From NCBI GenBank assembly GCA_951406725.2, contig OX597826.1, positions 66,340,001-66,404,000 on the forward strand: a DNA stretch of 64,000 bases, written 5' to 3'. Source of the DNA: Octopus vulgaris (taxonomy: Eukaryota). The position numbers were made by a program, and so were the translations under genes. The notes below the pieces were generated by a model. The model saw nothing but the letters and a program-made list of their open reading frames with translations. It had not been told where the DNA came from and made no database searches. This document shows, one piece after another, positions 1-64,000 of the stretch; position 1 is the first letter of the stretch; the number at the start of each line of letters is the position of its first letter.

Positions 1-65
1 GGTTCGATGTGATCGACTCATCCCCTCCCCACAAAATTCCTGCCCTTGTGGCAAAAATTTGAAAC

Positions 66-111
<46 letters not shown>

Positions 112-124
112 GTTGTTGTTGTTG

Positions 125-192
<68 letters not shown>

Positions 193-210
193 GTTATTAT
201 CATTATTATT

Positions 211-736
211 GAGTGAGAAAGCAGTGTCATCAAAATGACACGGGTAAAAAATACGAAACCCAGTATACCCATCATGACTACACGTCTGATAAGGGTACAC
301 TAGGCACATGCATCACAACCATATGTGCGCAAAATAGTGATCTTATATCAAGATAAACAGTACATAACCTTGCAGGTGGGGGACACAGTTAGAATTTTCT
401 TCAGGTCGAGTAGACCCATCCTGCGCAAAAGGTCCCTGCATAAGGGTTGTTTAAGGATGATGAACAAAACACCCATGTTTCCAAAGCGAATTATTCAAAA
501 TCCTAAGAATTCCTCCCAACACATGGCTATGATGCTCCACCACTACTTCTGCTCATGATCAGAGATGCCTATATCGTCAACCACCAAGGGACTCGCTCAA
601 CTGGTTAAGGTCAAGCAACTGACAAGCAAATCTGTGGAACTGAGCAGAATATTTACTGTAGCCCATCTTTTATACCAAGACGAAACAATGTACAGGATAA
701 CACCTCCAATACTTTAAGATCAGAAGCCATGAGAGC

Positions 737-740
<4 letters not shown>
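211..740. mobile_element. ~550-bp interspersed repeat embedded in (ATT)n (family E), copy 1
   Basis: Colinear with 13776-14328 over its whole length; both copies have (ATT)n tracts on both sides; no credible ORF. Confidence 0.8.
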
Positions 741-800
<60 letters not shown>

Positions 801-809
801 TTAATTATT

Positions 810-840
<31 letters not shown>

Positions 841-850
841 TTATTATCAT

Positions 851-1119
851 TCAGTAGTTTTATTTTTATAGCGTGCTTTCACTTCACTACCGGGCGCAGC
901 TCTGTGTGCCTTAGGTATGTGCTGTGATTTGTTGTGATGCTCTGATGGTTATTGTATGGAAAGTGTTCTGCGTAGGATGTGTGCAGTGCCTAGTAGTGCA
1001 ATTTTCTGTATGTTATATGTGTTTGTAAGTCCTGGTGTTTTTGTTATGTATTTGTCTGAATATTTTTTTATCATGCCTAATGCACCTACTATGATAGGAA
1101 TTGTTTCTGTTTTTAGATT
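851..1119 (-). mobile_element. 5'-truncated RLE-type non-LTR retrotransposon (R4/Dong-like) 3' end within (TAA)n
   Basis: Minus-strand 1119-949 translates as NLKTETIPIIVGALGMIKKYSDKYITKTPGLTNTYNIQKIALLGTAHILRRTLSIQ*, containing the PIIVGALG...QK..LLGTA.ILR C-terminal signature; 3' UTR with AATAAA runs into (TAA)n. Confidence 0.8.
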
Positions 1120-1124
1120 TTTTA

Positions 1125-1176
<52 letters not shown>

Positions 1177-1617
1177 TTTTTATTATTGTTGTTGTTGCTT
1201 TTGTTACTGTGACCACCACCACCACCACCACCACCACCACCACCACCACCACCACCACCACCATCACCATCATCATCATCATCATCATCATCATCATTAT
1301 TATTATTAAGGACTTTGGATAGTCAGAACAATTAATGAATAAAAACAAAAATTGCTTAGCGGTATTTGTTCCAGTGCTTTACATATTCCGTATTCAAATA
1401 CAACAGAAGCCATTCTTCGTCTTTTAACCTTTCGGGTTCTGTGAAATAAAGTACCAGTCAAGTACTGAGATGTCGATTTAATAATCAGCAAACTTCCTCC
1501 GACCAAACTAAAGGCTTTTATGCATTGACTTGAAACTATCGTAAATGTCGTTGTTTTGGCTTTCAGCGGGTGCAAACAAGTTATTTCCACAATTGTCGCT
1601 GCGTAGTTTTTGACTCG

Positions 1618-1671
<54 letters not shown>

Positions 1672-1710
1672 GTAATAATAATGATGATGATGATGATGAT
1701 GATGATAATG

Positions 1711-1829
<119 letters not shown>

Positions 1830-1845
1830 TAATAATAATAATAAT

Positions 1846-1941
1846 GGGCATAAAACCAACATGAACTTCCAACTTGCTGTCTTTGAGGTCTCTGGGTGAG
1901 ACTCGGAGCCAACTTGTACAAATGTAAAGCAAAAGCCAAAC

Positions 1942-1943
<2 letters not shown>
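1846..1943 (+). mobile_element. Short unique island in (TAA)n, probable 3' UTR remnant of a second TAA-associated retroelement
   Basis: ~100 bp of complex sequence flanked by pure (AAT)n on both sides; identity is inferred by analogy with 851-1119. Confidence 0.4.
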
Positions 1944-2028
<85 letters not shown>

Positions 2029-2053
2029 TAATAATAATAATAATAATAATAAC

Positions 2054-2091
<38 letters not shown>

Positions 2092-2134
2092 TAATAATAA
2101 TAATAATGATGATGATGATGATAATAATAATAAC

Positions 2135-2310
2135 ACGATCACCACAACGGCGACGGTCACGAGGACGACGACGGTCGACGACGAATCACGTGTACGGACA
2201 ACAACGGCGACAACGACGGACGATAGCCACAACGACGACGGACGATGACGGAAGGCGACGATGATAATGAAGACGAGCGACGACAACGATAATGGAAGAA
2301 ATATTTTTGC
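2135..2310. repeat. Single copy of the GAC-rich minisatellite unit
   Basis: Shares GGTCGACGACGAATCACGTGTACGGACAACAAC and the terminal AATGGAAGAAATATTTTT with 3350-4235. Confidence 0.8.
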
Positions 2311-2432
2311 AAGGATTCTCAAAATGAAGAAGCTATGTTGTTTAATTTGTCTAATCTCGGTGAACGTAATTAATGAGTCTTTAATAAACTAATAATATTC
2401 GCTCCTTTAAAAACAAAAGGGAACGGGGCAGA

Positions 2433-2845
2433 TTACTCTTTTACTCTTTTACTTGTTTCAGTCATTTGACTGCGGCCATGCTGGAGCACCGCCTTTAGTC
2501 GAGCAAATCGACCTCAGGACTTATCCTTTGTAAGCCCAGTACTTATTCTATCGGTCTCTTTTGCCGAACCGCTAAGTGACGGGGACGTAAACACACTAGC
2601 ATCGGTTGTCAAGCAATGCTAGGGGGGACAAACACAGACACACAAACATATACACACACACTTATATATATATATATACATATATACGACAGGCTTCTTT
2701 CAGTTTCCGTCTACTAAATCCACTCACAAGGCATTGGTCGGCTCGGGGCTATAGCAGAAGACACTTGCCCAAGATGCCACGCAGTGGGACTGAACCCGGA
2801 ACCATGTGGTTGGTTAGCAAGCTACTTACCACACAGCCACTCCTG
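2433..2845 (-). mobile_element. SINE family A (tRNA-like head, internal (TA)/(TG) microsatellite, (GTAAAAGA)n tail)
   Basis: Near-identical to 11391, 39204, 48513 and 54641 copies; head GGAGTGGCTGTGTGGTAAG...GGTTCAGTCCC resembles Pol III A/B boxes. Confidence 0.9.
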
Positions 2846-3184
2846 GTATCGAACATTTTATTTTTTCCGTCTCCTTCGAATTCCATTTGACATCGCTGAA
2901 TGTTAACTCTAGATATTTAGATTAATATTTCGCAATTCATTGGATTAATATTTTCAAATGAATAACTATTCTCCAGGATAAATAGATTATATTAAATTGC
3001 TTTACACTCGATCAACACATGCACACATACGCATGCGCACACACACACACATAAACACACGCACAAACACTTTCGCATATACATACAAAAGGTTATTCGG
3101 ATTCTTTTCAAAAAACTTAAAACCGTCTTTTACATTTCGACCTTATTCATAATGGCGCCAAACGAACTCAGTAACACAACTTAT

Positions 3185-3216
<32 letters not shown>

Positions 3217-3349
3217 CGACAACATGAAAAGAAGAAAGGAAAAAGAGAATAAAACGAAAATTTTAATGTGCATAAAGTAAAAAGACACGAGTTGACTTGC
3301 TTTGCAGCCAGACATAGATTTCTCAGGCAAGGATGACATTCAATTCAGA

Positions 3350-3739
3350 CGATGACGGCTGCGGCTCCGGCGGAAGCAATAACGATGTCGACGGTGGACG
3401 ACAATCACGACCATGACGACCACGAAGTCGGCGACGATGATCACGATAATCACAAGGATGACGATTACGAGGACGACGACGGTCGACGACGAATCACGTG
3501 TGCGGACAACAACGGCGACAAGGATGGACGATGGCCACGACGACGACGGACGACGACGATGACGACGGACGACGACGACGGATAACGACGACGGACGACG
3601 ACAGGTGACGACGGAAGGCGACGATGATCATGATCACCACAACGACGACGTTCACGAGGACGACGACGGTTGACGACGAATCACGTGTACGGACAACAAC
3701 GATGGACAATAACGACGGACAATAGCCACGACGACGACG

Positions 3740-3801
<62 letters not shown>

Positions 3802-4235
3802 GCGACGGAAGGCGACGATGATCATAATCACCACAACGACGACGATCACGAGGACGACGACGGTCGACGACGAATCACGTGTACGGACAACAACGGCGAT
3901 AACGACGGACAATAGCCATGACGACGACGGACGACAACGACGACACGACGGACAACGACGACGACGACGACGACAACGACGGACGACGACGACGACGACG
4001 GACAACGACGGAAGGCGACGACGATGATGAAGACGAGCAACGACGACGGTCGACAACGAATCACGTGTACGAACAACAACGGCGACAACGATGGACGATA
4101 GCCACGACGACGATGGACAACGGACGACGACGACGACGGACGACGGAAGGCGACGATGATGATGATGACAAGCGACGACGACAACGACAGACCATGATTA
4201 CTATGATGACTACGACAATGGAAGAAATATTTTTC
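3350..4235. repeat. CpG-rich (GAC)n-based compound minisatellite, ~4 units of ~170-200 bp
   Basis: Anchor ACGAATCACGTGT recurs at ~3489, 3676, 3870 and 4057, separated by variable GAC tracts. Confidence 0.85.
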
Positions 4236-4419
4236 CAAATATAGATATTTGCAAATTTGCATTCATTAATGGATCTGAAAGATTTATCCAGCAGGAGTCT
4301 AAGTGGAATCTAATTTACGTTTGCCTCGCGAAAATTCATGGTGACTTCTTTGTATCCTCAAAAGACTTGATAACCGAATACCTTCCGGTTGTCTTGGCCA
4401 AGATCTTATAAGTAGCCTA

Positions 4420-4804
4420 GTGGAGGCGCAATGGCCCAATGGTTAGGGCAGTGGACTCGCGGTCGTAGGATCGCGGTTTCGATTCCCAGACCGGGCGTTG
4501 TGAGTGTTTATTGAGCGAAAACACCTAAAAGCTCCACGAGGCTCCGGCAGGGGATGGTGGTGATCCCTGCTGTACTCTTTCACCACAACTTTCTCTCACT
4601 CTTACTTCCTGTTTCTGTTGTGCCTGTATTTCAAAGGGCCGGCCTTGTCACTCTCTGTGTCACGCTGAATATCCCCGAGAACTACGTTAAGGGTACACGT
4701 GTCTGTGGAGTGCTCAGCCACTTGCACGTTAATTTCACGAGCAGGCTGTTCCGTTGATCGGATCAACCGGAACCCTCATCGTCGTAACCGACGGAGTGCT
4801 TCCA
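4420..4804 (+). mobile_element. SINE family C (tRNA-derived head), full length
   Basis: Head TGGCCCAATGGTTAGG...GGTTTCGATTCC; near-identical to 52335-52720; imperfect TSD ATAAGTAGCCT/ATAAATAGCCT. Confidence 0.9.
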
Positions 4805-4995
4805 CATAAATAGCCTGCCTAAACTTCAAGACCGAGGAAGAAACATGCAGACAAGTAGAAACTGTACGCAGAACTGCAAATTTCAGTACAGAAGTAGTGC
4901 AATACAAATATAACAGCCAGGATTATAGCGACCGATATTGAGTTTTGCCTTGTCGTTTTTCTAAACCAATATTTAGGGGTGATATGCATATAAAT

Positions 4996-5100
4996 GTGGA
5001 GGCTCAATGGCCCAGTGGTTAGGGCAGCAGACTCGCGGTTGTAGGATCGCGGTTTCGATTCCCAGACCGGGCGTTGTGAGTGTTTATTGAGCGAAAAACC
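4996..5100 (+). mobile_element. SINE family C, head only
   Basis: Matches the first ~105 bp of the 4420 copy. Confidence 0.85.
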
Positions 5101-5109
5101 ACACAACTC

Positions 5110-6150
5110 ATGTCGATACCCAGGTCCCGCACTGATTTAGGCTCTGGTATTGTAATCCCTTGTGGTCCGATGTACACTGTAAGTATTATATTCAGTTTTG
5201 GACGCTAGTAACGAAGAGCTTGGAATTTTTCAGCATTAAACTACATACTATTGTTCTCAGCCCATCTGTAAATTGAGTCCAACTCCTGCTGCAGGTGTGC
5301 AACATCGCTGGAGGTCTGTATTTTCTGCGAGACTTTCGTATCGTCTGCGTAGCTAACAAGAGTGGTTATTCAGGCTGCTGAGTGCTTATCTGAGAGGACC
5401 ACTATGAAAAGCAGTGGTCCCAAGACAGTGCCCTGTGGAACACTACTCACTATTTGCGTTTCCCTTGAGGTGACACCATTGACCACCACTGTATGATTTC
5501 TATCTTTCAGAAAATCATGTAACCACACTCCAAGTTTTCCAGCTATGCCGAGATCACGCAGTTTGAGGCATATCCACTTTATTAAAAGCTTTTGCAAAGT
5601 GAAGGTATATTACTTCCATATTTGAGTTGTTGAGTAACTGCTTCAACAGCCAGTCATAGTGCTGTAAGAGCTGGGTCAGGCAGCTCCTACCTGGTCGAAA
5701 GCAAGTGAACGAACCAGTGGATCTTCCTTGGAATGTTGTTCCTTTTTGTGTTGGCCTTGTGCTCTGGGAGATTTTTCTGGCATATGGTTTACATAACAGA
5801 CATAAAATATTCTAGTTTTATGCCAATGTCTGGTGTGGAGAGACATTTCGGCCAGTCCTGTCTGAGGATATCTTTTCGGATCGATTTCTAGTCTGCTTTG
5901 TGGAAGTTCAGATTGGAGAGATTTTGGGTGCTTCCTTTAGGTTGTATATATCTGGCTACTTTTGGCTCATACACAGACAGCTCTATTATGTTGTGATCCG
6001 AAACTAATGTTGGCGTCACTTTCACATCATGAACGATGTCCATATTGTTTGTGAAGCAGAGATTGAGAATATTGTTCATCCTAGTTGGTCTAAGCACAAC
6101 TTGCTCCATGAATAGGGCATTGGTGAGGTTGAGCAGGGACTCCACCTGTG
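5110..6150 (-). mobile_element. Decayed CR1/L2-group LINE ORF2 fragments (AP-endonuclease end plus reverse transcriptase)
   Basis: EQVVLRPTRMNNILNLCFTN...SDHNII (EN C-terminus); SSVPQGTVLGPLLF and SYADDTK (RT motifs); stops and internal deletions. Confidence 0.9.
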
Positions 6151-6469
6151 CATACAGTCAACAGGTGAGATCTAGAGATGTTCAAGATAGAAAACACTTT
6201 GTGGTGCTCAAATGATTTGAACATAAACTCCGTAGTCTTTATCGGGGATGAGGCCAATAGGGTAATTAGTGACTATAAGAGAAATCCAGGTCAGCTGATA
6301 TGGAGATAGTGATGCAAATAAATACGATTAGGCTTGATATATATAAATATACACACATATTCACACACACACATACATGCACGCGAACACGCAGACAGAG
6401 ATATAGATAGATATAAAAACTAAAAATATTCAGAAGATAAACACATATATACAAGCATATAGATATTTA

Positions 6470-6856
6470 TATATATTGACAAATTTACTTTTACATGGAG
6501 AATAAAAAATACAGAAATCTAAGGGAAGAATGCACAGTTTTTTTTAAACTCTACAGCTGTTTCTGGGAGCTCAGAATTACGTAATAGTTGGAATGTGTAA
6601 AATAGATGGAATGTTCTAAAAGTCTTTGATATGCAATCAATAAATGGTTGCATAGAGACATAATCGTAGACCGACCTCCTTTGTCAGAAGTGGAAAATTA
6701 GCTGGTAATTTTGAACGTTATCTCTATTTCGTAATTTCGAGCTCTCAGAAACAGCTATCGACTTGAAAAAACCCCCAAAAAACAAAAAAAACTATGCGTT
6801 CTCTCCTTAGTTTTTTCTATTTTTATGCTCCATGTAAAAGTAAATTTGTCAATATA
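6470..6856 (-). mobile_element. Penelope-like non-autonomous element with ~120-bp inverted ends and a degenerate HHR (6548-6691)
   Basis: 6470-6590 is an inverted copy of 6724-6856; minus strand reads actt-CTGACAA-aggag...ctccca-GAAA-cagctg-TA-gagt (G8 lost, consistent with CpG decay). Confidence 0.6.
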
Positions 6857-7017
6857 AAGGGTGCGCCAAAAGTTATGCACAAAATAAGTTCAATACACTC
6901 CAGAATTGTCAAAGACATGCTTCGATATTTCTACAATTGAAGAAAATAATTAAAATAACGATAAATACATGGTTACTTGTACATGGCAAAGAAAATGAAT
7001 AATAGTGACGACTTCAA

Positions 7018-7625
7018 ATTTTGGCACAAGACCATCAATTGCAGAGAAAGGTGTAAGTCGGTTGCACCAACCCCAATGCGTAACTGGTACTTATTTTATC
7101 GATCCCGAAAGGATTGAAGGCAATATCCTCCTCGGCGGTATTTGAACTGAAAACGCAAAGACAGAAGAAGCATTTTGCTCGACTTGCTAATGGTTCTGCC
7201 AGCCCGTAGCCTTGAATACTATCACTATTAATAAACCTTTCTGCTAAAGTCGCAAGGCCTGAAATTTGTGGGGAGGGGCGCAGTCGATTACATCGATCCC
7301 AGTGTTTCACTGGTACTTAATTTATCGACTCCCGAAAGGACGACAGGCAAAAATCGGCCTCGGCGGAATGCTTCTACTATTAATAATAGCACAATATACA
7401 TTAGAAACAGGCAGCGAGCTGGTAGAAACGTTAGCACGCCGGGCGAAATGCTCAGCGGTATTTCGTCTGCCGCTACGTTCTGAGTTCAAATTCCGCCGAG
7501 GTATCGACTTTACCTTTCATCCTTTCGGGGTCGATAAATTAAGTACCCGTTGCGTGCTGAGGTCGATCTAATCGACTGGCCCCCTTCCCCAAAATTTCAG
7601 GCCTCGTGCCTAGAGAAAAAAAGAA
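7018..7625. mobile_element. Cluster of three SINE family B copies (7018-7210 -, 7235-7370 -, 7409-7625 +)
   Basis: Head GGCAGCGAGCTGGTAGAAACGTTAGCACGCC...GAGTTCAAATTCC; body CCTTTCATCCTTTCGGGGTCGATAAATTAAGTACC. Confidence 0.85.
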
Positions 7626-7891
7626 TATACATTAGAAATGTCAAATGTATTGGTGCATGACTTTTGGCTCACCTTGTATCTTCTGAATATATTTAGTCTT
7701 TGTATCTATATTTATCCTAGTATATATCTCTGTGTGTGTATATATGTATGTATATTTATATATATCAAGCCCAATCGTGCTTATCTGAATCACTATAAAT
7801 GTATATATATATATATGTGTGTGTTAAATAAAATGAGACAACAAAGCCAAGGCTGTGTGGAATTTTCAGGACATTTATAAAGAGAAAGTTT

Positions 7892-7939
7892 GTCTTACAG
7901 CTGTTTCTGGGATATTAGGGATATCCCTTCGTCAGAGAC
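7892..7939 (-). ncRNA. Minimal type I hammerhead ribozyme, canonical core
   Basis: gtct-CTGACGA-a-gggatat(cccta)atatccc-a-GAAA-cagctg-TA-agac: stem I gtct/agac, 7-bp stem II, palindromic stem III, GUA cleavage triplet. Confidence 0.85.
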
Positions 7940-8367
7940 GATGTGAGATGGTTAAATAGAGGTGAATATTAGAGTTCAATATGAGGAGTTATTTTGGAAA
8001 AAGAAGCAAATAAGGAGTATATAGGGAAATAGGAGAATCATAAAGAAAAAATAAAATATATTATAAAACATATATGTATGACAAAAAGAAAATGGAGGGA
8101 ATCCAGAGGTAGCGTTCATCAGTTGTTAGACATACATTAGAAGATGTTTATTTATTCATTTTAAACAGTTTAGAAAATATATGAATACTTGTGTAAAGCA
8201 TTAGTAATTTCTAGAATAAGGAAGAGCAGTTTTTTACAACTTTTTCTTTTTCTTTCTCGTTCTCTTTCTCTTTTTAAACATGCTATAATAAGAATATTGT
8301 ACTACACCTACTAATAACTAATTCTGTTATAAGTATATACATTCATATATACATGCATATGTGCATG

Positions 8368-8399
<32 letters not shown>

Positions 8400-8626
8400 T
8401 GTATGTATGTATGTATGTATGTATGTATGTATGTATGTATGGGTGTGTATGTATATATGTAAATGTATATATATATACATATGTATATATATATTTATAT
8501 ATGCATGAATAAGCCCTATGAACTTCTTGTACTATCTTATATAAACAAACAACTCTCTGACGAAGCCTGTATATTTATATATGCTTAAATTAGCCCTATG
8601 AACTTCCTGGACTATCTTATGAACAC

Positions 8627-8748
8627 TCTCTGACGAAGCCTAGAGGCAAACCCATGTATCCTAATTTTATCAACAAATTTGCAATACACTGAAAAGATGG
8701 AAATAATATATGGGGTACTGTGACCTCTTGGCTGAAACAGCTGTAAGA
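8627..8748 (+). ncRNA. Type I hammerhead ribozyme with extended stem II
   Basis: tct-CTGACGA-agcc.tagagg...cctct.tggct-GAAA-cagctg-TA-aga; sequence downstream (8742-8866) is inverted-repeated at 8115-8238. Confidence 0.75.
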
Positions 8749-8879
8749 AACTGCTCTTCTTTCTCTATTCTAGAAATTACTAATATTTTACACATGTATT
8801 CATATATTTTCTGAACTGTTTAAAATAAATAAATAGAATATTATAATGTCTAACAACTGATGAATACTTAATTTAGCAA

Positions 8880-9369
8880 CCCCGAAAGGATGAAAGGCAA
8901 AGTCGACCTCGGCGGAATTTGAACTCAGAAGGCATTGCTGGACGAAATACCTATTTCTTTACTACCCACGCAAAGGGCTAAACACAGAGGGAACAAACAA
9001 GGACAGACAAACGGATTAAGTCGATTATATCGACCCCAGTGCGTAACTGGTATTTATTTAATCGACCTCGAAAGGATGAAAAACAAAGTCGACCTCGGCG
9101 GTATTTGAACTCAGAACGTAACGGCAGACGAAATACCTATTTCTTTACTACCCACAAGGGGCTAAACACAGAGGGGACAAACAAGGACAGACAAACGGAT
9201 TAAGTCGATTACATCGACCTCAGTGCGTAACTGGTGCTTAATTTATCGACCCCGAAAGGATGAAAGGCAAAGTCGACCTCGGCGGAATTTGAACTCACAA
9301 CGTAACGGCAGACGAAATACCGCTAAACATTTCGCCCGGCGTGCTAACGTTTCTGGCAGCTCACCGCCC
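8880..9369 (-). mobile_element. SINE family B with internal tandem reiteration (~185-bp block, ~3 times)
   Basis: GAAAGGATGAAAGGCAAAGTCGACCTCGGCGG recurs at ~8884, 9070 and 9254. Confidence 0.85.
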
Positions 9370-9967
9370 TTATAGAAGAAAATAATAAAAGACAGTTCAA
9401 CTCGATTCTAATATTTGCAGATGTAACTATGTTAACATTGCATCTTCGAGGAGATGAACAGTCAAGTCGACTCTAGAGGAATTTGAACCCAGAGTTCAGA
9501 AAGTAAAAGATTGTAACTAGATATCGGTCGGCTTTATGTCCGACACATGGTCATCACTGCTAACCTGCCAAGATTTGCGATAAATACTTGTGTGTATATA
9601 AATATTCAAAAACAAGATAACACTATCAAAACACCATGACTTATTTACGTCATCAAATGGAAACTATTTTTAAGGTTATACCGTAGAGCTGACGTGTGTG
9701 TGTGTGTGTTTAGATTATAGTACACCACACTTTATGCGAAGTGCATTCCAGAAGTTTTCTGAGTTTTTTTTTTAAGAAGATACAGTTATAAATGTCCTTG
9801 ATCATTGTAATTTTAGTACATCACTACTTAAACATCTAATAAGCTGACCTGCCAACATTTGATATTCCATACAGAAGGAGACGGCTGTACCAGCGCTTTG
9901 AACACACCCTACAAAACACTGCTTGTCTCAGCTGTTTATTTTTTTTTTGGACAATGTTGTCGGGATA

Positions 9968-10363
9968 TCTTTATATATAAAAGAGAGGTTGTGTGCTGTC
10001 TGTCTCCTACGATTTAGATTCCTAACTACTCCCACATTTTGTGGTGCAGTTTAACCAAAACCGGGTATCTTATAGTCGTGATTCATATCGAGCCCATCTG
10101 GGTATTAGCGCGCGTCTACGATGAGTCTACGATTAAAAAAAAAAATTACCATCAATTTTTCACATTTTTAATGCATTTTTGGCATATATAAGGGAAGTAA
10201 CTCTCTAAAACTTTATTATTAAATCTCAGAACGTAAAAAGCTACAGTAACACCCCCCCTTTGTGGTTAGCCATATTGAGATGGCTATTATACTTTACATC
10301 TCTAAAAATGCTTATATAGTTATTTCTCTTACAAACCCGAGCAACGCCGGACGATACTGCTAG
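9968..10363 (+). mobile_element. Non-autonomous Helitron
   Basis: 5' TC, 3' CTAG, inserted between A(9967) and T(10364) with no TSD; subterminal GC-rich hairpin CCCGAGCAACGCCGG; removing it restores the mariner frame MLSGYLVIKFCV. Confidence 0.85.
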
Positions 10364-10480
10364 TTTGGTAATAAAGTTTTGTGTTAAGCTGGGCAAAAAA
10401 GATAAAGAAGCATATGAAATGCTCCAGACTGCCTATGAATGAAGTTTTCCGCTGGTACAAGAGGTTTAAGGACGGTAAGA

Positions 10481-10667
10481 GGCGGCGAGCTGGCAGAAAC
10501 GTTAGCACGCCGGGCGAAATGCTTAGCGGTATTTCGTCTGCTGTAACGTTCTGAGTTCGAATTCCGCCGAGGTCGACTTTGCCTTTTATCCTTTTATGGG
10601 GTCGATATAATCGACTTAATCCGTTTGTCTCCTCTGTGTTTAGCCCCTTGTGGGCAAAAAAAAATAA
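10481..10667 (+). mobile_element. SINE family B nested in the mariner remnant
   Basis: GGCGGCGAGCTGGCAGAAACG head; TAAGA on both sides (short TSD). Confidence 0.85.
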
Positions 10668-11390
10668 GAGACGATGAGGGTGCGGGAGTGATGGTTGAGA
10701 AAATTCGCAATTTTCTGGATATAGACCCTTATATATCTATAAAGACTCTGGTGCATACAGTTTAGAATTGGTGTGGTAACTGCACACTGAATTATCCATG
10801 AAGATCTGAGCATGTGCAAAATTTGTGCAAAGTTTGTTCTCAGGCTGGTCATCCTGGTAACCAATTACTTGACAATGACGGACATTAAAACTGTCCTTCA
10901 CCCTCCTTCCAGTCCACGCCTTGCTCCCGGTAACTAAGAAGAACCTTAGTACAGTCGTTTTGAAGATATCGAGAAGATGAAGGAGGCTATGACAAGAGTC
11001 TGGACACCTTCAGTTTGGAGGATGTCGATGGGGCCGCCACCAAATGACTGGAACGTTACATTGAAGTTTATCGAAAATTTTAAAATTTGGTACATGAATG
11101 TAGTTTCCCAAGCTGAGTTGCTGGAGTATATTTCACTTTTTCCAGAATTTAAAAAAAAAAAATGTTAGAGGTTTAAAGTTTGATCATTTTCGCCCAGTCA
11201 CGAAACAGGATTTGGAAGCTGTCATTTTGTGCGTGACTGCAAATTTTGTCAATATCCTGAAAATAACATGTGTTGTAAATATTTGAACTCTACACACGGA
11301 AAACGAGTAAATAATACGTCTTTTGAAGTTTTAAGCATTCAATATGCATTTAATGCGATAAACAGCACATTACAGATTAAATATTTCTCT

Positions 11391-11900
<510 letters not shown>

Positions 11901-12009
11901 GACTTATAGCACAATTCTAAAAGATTATCTAAAAGAAAACACACATTACAATATAGATATTAAAAAAAGCAACATTTTGTTGGCCAGTTCATTGAAAACG
12001 AAACATTCA

Positions 12010-12620
12010 ATCTTCATATCTCCCGCGCCACATAAATTCACAGAGATATGAATCTACCATAGAACGGTGAGTGCCACAGCGTCATTTATTACCTAGCTTT
12101 ACAGAGGCTCATGTATTCTCCACTTGTTGAGTGTGGGTGCCATCTTTCAAGTTAACAAACCCAACTCTATGGTTCACCGTTCTATGCTCAAAATTCTAAC
12201 CATCCCTTTCAGGAATGTAAGAGTACGCCGTTCGCAAATCGCTGCAAATTGTGGTTCCTGGAAGAATCGAGTGACGTATGCATTCTTCTAGTGTGTCACG
12301 ATTGCTACATGGCGCCGCACAAAGTAAAACCGGTCTGGTCTCGCGACACACATCTCCGAAAACCCACTGCTCAGGTTAGACCCTTCTTCGGTTGTATTTA
12401 TGTATTGAGAAGACTGTTTCATCGATTTCAACAGTCTTCCTAGGACCACTAACTTTAATTGGATGACGAAGCAGGTCCTCCACAAATACGTCCCTAACAT
12501 GGCTGTTATAAGCAACAGTTGTGCAATGGTTCACAAAACCGGACTGAAGTTAATTCTTGAACTCCAAACAGATCGGTAAAATTTACAGCTGAGTAAAACA
12601 GTAGAACACAGCGTCAACAA
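12010..12620 (-). mobile_element. Decayed Merlin (IS1595/ISXO2-like DDE) transposase
   Basis: GPRKTVEIDETVFS.HKYNRRR..PEQWVFG..CRET, ILPGTTICSD...AY, HRTVNHRVGFVNLKDGTHTQQVEN, SYLCEFMWR; stops and frameshifts. Confidence 0.85.
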
Positions 12621-12768
12621 GTGGTTTCAATATATTTGTCAATACGTGCTTTCTCGCTGACAGAAGAGTTCTCATGTTCGGCTCGTAACTATGGAAACAG
12701 GCATGAATGTGTCTGTGGCTTACGATTGGCTAAAATAACCCAAAAGTTTCAAACTTTAATAGCTAATA

Positions 12769-13260
12769 CCGTAAATCCTCGAGTATAATCCGCATTTCCC
12801 CCCAAAATTTAAAGGTAAAAATCCCTAGAACGTATTATACACGAGGTCAAAAATGAAAATTATTCTCTAAGCAATGTCCGCATCTCTATTTGCTGTCCGG
12901 CAATGTGTATTCAGACGCATTTTGTGATGTCGGGCGCAAAAATACCTTAAGCTAAGCCTGAAAGCAATGAAGTCATAAAAGAATCATCCATAACTTGCAG
13001 TAAGCAACATTTATTAAACTTTATTACTGTTATTTTCTGCAAACAAAATGCACAAAAAAGCTACACATTTGCATTATGTTATATGTACAATAATAATAGA
13101 GGACGTTACCGTATGCATTTTTACAAACCAAGGACGTTTTATAGACCTCCTTGACTCAAGTTAGAGAAGGGGTGCATATTATACACAAGGTTTAGGTTTT
13201 TCAGAGGTACATCCCCCTGCATATTATATTCAAGGGCGGATTATACTCGAGGATTTACGG
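12769..13260. mobile_element. MITE with TIR CCGTAAATCCTCGAGTATAATCCGC and TA TSD (Tc1/mariner/pogo type)
   Basis: Perfect ~25-bp TIRs, TA on both sides; second copy in opposite orientation at 41359-41848. Confidence 0.9.
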
Positions 13261-13693
13261 TAACTGTTTATTAATTAATTTATGGCGAAAATGATTTTCA
13301 TGGCATTGATTAGCCTATAAAAGTGTATCATTACACTGAATATGAAATCAATTCGAACAGAAATTGAAATTCGCAGCCGAATAGAAAAGATCCGAGTTTT
13401 GTACTTCTTTGAAATTAATAAATGTCTTCCGTGAAAAAAAAACTAACTTCTGCAATGCAATTTGCATATATTAGAGTACATTACATCAAAGTACAACATA
13501 CCACACTGTGCATATAGTGTCTACTTTTCGTCCCACGACAGTTTCTACCATGATATTTTGCAAATAGCAGAAAGTGGCAAGTCTGCAGAATCCTTTGCGC
13601 AATGGACAAGATGCTTGCTTCGTGGCATTTCGTCCGTCTTCCCATGCGAACCACGACTTGGTATTGCATCAGGGCATTTATTATTATTATTGC

Positions 13694-13756
<63 letters not shown>

Positions 13757-13775
13757 CATTATTATTATTATTATT

Positions 13776-14324
13776 GAGTGAGCGATTAGAGCATGCCATA
13801 AAGTGACACTGGGGTATTATATACGAAGCCCAGTATACCCATCATGACTACCTGTCTGATAAGGGTACACCAGGCACATGCATCACAACCATATGTGCGC
13901 GACATGGTGATCTCATATCAAGATAAACAGCACATGACCTTGCAGGTGGAGCCCAGTTATTTTCTTCAGATCGAGTAACCCATCCCGCTCAAAGGTCCCT
14001 GAATAAGGGTTGTTTAAGGACGTTGAACGAAACACCCATGTTTCCAGAGGTGAATTATTCAAACCCCAAAGAATCCCTCTCAACACATGGCTATGATGCT
14101 CCCCCACTACTTCTGCTCGTGATCAGAGATGCACATATCGTCAGCCACTAAGGGACATGCTCAACTGGTTAAGGTCAAACAACTGACAAGCAAATCTGTG
14201 GTATTGAGCAGAATATTTGCTGTAGCCCATCTTTTATACAAAGACGAAACAATGTACATGATAACACTTCCAATCAGCTAAGATCAGAAGCCATGAGAGC
14301 CACTGCCTGGTACTGCATCAGGGC

Positions 14325-14328
<4 letters not shown>
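13776..14328. mobile_element. Family E repeat in (ATT)n, copy 2
   Basis: Homologous to 211-740; preceded at ~13658-13680 by a short remnant of the element's right end. Confidence 0.8.
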
Positions 14329-14369
<41 letters not shown>

Positions 14370-14383
14370 CATTATTATTATTA

Positions 14384-14543
<160 letters not shown>

Positions 14544-14554
14544 CACTATTATTA

Positions 14555-14768
14555 GGGTGGCGAGCTGGCAGAATCGTTAGCACGCCGGACGAAATGCTTA
14601 GCGGTATTTCGTTTGTCTTTGCGTTCTGAGTTCAAATTCTGCCGAGGTCAACTTTGCCTTTCATCCTATCGGGGTTAATAAATTAAATACCAGTTGCGTA
14701 CTGGGGTCGATCTAATCGACTGGTCCCCTCCTCCCAAAAGTTCGGGCCTTGCGGCTAGAGTAGAAAAG

Positions 14769-14838
<70 letters not shown>

Positions 14839-15052
14839 CGGTGAGCTGGCAGAACCGTTAGCACGCCAGGCAAGATGCTTAGCGGCATTTCGCCCGTCTT
14901 CTTTACATTCTGAGGTCAAATAGTGCCGAGGTCTGGTTTGCCTAACATCTTTTCGGGGTCGATAAACTAAGTACCGGTTTAGCACTGGGGTCGATGTAAT
15001 CGACTCGTGCCCACCCCTCCAAATTCCAGGCTTTGTGTCTATAGCAGAAATG
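14555..15052 (+). mobile_element. Two tandem SINE family B copies separated by (ATT)n
   Basis: Heads at ~14555 and ~14837. Confidence 0.85.
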
Positions 15053-15474
15053 ATATTTTACATACAGCATAGTACCTTGTACCATACTACAGGTTCTGTC
15101 ACGGTACTATTCAAGTAGCATTGTACCGCACATTACGCAACACCCACAGTACTATACTAAGAACATTAGTACCTTACAACATACTGCAGACTCCATCACT
15201 GCTATTACCACCACCAGCATTACGCAACACCATCGTCGTCACCATGAGAAAGCACAGACAATTCCAGCCAACCAACGAACCAACCAGCCAACCAGCCCCC
15301 CCCACGACCCCCACCACCAACATCACCACTGAGCTCGCTGTAAGGTGGGCGGGTCTAAATGTTTTTGATCTGTCTGTGTATTTGCATTCAAAACGAGGCA
15401 GAGTCGTACTGTATTGGTAGCTGTATTGGTACATCTGTACTGGTTGTTGGTAAAAGTAGTTGTCTCTTGGTCTC

Positions 15475-15830
15475 ACGCACACACACGCAGACATCTGTAT
15501 GCCAACGTACACATACATACATACATACATGCATACATACATACATATATACATACATACATACATACATACATACATACATACATACATACATACATAC
15601 ATACATACATACATACATGCATACATACATACATATACATACATACATACATACATATATACATACATACATACATACATACATATATCCATACATACAT
15701 ATATCCATACATACATACATACATACATGCATACATACATAATACTTATATCAATGCATGCATGCATACATATATATACGCATTTAAATGCATGCGCACT
15801 CAAGTGTGTGTGTGTGTATATATATATATA

Positions 15831-15861
<31 letters not shown>

Positions 15862-16005
15862 CTCACTCACTCGCAGACATCTGTATTTGAACATACACAC
15901 ACACACACACATACAAACATACATACACACACATACATATATTAATGCAAGCTAGCACACATACATACGCATTTAAATGCATGCGCACTCAGTAGAGTGC
16001 GTGTG

Positions 16006-16098
<93 letters not shown>

Positions 16099-16177
16099 CT
16101 GTGTGTGTGTGTATGTCTCACACACACACACACACATACACATTAAATGCATGCGCACTCAAGTGCGTGTCTGTGTG

Positions 16178-16212
<35 letters not shown>

Positions 16213-16345
16213 ATGTCACACACACACACGCACATCTGTATTTGAACATACACACACATACAAACATACATACATACATACATAAATACATACACACACG
16301 CACACATACATACACATTTAAATACATGCGCACTCAAGTGCGTGC

Positions 16346-16418
<73 letters not shown>

Positions 16419-16430
16419 TGTGTGTGTCTT
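15475..16430. repeat. Compound micro/minisatellite (~175-190-bp units)
   Basis: Anchor TTAAATGCATGCGCACTCA recurs at ~15784, 15973, 16143 and 16318 between (TG)/(TA)/(CA) tracts. Confidence 0.8.
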
Positions 16431-17027
16431 TTACAGTGTGTGCTCAGAATATATGGAAAGCACATAAATAATAATACAAACAACAAAATAACAATATAAA
16501 CAATAAAAAAAAGTCTCAAAAATATCTTATATAATGAATACTTATGAGAAAATTATACAATAAAAAAAAAAATGAACACCGGCTACAACAACAAGGTCAC
16601 CACCACCACCACCACCACCACCACCAGCAACAACAACAACAACAACAACAACAACAGCAGCAGCAGCAGTGGCGAGAAAGCAACCACAGCAGCGGTAACA
16701 ACAACAACAACAACAACAGCAACAATAATAATTGTACCCATTACTAACAAAAATAAAAAAAAAACATACAACAAGAAGAAGAATAAGGACCAGCTGCTGG
16801 GGTAACAACCTCAATTACAACAACAATAGCAACAACAACTATGGCCCCTGCAGTTACAACAACAACAGCAGCAACAGCAACAGCAACAGCAACCAATCAC
16901 CACAGCAACAGTCGCTGATATGACATTTATCACAACAACAACAACAACAACAACAACAAGTATAACTACAGCATTTACAACAACAACGACATCTGTAGTC
17001 CAAGGTGATAGTTATAACAACAACAAC

Positions 17028-17141
<114 letters not shown>

Positions 17142-17494
17142 TGATGATGATGATGATGATGACGATTTCCTACAGTTACAACAACAACAGCGGCGACTCC
17201 CACAGCAATATAAGAAGATAAGTTAATGTAAAAGTATATATGTAAAAGCATGTATTTGTCTGGGTATGTGTACTTTTGACTGGCCGACATTTTCCATCTA
17301 TCTACTGGAGTGTTTAAACAGCACACAGACACACGCACACATACATACACACGCGTGTGTATATGTACACATTCACACACATATATTTAATGACAGTTGC
17401 AGTAAAAATTAGATGAATATTTCTGTCCGGGCACGTGTACTTTTTAAGAATGCATGCAACCTGCTATTGCATCTGCATTATATAATACAGTAGA

Positions 17495-18092
17495 TGGATC
17501 TCCGCCGTTTTTCGACGATGAGTAGTTATATTTTGGTACCAAGACCCTTAACAGAATTACCGGTTACCGTTGGTCGGTTTTCGTAACCAATCAACCACTC
17601 TACTCAAAATCTGGGAAGCTTCCTGTTATTTGTGCGATTCGGGACCACCAGCTCAGACTGTTTGGTCATGTTGCTCTGCAGTGTATCATAAAGTAAATGG
17701 ATCTCCGCCGTTTTCGACGATGACTTGTCATCTTTTGGTACCAAGACCCTTCGCAGAATTATGGGTTACCATTGGTCGGATTTCGTAACCATTCAACCAC
17801 TCTACTCAGAAACTGGGATGCGTCCCATTACTTGTGCGATTCGGGACCACCAGTTCAAACTGTTAGGCCATATTGCTCTGCAGTATATATAATAATAACA
17901 TAAAGGGATCTCCGACGTTTTCGACGATGTGTAGTCATCCTTTGGTAAACAAGAACCTTCGCAGGATCATAGCTTACCATTGGTCGGATTTCGTATCCAG
18001 CGATCAAATATTCTCAAAATCTGGGATTCGTCTTGTTACTTGTATGATTAGGGAACACCAAGTCAGAATGTTTGGCCATTTCGCCCGGCGTG
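17495..18092 (+). repeat. Three tandem ~205-bp copies of an RTE-like LINE ORF fragment
   Basis: GGATCTCCG at 17496, 17699 and 17906; translates to LRRIIAYHWSDFVS...IREHQVRMFGHFAR (RTE C-terminal region). Confidence 0.75.
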
Positions 18093-18489
18093 CTTCAACA
18101 CACGAACTCATAAAGAATCTTGCAAACCAAATCCCAAAACGAAAAATACAATGACATATGCAGGAAAACCATCTTGGGATAAATACAGACGTTGCTCCCA
18201 ACATAAAGAATATTGGTGGAATATTTCCATGAAAATTTCTGCCAGTTTCAAGAAGTCCTGATATGATCAAAACCACCTTAACAGCTCCTGGTTTTATAGA
18301 TGATTGTGCTGGAAAATGGGTTCAGCGCAGTGCAACACCGGAAAACAAATTCTTGCACAGGAACTTCGTGGACTCTCGGAATATTTGCATGAACTTACTG
18401 AGCTCAAGGAGTGGTCTTTCGTCGTCACGAGTTGACTTCCACCATGTCTGTCTGTCTTTATGTATGTATGTATGTATGTATGAATGTAT

Positions 18490-19340
18490 GTTGTTAAGTT
18501 TTATTTCAAGATTTCTTGCCAATAGAGAAAGAGCCGGTTTCTAACCTAGATCCAAGGCTCCTTCATTAGAATTTCAACATCAACAATAGGGTATGAATGT
18601 ATATATGTATATATGTATATATGTATGTATGTTGTTATTAAGTTTTATTTCAAGATATCTTGCCAATAGAGAAAGAGCTAGATTCAAAATTTCATGGGAA
18701 TTTCAGGGCATCATCAGGGCATTTATATATATTTGCGTGTGTATGTGCAGTATTTGTAGACAGCATATGTGCATATTTGTATGATTTGTTTTATGTATGC
18801 ATTCTCAGGTATAATAGTTGTATGTATAGATACGTACATATGTATGTACGTTCGTTCGTACGTACGTATGTACGTATGCATGTATGTATGTCAGTGTTCA
18901 ATTTTATTTCAAGATTTCTTGCCAATTGAGAAAGAACCGGTTTCTAACCTAGATCCAATGCTCCTTCATAAGAATTTCAACATCAACAATAGGGAATGTA
19001 TGTATGTATGAATGTATATGTGCAGATTTATATGTTTTGTTTTATGTATGTATTCTCATACATATAGATGCATATTTAGACATGCTCATACATATTTAAA
19101 TGATAAACTTCTGGAAAGTTTTAAAGATTTTTACAGTTCCATTGAGGGATTGGATCTGTAGTCTTCGAATTAGCTTTCTCATTTCTGGTTTTGAGAAACC
19201 CAATTTCTTAAGATTGGTATTTAGGCAGTGTATTATATATCCCAGGGCTCCAATAATTACAGGTATAAACCTGGACTTGTAATCTGGATAGAATAACTGC
19301 GGATTTCTCAATAATTCAGCTAGGTATTCTGTTTTTTACT
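18490..19340 (-). mobile_element. RLE-type non-LTR retrotransposon 3' end plus two additional 3' UTR stubs in (CATA)n
   Basis: RNPQLFYPDYKSRFIPVIIGALG...LQIQSLNGTVKIFKTF; 3' end TTTTATTTCAAGATTTCTTGCCAAT (plus-strand reading) at ~18499, 18643 and 18903. Confidence 0.8.
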
Positions 19341-19350
19341 GTAGTATGTA

Positions 19351-20200
19351 CGTATCTGATCAATAAGTATCGGGACTGTTGCCATAGTAACGAAGCTAAA
19401 GCACGCAGAGTGAAGCCGCTTAGCAGAGATTGACCTTGAACTCTGCTGTGCACGCGCACTAAATTTTAACGTTCTAGCTCACTTCCGCTGTTTACAACCG
19501 AGCTTGGAAGGAACGTGTATAGCGTGTGATCGTCGCATTGACCATGACAGAAAGTTGGGCAGAGAATTTGCATCAAATTTTGCCAAAAGATTGGCGATAC
19601 CTGCTCAGAGGCCTACGCAAAGTTTTCACAAAGTTTTCATCGTTCTCGACAAAATGAAGGAGATCTTGTGCAACTGAAACTCGATTGTCTATTTGGTCAG
19701 CTGAAAGCAGTTTTGGCACAAACTTTGCAGACACGCGTCTCATACTCAGAACTTATATGGACTGAAATGAACTATAACTAATCTGCACATTTGATAACGC
19801 ACGGATGGTGATTCGATGATTTCCCCTCACAGCTACACGCATATCTGTGATGCTTTTTTCAGTTCTGGTGGATGCGAGTATTCCAGAACGCTCTTCAATA
19901 TCGACATTATTTTCAGCCATCTTGGAAACGTGTTAACCATTCGTACACTCCTCTACACACAATTTCTGCAACTTTGCGTTGGCCTTCTGAACCGGCATCT
20001 CCATAATAATTTTTTCTGTCATTGTCAATGCAACGATCACACGCTACACACCTTCCTTCCAGGCACTGCTGTAAACAGCAAAAGTGAGCTAGAACGTGGC
20101 GCAGCAGAGTTCAAGGTCAATCTGTGCTAAGCGGCTTCACTCTGCGTGCTTTAGCTTCGTTACTATGGCAAGAGTCCGAATACTTATTGATCAAACCTCG
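19351..20200. mobile_element. Mariner-derived fold-back element with long (~230-bp) inverted repeats
   Basis: 19351-19580 is inverted at 19965-20200; the arms include the transposase start (QRICIKFCQK); TA flanks. Confidence 0.85.
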
Positions 20201-21011
20201 TATGTATGTGTGTATGTATGTACGCACGAATGTACTTATGTATCTATGTGTATATGTATTTATGTATCTATGTATTTTAGTAATTGTCTTGGCGACAATC
20301 TGAAAGAAAGCTAGAATTTTCCGGCAAGGAATGTGATTCGCTAATGTACACAGTTTACAGATACAATCTTTAACTAGAATAGTAAAATTACGTTATGTAA
20401 CACTTGTTATTACTAACCAAATTCCAACGAGCGAGTTTTGTGTCAATTGTTACAAATCTATTCATTTCTAGAAGGAAGAAGAATTCCAGTGTATTAAAAA
20501 TGCATGCATACGTGTGCATATGCATGCGTACATACATACTTACAGCCGTTCAAGAATTTGGACCTGGAGATCTCCATTTCCAGCGACTTCGAGGGCCACC
20601 CCCCAGTGGTGTCGGGCGTCAACGAAGAACCCTCGACTACAACAAGACGACCAAAGTTTTTTTTTCTTTCCAAGGTCTGGGGTCTCCCGCCCCTAAGCCC
20701 TAGGCCATCATCTAACCACCCCTACCCGTCTTGTTGCTTAACAACAACAACAACTACATACTTACAAAGATGCATGCATTCATACATAAACACACATGGA
20801 TACATACATACATATATGTGTACATACATACATACTTTACATACATACGCAAACATACATACTTACATACATGCATGCACAGTTGATGCAGGCTAAATTC
20901 CAATAAGAGAATTTTGTTTCTATGTTACAAGCGGTCTCTTTCTGTTTTGATGAGAAATTTGGAAAAATATGCCCAGGAACCGGTCCCCCACCACAAATAT
21001 AAAAATATACA

Positions 21012-21176
21012 TGCGCACGTGTGACTGCGTGGTAAGAAGTTTGCTTACCAACCATTTGGTTCCGGGTTCAGTCGTACTGCATGGCACTTTGGCCAATTGT
21101 CTTCTATTATAACCTCGGGCCGACCAAAGCCTTGTGAATGTATCTGGCAGACGGAAACTAAAAGAAGCCCATCGTA

Positions 21177-21208
<32 letters not shown>

Positions 21209-21229
21209 GAGAAATATATATATACACAC

Positions 21230-21301
<72 letters not shown>

Positions 21302-21306
21302 TATAT

Positions 21307-21361
<55 letters not shown>

Positions 21362-21411
21362 TATATACACACATATATACATATACATATATAGATACAT
21401 ATATATTTATA

Positions 21412-21472
<61 letters not shown>

Positions 21473-21706
21473 ATATATATGTGTGTGTGTGTGTGTCTGT
21501 GTTTGTCCCCAACAACCGCTGATAACCGGTATTGGTGTGTTTACATCCCCGTAACATAGCAGTTTGGCAAAGATACCGATGGAATAAGTACCAGGATTGA
21601 ATCATAAAATAAGTCCCCGGGTCCCGATTCATTCGACTTGAAATTATTCGAGGCGGTGCTCCAGCATGGCCGCAGTCAAATGATTGAAACGAAATAAAAG
21701 ATTAAA
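21012..21706 (+). mobile_element. SINE family A with expanded ~300-bp (TA)n spacer
   Basis: Diverged head and tail, both recognisable. Confidence 0.85.
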
Positions 21707-21848
21707 AACTGCATGCATACATATATTTACAAATCACTTATACAACGAATACATTCCAGAAATTTAGCCTGGAGTATGTACACACAGCGACATACAAACA
21801 TACATACATAAACGCACACACACAGATAGCTATACACACATGTGTGTG

Positions 21849-21880
<32 letters not shown>

Positions 21881-22040
21881 TAAATATATATACGTATATA
21901 TATATATATGCATATAAATATATATCTATCTATATATATATACACACACATATATATATATATGTATGTGCGTATATATATATATATATATGTATGTATA
22001 TGTATATGTATATGTGTGTGTATATATATATACGTATATA

Positions 22041-22082
<42 letters not shown>

Positions 22083-22119
22083 TATGTATGTATTTATATA
22101 TATACATATGTATGTATAC

Positions 22120-22152
<33 letters not shown>

Positions 22153-22414
22153 ATATAATATATATATATGTCAGAACATACAGCTTCACAGACATACAAG
22201 TACACACACACATACACACACATAATGACTGACGTGCGTGCATGCATACCTAAACTGTGTAGATACATAGATGCAGGCGTACATTCAATCACGTGCGCTT
22301 GTGGCCTAGACTCATATAACGAGTAGTCATACATATCCTAAGGAGACATGTCCACGCATACACCTACGCAGACATATATACACATAGACATATACACACA
22401 AATACACACACACA

Positions 22415-22504
<90 letters not shown>

Positions 22505-22980
22505 TACAGCAACTGACTAACTTATCCGCAAATCTCTGAAACATTTTATTCAAATGAAACCGTTTTTTGATAGTGACCGGCTTAAACTCTGGGAACTTAA
22601 ATCTTAAAGATAAACTTAGATACATCCGTTCACCCATCCCTCGCTCTCTTCCCCCACGCACATACATACACACACACACACACACATGAATACGTACACG
22701 CATACATGATGATGATTGTCTCATCTTGTCAGATGATATTCGTCTCTGATTTACTTCCATCCCTGCATGTGTGCAGACATGAGTTTTCCAAGCATACCAC
22801 GTATCCCTCTCCGTAGGACTTCGATACAATACAAAACGCACCAAGAAATGATAGTGCGATACCTGTTCGTAATTGCTTTTTAAGTGACGAAAGCTTGTAC
22901 AACACTTTTGCTACTTTCACGGTCGTCACAGTTTGTTCCAATGACAAGCATTGTAAAATGACTAATACTATTTTAACTGC

Positions 22981-23242
22981 AAGTTTTATATCAGAGTAAC
23001 TTTCTCCTAGGCCTCCTTTGGAAGGCCATGCTTTCGCGATCTTAGAAGTTTTATATCAGAGTAACTTTCTCCTAGGCCTCCTTTGGAAAGCCATGCTTTC
23101 GCGATCCTAGAAGTTTTATATCAGAGTAACTTTCTCCTAGGTCTCCTTTGGAAGGCCATGCTTTCGCGATCTGAGAAGTTTTATATCAGAGTAACGTTCT
23201 CCTAGGCCTCCTTTGGAAGGCCATGCTTTCACGATCTTAGAA
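22981..23242. repeat. 65-bp minisatellite, 4 copies
   Basis: AAGTTTTATATCAGAGTAAC at 22981, 23046, 23111 and 23176. Confidence 0.95.
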
Positions 23243-23289
23243 ACGGGACTATATAACTTTAAACTGCACCCGGTAGTCGGGCTCTGATT

Positions 23290-23444
23290 CAGTTCTTGGT
23301 TTTGGGTAAAACAAAATACAGGAGGATCAGCTTTATGTATTTATGATTCTATTCAATGTATTCCCCTCTCAGATTCACGCACTTATTGCAGCAGTCCTTC
23401 AGTTTTTCTAAGTCCTGTAAAAGAACTTTTCAGCACACCCTCGT
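23290..23444. mobile_element. Partial copy of the mariner-type MITE at 26842
   Basis: Ends in GAACTTTTCAGCACACCCTCG-TA; shares internal sequence. Confidence 0.7.
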
Positions 23445-23671
23445 ATAATAATGTTCCTCGTGTAGGTTCTTCAGCGATCTAAGACACCAGTGCCAACACT
23501 TCATAAATCCAGTGGCGATAGGGAAAAGTCAATGGGGTCAGGTACACGGTGCTACTGGAAGTTTTCGCTTAGGCCCTGCACACAGATGGCCATAAATGAT
23601 GGTTGTTTTCCACAGCCCTACGCTGTGCAAACTACCTTCCTTTCTTGTCTCTTTATCTACCATGTCTATAA

Positions 23672-23853
23672 CTGGAGTCCCTAATTTGCATACCGAAAAT
23701 TTTTAACCACTCTATAAACTCAACAAAATGAGCAGTTAATTCTATGCTGGAGTCCCTAATTTGCATACCGAAAATTTTTAACCGCTCTATAAACTTTATA
23801 TATACTCAACAAATGCAGCAGTTAATTATATACTGGAGTCCCTAATTTGCATA
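23672..23853 (-). repeat. Isolated ~2.2 monomers of the 86-bp satellite, inverted relative to the main array
   Basis: CTGGAGTCCCTAATTTGCATAC occurs three times. Confidence 0.9.
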
Positions 23854-24657
23854 CTTTTATTGACCCCTCGTTCGTCTAAGCATTCAGAGTCCATCAGTAA
23901 TGAATTGTACTGTGGGATACATCATTTTATTGCAACGTACGGTACTGTAACATATAATTGACATGTTGTATTACCACAGCACATCATACCAGCGACACTC
24001 CCAAGCATAGTCGTCGTCTCAAATTCCACCAAACAAGTAATTATGTAGGATCATGACTGTGCCATGGGAAGGACACATGTAGGGAACTCATGACAAAAAG
24101 AATGCAAAATACAGGATCTGGTAGAGCAGTGCAGGAATCAAGCTTGGCGGGCACACTGAGAGGTAATTTAAATAGATTAGCGGGATTTTGTTGGGTGATT
24201 AGTCTTCGAAGCTCTGGCTGTGCTTGGAATTACTGGTGCAGCAAAGAGGATGGTAAGAAATATGCTTCATCAACGAAGCCGCAGAGGAAGCAACTAGGTG
24301 GCTTTTGATAAAGAGAACAAACTCATGGCTTGTTACTGGGACGTAAGATGGTATTTTATCAGTCATAGCTGGGTCAAGTGGGTAAGTAGGTATGTTGTTA
24401 AAAGACCCGAAACTTCCTAAAACCCCAGGAACATCACTGATGATGCACTTCAAAGCGTCCTTGAGATGTATATTTACATGTACTTTTTACTCGTTTCATT
24501 CATTGGACTGTGACCGTGCTAGGGAACCACATTGGAGGGTTAGATCAAACAAATCAACCCTAGTACTTGATTCATGTTGGCTACTTTCCGCCGAACCGCT
24601 AAGTTGCGGTGATGTAAACAAACCAAGACTGGTTGTCAAGTATTGGTGGAGGATCAA

Positions 24658-24731
<74 letters not shown>

Positions 24732-25018
24732 CGTACACGCACGCACACATACGGATTTATAGGCCAATCCATTATAAAAATACTCAAGCCATGATTATTC
24801 ACAATGCTGGCGCTACGGCTGTTTCTATAGTTACCGCTGTTTAACTTTTATTACGGTGTTTGTTGTTGCTTTTATTGTTATAGTAATAGTCGTTGCTGTA
24901 GAGTAGACACTGTCTTTATTGTTTGCATTGCTCTATTTCTCATAGTCAAACTATTGTTGTTATTGTTGTTGTTGTTGGTTATGCACTGGTTTTACTCTTC
25001 TTCCTCGTTCTGCTTTAG

Positions 25019-25076
<58 letters not shown>

Positions 25077-25116
25077 CACCACCACACACCACCACCACCA
25101 CCACCACCACCACCAT

Positions 25117-25187
<71 letters not shown>

Positions 25188-25265
25188 TTTATCATCATCA
25201 TCATCGTCATCGCCATTGTTGTTGTTGTTGCTGTTTTTATTAATAAAAAATTAATATATTTTTAT

Positions 25266-25665
25266 GGCGGTGAATTGGAAGGAACGTAAGATCGTTGGCG
25301 CGTCGGACGATATGCTTAGCAGTTTTCAAATTCCGCCGAGGTCGACTTTACCTTTCATCCCTTCGGGGTCGATTAAATAAGTACCAGTTACGCACTGGGG
25401 TCGATATAATCGACTTAATCCGTTTGTCTGTCCTTGTTTGTCCTCTCTGTGTTTAGCCCATTTTGGGTAGTAAAGAAATAGATATGCTTAGCAGTTTTTT
25501 CTCCCGGCTTTTTACGCTCTGAAAGCAAATCCCGCTGATGGTAGCTTTGCTTTTCATACTTTCAGAGTTGATAAAATAAGTACCAGTTAAATGCTGGGGT
25601 CCATGTAATAAGACTTATCTCCCCCCTCCTCACAAATTTCAGGCCTTGCTCCTACAGTAGAAATA
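25266..25665 (+). mobile_element. SINE family B, rearranged/duplicated
   Basis: Family B head and body motifs, with the body present twice. Confidence 0.75.
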
Positions 25666-25819
25666 ATTAGTGCAACTACTTGTAGTAGTATTAGTAGTAG
25701 TAGTGTTGTTACATAAGCAGAAAATAAAAGTAGTAGTAGTAGTAGTAGTAGTAGTTGTAGTAATAGTAGTAATAGTAGTAGTGTTGTTACATAAGCAGAA
25801 AATAGTAGTAGTAGTAGTG

Positions 25820-25855
<36 letters not shown>

Positions 25856-25999
25856 TTGTTGTTACATAAGCAGAAAATAGTAGTAGTAGTAGTAGTAGTA
25901 CTACTACTACTACTACTACTACTTATTATTCTTCTACTACTACAACCACCACCACCACCACCACCACCACCACCACCACCGCCGCCGCTGCTGCTGCTG

Positions 26000-26054
<55 letters not shown>

Positions 26055-26181
26055 AGTGGCTATTACGCCTTTATTGTCGCTGTGTTTGTGTTTGTTGTTG
26101 CTGTTATAGTTTACACTGTTGTTATTTTTGTTGCTCGTCTGTGTTGTTATTGCTGGCTCAGTTACTGTTGTATTTGCTGTC

Positions 26182-26220
<39 letters not shown>

Positions 26221-26841
26221 GATACTACAGGTGCTCTCTTGATGTCGTTGCTGTTGTTGTTGTTGTTGTTGCTCTTGTTGTTATTGCTGGTTCTGCTGCT
26301 GCAGTTATCTGGTTCAATATATGGCTGCACTGACTCATAACCGCTGTTCCATTCAACTTTGGTGTTATTTCATGTTTATGTAACGACACCATGTTACATA
26401 AACACTTCTGTTTACATAACTAATGCAATGGATCGATATGCCTGTTAAGCATGTAAGATTACCGATCACACACGCACGCACACGGACAAGCATTCACATG
26501 TACAATTTCTCCATTATATATATATTATAATAGACGGTAAAAATCATTGATGATTTTACCGAGGGGTCAGTGCGAAAATAAAAACCTTATAGGTAAATTT
26601 TGCAAATATTTTAATAATTATATACATAATTATAAAAAGGGATTGGCTATAAGCCTCTCCACGTGCTAAAAAAATAAACACCTAAAGACGCTGTTACCAC
26701 CTTAAATATATATATATGTGGCACCTTGGGCAAGTGTCTTCTACTATAGCCTCGGGCCGACTAAAGCCTTGTGAGTGGATTTGGTAGAAGGAAACTGAAA
26801 GAAGCCCGTCGTATTTATGTATATATATATATATATATGCA

Positions 26842-27062
26842 CGAGAGGGTGCTGAAAAGTTCCTGGCTTTGGGTAAAAGAAAACACTGGGGTATCACTTA
26901 ATTACGATTTTATTCAACATAATATTCCGCTCCCAGATTCACACACTTTTTGTAACGGCCCTTCAATTTTTTCTAAGCCCATTAAAAGAACTCAGAAGGT
27001 TGGGCCTTTAGCCAGGCCTTTCATGACACCCTTATAACCAGGAACTTTTTAGCATCCCCTCG
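26842..27062. mobile_element. Mariner-type MITE
   Basis: TIR CGAGAGGGTGCTGAAAAGTTCCTGG / CCAGGAACTTTTTAGCATCCCCTCG. Confidence 0.85.
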
Positions 27063-27079
27063 TCGCCGCGAGCGGTATA

Positions 27080-27502
27080 TCGTTTGCATGATGTGGAGAA
27101 TATATCGCCAGCATTGCCCAAACGACCTGAACATTAGCTTCAAGGTTCATCCAAGGCTGGGACCACGGGTCATTCGTCCCCTGCCCAGTTCAGGATCACA
27201 AGATATAGGTATACTGCGACACAATTTTTTTTCCTCAACAGGCACCGCCCTATTTAACATTGTCCCAAAAGAGATCAAAGAGAAAAAGGATCCCATCACA
27301 TTTAAACGGAATTTGGACAAATTTCTTCAAGGAATACCAGATGAGCCACCCATACCTAGATACAACTCAATCAACAAGAAGTCACTACTTGAATGGGCCG
27401 TGATACCACAAAACTTGATTTAAAAAGGATTTAGATAATCCTATCAGGTGGTGCTATTAAGTTAGACATGTCCTGGACCAATCTTTGGTGGAAACGTATC
27501 TA

Positions 27503-27507
<5 letters not shown>
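27080..27507 (+). mobile_element. CR1-group LINE 3' end
   Basis: GTALFNIVPKEIK...FKRNLDKFLQGIPDEP...SLLEW (typical CR1-like ORF2 C-terminus) followed by a short UTR. Confidence 0.8.
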
Positions 27508-27548
<41 letters not shown>

Positions 27549-27923
27549 GTGTTTGTGTGGTATGTGGGTGCTGTGTGTATTGTGTGTATATGTCTGTTGT
27601 CACATAAATTCGTTCGTTTTTCCGTCAACACTTTCAACAGATCAATCAATAATATATTCTCCTTCGTTGTTCATGACCTCTTGCCGACGTTCCACTAGCT
27701 TCTCAGTTGCCGTGACGAAATCACCGGATTTTGGTTTGAAGGATTTCATCGAACCGCGTTCTTACCTCCTCTCCGTTGTTGAACGAAATGTCTCGTAAAA
27801 TGTTGGAAAGTGACGAGAAAGGTAATAATCTAAAGGTATTAAATTCAGGAAAATGCAATGGATTTCGTGGAACTTTCCAACCGAGCTCTTGTTATTTATT
27901 GCTTAATAAAACCACTCGTAATA

Positions 27924-28600
27924 CAGGATGCGACAGAAAGGTTGCCCCGATTTCAAAGGTTAAAAACAAACACATGAAGATACAAGAAAAAATAAACTCT
28001 TCAACAACAAACGCACGATGCTCTCCACTCCAGGCTATGGTGGGTACTACCTGAAACAGAAAAAAAATGGCATTTAATGAACTTCATAGAAATACAAATT
28101 TTGTTTCATACGTGCCCGTGGCACGTAAAAAAGAACCATCCGTTCGTGGCCGTTTGCCAGACTCGTCTGGCACCACCATCCGTTCGTGGCCGTTGCCAGC
28201 GCCGCCCCGACTGGCCTCGTGCCGGTGGCACGTAAAAAGCACCATCCGTTCGTGGCCGTTGCCAACCTCGCCTGGCCCCGTGCCGGTGGCACGTAAAAGG
28301 CACCATCCGTCCGTGGCCGTTTGCCAGCTCCGTCTGGCACCTGTGCGGGAGGCACGTAAAAAGCACCCACTACACTCACGGAGTGGTTGGCGTTAGGAAG
28401 GGCATCCAGCCGTAGAAACACTGCCAGATCAGACTGGGCCTGGTGCAGCCTTCTGGCTTCACAGACCCCAGTTGAACCGTCCAACCCATGCTAGCATGGA
28501 AAGCGGACGCTAAATGATGATGATGATGATGATGACATCCTCATGTGTTTGTTTTTTTTATTAACCTTTGAAATCAGGGCAACCTTTCTGCCTCACCCTG
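27924..28600. mobile_element. MITE with ~50-bp TIRs and TA TSD
   Basis: CAGGATGCGACAGAAAGGTTGCCCCGATTTCAAAGGTTAA is inverted at 28560-28600. Confidence 0.85.
28111..28534 (+). mobile_element. 5'-truncated retroposon with internal ~60-bp GC-rich tandem repeat and (TGA)n tail
   Basis: GGCACGTAAAA occurs four times; GGTTGGCGTTAGGAAGGGCATCCAGCC; ends GGACGCTAAA(TGA)n; nested in the MITE. Confidence 0.8.
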
Positions 28601-28879
28601 TAGCAATTTTGATCAAATTAGTGACACGGCGGCGAACGTTGTTGAATTGAAGAAGAATACCTTGTCACTGATAGGGCCGTTTGGACCCTATCTTTCGAGT
28701 AAAGATCACGGGCGACAATATCACGAGAGCGTGCTATCTGTTGGGTCAGTTCCCTTGGACTGGCGCAGGTTCTCGTGTATGGGCCTCATTCAATCCTCAT
28801 TGAATTGGACGCGGAGAGTTTGTGAGGTTTAATTGCCCCTCCTTGGATCTTGAAAACCATTTCTGCCCTATTCTTTCAG

Positions 28880-29395
28880 TAATAATCCTTTCTACTATTG
28901 GAACAAGGCCTGAAATTCAAGGGAGGCGAATAATCAGTTACATCGACTTATTTCTTTACAGTCAACAAGGAGTTACACATAGAGGGGACAAACAAGGACA
29001 GACAAACGGATTAAGTCTATTATATCGATCCCAGTACGTAACTGGTACTTAATTTATCGACCCCAAAAGGATGAAAGGCAAAGTCGACCTCGGCGGAATT
29101 TGAACTCAGAACGTAACGGCAGACGAAATACCGCTAGGCATTTCGCCCAGTGTGCTAACGTTTCTTATTTCTTTATTGCCCACAAGGGACTACGCACTGA
29201 GGGAACAAAACAAAGACAGACAAACGGATTAAGTCAATTATATAGTCCCCAGTACGTAACTGGTACTTAATTTATCGACCCCAAAAGGATGAAAGGCAAA
29301 GTCGACCTCGGCGGAATTTGAACTCAGAACGTAGCGGCAGACGAAATACCGCTAGGCATTTCGCCCAGTGTGCTAACGTTTCTGCCAGCTCGCTG
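28880..29395 (-). mobile_element. SINE family B with internal duplication
   Basis: A ~220-bp block is present twice. Confidence 0.85.
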
Positions 29396-29737
29396 AAAGG
29401 ATGAAAGGCAAAGTAGACCCTAGCCATTTAACCCATGCATGACAGTACCCCCTACTCTCTCTCTCTCTCTGTCAGTAAATCACTCACGTAGTCACAAAAA
29501 AAAGATGCGAGAAAAAGTAAATAAATAAAATTTACTCTATCACTCTCTCTCCCTCCCCTCTCTCTCTGTCTCTCTCTCTCGTTCTCTGACAACACACACC
29601 TCTCTCTCATACACTCACTCAAAAAGGATGTGAGGGAAAATAAATATTTATTTAAAATTTTAAAGTTTTCTTGTTCTGGACTTTACCAGATCTAATAATT
29701 TTAAGAATATTATTTCTCTTGCTCGCATTTTTCCATG

Positions 29738-29796
<59 letters not shown>

Positions 29797-29803
<7 letters not shown>

Positions 29804-29915
29804 ATCACGTGACTGACCAGACCATCAGATGTTGTTACACATCGCTGGTCACAAATGCGTTCGCATTGTTTTAGCCTTCGAATGACGCCACCCCGCTGGC
29901 TAAGCGAGCAGACCA
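29797..29915. repeat. ~120-bp hairpin-rich repeat within (TA)n (family G)
   Basis: Homologous to 58046-58158. Confidence 0.8.
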
Positions 29916-30199
29916 GTATTATATATATATACATATATATGTTGCACAAATGCGGGACATGATTGTCTGGTAAAAACATCACGCATTGCAACCACGTGGT
30001 TTCGGGTTCAATCCCACAGCGCGATACTTTTAGCAAGTGTTTTCTATTACAGCTCCAGGTAGACTAATGCTTTGTGAGTGGACAGAAACATTGCCGAAGC
30101 CCGTTGTATGTATGTATGTATGTATGTATGTATGTATGTATGTATGTATGTATGTATGTATGTATGTATGTATATATATATATATACATATATATATAC

Positions 30200-30231
<32 letters not shown>

Positions 30232-30232
<1 letters not shown>

Positions 30233-30410
30233 GGGAGAATTCACGAAAAAGACAAAAGACGAAGACAAGTGATGTAGAAAACAAACAGATGCATTAGTAT
30301 AACGCTCGAGAATTGAACAAGTCTTTTACGTTTCGAGCCTACGCTCTTCCACAGAAAGGAACACAGAAAGAAATCAGGAGAGAAAAAAATGTGTGTAGTG
30401 GCTACCGTTG
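30232..30410 (-). mobile_element. Family F LTR-like repeat with variant HHR at 30323-30358
   Basis: cttt-CTGTGGA-a-gagc(gtag)gctc-GAAA-cg-TA-aaag; homologous to 45640, 55681 and 56418. Confidence 0.75.
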
Positions 30411-30444
<34 letters not shown>

Positions 30445-30456
30445 TGTATATATATG

Positions 30457-30515
<59 letters not shown>

Positions 30516-30521
<6 letters not shown>

Positions 30522-31058
30522 AAGAAGGGTAGTAATAATTAGTTACTACCAGGTGCCCAGCACAAAAGACGAATTAGTCATAAGACAAAATATTAATCAT
30601 AAAGAAAAATATTATTCATGTAGTAATACAATTAAGGGCTCCTAAATTAGGATGCCGAGTACTGGGAACACAAAAGGGAGATGAATTTATCGAGAGTGAA
30701 AATCAAAAACGTTTACCGATAACTTTACACCTCGGACTGATCAGTTTCTGCCTCTTTCTAGCAAAACACAGAATATGTTTGCTAAGGCTGGCTTCATCAA
30801 CGAGTCGCCTAAATTGAATCAAGGTCTGCAGCGATGTAAGACCATGTGTTGATCTCGACTACTAGCAGATCTTAACTTTTCAAATCTCTGCGCAGACGCA
30901 AAACTTACACGGCAGTATAGGGCATGCCGGGAAGAATTTTACGAATAAATCCATCAAGTAATATGCGAATATAAACAAGAAGGGTAGTAATAATTAGTTA
31001 CTACCAGGTGCCCAGCACAAAAGACGAATTAGTCATAAGACAAAATATTAATCATAAA
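30516..31058 (-). mobile_element. Retrozyme-like element: 455-bp unit with 88-bp perfect direct repeats and an internal HHR
   Basis: 30516-30603 is identical to 30971-31058; (TA)n flanks. Confidence 0.75.
30731..30804 (-). ncRNA. Type I hammerhead ribozyme, C3U variant
   Basis: ctcg-TTGATGA-a-gcc...tagcaaa..tttgcta...ggc-a-GAAA-ctgatcag-TC-cgag; GUC triplet, palindromic stem III. Confidence 0.7.
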
Positions 31059-31063
31059 TATTA

Positions 31064-31117
<54 letters not shown>

Positions 31118-31217
31118 CGAGAAGAAAATGGAGGACAAATAAGAAACAGTAGTCTGTCTTTTGCGCTAGTAAGCCATTATTTAATTGGTAGATAAAGGTG
31201 ATATTGTGAGTGAAGTT

Positions 31218-31302
31218 GCTTACGATCGTTTCTGTTTACCATGGTGAGGAAAAAAATATATTATATTTTTGCCTCGTAGCTAATGGTAGACATCATCAGA
31301 AC
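31218..31302 (-). ncRNA. Type I hammerhead ribozyme, canonical core, long stem II
   Basis: gtt-CTGATGA-tgtctaccat...atggtaaaca-GAAA-cgatcg-TA-agc. Confidence 0.8.
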
Positions 31303-31534
31303 GAAGAAGTCAGAGGTAGAGAGAAGAAGAGCGAAAGATCAATGGTTACATTGGAAAAGAGAAGATCAAAGATTCGAACTGTGAGCCCCAATATAATGTT
31401 TGTTATTGCCCTTCATTATCTTGTCGCCTATATAAATTAAACTACGGTTACCCGCTAAATTACTTGCTGGTGTATATATTTTAACAAGGAATATACCCAC
31501 TGAGATAATTTCCAGAAGTGGCTCTAACTTATAC

Positions 31535-31585
<51 letters not shown>

Positions 31586-31586
31586 C

Positions 31587-31649
<63 letters not shown>

Positions 31650-31695
31650 CATGTATGTATATATATATATGTATATATGTATATATATATGTATA

Positions 31696-31740
<45 letters not shown>

Positions 31741-32879
31741 CTATCTATCCATCCATCTATCTATATCTCTATCTATCTCTCTATTTATTTATCTATCTAT
31801 CTATCTGTCTATCAATCTATCTATCTCTCTATCTATTCATGCGTGCGTGTGTGTTTATGTGTGCGTGTGTGTGTGTATGTGTGCGTGTGTGTCTTTACGT
31901 GTATGCATGCATATATTGTTGGAGAGATTTTATCCAGGTGGAGCGTACGTGAGGCATAGACAAGATATTTCTGACCTTCAAGACTCTTTTTCTGTCTTTC
32001 CCCTTCTCTGTTACGTTGTAAAAATACATATTTGTAAATTATTCCATCTCCAGGACTGCATATCTTTAGAAATCACACACACACACACACACACACACAC
32101 TTACACACATTTATACATACACACATGCACATTATGTATTAATGTGTATATATGTATAGATTTGCATCCCAGTGCCAATCGGTGGTGGTTGTCACAGGGT
32201 GCGCTATAGAAGTCAACCCGCCATTCTGGTATAAATATTCACATATAAACTTTAGGCTATTTTTAAACATAATTAGAAATCAAGTTAACTTAATCCTTGT
32301 TTCTTAGATTTTCGTATTATTAGAACTGAAATTATATTAAATTAAACCAATTAGTCCTAGATTAAGCAATTAGTATTCTATATATAAATATAATATTTGT
32401 GTATGTATATGTGTATATATATATGTGTATAGCTGTCTATCTAGCAATATACTGGCATAAATTTTTCTCTCCTCACTCTCTCTCTCTTCTCCCTTCTCTC
32501 CCTCTCTTCCTCCTTCTCTCTCTCTCTCTCTATGATTTTCAATGAGATGTAGTTTTAGAGGTGGGAAACTATGCTTTTTCATGGTGAAGGAGAGAGAGAG
32601 AGAGATGGGAAGAGAGAGGGAGAGGGAGAGAAGAGAGGGGAGAGAGAGGCAAAGAGAGGGAAAGCTAAGGAGAGAAGAGAGAAAGAGAGGGAGGAAGACA
32701 GAAACGGACACAGGGTGAGAGAAAGAGTGTCGGAGAGAAAGGGCGAATCAGAAAGAGTGAATGAGAGAGAGAGAGAGGGAGAGAGAGAAACAGTGAGAGA
32801 GAAGGAGAGAGAGAGAACGAGGAAAGAGTTTGATGGAATGCATAATATTTAATATCAGCGAAAGAAATGATGAATAAAA

Positions 32880-33190
32880 CGGCTTCATTTTGTAGATTTG
32901 AAGTATCACCTGTCTGTCCCTCATTAGGACGTCCTCCCACTCAGATAAATATCTCTTCCATCTTGATAAACGGCTCCCTTACAGGTTCCATCGGTGACCC
33001 ATCTTGATAAATGTTTCCCCGACACTACACGTACAAGATAACATGTGCTATCACAACCTTTGATCGTCTGAGAAGTCGAGTTCAAGGTTACGATCTGAAT
33101 TGAACAACCAAGCTTATAGGTTTTATAAGGCAATTATTGTATCCTACCTTCTCTATACGGCTTTGAAACAGTGACGTAGCAAGATGCGGG
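32880..33190 (+). mobile_element. Decayed RTE-like LINE fragment
   Basis: FYKAIIVSYLLYGFETVT resembles the RTE motif YKAVVLPTLLYGCETWT. Confidence 0.6.
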
Positions 33191-33763
33191 AAATATATCA
33201 TAACAGACTTCTGAATAAAATCAGGTATACAATTCTATATTTCTGAAATGAGGATTTTTATATATTATAGTGTATATATTATAGTATTAGACAGAGTGGT
33301 GTAAATTTCTGATGAAGTCACTAAGGTGTATCTCAGAAAAAGTCACTAAGGTATATCACAAGACACCTGAAGAAGGCTGGAGCAGACAATAGCCAAAGCG
33401 TAGTCAAAACAACAACTAAGACACCAGCCCTATTAATACCATATGAAAATATAAAAAAAAATATGAAAATCAGGTGTAAATAGCGGGGAAGGCAGCAGAG
33501 GAATAGCGGTGTGTTCGGCCAAGCAAATATTTCATCTGTCCGAAGCATGATTACGCAAAAACATTTTCGATGGGTTGGGCATACTGTGTGAATGCGGGAT
33601 ATGACTGTGTGATAAAAGGAACTAACATTGCAACCACGTGGTGCCAGGTCCAGTCCCACAGCGTGGCACTTAGGGCAAGTGTCTTCTAGTACAGCATTCA
33701 CGAGCCTACTAACGGCTTGTGAGTGAATTTGATGTACGGGAACTTTGCTGAAGCCCTTCCCAT

Positions 33764-33813
<50 letters not shown>

Positions 33814-33826
33814 AATATAATTAACT

Positions 33827-36800
33827 GCATAGAATTAACTGCCGTATTTGTTTAGTATATATAGAGTTTATAGAGCGGTTAAAAATTTTCGGTATGCAAA
33901 TTAGGGACTCCAGCATAGAATTAAATGCTGTAATTGTTGGGTATATATAGAGTTTATATGGTGCTTAAAAATTTTCGGTATGCAAAATTAGGGACTCCGG
34001 TATAGAATTAACTGCTGTATTTGTTGAGTATATATAGAGTTTTTAGAGCGGTTAAAAATTTTCGGTATGCAAAATTAGGGACTCCAGCATAGAATTGACT
34101 GTTATATTTGTTGAGTATATATAGAGTTTATAGAGAGGTTAAAAATTTACGGTATGCAAATTAGGGACTCCAGCATAGAATTGACTGTTATATTTGTTGA
34201 GTATATATAGAATTGATGGAGCGGTTAAAAATTTTCGGTATGCAAATTAGGGACTCCAGCATAGAATTAACTGCTATATTTGTTGAGTATATATAGAGTT
34301 TATAGAGAGGTTAAAAATTTACGGTATGCAAATTAGGGACTCCAGCATAGAATTAACTGCTATATTTGTTGAGTATATATAGAGTTTATAGAGCGGTTAA
34401 AAATTTTGGGTATGCAAATTAGGGACTCCAGCATAGAATTGACTGCTATATTTGTTGAGTATATATAGAGTTTATAGAGCGTTAAAAATTTTGGGTATGC
34501 AAATTAGGGACTCCAGCATAGAATTAACTGCTATATTTGTTGAGTATATATAGAGTTTATAGAGCGTTTAAAAAATTTTCTGTATGCAAATTAGGGACTC
34601 CAGCATAGAATTGACTGCTATATTTGTTGAGTATATATAGAGTTTATAGAGCGGTTGAAATTTTCGGTATGCAAATTAGGGACTCCAGCATAGAATTGAC
34701 TGCTATATTTGTAGAATATATATAGAGTTTATAGAGCGGTTGAAATTTTCGGTATGCAAATTAGGGACTGCAGGATAGAATTGACTGCTATATTTGTTGA
34801 GTATATATAGAGTTTATAGAGCGGTTAAAAATTTTCGGTGTGCAAATTAGGGACTCCAGCATAGAATTGACTGCTATATTTGTTGAGTATATATAGAGTT
34901 TATAGAGCGGTTAAACATTTTGGGTATGCAAATTAGGGACTCCAGCATAGAATTGACTGCTATATTTGTTGAGTATATATAGAGTTTATAGAGCGGTTAA
35001 AAATTTTGGGTATGCAAATTAGGGACTCTAGCATAGAATTAACTGCTATATTTGTTGAGTATATATAGAGTTTATAGAGCGGTTGAAATTTTCGGTATGC
35101 AAATTAGGGACTCCAGCATAGAATTGACTGCTATATTTGTAGAATATATATAGAGTTTATAGAGCGGTTGAAATTTTCGGTATGCAAATTAGGGACTCCA
35201 GCATAGAATTGACTGCTATATTTGTTGAGTATATATAGAGTTTATAGAGCGGTTAAAAATTTTGGGTATGCAAATTAGGGACTCCAGCGTTAAAAATTTT
35301 CGGTATGCAAATTAGGGACTCCAGCATAGAATTGACTGCTATATTTGTTGAGTATATATAGAGTTTATAGAGCGGTTAAAAATTTACGGTATGCAAATTA
35401 GGGACTCCAGCGTTAAAAATTTTCGGTATGCAAATTAGGGACTCCAGCATAGAATTGACTGCTATATTTGTTGAGTATATATAGAGTTTATAGAGCGGTT
35501 AAAAATTTTCGGTATGCAAATTAGGGACTCCAGCATAGAATTAACTGCTATATTTGTTGAGTATATATAGAGTTTATAGAGCGGTTAAAAATTTACGGTA
35601 TGCAAATTAGGGACTCCAGCATAGAATTGACTGCTATATTTGTTGAGTATATATAGAGTTTATAGAGCGGTTAAAAATTTTGGGTATGCAAATTAGGGAC
35701 TCCAGCGTTAAAAATTTTCGGTATGCAAATTAGGGACTCCAGCATAGAATTGACTGCTATATTTGTTGAGTATATATAGAGTTTATAGAGCGTTTAAAAA
35801 TTTTCGGTATGCAAATTAGGGACTCCAGCGTTAAAAATTTTCGGTATGCAAATTAGGGACCCAGCATAGAATTGACTGCTATATTTGTTGAGTATATATA
35901 GAGTTTATAGAGTGGTTAAAAATTTTGGGTATGCAAATTAGGGACTCCAGCATAGAATTGACTGCTATATTTGTTGAGTATATATAGAGTTTATAGAGCG
36001 GTTAAAAATTTTCGGTATGCAAATTAGGGACTCTAGCATAGAATTAACTGCTATATTTGTTGAGTATATATAGAGTTTATAGAGCGGTTAAAAATTTTGG
36101 GTATGCAAATTAGGGACTCCAGCATAGAATTAAGTGCTATATTTGTTGAGTATATATAGAGTTTATAGAGCGGTTAAAAAGCCCAGATTTTCGGTATGCA
36201 AATTAGGGACTGTAGCATAGAATTGACTGCTATATTTTTGAGTATATATAGAGTTTATAGAGCGTTTAAAAATTTTCGATATGCAAACTAGAGACTCCAG
36301 CATAGAATTAACTGCTATATTTGTTGAGTATATATAGAGTTTATAGAGCGGTTAAAATTTTCCGGTATGCAAATTAGGGACTCCAGCATAGAATTAACTG
36401 CTGTATTTGTTGAGCATATACAAAGTTTACAGAGCGGTTAAAAATTTTCGGTCTGCAAATTAGGGACTCCAGCATAAAAATTGACTGCTATATTTGTTGA
36501 GTATATATAGAGTATATATAGAGTTTATAGAGCGGTTAAAAATTTTCGGTATGCAAATTAGGGACTCCAGCGTTAAAAATTTTCGGTATGCAAATTAGGG
36601 ACTCCAGCATAGAATTGACTGCTATATTTGTTGAGTATATATAGAGTTTATAGAGTGGTTAAAAATTTTGGGTATGCAAATTAGGGACTCCAGCATAGAA
36701 TTGACTGCTATATTTGTTGAGTATATATAGGGTTTATACAGCGGTTAAAAATTTTGGGTATGCAAATTAGGGACTCCAGCATAGAATTAAGTGCTATATT

Positions 36801-37789
36801 TGTTGAGTATATATAGAGTTTATAGAGCGGTTAAAAATTTTCGGTATGCAAATTAGGGACTGTAGCATAGAATTGACTGATCTCTTTGTTGAGTTTATAG
36901 AGCGTTTAAAAATTTTCGATATGCAAACTAGAGACTCCAGCATAGAATTAACTGCTATATTTGTTGAGTATATATAGAGTTTATAGAGCTTTTAAAGATT
37001 TTCCGTGTGCAAATTAGGGACTCCAGCATAGAATTAACTGCTGTATTTGTTGAGCATATACAAAGTTTACAGAGCGGTTAAAAATTTTCGGTCTGCAAAT
37101 TAGGGACTCCAGCATAGAATTGACTGCTATATTTGTTGAGTATATATAGAGTTTATAGAGCGGTTAAAAATTTTCGGTATGCAAATTAGGGACTCCAGCG
37201 TTAAAAATTTTCGGTATGCAAATTAGGGACTCCAGCATAGAATTGACTGCTATATTTGTTGAGTATATATAGAGTTTATAGAGTGGTTAAAAATTTTGGG
37301 TATGCAAATTAGGGACTCCAGCATAGAATTGACTGCTATATTTGTTGAGTATATATAGGGTTTATACAGCGGTTAAAAATTTTGGGTATGCAAATTAGGG
37401 ACTCCAGCATAGAATTAAGTGCTATATTTGTTGAGTATATATAGAGTTTATAGAGCGGTTAAAAATTTTCGGTATGCAAATTAGGGACTGTAGCATAGAA
37501 TTGACTGATCTCTTTGTTGAGTTTATAGAGCGTTTAAAAATTTTCGATATGCAAACTAGAGACTCCAGCATAGAATTAACTGCTATATTTGTTGAGTATA
37601 TATAGAGTTTATAGAGCTTTTAAAGATTTTCCGTGTGCAAATTAGGGACTCCAGCATAGAATTAACTGCTGTATTTGTTGAGCATATACAAAGTTTACAG
37701 AGCGGTTAAAAATTTTCGGTCTGCAAACTAGGGACTCCAGCATAGAATTAACTGCTGTATTTGTTGAGTATATACAGAGTTTATAGAGC
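33827..37789 (+). repeat. 86-bp tandem satellite (~44 full monomers plus six 37-bp deletion monomers)
   Basis: Unit AGCATAGAATTGACTGCTATATTTGTTGAGTATATATAGAGTTTATAGAGCGGTTAAAAATTTTCGGTATGCAAATTAGGGACTCC; period 86 (34081 to 34167). Confidence 0.97.
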
Positions 37790-38978
37790 AGTAGGACTGC
37801 TTTGGCAGTAATTACAGCTTGAATTCTACTCGCTAAAGTTTGAATTTTTTCCAAAGGAATTTTTTTCTATTCATCAGCTAAACACTCTCTAGTTCTTGAT
37901 GGTGGAGGATATCCATTCCTTACTTGTTTTTTTTTCTAAAATGCACCATAAATGTTCAATAATATTGAGATCTGGGGACTGTGGTGACTAGATAAGATGT
38001 TCAACTTCACTAGAATGTTCCTCGTGCTACTCAGTAATAACTTTTGCCGTGTGAATTGGTGCATTGTCATCCTGAAATATTGCGTTTCACTCTGGAAACA
38101 GTTCCGCAACCACAGGATGAATTTAACCAGATGAAATGCTTAAATAGTCTTCACTATTAATTCTGCCATGTAGGAAAACCATTGGGCCGGGGATTTCTAA
38201 GATATAACCCCACCCCAGATCATCACAGATCCTCCTCCATGTTTTACAGTTGGAAGAAGGCAGTCTAGGTCAAATGCTTCTTTTGGCTGTCTCAACACGT
38301 ATACTCGGCAGGTAGTCGGAAATAAGGTAAAGGACGACTCGTCTGAGAAAATAATATTCTTCCACTCCCCTGGGGACCAATTCTGTAGGTGTTTACTCTC
38401 CCCTAAACGCTTTGCAACGTTTGTTCTTGAAAGTAGTGGTTTTCTGATTGCAGCCCTCCCGTGAAATCCGGTTTTGTGCAGCTCCCTGTGAATAGTTTTT
38501 GTGGAAACTGGGTTCTCGAGGTGGTCATTAAGCTCTGCAGTAAATTTGTACTTTTGTGATCCTTTCTAACAATTCGCATAAGAGTCCGACGGTCTCTATC
38601 TGAAAGTTATGGTTTTCTTCCAGAATTTTGCTTCGATGAGGACGTTTTTCCCTCTTTCTCAAAGGTTGTCATTACTTTCGAAACAGTACTTATTGACACA
38701 CTAAACATTTCGGCTGTTTTTATTATGCTAGCGCCTGCCATGCGAGCACCAACAATTTGTACTATTTGAAAGTCCGATAGATCTGTTATTTTAATGAATT
38801 TTAATTATCTTTTTCTGATGATATCCAAAAAGAAGCAGCAATTTTAGCAAACATATTAAGCAACACTAATAATAGATAAAAAACATAAAAATAAACAAGC
38901 ATTTGACAGTTTTATAGATATTTCAAAATTATAATGCTATTGTTGCTAGTTGTTTCCATTATTTTGTCCAACCCCTGT
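37790..38978 (-). mobile_element. Decayed Tc1-like transposon (DD34E type) lacking its 3' TIR
   Basis: IIFSDESSF, FQDDNAPIH, SPDLNIIEHLW; N-terminal IVGARMAGAS; 5' TIR TA-CAGGGGTTGGACAAAATAATGGAAAC. Confidence 0.92.
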
Positions 38979-39093
38979 ATATATATGTATATATTAAAAT
39001 ACTGAGGGTAGAAATTGATATCAATCAATTAACATCAATTTAAACCAGTGGTCTAGCATATTAAAAAAAATCCGAAGATTTAAAAATTATATT

Positions 39094-39190
39094 ACAATTA
39101 ATAAGAGGAATGACCACTAAAGTGGAATCCTATACGTCTATTTCTAGCGTATAGGATCCCGCTTTAATGGTCATTCCTCTTATTAATTGT
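39094..39190. repeat. 43-bp-arm fold-back at the end of a TA-embedded repeat
   Basis: 39094-39136 pairs with 39148-39190; adjacent 38998-39093 has an inverted homolog at ~46027-46130. Confidence 0.85.
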
Positions 39191-39203
39191 TATATATATA
39201 TAT

Positions 39204-39628
39204 CTCTTTCTCTTTTCTCTTTTCTCTTTTACTTGTTTCAGTCATTTGACTGCGGCCATGCTGGAGCACCGCCTTTAGTCGAGCAAATCGACCTCGGGAC
39301 TTATTCTTTGTAAGCCCAGTACTTATTCTATCGGTCTCTTTGGCCGAACCGCTAAGTGACGGGGACGTAAACACACCAGAATCGGTTGTCAAGCAATGTT
39401 AGGGGGACAAACACAGACAGACAAACATATACACACACACACTTATATATATATATACATATATACGACAGGCTTCTTTCAGTTTCCGTCTACCAAATCC
39501 ACTCACAAGGCATTGGTCGGCCCGGGACTATAGCAGAAGACACTTGCCCAAGATGCCACGCAGTGGGACTGAACCCGGAACCATATGGTTGGTTAGCAAG
39601 CTACTTACCACACAGCCACTCCTGCGCC
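39204..39628 (-). mobile_element. SINE family A
   Basis: Full-length copy. Confidence 0.92.
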
Positions 39629-39646
39629 TATATATATATATATATA

Positions 39647-39960
39647 TATATATAAATACATTAAAAGGCTTCCAAATAAAGAAGCGAGTGCTAGATACAC
39701 AAAAAGGCGATAAATTTATGAAATGGAATGAAAATCAAAAACGTTTACCAACTCAGCTTAGTTGGTAAACGTTTTTGATTTTCATTCCATTTCATGAATT
39801 TATCCCCTTTTTGTGTATCTAGCACTCGCTTCTTTATTTGATTTGGAGGCCTTTTAATGTATTTATATATAAATAACGTATAGTCTAATGACTAATTAGT
39901 CTTTTGTGCTAGGTCACTGGTAATAATAATTTATTTTTATTACCCTATTTACTATGTTTA
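39647..39960. mobile_element. Fold-back element (~107-bp arms, 6-nt loop) related to the 30516 family
   Basis: 39647-39753 is inverted at 39760-39871; shares GAAAATCAAAAACGTTTACC and AGCACAAAAGAC.AATTAGTCAT with 30516-30720. Confidence 0.8.
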
Positions 39961-40056
39961 TATATATATATATATATATACATGTGATCTCTTAAGCACC
40001 ACCAGCTCAAATATTTTCTCCTCTGTCTTCCCTCCTTGGGACCTTTCCTTCTCCTT

Positions 40057-40091
40057 GTTTCCGACGAAGAGCTCCGCTCGAAACGTTAAAC
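40057..40091 (+). ncRNA. Minimal HHR-like motif, U4C variant (family F-related)
   Basis: gttt-CCGACGA-a-gagc(tcc)gctc-GAAA-cg-TT-aaac. Confidence 0.65.
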
Positions 40092-40206
40092 CCTCCTTCC
40101 CTTCTTTCCTGAGCGTCAATAATACTTTAATTGTTCCACGTCCTGCGTTGCTGTGTTTTTTTCTCTTTTTTCTCTCTTTTTTCTGTGTTTTCTTGTTTGG
40201 ATTAAC

Positions 40207-40260
<54 letters not shown>

Positions 40261-40266
<6 letters not shown>

Positions 40267-40927
40267 GCAACAGAATGAACTATCGATTTCAATGAAAAAA
40301 AAACCTAAAAAACTGACAGGATTTTTTTTTTTTGTTATCGAATTTTGTTATACCAAAACAAATAGGTTTAAAAATCTTACGTCGAAACTTTATTGAAAAT
40401 TTTCAATATGCGCTCCGTCTGTATCCCTGCAAATTTCGAATCTATCATTAGCGTTGCAAAACACATTTTGAAGCATTTCAGGAGTTTATATCCTGTTTTC
40501 TGTAACAATATTTTAGTTTAAAAATCTTACGTCGAAACTTTATTGAAAATTTTCAATATGCGCTCCGTCTGTATCCCTGAATCATTAGCAAAACACATTT
40601 TGAAGCATTTAGAGTTTATATCCTGTTCTGGTAACTGAATGCATTCTTGAAGCTCAGTTAAATTATGGCTCTACCCTTGGGATGGAGGTGGAGAAAATGT
40701 TTGCAGCTAAAGTGGAGAAAAAAAGGCAAAAAAAAAAAAGCTGGGATCTAACGGGAATGAAAATAAAATTATTGATAAAATTATAAAAATTATAAAATTA
40801 TAAACAAAATTTAAGAAAATAAGACACTTTCAACACATTAAACATGAAAGCATAAACAAAAATGAGTTTCTTAATAAAAAATCGTCCGATTTCACTGCAA
40901 TGGATAGCTAATTCTGGGACACCATAC
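40261..40927 (-). mobile_element. Decayed Tc1/mariner-superfamily remnant with internal ~150-bp tandem duplication
   Basis: EMLQNVFCNANDRFEICRDTDGAHIE resembles a transposase C-terminus; degenerate TIRs; 40367-40505 is repeated at 40517-40635. Confidence 0.55.
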
Positions 40928-41358
40928 ACACATGACTGAAACAAGTAAAAGACTAAGAGAATATGTAGGTATGTATGTAATAACTTATATGCAAGAACGA
41001 TAAAGCATTAATGTCATAATGCTCAGAGTAATGATTAAGGAACAATATTTGATCAATTATTAAAACGGCCATTCATTAACTTGATTACAATATTAGTCGA
41101 AGTAATGGTTATCGCCTTCTAAACATGGATGTTGTCTAAGAACAGACAATGCTATTATTTTAACTCCAGGACAAAGCATCCTCCAGCTGGTTATTCAGTG
41201 TGTTCCGCGTTCGATATATATTGCAGTCGGGGAGAAAACTCCCTACTATTCCCGTTATTGAAACCACCAGATCGCGCGGTTTCAACCTTATTATGGTAAT
41301 CCTTGGTGATGGATACTCGTCTGCTAGACACAGCAGTAGTTCACCCCAGCCTGCAATA

Positions 41359-41848
41359 CCGTAAATCCTCGAGTATAGTCCGCCTTTGAGTATAATACGC
41401 AGGGGATTTTTAGGGGGCTGTACCTCTGAAAAACCTAAACCTTGTGTATAACACGCACCTCTTCTCTAACTTGAGTCAAGGAGGTCTATATAACGTCCTT
41501 GGTTTGTAAAAATATATATGGTATATACGGTAATGTCCTTTATTATTATTGTATATATAACATAATGCAAACGTGTAGCTTTTTTGTGCATTTTGTTTGC
41601 AGAAAATAAAGAAATAACAGTAATAACGTTTAATAAATGTTGCTAACTGCAAGTTATGGGTGATTTAAGGTATTTTCGCGCCCGACATCACAAAATGCGT
41701 TTGAATAAACATTGCCGGACAGCAAATAGAAACTCGGACATTGCTTAGAAAATAATTTTCATTTTTAACCTCGTATATAGTATGCACTAGGAATTTTGGC
41801 CTTTAAATTTTGGGGGGGGAAATGCGGATTATATTCGAGGATTTACGC
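41359..41848. mobile_element. Second copy of the CCGTAAATCC MITE
   Basis: TIRs plus TA TSD; reverse orientation to the 12769 copy. Confidence 0.9.
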
Positions 41849-43478
41849 TATATAGAAAATGAATGATGCATAGTCACTGGGCTTGCAACATGCAAACTTG
41901 CTCGTTAAGAAGATCTCTATAAGAGGCGAAAGCAGTATTTACCCTGAGAAGTAATGTTTATCGACATCTAATCATTGGTGTTCTCTAAGAACAGAGGGTA
42001 CAGGTAATTTAACCCCAGGAAGACGCATCCTCCAGCTGGTCATTCAGTGCGTTCTAACGACGTCGTCGTGTCGTAGTGTGGACACAAGTTATTTGTATGA
42101 CTGGTACTTTATTTCATCGATCCCAGACACACGCAATCGTATACGACTTCATATCAGCCAGCTTCGTCGTTTGTAGAAGTTTCTTTTTGTTTCCTATTTA
42201 ATCACAACGAAACCTAGAGACTCTGCGACACGGTTCCACCATTGATTCAGCGGAGCATCTAAAACGTGAGTGCTTAAGCAAGAGCGTATTGCACCGGTTC
42301 TTTATTTTATTGCACATTGAATACACGAGACGCAAAGTTGAAATTGTCGGGATTCGAACTCAGAAGTAAAGAGTCAGAACAATTATCACAAAGCGTTTAT
42401 GTCTGATGCTCTCCCGACTGCGCCAGTTCACTGCCTTTGAATGGACATACATAGCTATGTTCACTGAATTCGTCCATTTAAATACACAGCACACATACAT
42501 AGACAAACACATGTACACACGCATGTATTTAGACATACACACGAATACAAATATACAAATGTCAATACCAATATAAACACAGATACAGACAGACACACAC
42601 ACACACGCACACACATGCATGCGCACACAAAGACATACATGCACACACACAAATAGACAGATACACACCAACACGTAAACACAAACAGATATACACACAT
42701 CTAAAACATACATGCTGATGTACAATCATATGCATAGAATTTCACTCACACATATACATGACTATAAATACATACACATGCATACACATACAAGCACAGA
42801 TGACTAACACTCGTATGCACTCTCAGGACTAACATGCACACACGCACAAGCACACACACATACACACAAGCGCACGCACGCACACACACAAACACACACA
42901 CACACACACACAGAAAGACCAGCGCACAGAGACCCCCACCACACATACACACAAAAACATACAGACATACACACCATGACAAATACACACACACATACAC
43001 ACACATACACATACAAGCACAGAGGACTAACACACGTATGCACTCTCAGGACTAACATGCACACATGCACAAGCACACACACACACACACACACGCATAA
43101 GCGCACGCACACACACACACACACACAGACTCAAGCACACTCACGTATAAACACATACAAACGTAAGGCCCCACATGCATACACAAAGCTCATCACGCAC
43201 AACGTTTCCCAGTATGGTACGCCATGGGAAAGTCAGACTGGTTTAAGAAAACCCCCACCGCCAACCAACCATTCTTCCTTCTGTTTGTGTCTCTCCTTTT
43301 CTCTTTGTCACACACACGCACACACGCACACATACACACACACACACATACACACACTCTCTCTCTCTTTCACCCTCCCTCTTTGTCCTCATGCCTGTCA
43401 TGTCTGTAATACCTCCCCTCTTTCTCTCTCCATATGTCTCCCTGTCACTCTCACCTTTGCCTCCCTCATTCTATTCCC

Positions 43479-43533
<55 letters not shown>

Positions 43534-43572
43534 GTCTCTCTGTCTCTCTGTCTCTCTCTCTCTCTTTGTCAC

Positions 43573-43674
43573 TCAGACAATCCCTCTCTGTACGCATCCG
43601 TTGTCTTCACGATAGTCAATGTCCTCAGTCAGAACTCTCCATGAATGACATACTCGCTTAACTGGTTGCTCATT
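43573..43674 (-). other. Candidate terminal exon (NEQPVKRVCHSWRVLTEDIDYREDNGCVQRGIV*)
   Basis: Long T tract plus AG acceptor followed by 33 open codons of complex sequence inside microsatellites; no recognisable homology. Confidence 0.3.
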
Positions 43675-43887
43675 CTAAAAAAAAAAAAATAAAAAAAAAA
43701 AAAAAACCATGCAGTTGTTGTTGTTGCTGCTGTTGCCACTCCCCCTATTGTTGTTGTTGTTGTTGTTGTTACTGTTGGTGGTGCTGTCGCCATTGTCGTT
43801 GTTGCAACGGTTGTCATTTTTCTTGCAGTTACTGTTGTTGTTATTCTTTCTTCTGAATGAGAAGAGTTCCACTAAACTTCCATACCC

Positions 43888-44297
43888 ACCACCACCACCA
43901 CCGCCACCGTCGCCGCCACCGTCGCCGCCACCGTCGCCGCCACCGTCGCCGCCACCGTCGCCGCCACCGTCGCCGCCACCGTCGCCGCAACCGTCGCCGC
44001 CACCGTCGCCGCCACCGTCGCCGCCACCGTCGCCGCCACCGTCGCCGCCACCGTCGCCGCCGTCGCCGCCACCGTCGCCGCCACCGTCGCCGCCGTCGCC
44101 GCCACCGTCGCCGCCACCGTCGCCGCCACCGTCGCCGCCACCGTCGCCGCCACCGTCGCCGCCGCCACATCGCCACCACCACCACCACCACCACCACCAC
44201 CACCACCACCACCACCACCACCACCACCACCACCACCACCGCCACCGCTGCCGCCAGTACCACCACCGCCGCCGCCGCCGCTGCCACCACCACCACG
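43888..44297. repeat. GC-rich (CCGCCACCGTCG)n dodecamer repeat with (CCA)n flanks
   Basis: Direct inspection. Confidence 0.95.
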
Positions 44298-44514
44298 CTA
44301 TGCCCTTCAACAATTCCCGCCCAATGTGAAAGGAATGGTTCAAGTACGGGGCCAATACGAAAGGCCGTACATAGTCACTCAACCTGCTAGAAATAGCAAC
44401 GAAACCTCCCTTGAATCACACTACATCTTAAATAAGAGAAGGCTTCGCTAGGTTATTGCGGTAGACTTCGATACCCGCTTCGAGATTCTGGTGCAAATCT
44501 GGACCACGTTTATC

Positions 44515-44900
44515 CTTTATTTGTTTCAATCTTTAGACTGCAATTGCAGCCATGCTGGGGCACCACCGTGAAGAACCTTAATTGAATGAATCGACTCCAG
44601 GGCTTATGAGCTCATTATTTTAAAGCCTAGTTCTTATTCTATCGGTCTCTTTTGCCGAACCACTAGGCTGCAGAGACGTAAACACGCCAACACCAGTCGT
44701 CACGCAGTGGTGAACTACAGGCAGACAGATATACAAATACACAATAGGCTTCTTTCAGTTTCGGTCTACCAAAGCCTCACACAAGACTTTGATCGGCTCG
44801 TGGTTATAGTAGAAGATACTTGTTCAAGGTGCCACACAGTGGAAATGAACCCGGAACCATGTGGCTGGGAAGCAAACATCTTACCGCACAGCCACGCCTG
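44515..44900 (-). mobile_element. Older SINE family A copy
   Basis: Diverged but colinear. Confidence 0.8.
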
Positions 44901-44926
44901 ATTAGCTAAAATTACTAGTATGCAGA

Positions 44927-45237
44927 TTGTTTTGTTTTGTTCCTTCTCGAGCCACGCCTGGCTCATAAGGGCCGATTTCCCGGTTTCCTTTGCGCATAGG
45001 TTCTCCACCTGGACGGGACGCCGGTCCGTCGTAGGTGAGCTGCAAGATGCCGGAGGAAAGAGCGAGAGAAAGTTGTGGCGAAAGAGTCAGCAGAGGTTTC
45101 GCCATTACCTTCTGTCGGAGCCGCGTGGAGCTTAGGTGTTACGCTCATAAACACACACATCGCCCGGTCTGAGATTCGAACTCGCGATCCCTCGACCGCG
45201 AGTCCGCTGCTCTAACCACTAGGCCATGTGCCTCCAC
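44927..45237 (-). mobile_element. SINE family D (head shared with C, different 3' half)
   Basis: TGGCCTAGTGGTTAGAGC...GAGTTCGAATCT head; imperfect TSD TATGCAGATT/TATGCTGATT; copy at 58845. Confidence 0.9.
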
Positions 45238-45639
45238 AATATGCTGATTAGCCGAGGAAGATGGAAATCGCCGGAAATGGCTAGCCTGTTCTCCGAGCTG
45301 TATTGTAACATATCAAACTTGGTCATTTCTGTCTTCATAGATGTATAACTACAACTGGTTGCAGACCGGTAACATCACTAGCTGCGTGATCTGGGAAGTG
45401 GTGATCTTAAAAAGGGTGACACAATGCACCCAGGCATGGCTGTATGGTTAAGTAGCTTGTCTTGCAACCGGCTGGTTTCAGGTTCAGTCCTACTTCACGG
45501 CACCTGAACAAATGCCTTCTGCTATAGCCGGGGGATGACAAATGCCTCATGTGTGAATTTGATTGACGGATACTGTGTGTATGTGTGTATACATACATAC
45601 ACATATGTATATATATATCTTTATATTTATAAACTAAAC

Positions 45640-45796
45640 TTCTTTCTATTTTCTCCCCCTGTTTATTTCTGTGTTCCTTTCTGTCGAAGAGCGTAGGTTC
45701 GAAACGTAAAAGACTTTCTCACTTCCCGAGAGTTAAATAATTCATCTGTTTGTTGCTTACACACCCGTGTTCCTCTTTTGTTTTTTTTGTAAATTC

Positions 45797-45800
<4 letters not shown>
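45640..45800 (+). mobile_element. Family F repeat with variant HHR at 45677-45712
   Basis: cttt-CTGTCGA-a-gagc(gtag)gttc-GAAA-cg-TA-aaag. Confidence 0.75.
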
Positions 45801-45847
<47 letters not shown>

Positions 45848-45964
45848 ATGTATGTGTGTGCGTGTGTGTGTATGTGTGTGTGTGGTTATTGACGATTTAA
45901 AGTCTATTCTCGGTATATTTGGCATAGGAATTTTTTTCTTTTGCCCTTATTTATACGTTATATA

Positions 45965-46023
<59 letters not shown>

Positions 46024-46132
46024 GCGTATATTACAATTTTTCTGAATTTTCAGATTTTTCTATATGCTAATCTACTGGATTTAAATTGATATTAATTAAA
46101 TTAATATTCAATTACCCAACCTCATTATTTAA

Positions 46133-46207
<75 letters not shown>

Positions 46208-46391
46208 GGAAAGCCTTCTTTTTTTCTGTCGGTGGCTTATATATCCCTTTATTAGACAAATTTCCTTAGACATTACACAGTGATCGCCATAAGCTTTAAG
46301 CTTATATAAAAATTCCCTTATTATTATTGACAGGATTACAGGATTGTAAATTACGGCGCCGTATAAAAAGAACATTTGCACCGAAAGCAAA

Positions 46392-46591
<200 letters not shown>

Positions 46592-47382
46592 TACATATAT
46601 GTATATATGTGTGTGTTTTTGTTCGTGGGTATCTTTGTGTCTGTGTTTTCTCCCTCACGCCGTTTGAAAACCGATAATGATTTCTTTACGCCCCTGTAAC
46701 TTAGCAGTTCGACAAAAAAGACTAATAGAATAAATTCCAAACTTAAAAGCCGTAAGTACTGTATTCGTCTAAAACTCTACAATGCCGATGAAATCCTGCT
46801 CGCACTGAGACGCAAGAGGGTATGATTGGCATTCACAGGAAATAGCTTCGTGATGACGTCCAATATTATGGAAATCAAAGTATTCAGTATTCAGGAGCTC
46901 GCTTTAACAAGGACATGTCGGAAGGCTGGCAACTCGGTACCCGGAGAGGCAAGTATATACCTGTCAGTGGCCTCTGTTGCTGGATTGACTGTTTGCTTAA
47001 ATTTCTTAGGGTCTGGTTTGCTTCTGGCTTCCAGATGATAAAAACTGGATATCGCACTACAAAGCTATTTTTTATGGGGTTGCTTAACAGACAAATTTTA
47101 TGGTACAAAACCGACAGCGGTCAACGAATTGAGGGCAACCTTTGAACAAGAAAGCGCACAAATACTGAACGAAATGTTTCTTCATGTCTGAGATTCCATC
47201 ATTTCGCGTTATATGCCGTGCCTGAACCAAAATGGTCATGAGTTTGAAAACATTCATAAAAAAATTAAATATTCTGTCTGTAAATTCTATTAAATTTGAA
47301 AATGAAATTTATTTTAATAAACGCAGAGAAAGTAAAAATTCACTGTGTACGCACTTTTGTGACTCCCCCACATTTACATATG

Positions 47383-47501
<119 letters not shown>

Positions 47502-48024
47502 GAACACGCATATAGGATTTCTTTGAAATGTTTAACTCTCTCTTCCATCATCTGCCAGGAAAAAAAAATTTGGCTATTTGACTCCAGCTCTGCAGATTGT
47601 TGAAGAATCAGCATTTCAAGAAAAATATATTGCAACAATCGGCCGAAAATATTTCATGATTCATCAGAATGAAACCGGATAATCTAAGCGTAATCCGAAT
47701 GCTTTTATCCCGACCATCCCTTGAGTACATGAGCCAAAGTTCTCATTGGCTGGATGATGGAATATCCAATAACTGCCGAGATTTCTTCAACCAATTGTAG
47801 GCCAGAATTTAGTGTTTTTTTTTGTGAATGACTTGAAGGCACTCAAGTGATTTTTCTATGTATGTGGTGTAAAATGTCCGTGTGTATAAAATGTCGCAAT
47901 GCACCATGGTGGGTTTCATCCGAGATTTGCAGAGTTCGCAGTTGATGAATGTATGTGAAGTGTTTGGTAATCTTAAAAAAACCCCCAAAAACAACAGTCT
48001 TTATATTGCAGTCTTTGATATGTT

Positions 48025-48390
48025 TTCTCTTTAACTTGTTTCAGTCTTTAGACTACGGTCATGCTGGGGCACCACTTTGAACAATTTTAGTCGAACGAAT
48101 CGACTTATTCTCCAAAACCTGGTACTTATTCCATCGATCACTTATGCCGAACCGCAAAGTTATGGGGACGTAAACACACCAACACTAGTTGTGAAACAGT
48201 AGTGGGACATACACACACACACACATATATACGACGGGCTTCTTTCAGTTTCCATCAACCAAATCCACTCATAAGGCTTTGGTCGGCCCAAGGCTATAGT
48301 AGAAGACACTTGCCCAGAGTGTCAGGTAGTCGGAATGAACTCGGAACCATGTGGTTAGGGAGCAAGCTTTTAACCAGACAGCCACGTCTG
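48025..48390 (-). mobile_element. SINE family A (older)
   Basis: Colinear with young copies. Confidence 0.85.
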
Positions 48391-48512
48391 GAGACGAGAT
48401 TGCTTGACAAATATGACAGTAACGATGAGGATTAGCACATTGTAGTGATCTGGGCAATCGCATTTGCAGGCTGCTGGCTAGGACAAGGGGTGTTATATAA
48501 TTTTCTTCATAT

Positions 48513-48676
48513 GCGCAGGAGTGGCTGTGTGGTAAGTAGCTTGCTTACCAACCACATGGTTCCGGGTTCAGTCCCATTGCGTGGCACCTTGGGCAAGTGT
48601 CTTCTACTATAGCCTCGGGCCGACCAAATCCTTGTGAGTGGATTTGGTAGACGGAAACTGAAAGAAGCCCATCGTA

Positions 48677-48757
<81 letters not shown>

Positions 48758-48989
48758 GTGTGTGTATATGTTTGTGTGTCTGTGTTTGTCCCCCCTAACA
48801 TCGCGTGACAACCGATGCTGGTGTGTTTACGTCCCCGTAACTTAGCGGTTCGGCAAAAGAGACCGATAGAGTAAGTACTAGGCTTACAACGAATAAGTCC
48901 TGGGATCGATTTGATTCGATGAAAGGCGGTGCTCCAGCATGGCCGCAGTCAAATGACTGAAACAAGTAAAAGAGTAAAAGAGAAAGAGT
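48513..48989 (+). mobile_element. SINE family A (young)
   Basis: Full-length copy. Confidence 0.92.
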
Positions 48990-50400
48990 ATATGTGTAGT
49001 GATTATGATTTGGTGTTGTTGAAAAAGACAAGATTGGTATGACCTAACTGGAGGATTTTCGAGATCTCTGCTCATGGATGGAGAGCGGTTCTGGCATGAG
49101 ATAACTGGACTGCATGTAGATGCAATGCAGAACTGGCACGAGATAACTAGATTGCATGTAGATGCAATGCAGATATGGTAATAGATAACTGGATTGCATG
49201 TAGATGAGGCGTAGGCGAGGAATGATGAGTGGTTTCGTTTGCGCAAGTTGGGATGGGAAATAAGTTGTTGGGTTGTCGATGTGTATCAGTAAGAGTGTGG
49301 AAAAAAAAAGCTGAACGTAGGGATCTATGTTTCTTCTAAATTGCTTTTGCTGTGGGTGTGTGCAGAGATTTGCTTGTGGGCAAATTTTGCCCTTCTTTGC
49401 AACGTGTATGCAGATCCACCCGAGTAACTATCTCTCAAATTTCTTCAATTAAAAAAAAATGATTTCATGTTGAAAACATTATGTGTACACACTATGTTCC
49501 TTTTCCTAGTAAAACGTGCGCGCACGCATAAATGTACAGCAGTGGTTCCCAAACTCTTTCGGGGTGCGGCCCCCTTAGCTACCCAGGTCACATTCCTAGC
49601 GCCCCCTCCTCACACACCACCACAAGCATAGACCACTTTCTGCAGCAAATTGAAACCATCTGTATTTCACAAATAAAACTTAACTCATAATGTTTTACAT
49701 CGATCACTCCCTTTTGGCCACTCCATCATTACTCCAACTTTCTTCAACGCCCCCTGGATATCTCCACCGTCCCCAAGGGGGCAGTACCACCCACTTTGAG
49801 GGCTTAGAGAGAAGATTTCTTGAAGTATGCCAGTGTTGATACAGTATGGATCAGGGACCACTCTATTAGTACATACTGCAATGGTGCAATCTGATAGAAA
49901 ACTACAAATCTCAGAGCTGAGACACTGACAGTTCATCTAGGATTTTAGCATGTCAAATATGGTCAAATGGTTTACTGTCTGTTATAAAGTACATCAGCAC
50001 CGTACTAACCAAATTTATCAAGAGCATGACCCTACCTTCGAATAGGCTACTAGTTGATCGGGTTTCATGGAAGCTGCATCGGGAGTAATTGAAGAAGGAA
50101 ACGGATTTAAAGTGTTGGAGAAAATGATATTCAACGACAATCTATCATTTTTGAGAGTGAGATTAAGTCGATAGTTGGCTGGATCAGAGAGATTATCCCT
50201 CTGGATAATGTCACACACTATAATGTGTTTCGAAGATCGGGGTAGACTCATAGAGAGTGAAACAAGACGAGAAGAAAAGGAAATAGAGAGTAAGTATATT
50301 ATTGCAAAGTTTGGCAAAAGAGAAACAAGATGTGGGGTAATTGTCAGAGAAGAATATAAAGGAGTTTGAAAGGGCCGGTGGACTTGTTTCTTTGAAACCA
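48990..50400 (-). mobile_element. Strongly decayed LINE (CR1/L2 group) fragments
   Basis: DNLSDPANYR (decayed ..SDPSNYRPIS) and SFLSDCTIAV...PYCINTGILQ (decayed ..INSGVPQG). Confidence 0.55.
49540..49800. mobile_element. hAT-like MITE remnant
   Basis: Starts CAGTGGTTCCCAAACT; right end truncated at CACTTTGAG. Confidence 0.55.
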
Positions 50401-51272
50401 TCTGAGGTGCTTACACACTTGGAATGTTAGCGTTTGTGTAGGACGTGCGAAGGCATGCCTAAGAAGTTGGTTTCGGTTACACGCTTATATATCTCTGATG
50501 AGTCAGGGGTGAAGCACGTGCACCACCAGCGATAGTCAGCTTAGAACTGGCAGAGATTCTGTCAGTCAGCTGATGTGTGGTGCGACGAGTCCGTCGGAAG
50601 ATGGGGGTTAAGGACGTTGCGTAGTATGTAGATGTGTGGCGAGATAAAGCAGGGGTCGGCCGACCCAATAGATGCAGAAACTGTCGTGTAAAGAGTTGAG
50701 GTCTGCAAGCGATTCCATTTCTGTAGTGGCGGCATCAGTGTGGAATGCGCGCGAGAGAGAGCCGAGAAAAGCGGTGAATGTTGAAGTCACCGAGGACAAT
50801 AACACCAGAAGGGAGTGAAATATGATAGACATCCCCGATGCAGCAAAAGATATGGTCGAGGAGTTGTAGGTGGTTGGAGGAATCTGAAGAACGATGGTAG
50901 AAGCGGATGTATTCGGAGGAGAGGTGATATTTTTGTTACTAAACGTCGTTGTGGCTGATACCCAGAAGAGAGGGGTGAGTGGTGGGGATATTAGAATCTA
51001 CACATCACACTATATTACATTAGACGCACACACACGTACACACACATACACACTCACACTCAAACGGGTGCATATATGTGTGTATGTGTGTATATTCTTG
51101 ATAAAGCGACAAATATGTACTTTACACTGTATGCTATAATTAGTGCCCAATGAATACTTGCATAAATTATAATTTATTTGAGAATATGATATAAACCAAG
51201 AGAGTGAATGAATAGACGGAAAAAAAAATTAACGACTGATACATGATATAAAGTATATATGGGTGACCTTAC

Positions 51273-51459
51273 CTCATTGAATGTCTTTAACAACTTTGCT
51301 TTCTGTTTCGGGGACCGTATTTCTCTTCAGGTGGAGTAAAGAGACAGAATTTCTTTGTAACGAATACTCACGTGAGGCGTTAGTTACTACGGGAACGGAT
51401 AAAAGGGGACACGATTCTATAACCAAATTAGATAAAACTGTCTTACGAAACAGAACCAC
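51273..51459 (-). other. Candidate exon with canonical splice sites
   Basis: tttcag|GTG...GAG|gtaagg; one frame open for 61 codons, stop 1 nt before the donor; alternative donor AC|gtgagt at ~51371. Confidence 0.3.
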
Positions 51460-51662
51460 CTGAAAGCGCTCAACATGGAATTAACTTCATAGGAACATAC
51501 ACGCCTGGTATTAAAATATATACACATTCCACAGAGCGTGTCGTAATTAGTTTTAACGAGATATTTTTCAATAAAGGTATACAACAAATACACACACACA
51601 CAGGCAAATATATATAATTCAGTGAATTATATATATATATATATATATATATACATAAACAC

Positions 51663-51705
<43 letters not shown>

Positions 51706-51719
51706 CATGCATACATATC

Positions 51720-51831
<112 letters not shown>

Positions 51832-51837
51832 GATATA

Positions 51838-53486
51838 TTAGGTTATCTCATAAATAATGTGGTTTTTTAAATACTTCTTTTAGTTTTCAAAATTAAGATA
51901 AACAAAATTCTTTTTTAATCTAAAATATACTCTCCTTCATTTTTTACAATGCCCTTCCATCTTATCTGGTAAACTTGCAAGGTCCCTCTTCCAAAATACT
52001 CCTCCACTACCGTTCTGTCCTTGTCTACAAAATTCATATTTTTTCCATCCAAATGATTTTGAAATCTGGAATAGATGATAATCAGATGGGTCAATGTCCG
52101 GCGAATATGGTTGGTGGGGCGTCGTTTCCCATTCAAACTGCTGCAGCCTTTGGTATATCATCCTCGCTGTATGTGACCAAGCATTATCCTAATGGAAGAA
52201 CACCTTTCGTCTTGAAATCAAATATGCTCGCTTTTCTCTCACGCTGATTCAAGCCGCTCAAGCTGCTCGCAGTAGATTTCCTTTATCATTTGGTTTGGAT
52301 TTAAAAGTTCAAAGTGGACTAAACCTTTCATTTTTGGAAGCACTCCGTCGGTTACGACGACGAGGGTTCCGGTTGATCCGAATCAACGGAACAGCCTGCT
52401 CGTGAAATTAACGTGTAAGTGGCTGAGCACTCCACAGACACGTGTACCCTTAACGTAGTTCTCAGGGATATTCAGCGTGGCACAGAGAGTGACAAGGCCG
52501 GCCCTTTGAAATACAGGTACAACAGAAGCAGGAAGTAAGAGTGAGAGAAAGTTGTGGTGAAAGAGTACAGCAGGGATCACCACCATCCCCATCCCGGAGC
52601 CTCGTGGAGCTTTAGGTGTTTTCGCTCAATAAACACTCACAACGCCCGGTCTGGGAATCGAAACCGCGATCCTATGACCGTGAGTTCGCTGCCCTAACCA
52701 CTGGGCCATTGCGCCTCCACTAAACCTTTCATATCCCACCAAACAGATAACAACAGATAATACGTGGGTGAAGACCTTCTTTAGCCTGGGGTGCCGGTGT
52801 TTCACCCTTCCCTACCGACTGTCTTCGGCGCTTGACATTTTTATAGAGAACCCATTTCTCGTCACTAGTCACTATTGGGTCCGAAAACGGTTCATTCGTG
52901 AGACGTGACAGCAAAGAAGAGCACACATCCACAGTCTGGATGTTTGTGAGGAACCTACTGACCCAATTTGCTGACTTTTCCGATGGCACGCAGGTGTCGA
53001 TGAATTGTTGAATGACCAAATCCAAGCTTCTCTGCTAGTTCCTCAACAGTTACAATGAGATTTTTGTTGCACCAGGGTTTGTAGGACATCCTCTTTGAGC
53101 ACTACAGATCTTTTAGGACTAGGCTCGTCTTGTAGGCTGTAGTTTCTGGCTCGTAATTTCAGGAACAACCCTTGACACTAGCTTACACTTATTGTCCGAT
53201 CCCCATATACTGCATCAGTATTCCTCGCACTTTCCGTTACGTTGTTGCCTTTATTGAACTCATAAGGCAAAATATGCCGAATATGCTCCTATGTCACTTC
53301 TATTATAGCTTTGAAAAATAACTGTTAAAATCGAACAGAACTCTTCAAAACTTGCACTAAGAATAAGTACAAGGTAAAATTACTACCTGCTTTTATAGCA
53401 AGTTGATGCAGGTAGTTTATCCCGTTCCCCTCCGACTTTTCGTTCATGCAATGGAAAAAAGCTGCATTATTTATGGGATGACCCAA
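51838..53486 (-). mobile_element. Near full-length decayed mariner (DD34D type) with a nested SINE C
   Basis: TIRs TTAGGTTATCTCATAAATAATG / CATTATTTATGGGATGACCCAA with TA TSD; IVTSDEKWVLY and HQPYSPDIDPSDYHLF. Confidence 0.93.
52335..52720 (-). mobile_element. SINE family C
   Basis: Perfect TSD TAAACCTTTCAT (52320-52331 and 52721-52732). Confidence 0.95.
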
Positions 53487-53713
53487 TATTTCGGTTAAAA
53501 TTAACCAAAGCCATGTCTAAATTTATAGTACCATCTGACAGAATTTAAGTCGTTTTTAAATCAAACTTTGTGGCACCATGGTTCATTCAAGTAACAAGTT
53601 GTTACATAATGGCGAGTGAATACACTTGAAAACAAGCCACTATGATACATAGATACATAAATACATAAACACATAAATACTATACATATACATACACACA
53701 CACACATTCTCTG

Positions 53714-53836
<123 letters not shown>

Positions 53837-54251
53837 TGTATATATGTACATATGTTAATTCAATAAACTCGAAAGCAAACCATTATGCTTTCTCATTTAC
53901 CGCTTCACCCTATGACTCCTACTATTACCCCTGAGGCAGACCACTTCATCACTTCCAATTTAACTCCGTTCCCATCCTCGAGTGTAACTGTCCCCAAATA
54001 CACATTTGCATCACCCAACCCTCCCCTACCATCACCATTATTACACCACCACCACATCTCATTCACAACGTACCCACACCAGCCCATTCACAAATTTTTT
54101 TTTTTAATATCCTCTCCTCATTCATTAATATAATTAAAGTCACAAACAAGTATGTTTTTCTAATTATCACATTACGCTACCCTACCTCGCCAAACACCAT
54201 CTCTATAGTCGACATTCTTAATTCATTTTAAGTTAGTTAAATACTTAGCAC

Positions 54252-54316
<65 letters not shown>

Positions 54317-54640
54317 TATATACGCATCATTATATATTTATGTATATACATGTGTATATATGGCAGCCTAACACCCCATGTGCATGTACGCCCACACGAT
54401 CTCAGACAAAATACTACCTAAAAATAAACCAGGTCCCTTGAAAATCAAAGCAAACCGCACTACATCCCCATCCACCCAACAAATAAAGCAAAAAAAAAAG
54501 AAATGAAAAGAAACGAACCCAGCTACATCGCATGAACAAATACTCGAACCCAACCACACTTGACCTAAAATTCCAACCGAACCACATTACACAACAAAAA
54601 AAACAAAACAAACCAAACCATATCCAAACCAAACCAAATA

Positions 54641-55049
54641 GGCGCAGGAGTGGCTGTGTGGTAAGTAGCTTGTTTACCAACCACATGGTTCCGGGTTCTG
54701 TCCCACTGCGTGGCACCTTGGGCAAGTGTCTTCTACTATAGCCTCGGGCCGACCAAAGCCTTGTGAGTGGATTTGGTAGACGGAAACTGAAAAAAGCCCG
54801 TCGTATATATATATATATGTATATATATGCGTGTTTGTGTGTCTGCGTTTGTCCCCCTAGCATTGCTTGACAACCGATGCTGGTGTGTTTATGTCCCTGT
54901 TACTTAGCGGTTCGGCAAAAGAGGCCGATAGAATAAGTACTGGGCTTACAAAAGAATAAGTCCTGGGGTCGAGTTGCTCGATTAAAGGCGGTGCTCCAGC
55001 ATGGCCGCAGCAGTCAAATGACTGAAACAAGTAAAAGAGTAAAAGAGTA
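54641..55049 (+). mobile_element. SINE family A
   Basis: Full-length copy. Confidence 0.92.
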
Positions 55050-55498
55050 ATAGCACATCCCTACGACGACAACGACTACGACCACCACCACCACCACCAC
55101 CATCACCATTTAAGCCTGTCTGTTTTTATTGTAGTAGTAAACCATAGAGAGAGCTATGGTAATGTGCAGAGAAGACAAAGTGAGTTAGTGAAAGTGAGAG
55201 AGTGTGAGATGGGTCTCATAGCTGCTGACGGTAAATTTCATTTCTCCATTTGACCAATGTCTTTAGTAGCTGCCTTGCTTGTGATCATGGTTCTAGCGTT
55301 CCGCTCCCTAACTGATGGTAGCTGTCTCCGACTCGAGTTGTCCCTCATTAACTAATTGATTGACTTGTTACGAACCGACTAACTGAGTTATCACCAAGGG
55401 ATTAACTGAGCCTTCACCAAGTGACTGAGTTGTCACCAAAAGACAGTAATTTCCCTTTGTTTTAACGGTCATTTTCATAGTATTTTTTTCGATGGCCC

Positions 55499-55559
55499 GA
55501 TAACTGAAGAGATGTCGGCGTGGGTTCCCGCCCCGACATCCGAAACTCGGAGTTTTATC
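55499..55559 (+). ncRNA. Type I hammerhead ribozyme, canonical core
   Basis: gataa-CTGAAGA-gatgtcgg...ccgacatc-c-GAAA-ctc.g.gag-TT-ttatc; 5-bp stem I, strong GC stem II, GUU triplet. Confidence 0.82.
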
Positions 55560-55680
55560 ATGGCTACCGAATAATTGCCACATATTATATTTACAAATAA
55601 ATTCCTCTATTTACATAATATCGAGGTCTCTTTCATTGTTTTGTTGTCTTGCCATTTCTATCAATATATATATATATATA

Positions 55681-56699
<1,019 letters not shown>

Positions 56700-57202
56700 G
56701 TCTTGTAATTCTCCTTGTCCTGTCTTTTACTGTTTATATTTTGTACTGTCGTTACTATCCTGTTTTTGTTACCATTTTTACCCCTCCGCAAAAAGATTCC
56801 AAATTTTATTTAATTTGCTTTTCGCGGGAAGGAAAGTTTCTATCGAAGATGCGTATCGCCTTCACCTTCGTAACGCAGAGTAGATGAAACCATGGCGACT
56901 GAAGAAGGGGAATTTTCCTTGTGTTATTTGTCCTGTACTCTATTTTTTCGTTGTTTAAGAAAAATGTCCAGTTCCTTGGTTTTGTGTTATGTTTTCGTTT
57001 CTCATTGTGTTCGACGTTCTTTTCGTGTCCTGTACCCATATATGCATGTATATATACATGTAGAGGTAGGTACGTACATATATGTATGTATATATGCATA
57101 TGTTTTATTTATTAATTTATATATATAAATACTTTATTAAAAAGCAGCAAAAATATTCAGAACAGCTCTTACTCAGTGTTTCACGTTCCCGTCAAATCGA
57201 AC

Positions 57203-57261
<59 letters not shown>

Positions 57262-58045
57262 ACAAACATGTATGTATGTATGTATTTATGAACGCCGGCA
57301 ATGTTGAGAGAGTTTCAATATCCCCGAAAGAAGTTCCGAACCTTGCAATGTGACTAATGGGGGGAATCTTAACCCTTTTAATACTTACAAGAAAGTCAAC
57401 ACACATATTCAGCAGATCTCGCTGACATAACAGCACTCACTGAACTTAACCGATTCTTCTCAGAGAAACAATCACTGTCATTGTTTTGCCGTTTCCGTCT
57501 CTTACTCTCTCCCTCTCTCTCGCACACTCTCTCTCTCACACACACAAACTCTCTCTCTGACACACGCCCTCTCTTTCTCTCTCTCCATTTGTCTGTTGTC
57601 TATATATCAATGTGGGTGTATTGGCACGCTTGTATGTATGTATGTATGTATGCATGTATGTATGTATGTATGTATGTATGTATGTATGTATGTGTGTGTG
57701 TGTATGTATGTATGTAAGTATGTATGTAAGTATGTACGTGTGTATGTATGTATGTATGTGTGTATGTACGTGTGTATGTATGTGTGTATGTATGTATGTA
57801 TGTTTGTATGTGTGTGTATGTATGTGTGTATGTATGTGTGTGTGTATGTATGTATGTATGTGTGTATGTACGTGTGTATGTATGTATGTATGTATGTATG
57901 TATGTATGAATGAATGAATATGTGTGTATGTATGTATGTGTGTATGTACGTGTGTATGTATGTGTATGTATGTATGTGTGTATGTATGTATGTGTGTGTA
58001 TGTATATATGTATGTGTGTATGTATGTATGCTTGTATGTATATAT

Positions 58046-58157
58046 ATCACCGTGATCTACCAGGCTATCAGATGTTGCTACACATCGCTGGTCATAATGC
58101 GCTTCGCATTGTTTTAGCCTTCGAATGACGCCACCCCGCTGGCTAGGCGAGCAGGCC

Positions 58158-58158
<1 letters not shown>
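58046..58158. repeat. Family G repeat, copy 2
   Basis: Homologous to 29797-29915. Confidence 0.8.
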
Positions 58159-58239
<81 letters not shown>

Positions 58240-58844
58240 CTACGTATGTTTGAATTATGTATGTATGTACGTGTGTGCCTGCAAGTGTGTGTGTATGTAG
58301 TGGGGAGGAAGTCGCGTAGCTTAGTTGTCAATGTGTTGGTCTCCCGAGAGCTGTGCGTTCGATACCCGGACTAGTTGTTGTGTTACATCTTTGAGTAAAA
58401 CCCTTTATTTCACGTTATTCCTGACTACACAACTGAAGACGAATACCAGACGAGTACTTGTGCAGACTTTTACTTTCCAGCAGTCGCCTTCTTGATGTCC
58501 CACTGAGACAAAGTAGCTACACAGGCACCTAATAGAATTTGCGAAAGCATGGTACATGACATCAAGCCATATTCGACCGCGAGTGAAGATTTCAATTTGT
58601 ATGTATATAGGTACTTTATGTATGTATGTATGTATGTGTATGTATGCGCGGCGACGTGGAAATGTCTCGGGTGGTGTCCAGGCGCGCGGTTGCCCACTGG
58701 AAGTGGGAGGCCTCTCTGCTGTTACCACAAAATCTCGCTAGGAGAGGGAAACTCTGAAAGAAAACCTGCGAAACTGAGAATATTCGATGTTATAGACTAG
58801 TTCTTATTTTCGAGTTTATGTTATTCATGTTCATAGAGCGGGAT

Positions 58845-59150
58845 GCTTTTTTGTTCCTTCTCGACCCACGCCTGGCTCATAAGGGCCGGTTTCCCGGTTT
58901 TCTTGGCGTATAGGTTCCCCACCTGGACGGGACGCCGGTCCGTCGCAGGTGAGCTGCAAGATGCTGGAGGAAAGAGTGAGAGAAAGTTGTGGCGAAAGAG
59001 TCAGCAGAAGTTCGCCATTACCTTCTGTCGGAGCCGCGTGGAGCTTAGGTGTCTCGCTCATAAATTCACACATCACTCGGTCTGGGATTCGAACCCGCGA
59101 TCCCTCGACCGCGAGTCCGCTGCTCTAACCACTAGGCCATGTGCATCCAC
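58845..59150 (-). mobile_element. SINE family D
   Basis: Perfect 12-bp TSD ATAGAGCGGGAT (58833-58844 and 59152-59163). Confidence 0.93.
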
Positions 59151-59344
59151 TATAGAGCGGGATTGGATCTGTGCAAACCCTTTCCCTACTACAAAAAATC
59201 ATCATGCATAGGCATCGCTTGAAAAAAAAAAAAAGTAAAACCTATCACAAAAATGGCTGGTCGTAGTCTTCGTATGTGCGGGACTTTCGATCAGGCGATG
59301 GCAATACTCGAACACGTGTTTGCCGTCATCATGTATGTGTGTCT

Positions 59345-60240
59345 CTTCTATTTTATTAATTATTATAAATCTTCTACTGAGGAGGGAAGCCGGTTTCCAA
59401 CATAGATACAAGTCTCCATCTTTGGGATGTAGTTAGCACAAACATATTCACATTTGGAACTTGAGCATATTTTTACCGTCTCACTCACAGATTGCAATTG
59501 TAATGTACGGATTAGCCGGTCGATTTCTCTTTCTGAAAATCCCAGTTTATCCAGATTCTCCTTTAAGCATTTACTAACAAAACATAGTGCTCCAATTATT
59601 ATTGGTATGGATATGAATTCATAGTCTGGATATAGAAGCTGAAGGTTTCGAAGCAGTTGTCCGTAGATATCCTCTTTTTCTTTGATTTTCAGATATATTT
59701 ATATCTGCAGGGCAGCTGACCTCTATGATGGTACATAATTTTGCCTCTCTGTCCCAAACAACAGTATCTGGACTGTTGTTTACATTTGACTGAAGTTTTG
59801 ATGAGAATATCCCACCAGTATTCCTTGAGTTGGTCTTTATGAATGTATTCCATAACAGATGGATTTTCTAAGCTTATTTCAGGACAGTCTTTTTTTACGG
59901 ACTGCTTTGTAAATTGTCTTAGCAAGAACATCGTGCCGCACAGGGAGGTAGTACCGTGACAATGTTTTAGGACAGCTGCTAATCACATGCGTAATGTCTT
60001 CCACAGAAACATGACATAGTTTACACATGCAGTTGTACCTTGGGATTACAAGAGTGTCACTGTCTCTCTTGTTCACCAGGCACTTTGTGGCAATCTCCTG
60101 TTCCTGGATTGCAAACGCATAGCCTTCAAAGTGTGATGTGATGTGGTGGTCTTGTGTCTACGAGAGGCTGCGTTTCATGTCAATTCTACTGTCTTCTTCA
60201 AGCTTCCGGGCAACATACCCATGCATAGTCTTTTTTTTTA
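59345..60240 (-). mobile_element. RLE-type non-LTR retrotransposon fragment (CCHC knuckle plus restriction-like endonuclease)
   Basis: AIQEQEIATK, CKLCHVSVEDITHVISSC, YLPVRHD, EYWWD, PDTVVWD..IIEVSCP, LLYPDY..IPIIIGAL; frameshifted. Confidence 0.9.
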
Positions 60241-60504
60241 AATTATGTATTTTATATATTGTATACACGCATATTTGTATAAATGTATATAAGTGTGTAT
60301 TCTGTGTATGCATGTATGAATGCATTTTATATATGCAAGTATGTATAAATGCATGTTTTTATGTATGTATGCATGTATTTATTTATGCAGGTATGTATGC
60401 ATATATGTATGTATCAATTGCTAGCAAGGACATAGTATTTCGTTATGTAACCTCAATATACTTTCAAATAAACGAAAGATTTACAAGTCAATATTTTGTC
60501 TTAC

Positions 60505-60611
60505 CTCTGTGTTAGCAGTGCGATGTTGTCATGTTTAAGTTTATCTCTACAGATTCTCTATAGAATTCAGAGCCAGCACAGAAAGCCACGAGGCTTCCTA
60601 TACGAATACGT
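60505..60611 (-). other. Candidate exon with canonical splice sites
   Basis: Pyrimidine tract ...tcctttatatag|ACG...CAGAG|gtaaga; all three frames contain a stop. Confidence 0.25.
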
Positions 60612-61140
60612 CTATATAAAGGAGATCGAAGATAGAAAAATTTAGTGGGTGTATATGCATATTTCAAGAGTCATTGCTGTTTCATCAGTACCATATGCAA
60701 CACATCAGCTATCTACAGACACATTGCGTAAATAGCCACTACGTTTAGTGGTGTAACACTATTCGATAGGCCACCCATGTGACGTGCATCTCAACGATTA
60801 AGGTTAATGATGTTAGTGATGCTGCAGCTATTTCTATATTTATGTGTTTTTCTTTGTTTGTTCGGGTTCATTGTAGAAGATAGTGTTTTGCACTAGTGGT
60901 CTAGAGTTTGTACCTGTCTGGGGGATTTGATGTTGATTTTTAAACAGTTATTGGGAGCATGGAGGGTTAAGCTTGCTGCAGAAACAAACCGTTTCCTTCG
61001 AATATTCTTTCACTTTTATTATTTTTCATTTCGTTGTTATGGTGGAGAGTTTTCAGAATCCTTAGCATGTCGGGCGAAATACTTAGCGGCATTTCATCTG
61101 TTTTTGCGTTCTGAGTTCAAATTTCTTCTACAATACACAG

Positions 61141-61560
61141 GGCGCAGGCGTGGTTGTGTGGTAAGAAGCTTGCTTACCTATCACATGGTTCCGAGTTCAG
61201 TCCCACTGCGTGGCACCTTGGGTAAGTGTCTTCTACTATAGCCTCGGGCTGACCAAATCTTTGTGAGTGTATTTGGTCGACGGAAACTGAAAGAAGCCCG
61301 TCGTATATATATATGTACATATCTATGTGTGTGTGTGTCTTTGTTTCTGTGTTTGTTCCCCTCCCCATCACCGCTTGACAATCGGTGTTGGTGTGTTTAT
61401 GTCCCAGTAGCCTAGCGGTTCAGCAAAAGAGACTGATAGAATGAGTACTAAGCTTAAAAAAAACTGGGGTCGATTTTTTTCGACTAAAACCCCTCAAGGC
61501 GGTGCTCTAGCTTGGCCGCAGTCAAGTGACTGAAGCAAGTAAAAGAATAAAAGAATAAAA
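61141..61560 (+). mobile_element. SINE family A
   Basis: Full-length copy. Confidence 0.9.
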
Positions 61561-61710
61561 TATTTTAATGTGTATGGGGAGAGTCATTCTCTTTTAGTGC
61601 CTCATTATTTAAATCACTCACCGGTTCGATTTCCACTTATGTACTTTTTCTAATGATTATTGAAAAGGTTGCAAGACGCAACGAAAACTTTAGCAAAAAA
61701 TAAATACATA

Positions 61711-61862
61711 GGCTGTGTGGTAAGTAGCTTGCTTACGAACCACATGGTTCCGGGTTCAGGCCCACTGCGTGGCACCTTGGGCAAATGTCTTCTTCTATAG
61801 CCTCGGGCCGACCAAAGCCTTGTGAACGAATTTGGTAGACGGAAACTGAAAGAAGCCCGTCG

Positions 61863-61896
<34 letters not shown>

Positions 61897-61904
61897 TGTA
61901 TGTA

Positions 61905-61940
<36 letters not shown>

Positions 61941-62172
61941 TGTATGTATATATATATATATCTGTGTGTGTATATATATGTTTGTTCCCCAATATCACTT
62001 CACAACCGATGATGGGGTGTTTACGTCTCCGAGACTTAGCAGTTCGGCAAAAGAGACCGATAGAATAAGTACTAGGCTTACAAAGAATAACTCCTGGGCT
62101 CGATTTACTCGACTAAAAAGGCGGTGCTCCAGCATGGCCACAGTCAAATGACTAAAACAAGTAAAAGAGTAA
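61711..62172 (+). mobile_element. SINE family A
   Basis: Copy with (TATG)n spacer. Confidence 0.9.
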
Positions 62173-62370
62173 GTAAATGAGTGGAAATCGGACCGGTGTG
62201 TGTGTTAAATAATAATACACTAAAAGACTCTCCCCAGACACAATAAAATATGTTTCATCACACGAATCCACATAAAGAATCTTACAAATAAAATACAAAA
62301 ACGAAATAAAATATTTTAATTTTTCATTATACAATTCCCAATAATCTTTAATCATAAAAATACAATAGGG

Positions 62371-62695
62371 TTATTTACATTATTTACATTTGACGGATAT
62401 TTGTCTTCATCTTGTTTGTTGTTAAAACAATATTTCGGCTGGTATACTCTCCATCCTTCATCAGGTGTCCTGGGGAAATTTCGAACCTGGATTGTCATTC
62501 CTAAGGTATTCTTCCGATGTTATTATTATTCAGGTAATTACCTGGAATCGAACTCGGAATCTTGGGGTTTGTTGCCTGCGCTCTTAACCATTACGCCATA
62601 TGCCGAAACGTTGTGTTAACAAGAAACAAGATGAGGACAAATATCCGTCAAGTGTTAATAATGTACATAATTCCCCATCTCTCAAATATAGAACT
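62371..62695 (-). mobile_element. tRNA-headed SINE-like element ending in a hammerhead, with an inverted copy of its 3' end
   Basis: Minus strand: A box TGGCGTAATGG and B box GAGTTCGATTCC, then acac-CTGATGA-agg...gcc-GAAA (62468-62425); 62377-62439 is inverted at 62602-62666. Confidence 0.72.
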
Positions 62696-62700
62696 ATCGT

Positions 62701-62928
62701 GGCACTCCGTCGGTTACGTCGACTAGGGTTCCAGTTGAACTGATCAACGGAACAGACTGCTCGTGAAATTAACGTGCAAGTGGCTGAGCACTCCACAGAC
62801 ACGTGTACCCTTATCGTAGTTCTCGGGGAGATTCAGCGTGACGCAGAGTGTGAAAAGACTGGCCCTTTGAAATATAGGTACAACAGAAACAGGGGGAAAG
62901 AGAGAAAGTTGTGGTGAAAGAGTACAGC
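62701..62928 (-). mobile_element. SINE family C, 3' half
   Basis: Matches the tail of the 4420 copy. Confidence 0.85.
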
Positions 62929-62946
62929 ATATATATATATACATAT

Positions 62947-63109
62947 GACAGGTTTCTTTTAGTTTCCGTCTACCAAATCCTCTCACCAGGCTTTGGTCGG
63001 CCCGAGGCTCTAGTTGAAGGACACTTGTCTAAGGTGCTGCGCAGTGGGACCGAACCCAGAACCATGTAGTCGGAAAGCAAATTTCTTACCACACGTCCAC
63101 GCCTGCGCC
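62947..63109 (-). mobile_element. SINE family A, head half
   Basis: GGCGCAGGCGTGG head up to the microsatellite spacer. Confidence 0.85.
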
Positions 63110-63124
63110 TATAAAATGAACAGA

Positions 63125-63196
63125 TGATTCGGGCGGGAGTCGAACCTGTATCGACTGCTTGGAAGGCAACCATGTTAACAATTACACCACCGTCGC
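63125..63196 (-). pseudogene. tRNA-Gly(TCC) pseudogene
   Basis: GCGACGGTGGTGTAATTGTTAACATGGTTGCCTTCCAAGCAGTCGATACAGGTTCGACTCCCGCCCGAATCA: Gly anticodon arm TGC-CTTCCAA-GCA intact, but acceptor and T stems mispaired and D-loop GG lost. Confidence 0.85.
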
Positions 63197-64000
63197 CCCA
63201 CACAAGTAAATGTGTGCGAGCTGTTCTGGTTATTCTTCGCGTTTTGCCAATTTGTACGTAACGCCTAGTATTTTTGTGTTCCGTGTGTGCGGCATCTCTA
63301 TGTTATTGGCTATGATTGACAGAGGCGGACCCAAAGGGGGTGGTGGTGCTGAGGGGAACGTGCCACCTCCTCCTCAAGAAAAGAAATGCTCGCTTCTAAA
63401 TAATGTTGTTATGCCTTTTTCTCCTGGAATTGTATTCCCTTCTGACATTGTGTCCGCCTTTCGAAAAATTCCTGAGACCGCGCCCGACTGACTCTTGTAT
63501 TTGATGCTCCATGTCACTGCTTCCCAATCATTTCATCCCCTATAAACCCCTTTGGTTCCTATTTTATTCGGGTGGATCCCCATAACCATTCCTAGTATTA
63601 AAAATCTTATTGTATTTTTATAGTTGAATATTTTTAGGAATTGTATCGATGCCAATATGCAAAAGTGTCGTAAATCCAAAACGTTGCTTTTGTCAGAAAA
63701 CAACAAAAAAAAAAATAGTTTCACCATTCCATTTCATTTTACATTAGCAACAGTTTCAACTTAACAATAATACTTTGTTGGGTGCATAAAATCGAAACTC
63801 CATGCATGTTTGATATTTCCAGTCAGAAATAGTTTTGCAAAACTGTCGTTTGTGGGACTTACTACATTTTGCAAAATGCTAAACTGTTGTACTACACTTT
63901 GACAATTTTTCATATCATGGCATCTGAAACAGCTGGAGATACGATAGTTTGACCAAAAGAACCTGTGATTGCAAACAAAGTTAAATATTGAAAAAAAAAA

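What the first reader, a model, noticed from the sequence alone, without database searches (positions are those of the whole stretch)
30516..31058. 1.2 turns of a 455-bp unit with a central hammerhead, consistent with a circular RNA template
Seen: identical 88-bp direct repeats with period 455, and an HHR (TTGATGA core, ACTGATCAGT palindromic stem III, GUC site) in the middle of the unit rather than at its end; (TA)n flanks. Inference: this permuted redundancy is expected if reverse transcription ran past its start on a ~455-nt circle or tandem multimer. Repeat identity suggests a recent event.
Basis: partly seen in the sequence, partly recalled or inferred. Interest (0 to 1): 0.72.

Follow-up and report, generated by a model that had tools for sequence, protein, structure and literature searches.

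The report
Hammerhead retrozyme copy, 1.2 units long
A 455-base repeat unit with a hammerhead ribozyme motif sits as 1.2 head-to-tail copies in a TA microsatellite; it is likely an ordinary non-coding passenger of Penelope-like retrotransposons, and its shape cannot tell a circular from a linear RNA template.

Summary
An exact 90-nt direct repeat has period 455. A minus-strand type I hammerhead lies mid-unit, and its descriptor matched 1 of 3000 shuffles. The unit belongs to an abundant family: 545 and 506 contigs were laid in two runs. Most family depth has the canonical C3, where this copy has U3. The unit-to-unit junction also occurs in a diverged copy, so it is neither unique to this locus nor a plain artefact. 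A relative at 39.7-40.0 kb shares the (TA)n 3' end and carries a 5' inversion, the typical layout of Penelope-like elements (PLEs). No coding signal or credible protein relative was found. The best reading is a non-autonomous PLE-type retrozyme, reverse-transcribed from a more-than-unit RNA and cut short 88 nt into the second unit. The circular-template idea was published for PLEs in 2014 (PMC4209133). It is not separable here from an uncleaved tandem transcript, which in vitro work favours (PMC11167929). The proposed back-junction read test cannot separate them. Verdict: new member of a known kind, modest interest.

The parts
30411..30518 (.). (TA)n microsatellite at the element's 3' end; likely insertion target
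   Evidence: 54 copies; target role inferred from PLE literature (PMC8557442 passages)
30516..30970 (-). one full 455-nt unit, apparently non-coding; sense strand is minus
   Evidence: whole unit covered by family contigs in two runs; no coding signal; circular fold z=-3.2 against 100 shuffles
30514..30603 (-). 3' copy of the 90-nt repeat (3' end of the element)
   Evidence: exact match
30969..31058 (-). 5' partial copy of the unit's 3' end (the pseudo-LTR-like overlap)
   Evidence: exact match
30729..30806 (-). type I minimal-type hammerhead motif: core 30800-30794 (U3 in this copy), extra A after A9, long stem II domain, GAAA 30748-30745, 10-nt palindromic helix III, predicted cut after 30735
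   Evidence: family variation; cleavage not tested
30528..30550 (-). 8-bp hairpin about 12 nt before the 3' end (second copy at 30983-31005); likely part of the reverse-transcription start signal
   Evidence: predicted in the focal copy and in the relative, with one G-C to A-U double change read from the sequences; z-scores weak (-1.7, -0.5); a family indel and loose ends fall in or at the edge of the loop
31043..31074 (.). 13-nt short duplication at the 5' junction
   Evidence: period 13, 2.5 copies
31067..31115 (.). (TA)n microsatellite on the 5' side
39655..39960 (+). diverged relative: same 3' end into (TA)n, truncated just downstream of the hammerhead cut position, with an inverted 5' arm and no hammerhead
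   Evidence: 68% over 188 nt, E 4e-13; inverted arm 77% over 96 nt

Best explanation
This is a 1.2-unit copy of an abundant 455-nt repeat with a hammerhead motif and no detected coding role, likely a non-autonomous Penelope-type retrozyme pasted into a TA microsatellite by reverse transcription. Inferred steps: an autonomous Penelope-like element supplies the nicking enzyme and reverse transcriptase. Copying starts at a fixed internal site beside the terminal hairpin, runs through the hammerhead, passes the start site again, and stops after 88 nt. This needs an RNA longer than one cleaved monomer. I favour an uncleaved tandem transcript slightly over a circle (about 55:45). This locus has one hammerhead with U3, so it would not release a circle by itself and is probably a dead-end daughter copy.
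For: Exact repeat and TA flanks. Non-random hammerhead with the PLE-type extra base after A9 and palindromic helix III (features as described in PMC4209133); the palindrome gives a 10-bp dimer duplex at -13.6 kcal/mol. Family: 545 and 506 contigs laid in X1 and X3. Family variants fit the fold: C3 in 92% and 80% of depth, change at the free N7, the cut triplet stays NUH, and a stem I change gives G-U. One X7 contig carries two reciprocal changes and a 2-nt loss that keep helix III palindromic, if the loss is at 30740-41. Junction shared: X3 record 15 bridges 30970/71 with 45 and 44 nt on the sides and 6 differences. X3 record 16 (depth 1012) starts 9 nt before the junction and runs 155 nt past it. 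X5 record 17 (depth 2) runs 134 nt past it. The relative has the same 3' end and a 5' inversion. Partial tandems, 5' inversions and microsatellite bias are PLE hallmarks (PMC8557442). Internal start of reverse transcription at a stem-loop, with hammerhead cleavage not required, was shown in vitro for one PLE (PMC11167929).
Against: No autonomous partner or sequence link to a PLE ORF was found. No array with two hammerheads was seen, and no listed piece spans the whole unit. Only 1 of the 24 piece rows shown meets the tool's 31-nt bridging rule; 1045 rows were not shown. Lack of variants at the invariant core is not significant alone (P 0.13-0.36). A stem II position (11.3) is changed to a mismatch in 61-66% of depth. 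Rfam does not score the motif. Other dispersed repeats in the window also form short tandems, with no hammerhead hit in my scans, so local duplication does happen in this genome.
Confidence: 0.72

Rival explanations
1. Same element, but the template was specifically a 455-nt circular RNA, cut by dimeric hammerheads from a tandem transcript and closed by a host ligase. This is a sub-case of the best explanation.
For: Metazoan retrozymes accumulate as circles and RtcB closes them in vitro (PMC7229834 passages and discussion). The unit folds better than shuffles as a circle (z=-3.2). Family variants keep the hammerhead fold. Overlap lengths differ between pieces.
Against: A linear uncleaved multimer gives the same DNA product. 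For the one PLE tested in vitro, hammerhead mutants inserted normally and no reads ended at the cut (PMC11167929). Only 1 of 9 Xenopus dimers cleaved in vitro (bioRxiv 10.64898/2026.07.22.740005). The plus strand also folds at z=-2.1.
Confidence: 0.33
2. Two successive 5'-truncated insertions (or a template jump) at the same TA site produced the overlap from linear templates of a longer element.
For: PLEs tend to insert next to earlier copies (PMC6765202 passage). The junction carries a short TA microhomology.
Against: The same junction occurs in diverged contigs from another run, at depth 106 and 1012, so it is inherited from a template and not made here. The two copies are identical.
Confidence: 0.08
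3. A single-unit insertion gained the extra 88 nt by local DNA duplication or by mis-assembly near the microsatellite.
For: Perfect identity of the repeat. TA-rich flanks. A 13-nt duplication at the same edge. Other short tandems of dispersed repeats in the window. The exact locus could not be checked in reads.
Against: Junction-crossing contigs exist in independent runs, some running further than 88 nt. The overlap starts at the family's 3' end.
Confidence: 0.1
4. The unit is a decayed piece of reverse-transcriptase or endonuclease coding sequence and the hammerhead is a chance match.
For: By eye, some minus-strand translations recall PLE protein motifs (recalled, no call). One stop codon is absent in the family majority.
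Against: No relevant Pfam hit in six frames. phmmer gave one hit, to a highly repetitive protein through summed weak matches. 0 of 16 candidates scored for the plus frame. Variants fall evenly on codon positions. Descriptor chance was 1 of 3000.
Confidence: 0.05

Closest known systems
Metazoan non-LTR retrozymes (PMC7229834; bioRxiv 10.64898/2026.07.22.740005)
   Same: Short low-GC non-coding unit with one type I hammerhead, head-to-tail arrangement, many copies. The size is at the top of the 150-450 bp range and within the 51-972 bp range of the preprint.
   Different: Only 1.2 units with one hammerhead here, so it is a monomer-type copy, not an 'active' dimer by the preprint's rule. The hammerhead is of the minimal PLE type, not the canonical type. 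Circles are not shown.
Penelope-like elements: pseudo-LTR, partial tandem and minimal hammerhead (PMC4209133, PMC8557442, PMC3846280, PMC11167929)
   Same: Partial tandem from a 5'-truncated upstream copy, 5' inversion in a relative, microsatellite target, extra base after A9, palindromic helix III, short stem I, and a stem-loop near the 3' end.
   Different: No RT or GIY-YIG ORF. The hammerhead lies outside the duplicated part because the overlap is only 88 nt. No partner element was identified.
Non-autonomous Chlamys elements such as MRC1 (PMC8557442 passage)
   Same: Non-coding PLE derivatives that form pseudo-LTRs and head-to-tail insertions.
   Different: They occur in green algae, and the paper's abstract says N-terminal-endonuclease PLEs lack canonical hammerheads.

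Membership tests
Non-LTR retrozyme | Type I hammerhead in the unit | tested here: met
   descriptor and shuffles; family variants; no Rfam hit
Non-LTR retrozyme | Short non-coding unit of low GC | tested here: met
   455 nt; no coding signal; AT-rich sequence
Non-LTR retrozyme | Many copies in the genome | tested here: met
   545 and 506 contigs at several identity levels; summed depth is not a copy number
Non-LTR retrozyme | Tandem arrays with two or more hammerheads | tested here: inconclusive
   this locus has one; the junction is shared and two pieces run on 134 and 155 nt past it, short of the second hammerhead; no genome held
Non-LTR retrozyme | Self-cleavage and circular monomer RNA | not testable with these tools
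   only contigs were available, no run on record as RNA
Autonomous Penelope-like element | ORF with RT and GIY-YIG endonuclease | tested here: not met
Penelope-type insertion (works like) | Partial tandem, 5' truncation or inversion, shared 3' end | tested here: met
   two loci in this window only
Penelope-type insertion (works like) | Homology to the terminal repeat of an autonomous PLE | not testable with these tools
   no eukaryote genome or repeat library held; motif scans of public collections found no relative
Plant LTR retrozyme | Type III hammerhead inside each LTR | tested here: not met
   the hammerhead is type I and lies outside the repeat

The most novel reading that the evidence does not exclude
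This is an abundant, dispersed retrozyme family that spreads by rolling-circle reverse transcription of a 455-nt circle from one fixed start beside a conserved hairpin. Its many insertions, with overlaps of varying length, would record the circular step directly and make the 2014 circle model for Penelope-type elements testable in one genome.
Probability: 0.3. Interest if true: 0.55.

Novelty: new member of a known kind. Interest (0 to 1): 0.3.

Why it matters
Whether PLE-type elements are copied from circles or from uncleaved tandem transcripts is still open in the papers read. A short, abundant family with a defined start site and a conserved hammerhead is convenient material for that question. 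The single locus adds no new mechanism. If the host is an octopod (my recalled guess from its other repeats, not tested), searches 'Penelope + octopus + hammerhead' and 'retrozyme + octopus' listed no paper describing such a family. I saw listings only, and most subscription journals and repeat libraries are not covered.

Tried and rejected
Own genome: none held, so copies could not be mapped with flanks. Rfam: no hammerhead match. Motif scans: the first motif gave 0 hits in metagenome, viral and prokaryote collections. The second gave 1 metagenome hit, a bare 21-mer with no wider similarity. Protein origin: rejected; P0001 is a tandem-repeat protein and the best pairwise match is 10 of 25 residues, E 0.009. 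Expression: no RNA holder listed. Run X7 is only guessed to be RNA; 4 contigs were laid and none bridges the junction by 31 nt. This is no evidence either way. The depth dip at 30725-30743 was considered as truncation at the cut and rejected: depth is as high on both sides and variants cluster there. One search used a misplaced structure string and is discarded; one search replaced it. Earlier scan notes: nothing returned. One search returned only unrelated cephalopod papers.

Full report
Observation. The window is microsatellite-rich DNA with no long non-repetitive ORF near the finding; it looks like an animal genome, and no whole genome is held. Positions 30514-30603 and 30969-31058 are identical over 90 nt with period 455, between (TA)n runs at 30411-30518 and 31067-31115. 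A 13-nt duplication marks the right edge.

Hammerhead. It is a type I motif on the minus strand: core 30800-30794, an extra A, a long stem II domain, GAAA, a 10-nt palindrome, and a predicted cut after 30735, with 4 bp of stem I. My descriptor hit 1 of 3000 shuffles of the unit. Rfam did not score it. The active monomer fold is 4.8 kcal/mol above the MFE, while the palindrome can form a 10-bp duplex between two molecules. This matches the minimal, dimer-type hammerheads of Penelope-like elements (PLEs) described in PMC4209133 (parts 1-2 of 4 read).

Family. Twenty of 24 listed runs hold part of the unit. I laid 4 of them on 30604-31066. X1 and X3 gave 545 and 506 contigs spread over identity bands, with cover in all 29 bins; X5 gave 2 and X7 gave 4. 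Mapping the 39 listed differences in 30604-30970 (3 rows were not shown) onto the ribozyme: C3 is the majority (92% and 80% of depth), N7 varies, the cut triplet stays NUH, and a stem I change gives a G-U pair. One X7 contig has reciprocal changes and a 2-nt loss that keep helix III palindromic. Against this, position 11.3 of stem II becomes a mismatch in 61-66% of depth, and the absence of changes at the invariant core alone is not significant (P 0.13-0.36). The focal copy is therefore a U3 variant of a family with a canonical core. Reduced activity of U3 is inferred from the known 3-8 pair and was not tested.

Junction. The unit-to-unit junction at 30970/71 is not private. X3 record 15 bridges it with 45 and 44 nt on the sides and differs at 6 letters. 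X3 record 16 (depth 1012) begins 9 nt before it and continues 155 nt past it. X5 record 17 (depth 2) continues 134 nt past it. Only the first meets the tool's 31-nt rule; 24 rows were shown and 1045 were not. No piece shows two hammerheads in a row.

Relative in the window. 39655-39960 holds a diverged copy of the 3' part (68% over 188 nt). It ends at the same place in (TA)n and folds back into an inverted arm some 10-18 nt downstream of the cut position. Both copies keep an 8-bp hairpin near the 3' end, with one pair changed on both sides, though the folding z-scores are weak.

Coding. Six frames gave no relevant Pfam hit. phmmer gave one spurious hit to a repeat protein. The plus-frame search scored 0 of 16 candidates. 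Variants fall evenly over codon positions.

Mechanism. Shown: the layout, the motif, the family and the shared junction. Inferred: a PLE endonuclease nicks (TA)n, and reverse transcription starts inside the RNA next to the hairpin. It then crosses the hammerhead and the unit junction and stops 88 nt into the second unit. A cleaved linear monomer would give at most 219 nt, so the template was an uncleaved multimer or a circle. PMC4209133 already proposes circles as templates for more-than-unit PLE insertions, and PMC7229834 shows circles for other retrozymes (passages and discussion). PMC11167929 found internal initiation at a stem-loop, no need for hammerhead cleavage, and no reads ending at the cut (parts 1-2 of 4). 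The DNA cannot decide between them; I put it at about 55:45 for the linear multimer. Reads across the GUC site cannot decide either.

Age. Zero differences in 90 nt allow up to about 3% divergence. The copy differs from the majority letter at 12 of 367 positions outside the repeat. If those had arisen after insertion, two unchanged 88-nt copies would have P about 0.003, so they probably come from the source lineage, or the runs are from other populations or species. The insertion is plausibly young but is not dated.

Comparison. It works like a PLE partial tandem and fits the non-LTR retrozymes, which a 2026 preprint derives from PLE terminal repeats (10.64898/2026.07.22.740005, parts 1-3 of 5). 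Partial tandems, 5' inversions and microsatellite bias are described in PMC8557442 and PMC3846280 (passages); PMC6765202 was seen as passages. It is not an autonomous PLE. Arrays, cleavage, circles and the partner remain untested. No supplements were opened; hammerhead lists in the supplements of these papers might include this family. The window holds further hammerhead-like motifs of other families, some in short inserts beside TA runs, so such elements appear routine in this genome. Verdict: real, correctly described, a new member of a known kind; interest 0.3.

Noticed in passing
window 7935 (-) and 40061 (+): Two more minimal hammerhead motifs of other families. The 7935 one has a perfect core, a 7-bp stem II and the same extra A on each side of stem II as the focal one. 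The 40061 one lies in a short insert between TA runs.
   Followed up: partly
window 30354 (-), 45681 (+), 55802 (-), 56540 (-): Four copies of one hammerhead-like motif with a changed core; the 30354 copy lies in a short insert between TA runs directly left of the finding.
   Followed up: partly
window 39764-39915 (+): The relative shows possible splice signals (GT start, branch-like motif, pyrimidine run, AG). The focal copy has GG at that AG. Penelope terminal repeats can hold an intron. Seen by eye only.
   Followed up: no
window 33827-37789: Satellite array of 86-nt units with 37-nt partial units.
   Followed up: no
window 8865-9321, 14488-15012, 17465-18079, 28947-29383: Short tandems (periods 184, 281, 202, 218) of other repeats, with no hammerhead hit in my scans.
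   Followed up: partly
window 63125-63196 (-): tRNA-like sequence, the only Rfam hit at gathering score.
   Followed up: no
window 38197-38565 (-): ORF fragment that resembles a Tc1/mariner transposase by eye (recalled motif).
   Followed up: no
window 30604-30970: Six of the 12 majority differences are C-to-T and three are A-to-G on the element's sense strand; not explained.
   Followed up: no

What the first reader, a model, noticed from the sequence alone, without database searches (positions are those of the whole stretch)
62371..62695. Chimera of a tRNA-type Pol III promoter and a hammerhead ribozyme, with a Penelope-style inverted end
Seen on the minus strand: GGCATATGGCGTAATGGTTAAGAGC...GAGTTCGATTCC head, a short (AAT)n linker, then acac-CTGATGA-aggatgg..ccagcc-GAAA-(ta)TT-g. 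The inverted copy at 62602 preserves the undamaged 3' half GCC-GAAA-CG-TT-GTGT, which completes stem I with ACAC. The inversion starts on a GCC overlap with the head. A related decayed motif lies at 33363. Inference: a SINE with its own promoter that uses self-cleavage and Penelope machinery rather than a LINE tail. It resembles the schistosome Sm-alpha tRNA/HHR repeats.
Basis: partly seen in the sequence, partly recalled or inferred. Interest (0 to 1): 0.8.

Follow-up and report, generated by a model that had tools for sequence, protein, structure and literature searches.

The report
Penelope end-repeat with captured tRNA promoter
This repeat is the short end-piece of a Penelope-type jumping gene, inserted as an inverted pair, and that end-piece carries a tRNA-derived promoter sequence ahead of its hammerhead ribozyme motif, which likely sets where the element's RNA starts and so likely explains why one protein-coding element left thousands of SINE-like copies.

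Summary
The tRNA-Arg-like head, (AAT)n, minimal hammerhead and tail together form the pseudo-LTR (pLTR) of an autonomous Penelope-like element (RT plus GIY-YIG-type ORF, ~830 codons). All 7 long copies reaching the ORF stop carry the head ~32 nt later, and the tail runs in frame into the ORF start. The window holds a decayed, inverted solo-pLTR pair. The family has 5,899 exact hammerhead 22-mers. It shows the Penelope signature: head-to-head arms (35 of 58 insertions), tail on one arm (26 of 35), 9-15-bp target duplications (8 of 29), almost no poly-A. What looks new is the tRNA-type A/B-box promoter inside an autonomous Penelope pLTR. Most short copies stop within 7 nt of tRNA +1 (exact-match counts drop about fivefold there), an older sister family keeps both boxes, and the 2.65-kb unit lacks T4 terminators (weak, p 0.01-0.19). 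Likely the transcript starts at this promoter and internal reverse-transcription starts copy its 5' end. Pol III use and cleavage are untested, and RNA data were inconclusive. I found no description in the papers searched. Verdict: new variant of a known kind.

The parts
62371..62604 (-). Main arm: solo pLTR of the Penelope-like element, from tRNA +2 to the first (tail-less) 3' end
   Evidence: 89.6% to the family majority and 77-79% to the 3' pLTRs of four long copies
62531..62604 (-). tRNA-Arg(ACG)-like head
   Evidence: 51 of 75 aligned columns identical to an own-genome tRNA-Arg gene for the family majority; score 69 vs at most 49 in 500 shuffles
62588..62598 (-). A box TGGCGTAATGG
   Evidence: read from sequence; fits the consensus quoted in PMC8969392
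62544..62555 (-). B box GAGTTCGATTCC
   Evidence: read from sequence
62520..62530 (-). (AAT)n linker, very variable in length among copies
62496..62498 (-). ATG in frame with the Penelope ORF (likely its start)
   Evidence: frame continues through hammerhead and tail into the RT ORF in long copies
62424..62469 (-). Minimal type I hammerhead motif, damaged in this copy; predicted cut between 62429 and 62428
   Evidence: features match the PLE min-HHR of PMC4209133
62602..62695 (+). Inverted, 5'-truncated arm starting on a 3-nt GCC overlap with the head
   Evidence: 94.7% to the family majority
62664..62695 (+). ~32-bp Penelope 'tail', present on this arm only
   Evidence: tail on exactly one arm in 26 of 35 inverted insertions
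33357..33418 (+). Decayed hammerhead segment of an older sister family (same ribozyme-tail module; a tail-like inverted piece lies just upstream, near 33233-33268)

Best explanation
The feature is an inverted pair of pseudo-LTRs left by a Penelope-like retrotransposon whose pseudo-LTR contains a tRNA-Arg-derived A/B-box promoter upstream of a minimal hammerhead, and this promoter likely sets the start of the element's RNA. Shown: the order ORF stop, ~32 nt, tRNA head, (AAT)n, in-frame ATG, hammerhead, tail, ORF continuation; two preferred 3' ends 30 nt apart; head-to-head arms; target duplications in a subset; 5' ends piled at tRNA -7 to +1. Inferred: transcription, likely by Pol III, starts just before the head and runs into the ORF. 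The element's RT-endonuclease then nicks both target strands and starts reverse transcription internally at two sites about 125 and 154 nt into the ORF, as shown for the anole Poseidon element. It copies back to the RNA's 5' end, giving two short arms, one with the tail, that meet head to head by microhomology (GCC here) or fold-back. Full-length copies would come from the same starts at a downstream pLTR. The hammerhead likely cleaves some transcripts as a dimer. Solo pLTRs like this one are likely dead ends; mini-elements that keep the ORF's first 50-270 nt between two pLTRs are the likely non-autonomous propagators.
For: 7 of 11 long copies reach the ORF stop and all 7 carry the head next; the other 4 end earlier. 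The majority frame is open for 834 codons through hammerhead and tail. RVT_1 scores above cut-off on a natural ORF; the C-terminal piece is 34% identical to the GIY-YIG-bearing part of P0093. Of 101 arms, 36 end at unit positions 245-254 and 37 at 275-279. 35 of 58 insertions are head to head, 2 contain a tail-to-tail junction. Duplications of 9-15 bp flank 8 of 29 inverted insertions vs 8 of 812 controls. All this matches Pen2a in PMC3846280 and the two internal RT starts in PMC11167929. Start at the head: exact matches are 5,899 (hammerhead), 5,148 (head) and 919 (22-mer ending ~17 nt upstream of the head); 4 of 42 head ends continue into the body; 49 of 52 lose the upstream match within 7 nt (two of these are miscalled). 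An older family ~70-79% identical keeps both boxes with a different spacer. Cleavage: 14 of 43 5' ends in positions 145-230 fall at 193-200, the predicted cut being 194/195 (scan p 0.001), and the one clearly polymorphic core position beyond CpG decay is the free N7 (T 76, A 21 of 101).
Against: No direct evidence of Pol III use: the RNA reads laid fell equally on both strands, came from a coded organism not shown to be this genome's species, and mostly ran on into unrelated sequence. A 13 kcal/mol hairpin spans the head's 5' edge and could stop or fold back RT without any promoter; pLTRs with palindromic 5' edges and no tRNA are known (PMC3846280). A TATA-like TTTATAA lies at -36 to -30 in both families, so Pol II could start at the same place. 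Fold-back duplicates heads and inflates the head count. A GTTAAC palindrome lies at the 193-200 cluster, that sample mixes selection schemes, and one locus counts twice. Only 12 of 39 arms keep the catalytic core, and the core is no better conserved among copies than its surroundings (0.92 vs 0.94). Pfam did not hit the endonuclease directly.
Confidence: 0.62

Rival explanations
1. Same Penelope pLTR, but the tRNA-derived segment is a passenger. The element is transcribed by Pol II (TATA-like motif at about -33, or read-through), and short copies end at the head because RT stalls or folds back at the hairpin there.
For: Hairpin of -13.4 kcal/mol across the boundary; many copies carry fold-back palindromes; other pLTRs have TATA/Inr motifs and 5' palindromes (PMC3846280); the ORF must be translated, which favours a capped RNA.
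Against: Both boxes fit consensus in two families ~70-79% identical while the spacer between them changed. Ends lie past the hairpin loop at -7 to +1, not at its 3' foot. Most copies lack the TATA-like motif, so only an internal promoter would be self-contained.
Confidence: 0.23
2. One reading: a self-propagating SINE, transcribed by Pol III from dispersed short copies and mobilised in trans by Penelope proteins, with the hammerhead processing its RNA.
For: Short copies outnumber ORF-end copies about tenfold by corrected counts and have intact boxes; pLTR sequences sufficed for trans-mobilisation of a host gene in PMC3846280; mini-elements with shared deletion junctions did spread.
Against: The head is already part of the autonomous element, so no separate SINE origin is needed. 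Solo copies end at ORF nt ~125 or ~154, while the anole element needed the first 172 ORF nt on its RNA (PMC11167929). I did not test for solo-specific subfamilies.
Confidence: 0.12
3. Chance nesting of a tRNA-like SINE and a Penelope fragment at this locus.
For: The locus is flanked by other repeats.
Against: Thousands of colinear copies; the 4 head-only insertions share no alternative body.
Confidence: 0.01

Closest known systems
Penelope/Poseidon-clade PLEs (Pen2a_Av, PMC3846280; PAc, PMC11167929)
   Same: One ~830-codon RT + C-terminal endonuclease ORF that starts inside the pLTR; hammerhead in the pLTR; inverted 5'-truncated pLTR; ~31-bp tail on one arm; 8-10-bp target duplications (9-15 here); palindromes at inverted junctions.
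   Different: The pLTR here begins with a tRNA-derived A/B-box segment; Pen2a is described with TATA/Inr motifs. The endonuclease motif reads VYSI...LYKG.
Minimal hammerheads of metazoan PLEs (PMC4209133)
   Same: Extra base between A9 and stem II, G10.1-C11.1 pair, 6-bp stem II, 5-bp stem I, palindromic CG with no loop 3.
   Different: Nothing substantial; activity not tested here.
TRIMp3: Cassandra, Helenus, Ajax (PMC10886601)
   Same: A small-RNA-derived Pol III promoter placed inside the terminal repeat of a retroelement.
   Different: Those are non-autonomous LTR elements, and that paper expects autonomous partners to use Pol II. Here the segment is in the pLTR of the autonomous element itself.
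Schistosome Sm-alpha/Sj-alpha (review PMC6765202; PMC8490949)
   Same: Pol III-type promoter followed by a type I hammerhead.
   Different: Canonical hammerhead, tandem multimers cut to monomers; no Penelope ORF, inverted arms or tail in the passages read.
Animal non-LTR retrozymes (PMC7229834; bioRxiv 10.64898/2026.07.22.740005)
   Same: Non-autonomous pLTR-derived units with a type I hammerhead; the sister family and mini-elements here resemble them.
   Different: Retrozymes are tandem arrays; these copies are mostly dispersed and inverted. The bioRxiv text has no 'tRNA' or 'promoter' hit.
Octopus tRNA-derived SINEs OK/OR1/OR2 (Ohshima and Okada 1994; citation seen only, family names recalled)
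   Same: Possibly the same repeat under an older name, if this genome is an octopus (my inference; no call names it).
   Different: Could not compare: paper and SINEBase supplements not readable.

Membership tests
EN+ Penelope-like element | Single ORF with RT and C-terminal GIY-YIG endonuclease | tested here: met
   RVT_1 39.7 bits over cut-off 29.6; C-terminus 34% to the GIY-YIG region of P0093, no direct Pfam hit; all natural copies examined are broken, majority frame open 834 codons
EN+ Penelope-like element | pLTRs flanking the ORF and containing the ORF start | tested here: met
   L260, L261, L263 have pLTR pieces at both ends; frame runs from pLTR into ORF
EN+ Penelope-like element | Inverted 5'-truncated pLTR and 30-40-bp tail on one end | tested here: met
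   35 of 58 head to head; 26 of 35 with one tail
EN+ Penelope-like element | Minimal hammerhead in the pLTR | tested here: met
   motif and stems in the majority; cleavage itself not assayed
Penelope/Poseidon clade (vs Neptune, Nematis) | No Zn-finger-like motif between RT and endonuclease | tested here: met
   absent by eye in natural C-terminal ORFs, present in the L080 family; criterion from PMC8557442
Penelope/Poseidon clade (vs Neptune, Nematis) | RT phylogeny with named reference elements | tested here: inconclusive
   quick, unfinished tree of 20 rows separates it from L080/L065 but holds no named PLE
tRNA-derived SINE | tRNA-derived head with A and B boxes at the 5' end | tested here: met
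   only two tRNA types were compared
tRNA-derived SINE | 3' tail of LINE origin with poly-A or simple repeat | tested here: not met
   3' part is a Penelope pLTR; A6+ after 1 of 88 arms
tRNA-derived SINE | Non-autonomous family separate from its partner | tested here: not met
   the whole unit is part of the autonomous element
tRNA-derived SINE | Transcribed by Pol III | not testable with these tools
   RNA reads unstranded and dominated by read-through
Sm-alpha / non-LTR retrozyme | Head-to-tail arrays of hammerhead units | tested here: not met
   4 of 58 insertions have same-orientation neighbours; one 5-copy array in the full-length sample (L002)

The most novel reading that the evidence does not exclude
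An autonomous, protein-coding retrotransposon transcribed end to end by RNA polymerase III from a captured tRNA promoter. The 2.65-kb unit has no run of four T on its sense strand (0 vs 2.7 expected in the ORF after synonymous shuffling, p 0.03; p 0.01-0.19 under Markov nulls; eight ORF pieces of the genome's other PLEs show no such lack). Its uncapped RNA would be processed by the hammerhead and translated without a cap, possibly as a circle, since the ATG lies 70 nt before the cut. Its 5' end would seed SINE-like copies, a direct route from Penelope to SINE-like repeats.
Probability: 0.25. Interest if true: 0.85.

Novelty: new variant of a known kind. Interest (0 to 1): 0.62.

Why it matters
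How Penelope elements are transcribed, and why their insertions are short, inverted and tailed, is still largely open. Here the 5' ends of thousands of copies coincide with a recognisable tRNA +1, which gives a precise, testable prediction of the transcription start and polymerase. The two 3'-end clusters support in genomic copies the internal-initiation mechanism shown in vitro for one lizard element, and the cluster at the predicted cut hints at in vivo hammerhead cleavage, which that study could not see in RNA-seq. It also warns annotators that a large 'tRNA-SINE' family (roughly 23,000 arms) can be the pLTR of a Penelope element.

Tried and rejected
Rfam and ARAGORN do not recognise the head or the minimal hammerhead. 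A Pfam GIY-YIG search of the genome returned other PLE families; none of the 50 loci taken from its 148 matches shares the ribozyme-tail module behind its ORF, so the dominant 781-aa family was rejected as partner. The real partner was missed by that search and was found through the sequence beyond the tail. No autonomous master was found behind 20 of 41 sister-family hits. Sequencing runs: no indexed holder is on record as RNA; laying two raw RNA runs and two contig sets gave unstranded depth that follows copy number and no usable start site, which is no evidence either way. No solved structure matched the C-terminal piece. DNA around relatives in other species could not be fetched, so the spread of the tRNA head beyond this genome is untested. 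Three look-ups of earlier scan findings returned nothing. Ten paper searches showed no description of a tRNA-derived promoter in a PLE pLTR; Repbase/Dfam, subscription journals, Ohshima and Okada 1994, Lunse 2017 and the SINEBase supplements were not readable.

Full report
Observation. The minus-strand arm 62604-62371 has an A box, B box, (AAT)n, a minimal type I hammerhead motif and ~55 nt beyond it. The plus-strand arm 62602-62695 starts on a shared GCC and ends in a 32-bp extension that the main arm lacks. The main-arm ribozyme is damaged. Rfam and ARAGORN call neither part.

Family. A DNA search gave 5,155 candidates (40 scored). Exact counts are 5,899 for a hammerhead 22-mer, 1,657 for a CpG-bearing head 24-mer and 5,148 for a CpG-free head 20-mer, each with 0 in the reversed control. 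With 25 of 99 independent arms matching the 22-mer exactly, this gives roughly 23,000 arms. I annotated the first 30 loci of each pattern list, dropping one duplicate from each. 25 of 29 head-picked insertions hold the hammerhead; 19 of 29 hammerhead-picked ones hold the head. 35 of 58 are head-to-head inverted, and 26 of those 35 have the tail on exactly one arm. Of 101 arms, 36 end at unit positions 245-254 and 37 at 275-279. Duplications of 9-15 bp flank 8 of 29 inverted insertions with two long arms (control 8 of 812) and 0 of 22 single-orientation ones; an A6 run follows 1 of 88 arms. I see no duplication at the window's own insertion, which abuts other repeats.

Head. The family majority aligns to an own-genome tRNA-Arg(ACG) gene at 51 of 75 columns (score 69; at most 49 in 500 shuffles; 51 for the window's other tRNA-like sequence). 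I looked for that isotype on purpose, so 'closest' was tested against one other tRNA only.

Partner. The genome's GIY-YIG hits did not share the module. In L030 and L099 the tail continues into a conserved stretch. Searching with it led to an ORF that runs in frame out of the pLTR. Of 11 long copies fetched, 7 reach the stop codon and all 7 carry the tRNA head next, followed by all or part of the (AAT)n, hammerhead and tail; 4 end earlier. The majority frame is open for 834 codons and the head starts 32 nt after the stop. A natural 465-aa piece hits RVT_1 and 897 proteins at E<=1e-30, the best at 60-72% identity and unnamed. The C-terminal piece has no Pfam or PDB hit but aligns at 34% with the GIY-YIG region of P0093. 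No Zn-finger linker precedes the endonuclease, which points to Penelope/Poseidon; a quick tree held no named references. So the finding is a solo, inverted pLTR pair, not a separate SINE.

Where short copies stop. A 22-mer ending ~17 nt upstream of tRNA +1 has 919 matches, against 5,148 about 60 nt downstream. 4 of 42 head ends continue into the body. 49 of 52 heads that keep +1 lose the upstream match within 7 nt, two of them miscalled; 11 more start inside the head. PMC11167929 (parts 1-2 of 4 read) shows that a Poseidon protein cuts and extends both strands and starts reverse transcription at two internal sites early in the ORF, which define the tail. It needs the first 172 ORF nt, and hammerhead cleavage is protein-assisted and dispensable in vitro. 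Here the two 3' clusters lie ~125 and ~154 nt after the ATG. On that mechanism the 5' edge of short copies is the 5' end of the RNA, so the transcript likely starts at the tRNA-type promoter (inference). Against this stand a hairpin across the boundary, a TATA-like motif at -36 to -30, and pLTRs with palindromic edges and no tRNA in PMC3846280 (passages).

Sister family. The 33363 motif leads to older copies with the same ribozyme-tail module. In 20 of 41 hits examined, many join ~50 nt of ORF start to the ORF's last codons and then a related head; none has RT or endonuclease upstream. Identity to the main element is ~70-79%. Both boxes fit consensus although the spacer is ~10 nt longer. The head therefore predates the split and looks selected (inference). 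Younger mini-elements with shared deletion junctions also occur.

Hammerhead. The majority has all features listed for PLE minimal hammerheads in PMC4209133 (parts 1-2 of 4). N7 varies (T 76, A 21 of 101). 14 of 43 5' ends in positions 145-230 fall at 193-200, next to the predicted cut at 194/195 (scan p 0.001), with the caveats of a local palindrome, mixed sampling and one locus counted twice. Only 12 of 39 arms keep the core, and the core is not better kept than its surroundings among copies.

Pol III terminators. The majority has no T4 run in 2,831 nt; the ORF expectation is 2.7 (p 0.03), Markov nulls give p 0.01-0.19, G4 runs are absent too, eight control ORF pieces show no lack, and 4 of 10 natural copies have none. 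This is weak.

RNA. No indexed holder is on record as RNA. Two raw runs mapped equally to both strands, and 66-71% of reads ran on into unlike sequence. Inconclusive.

Literature. Ten searches showed no tRNA-derived promoter in a PLE pLTR. Seen as passages only: PMC8557442, PMC13282606, PMC7229834, PMC10886601, PMC6765202, PMC3531059, PMC8969392, PMC8490949, PMC3846280. For bioRxiv 2026.07.22.740005 I read part 1 of 5 and a term search. Not readable: Ohshima and Okada 1994, Lunse 2017, SINEBase supplements, Repbase/Dfam; the repeat may already have a name there.

Verdict. Known Penelope architecture, with a previously unseen (in what I could read) tRNA-derived promoter in the autonomous element's pLTR. 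New variant of a known kind; interest 0.62. The boldest reading, a wholly Pol III-transcribed autonomous retroelement, has probability about 0.25.

Noticed in passing
window 55493-55560 (+): A second, unrelated hammerhead-like motif: CTGAAGA, 8-bp stem II, GAAA, palindromic stem III, 5-bp stem I; fold z-score only -1.8.
   Followed up: partly
window 63125-63196 (-): tRNA-like sequence over Rfam's gathering score (35.5 bits), not called by ARAGORN; looks Gly-type by eye.
   Followed up: no
L080 1245-4600 and L035-L060: Abundant PLE family with intact 781-aa RT + GIY-YIG frames, a Cys-rich linker (Neptune-like) and a hammerhead variant with a U3-A8 core about 0.3-1.1 kb after the ORF.
   Followed up: partly
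L002 920-1969: Five head-to-tail copies of the tail-less unit at ~240-bp period, retrozyme-like.
   Followed up: no
L199-L214: Several mini-element subfamilies, pLTR + ~120 nt of ORF start + pLTR, each sharing one deletion junction among dispersed copies.
   Followed up: partly
L175, L184, L187, L189: A third group with the same hammerhead-tail module but a different upstream linker; not traced.
   Followed up: no
P0007 residues 1-60: A distant relative's protein begins with a stretch resembling the hammerhead-spanning N-terminus here (PKR motif), suggesting its ORF also runs through the ribozyme; DNA not seen.
   Followed up: no
window 62696-62930: Another dispersed repeat abuts the tail; a 17-mer of it recurs at 4783 and 52340.
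   Followed up: no
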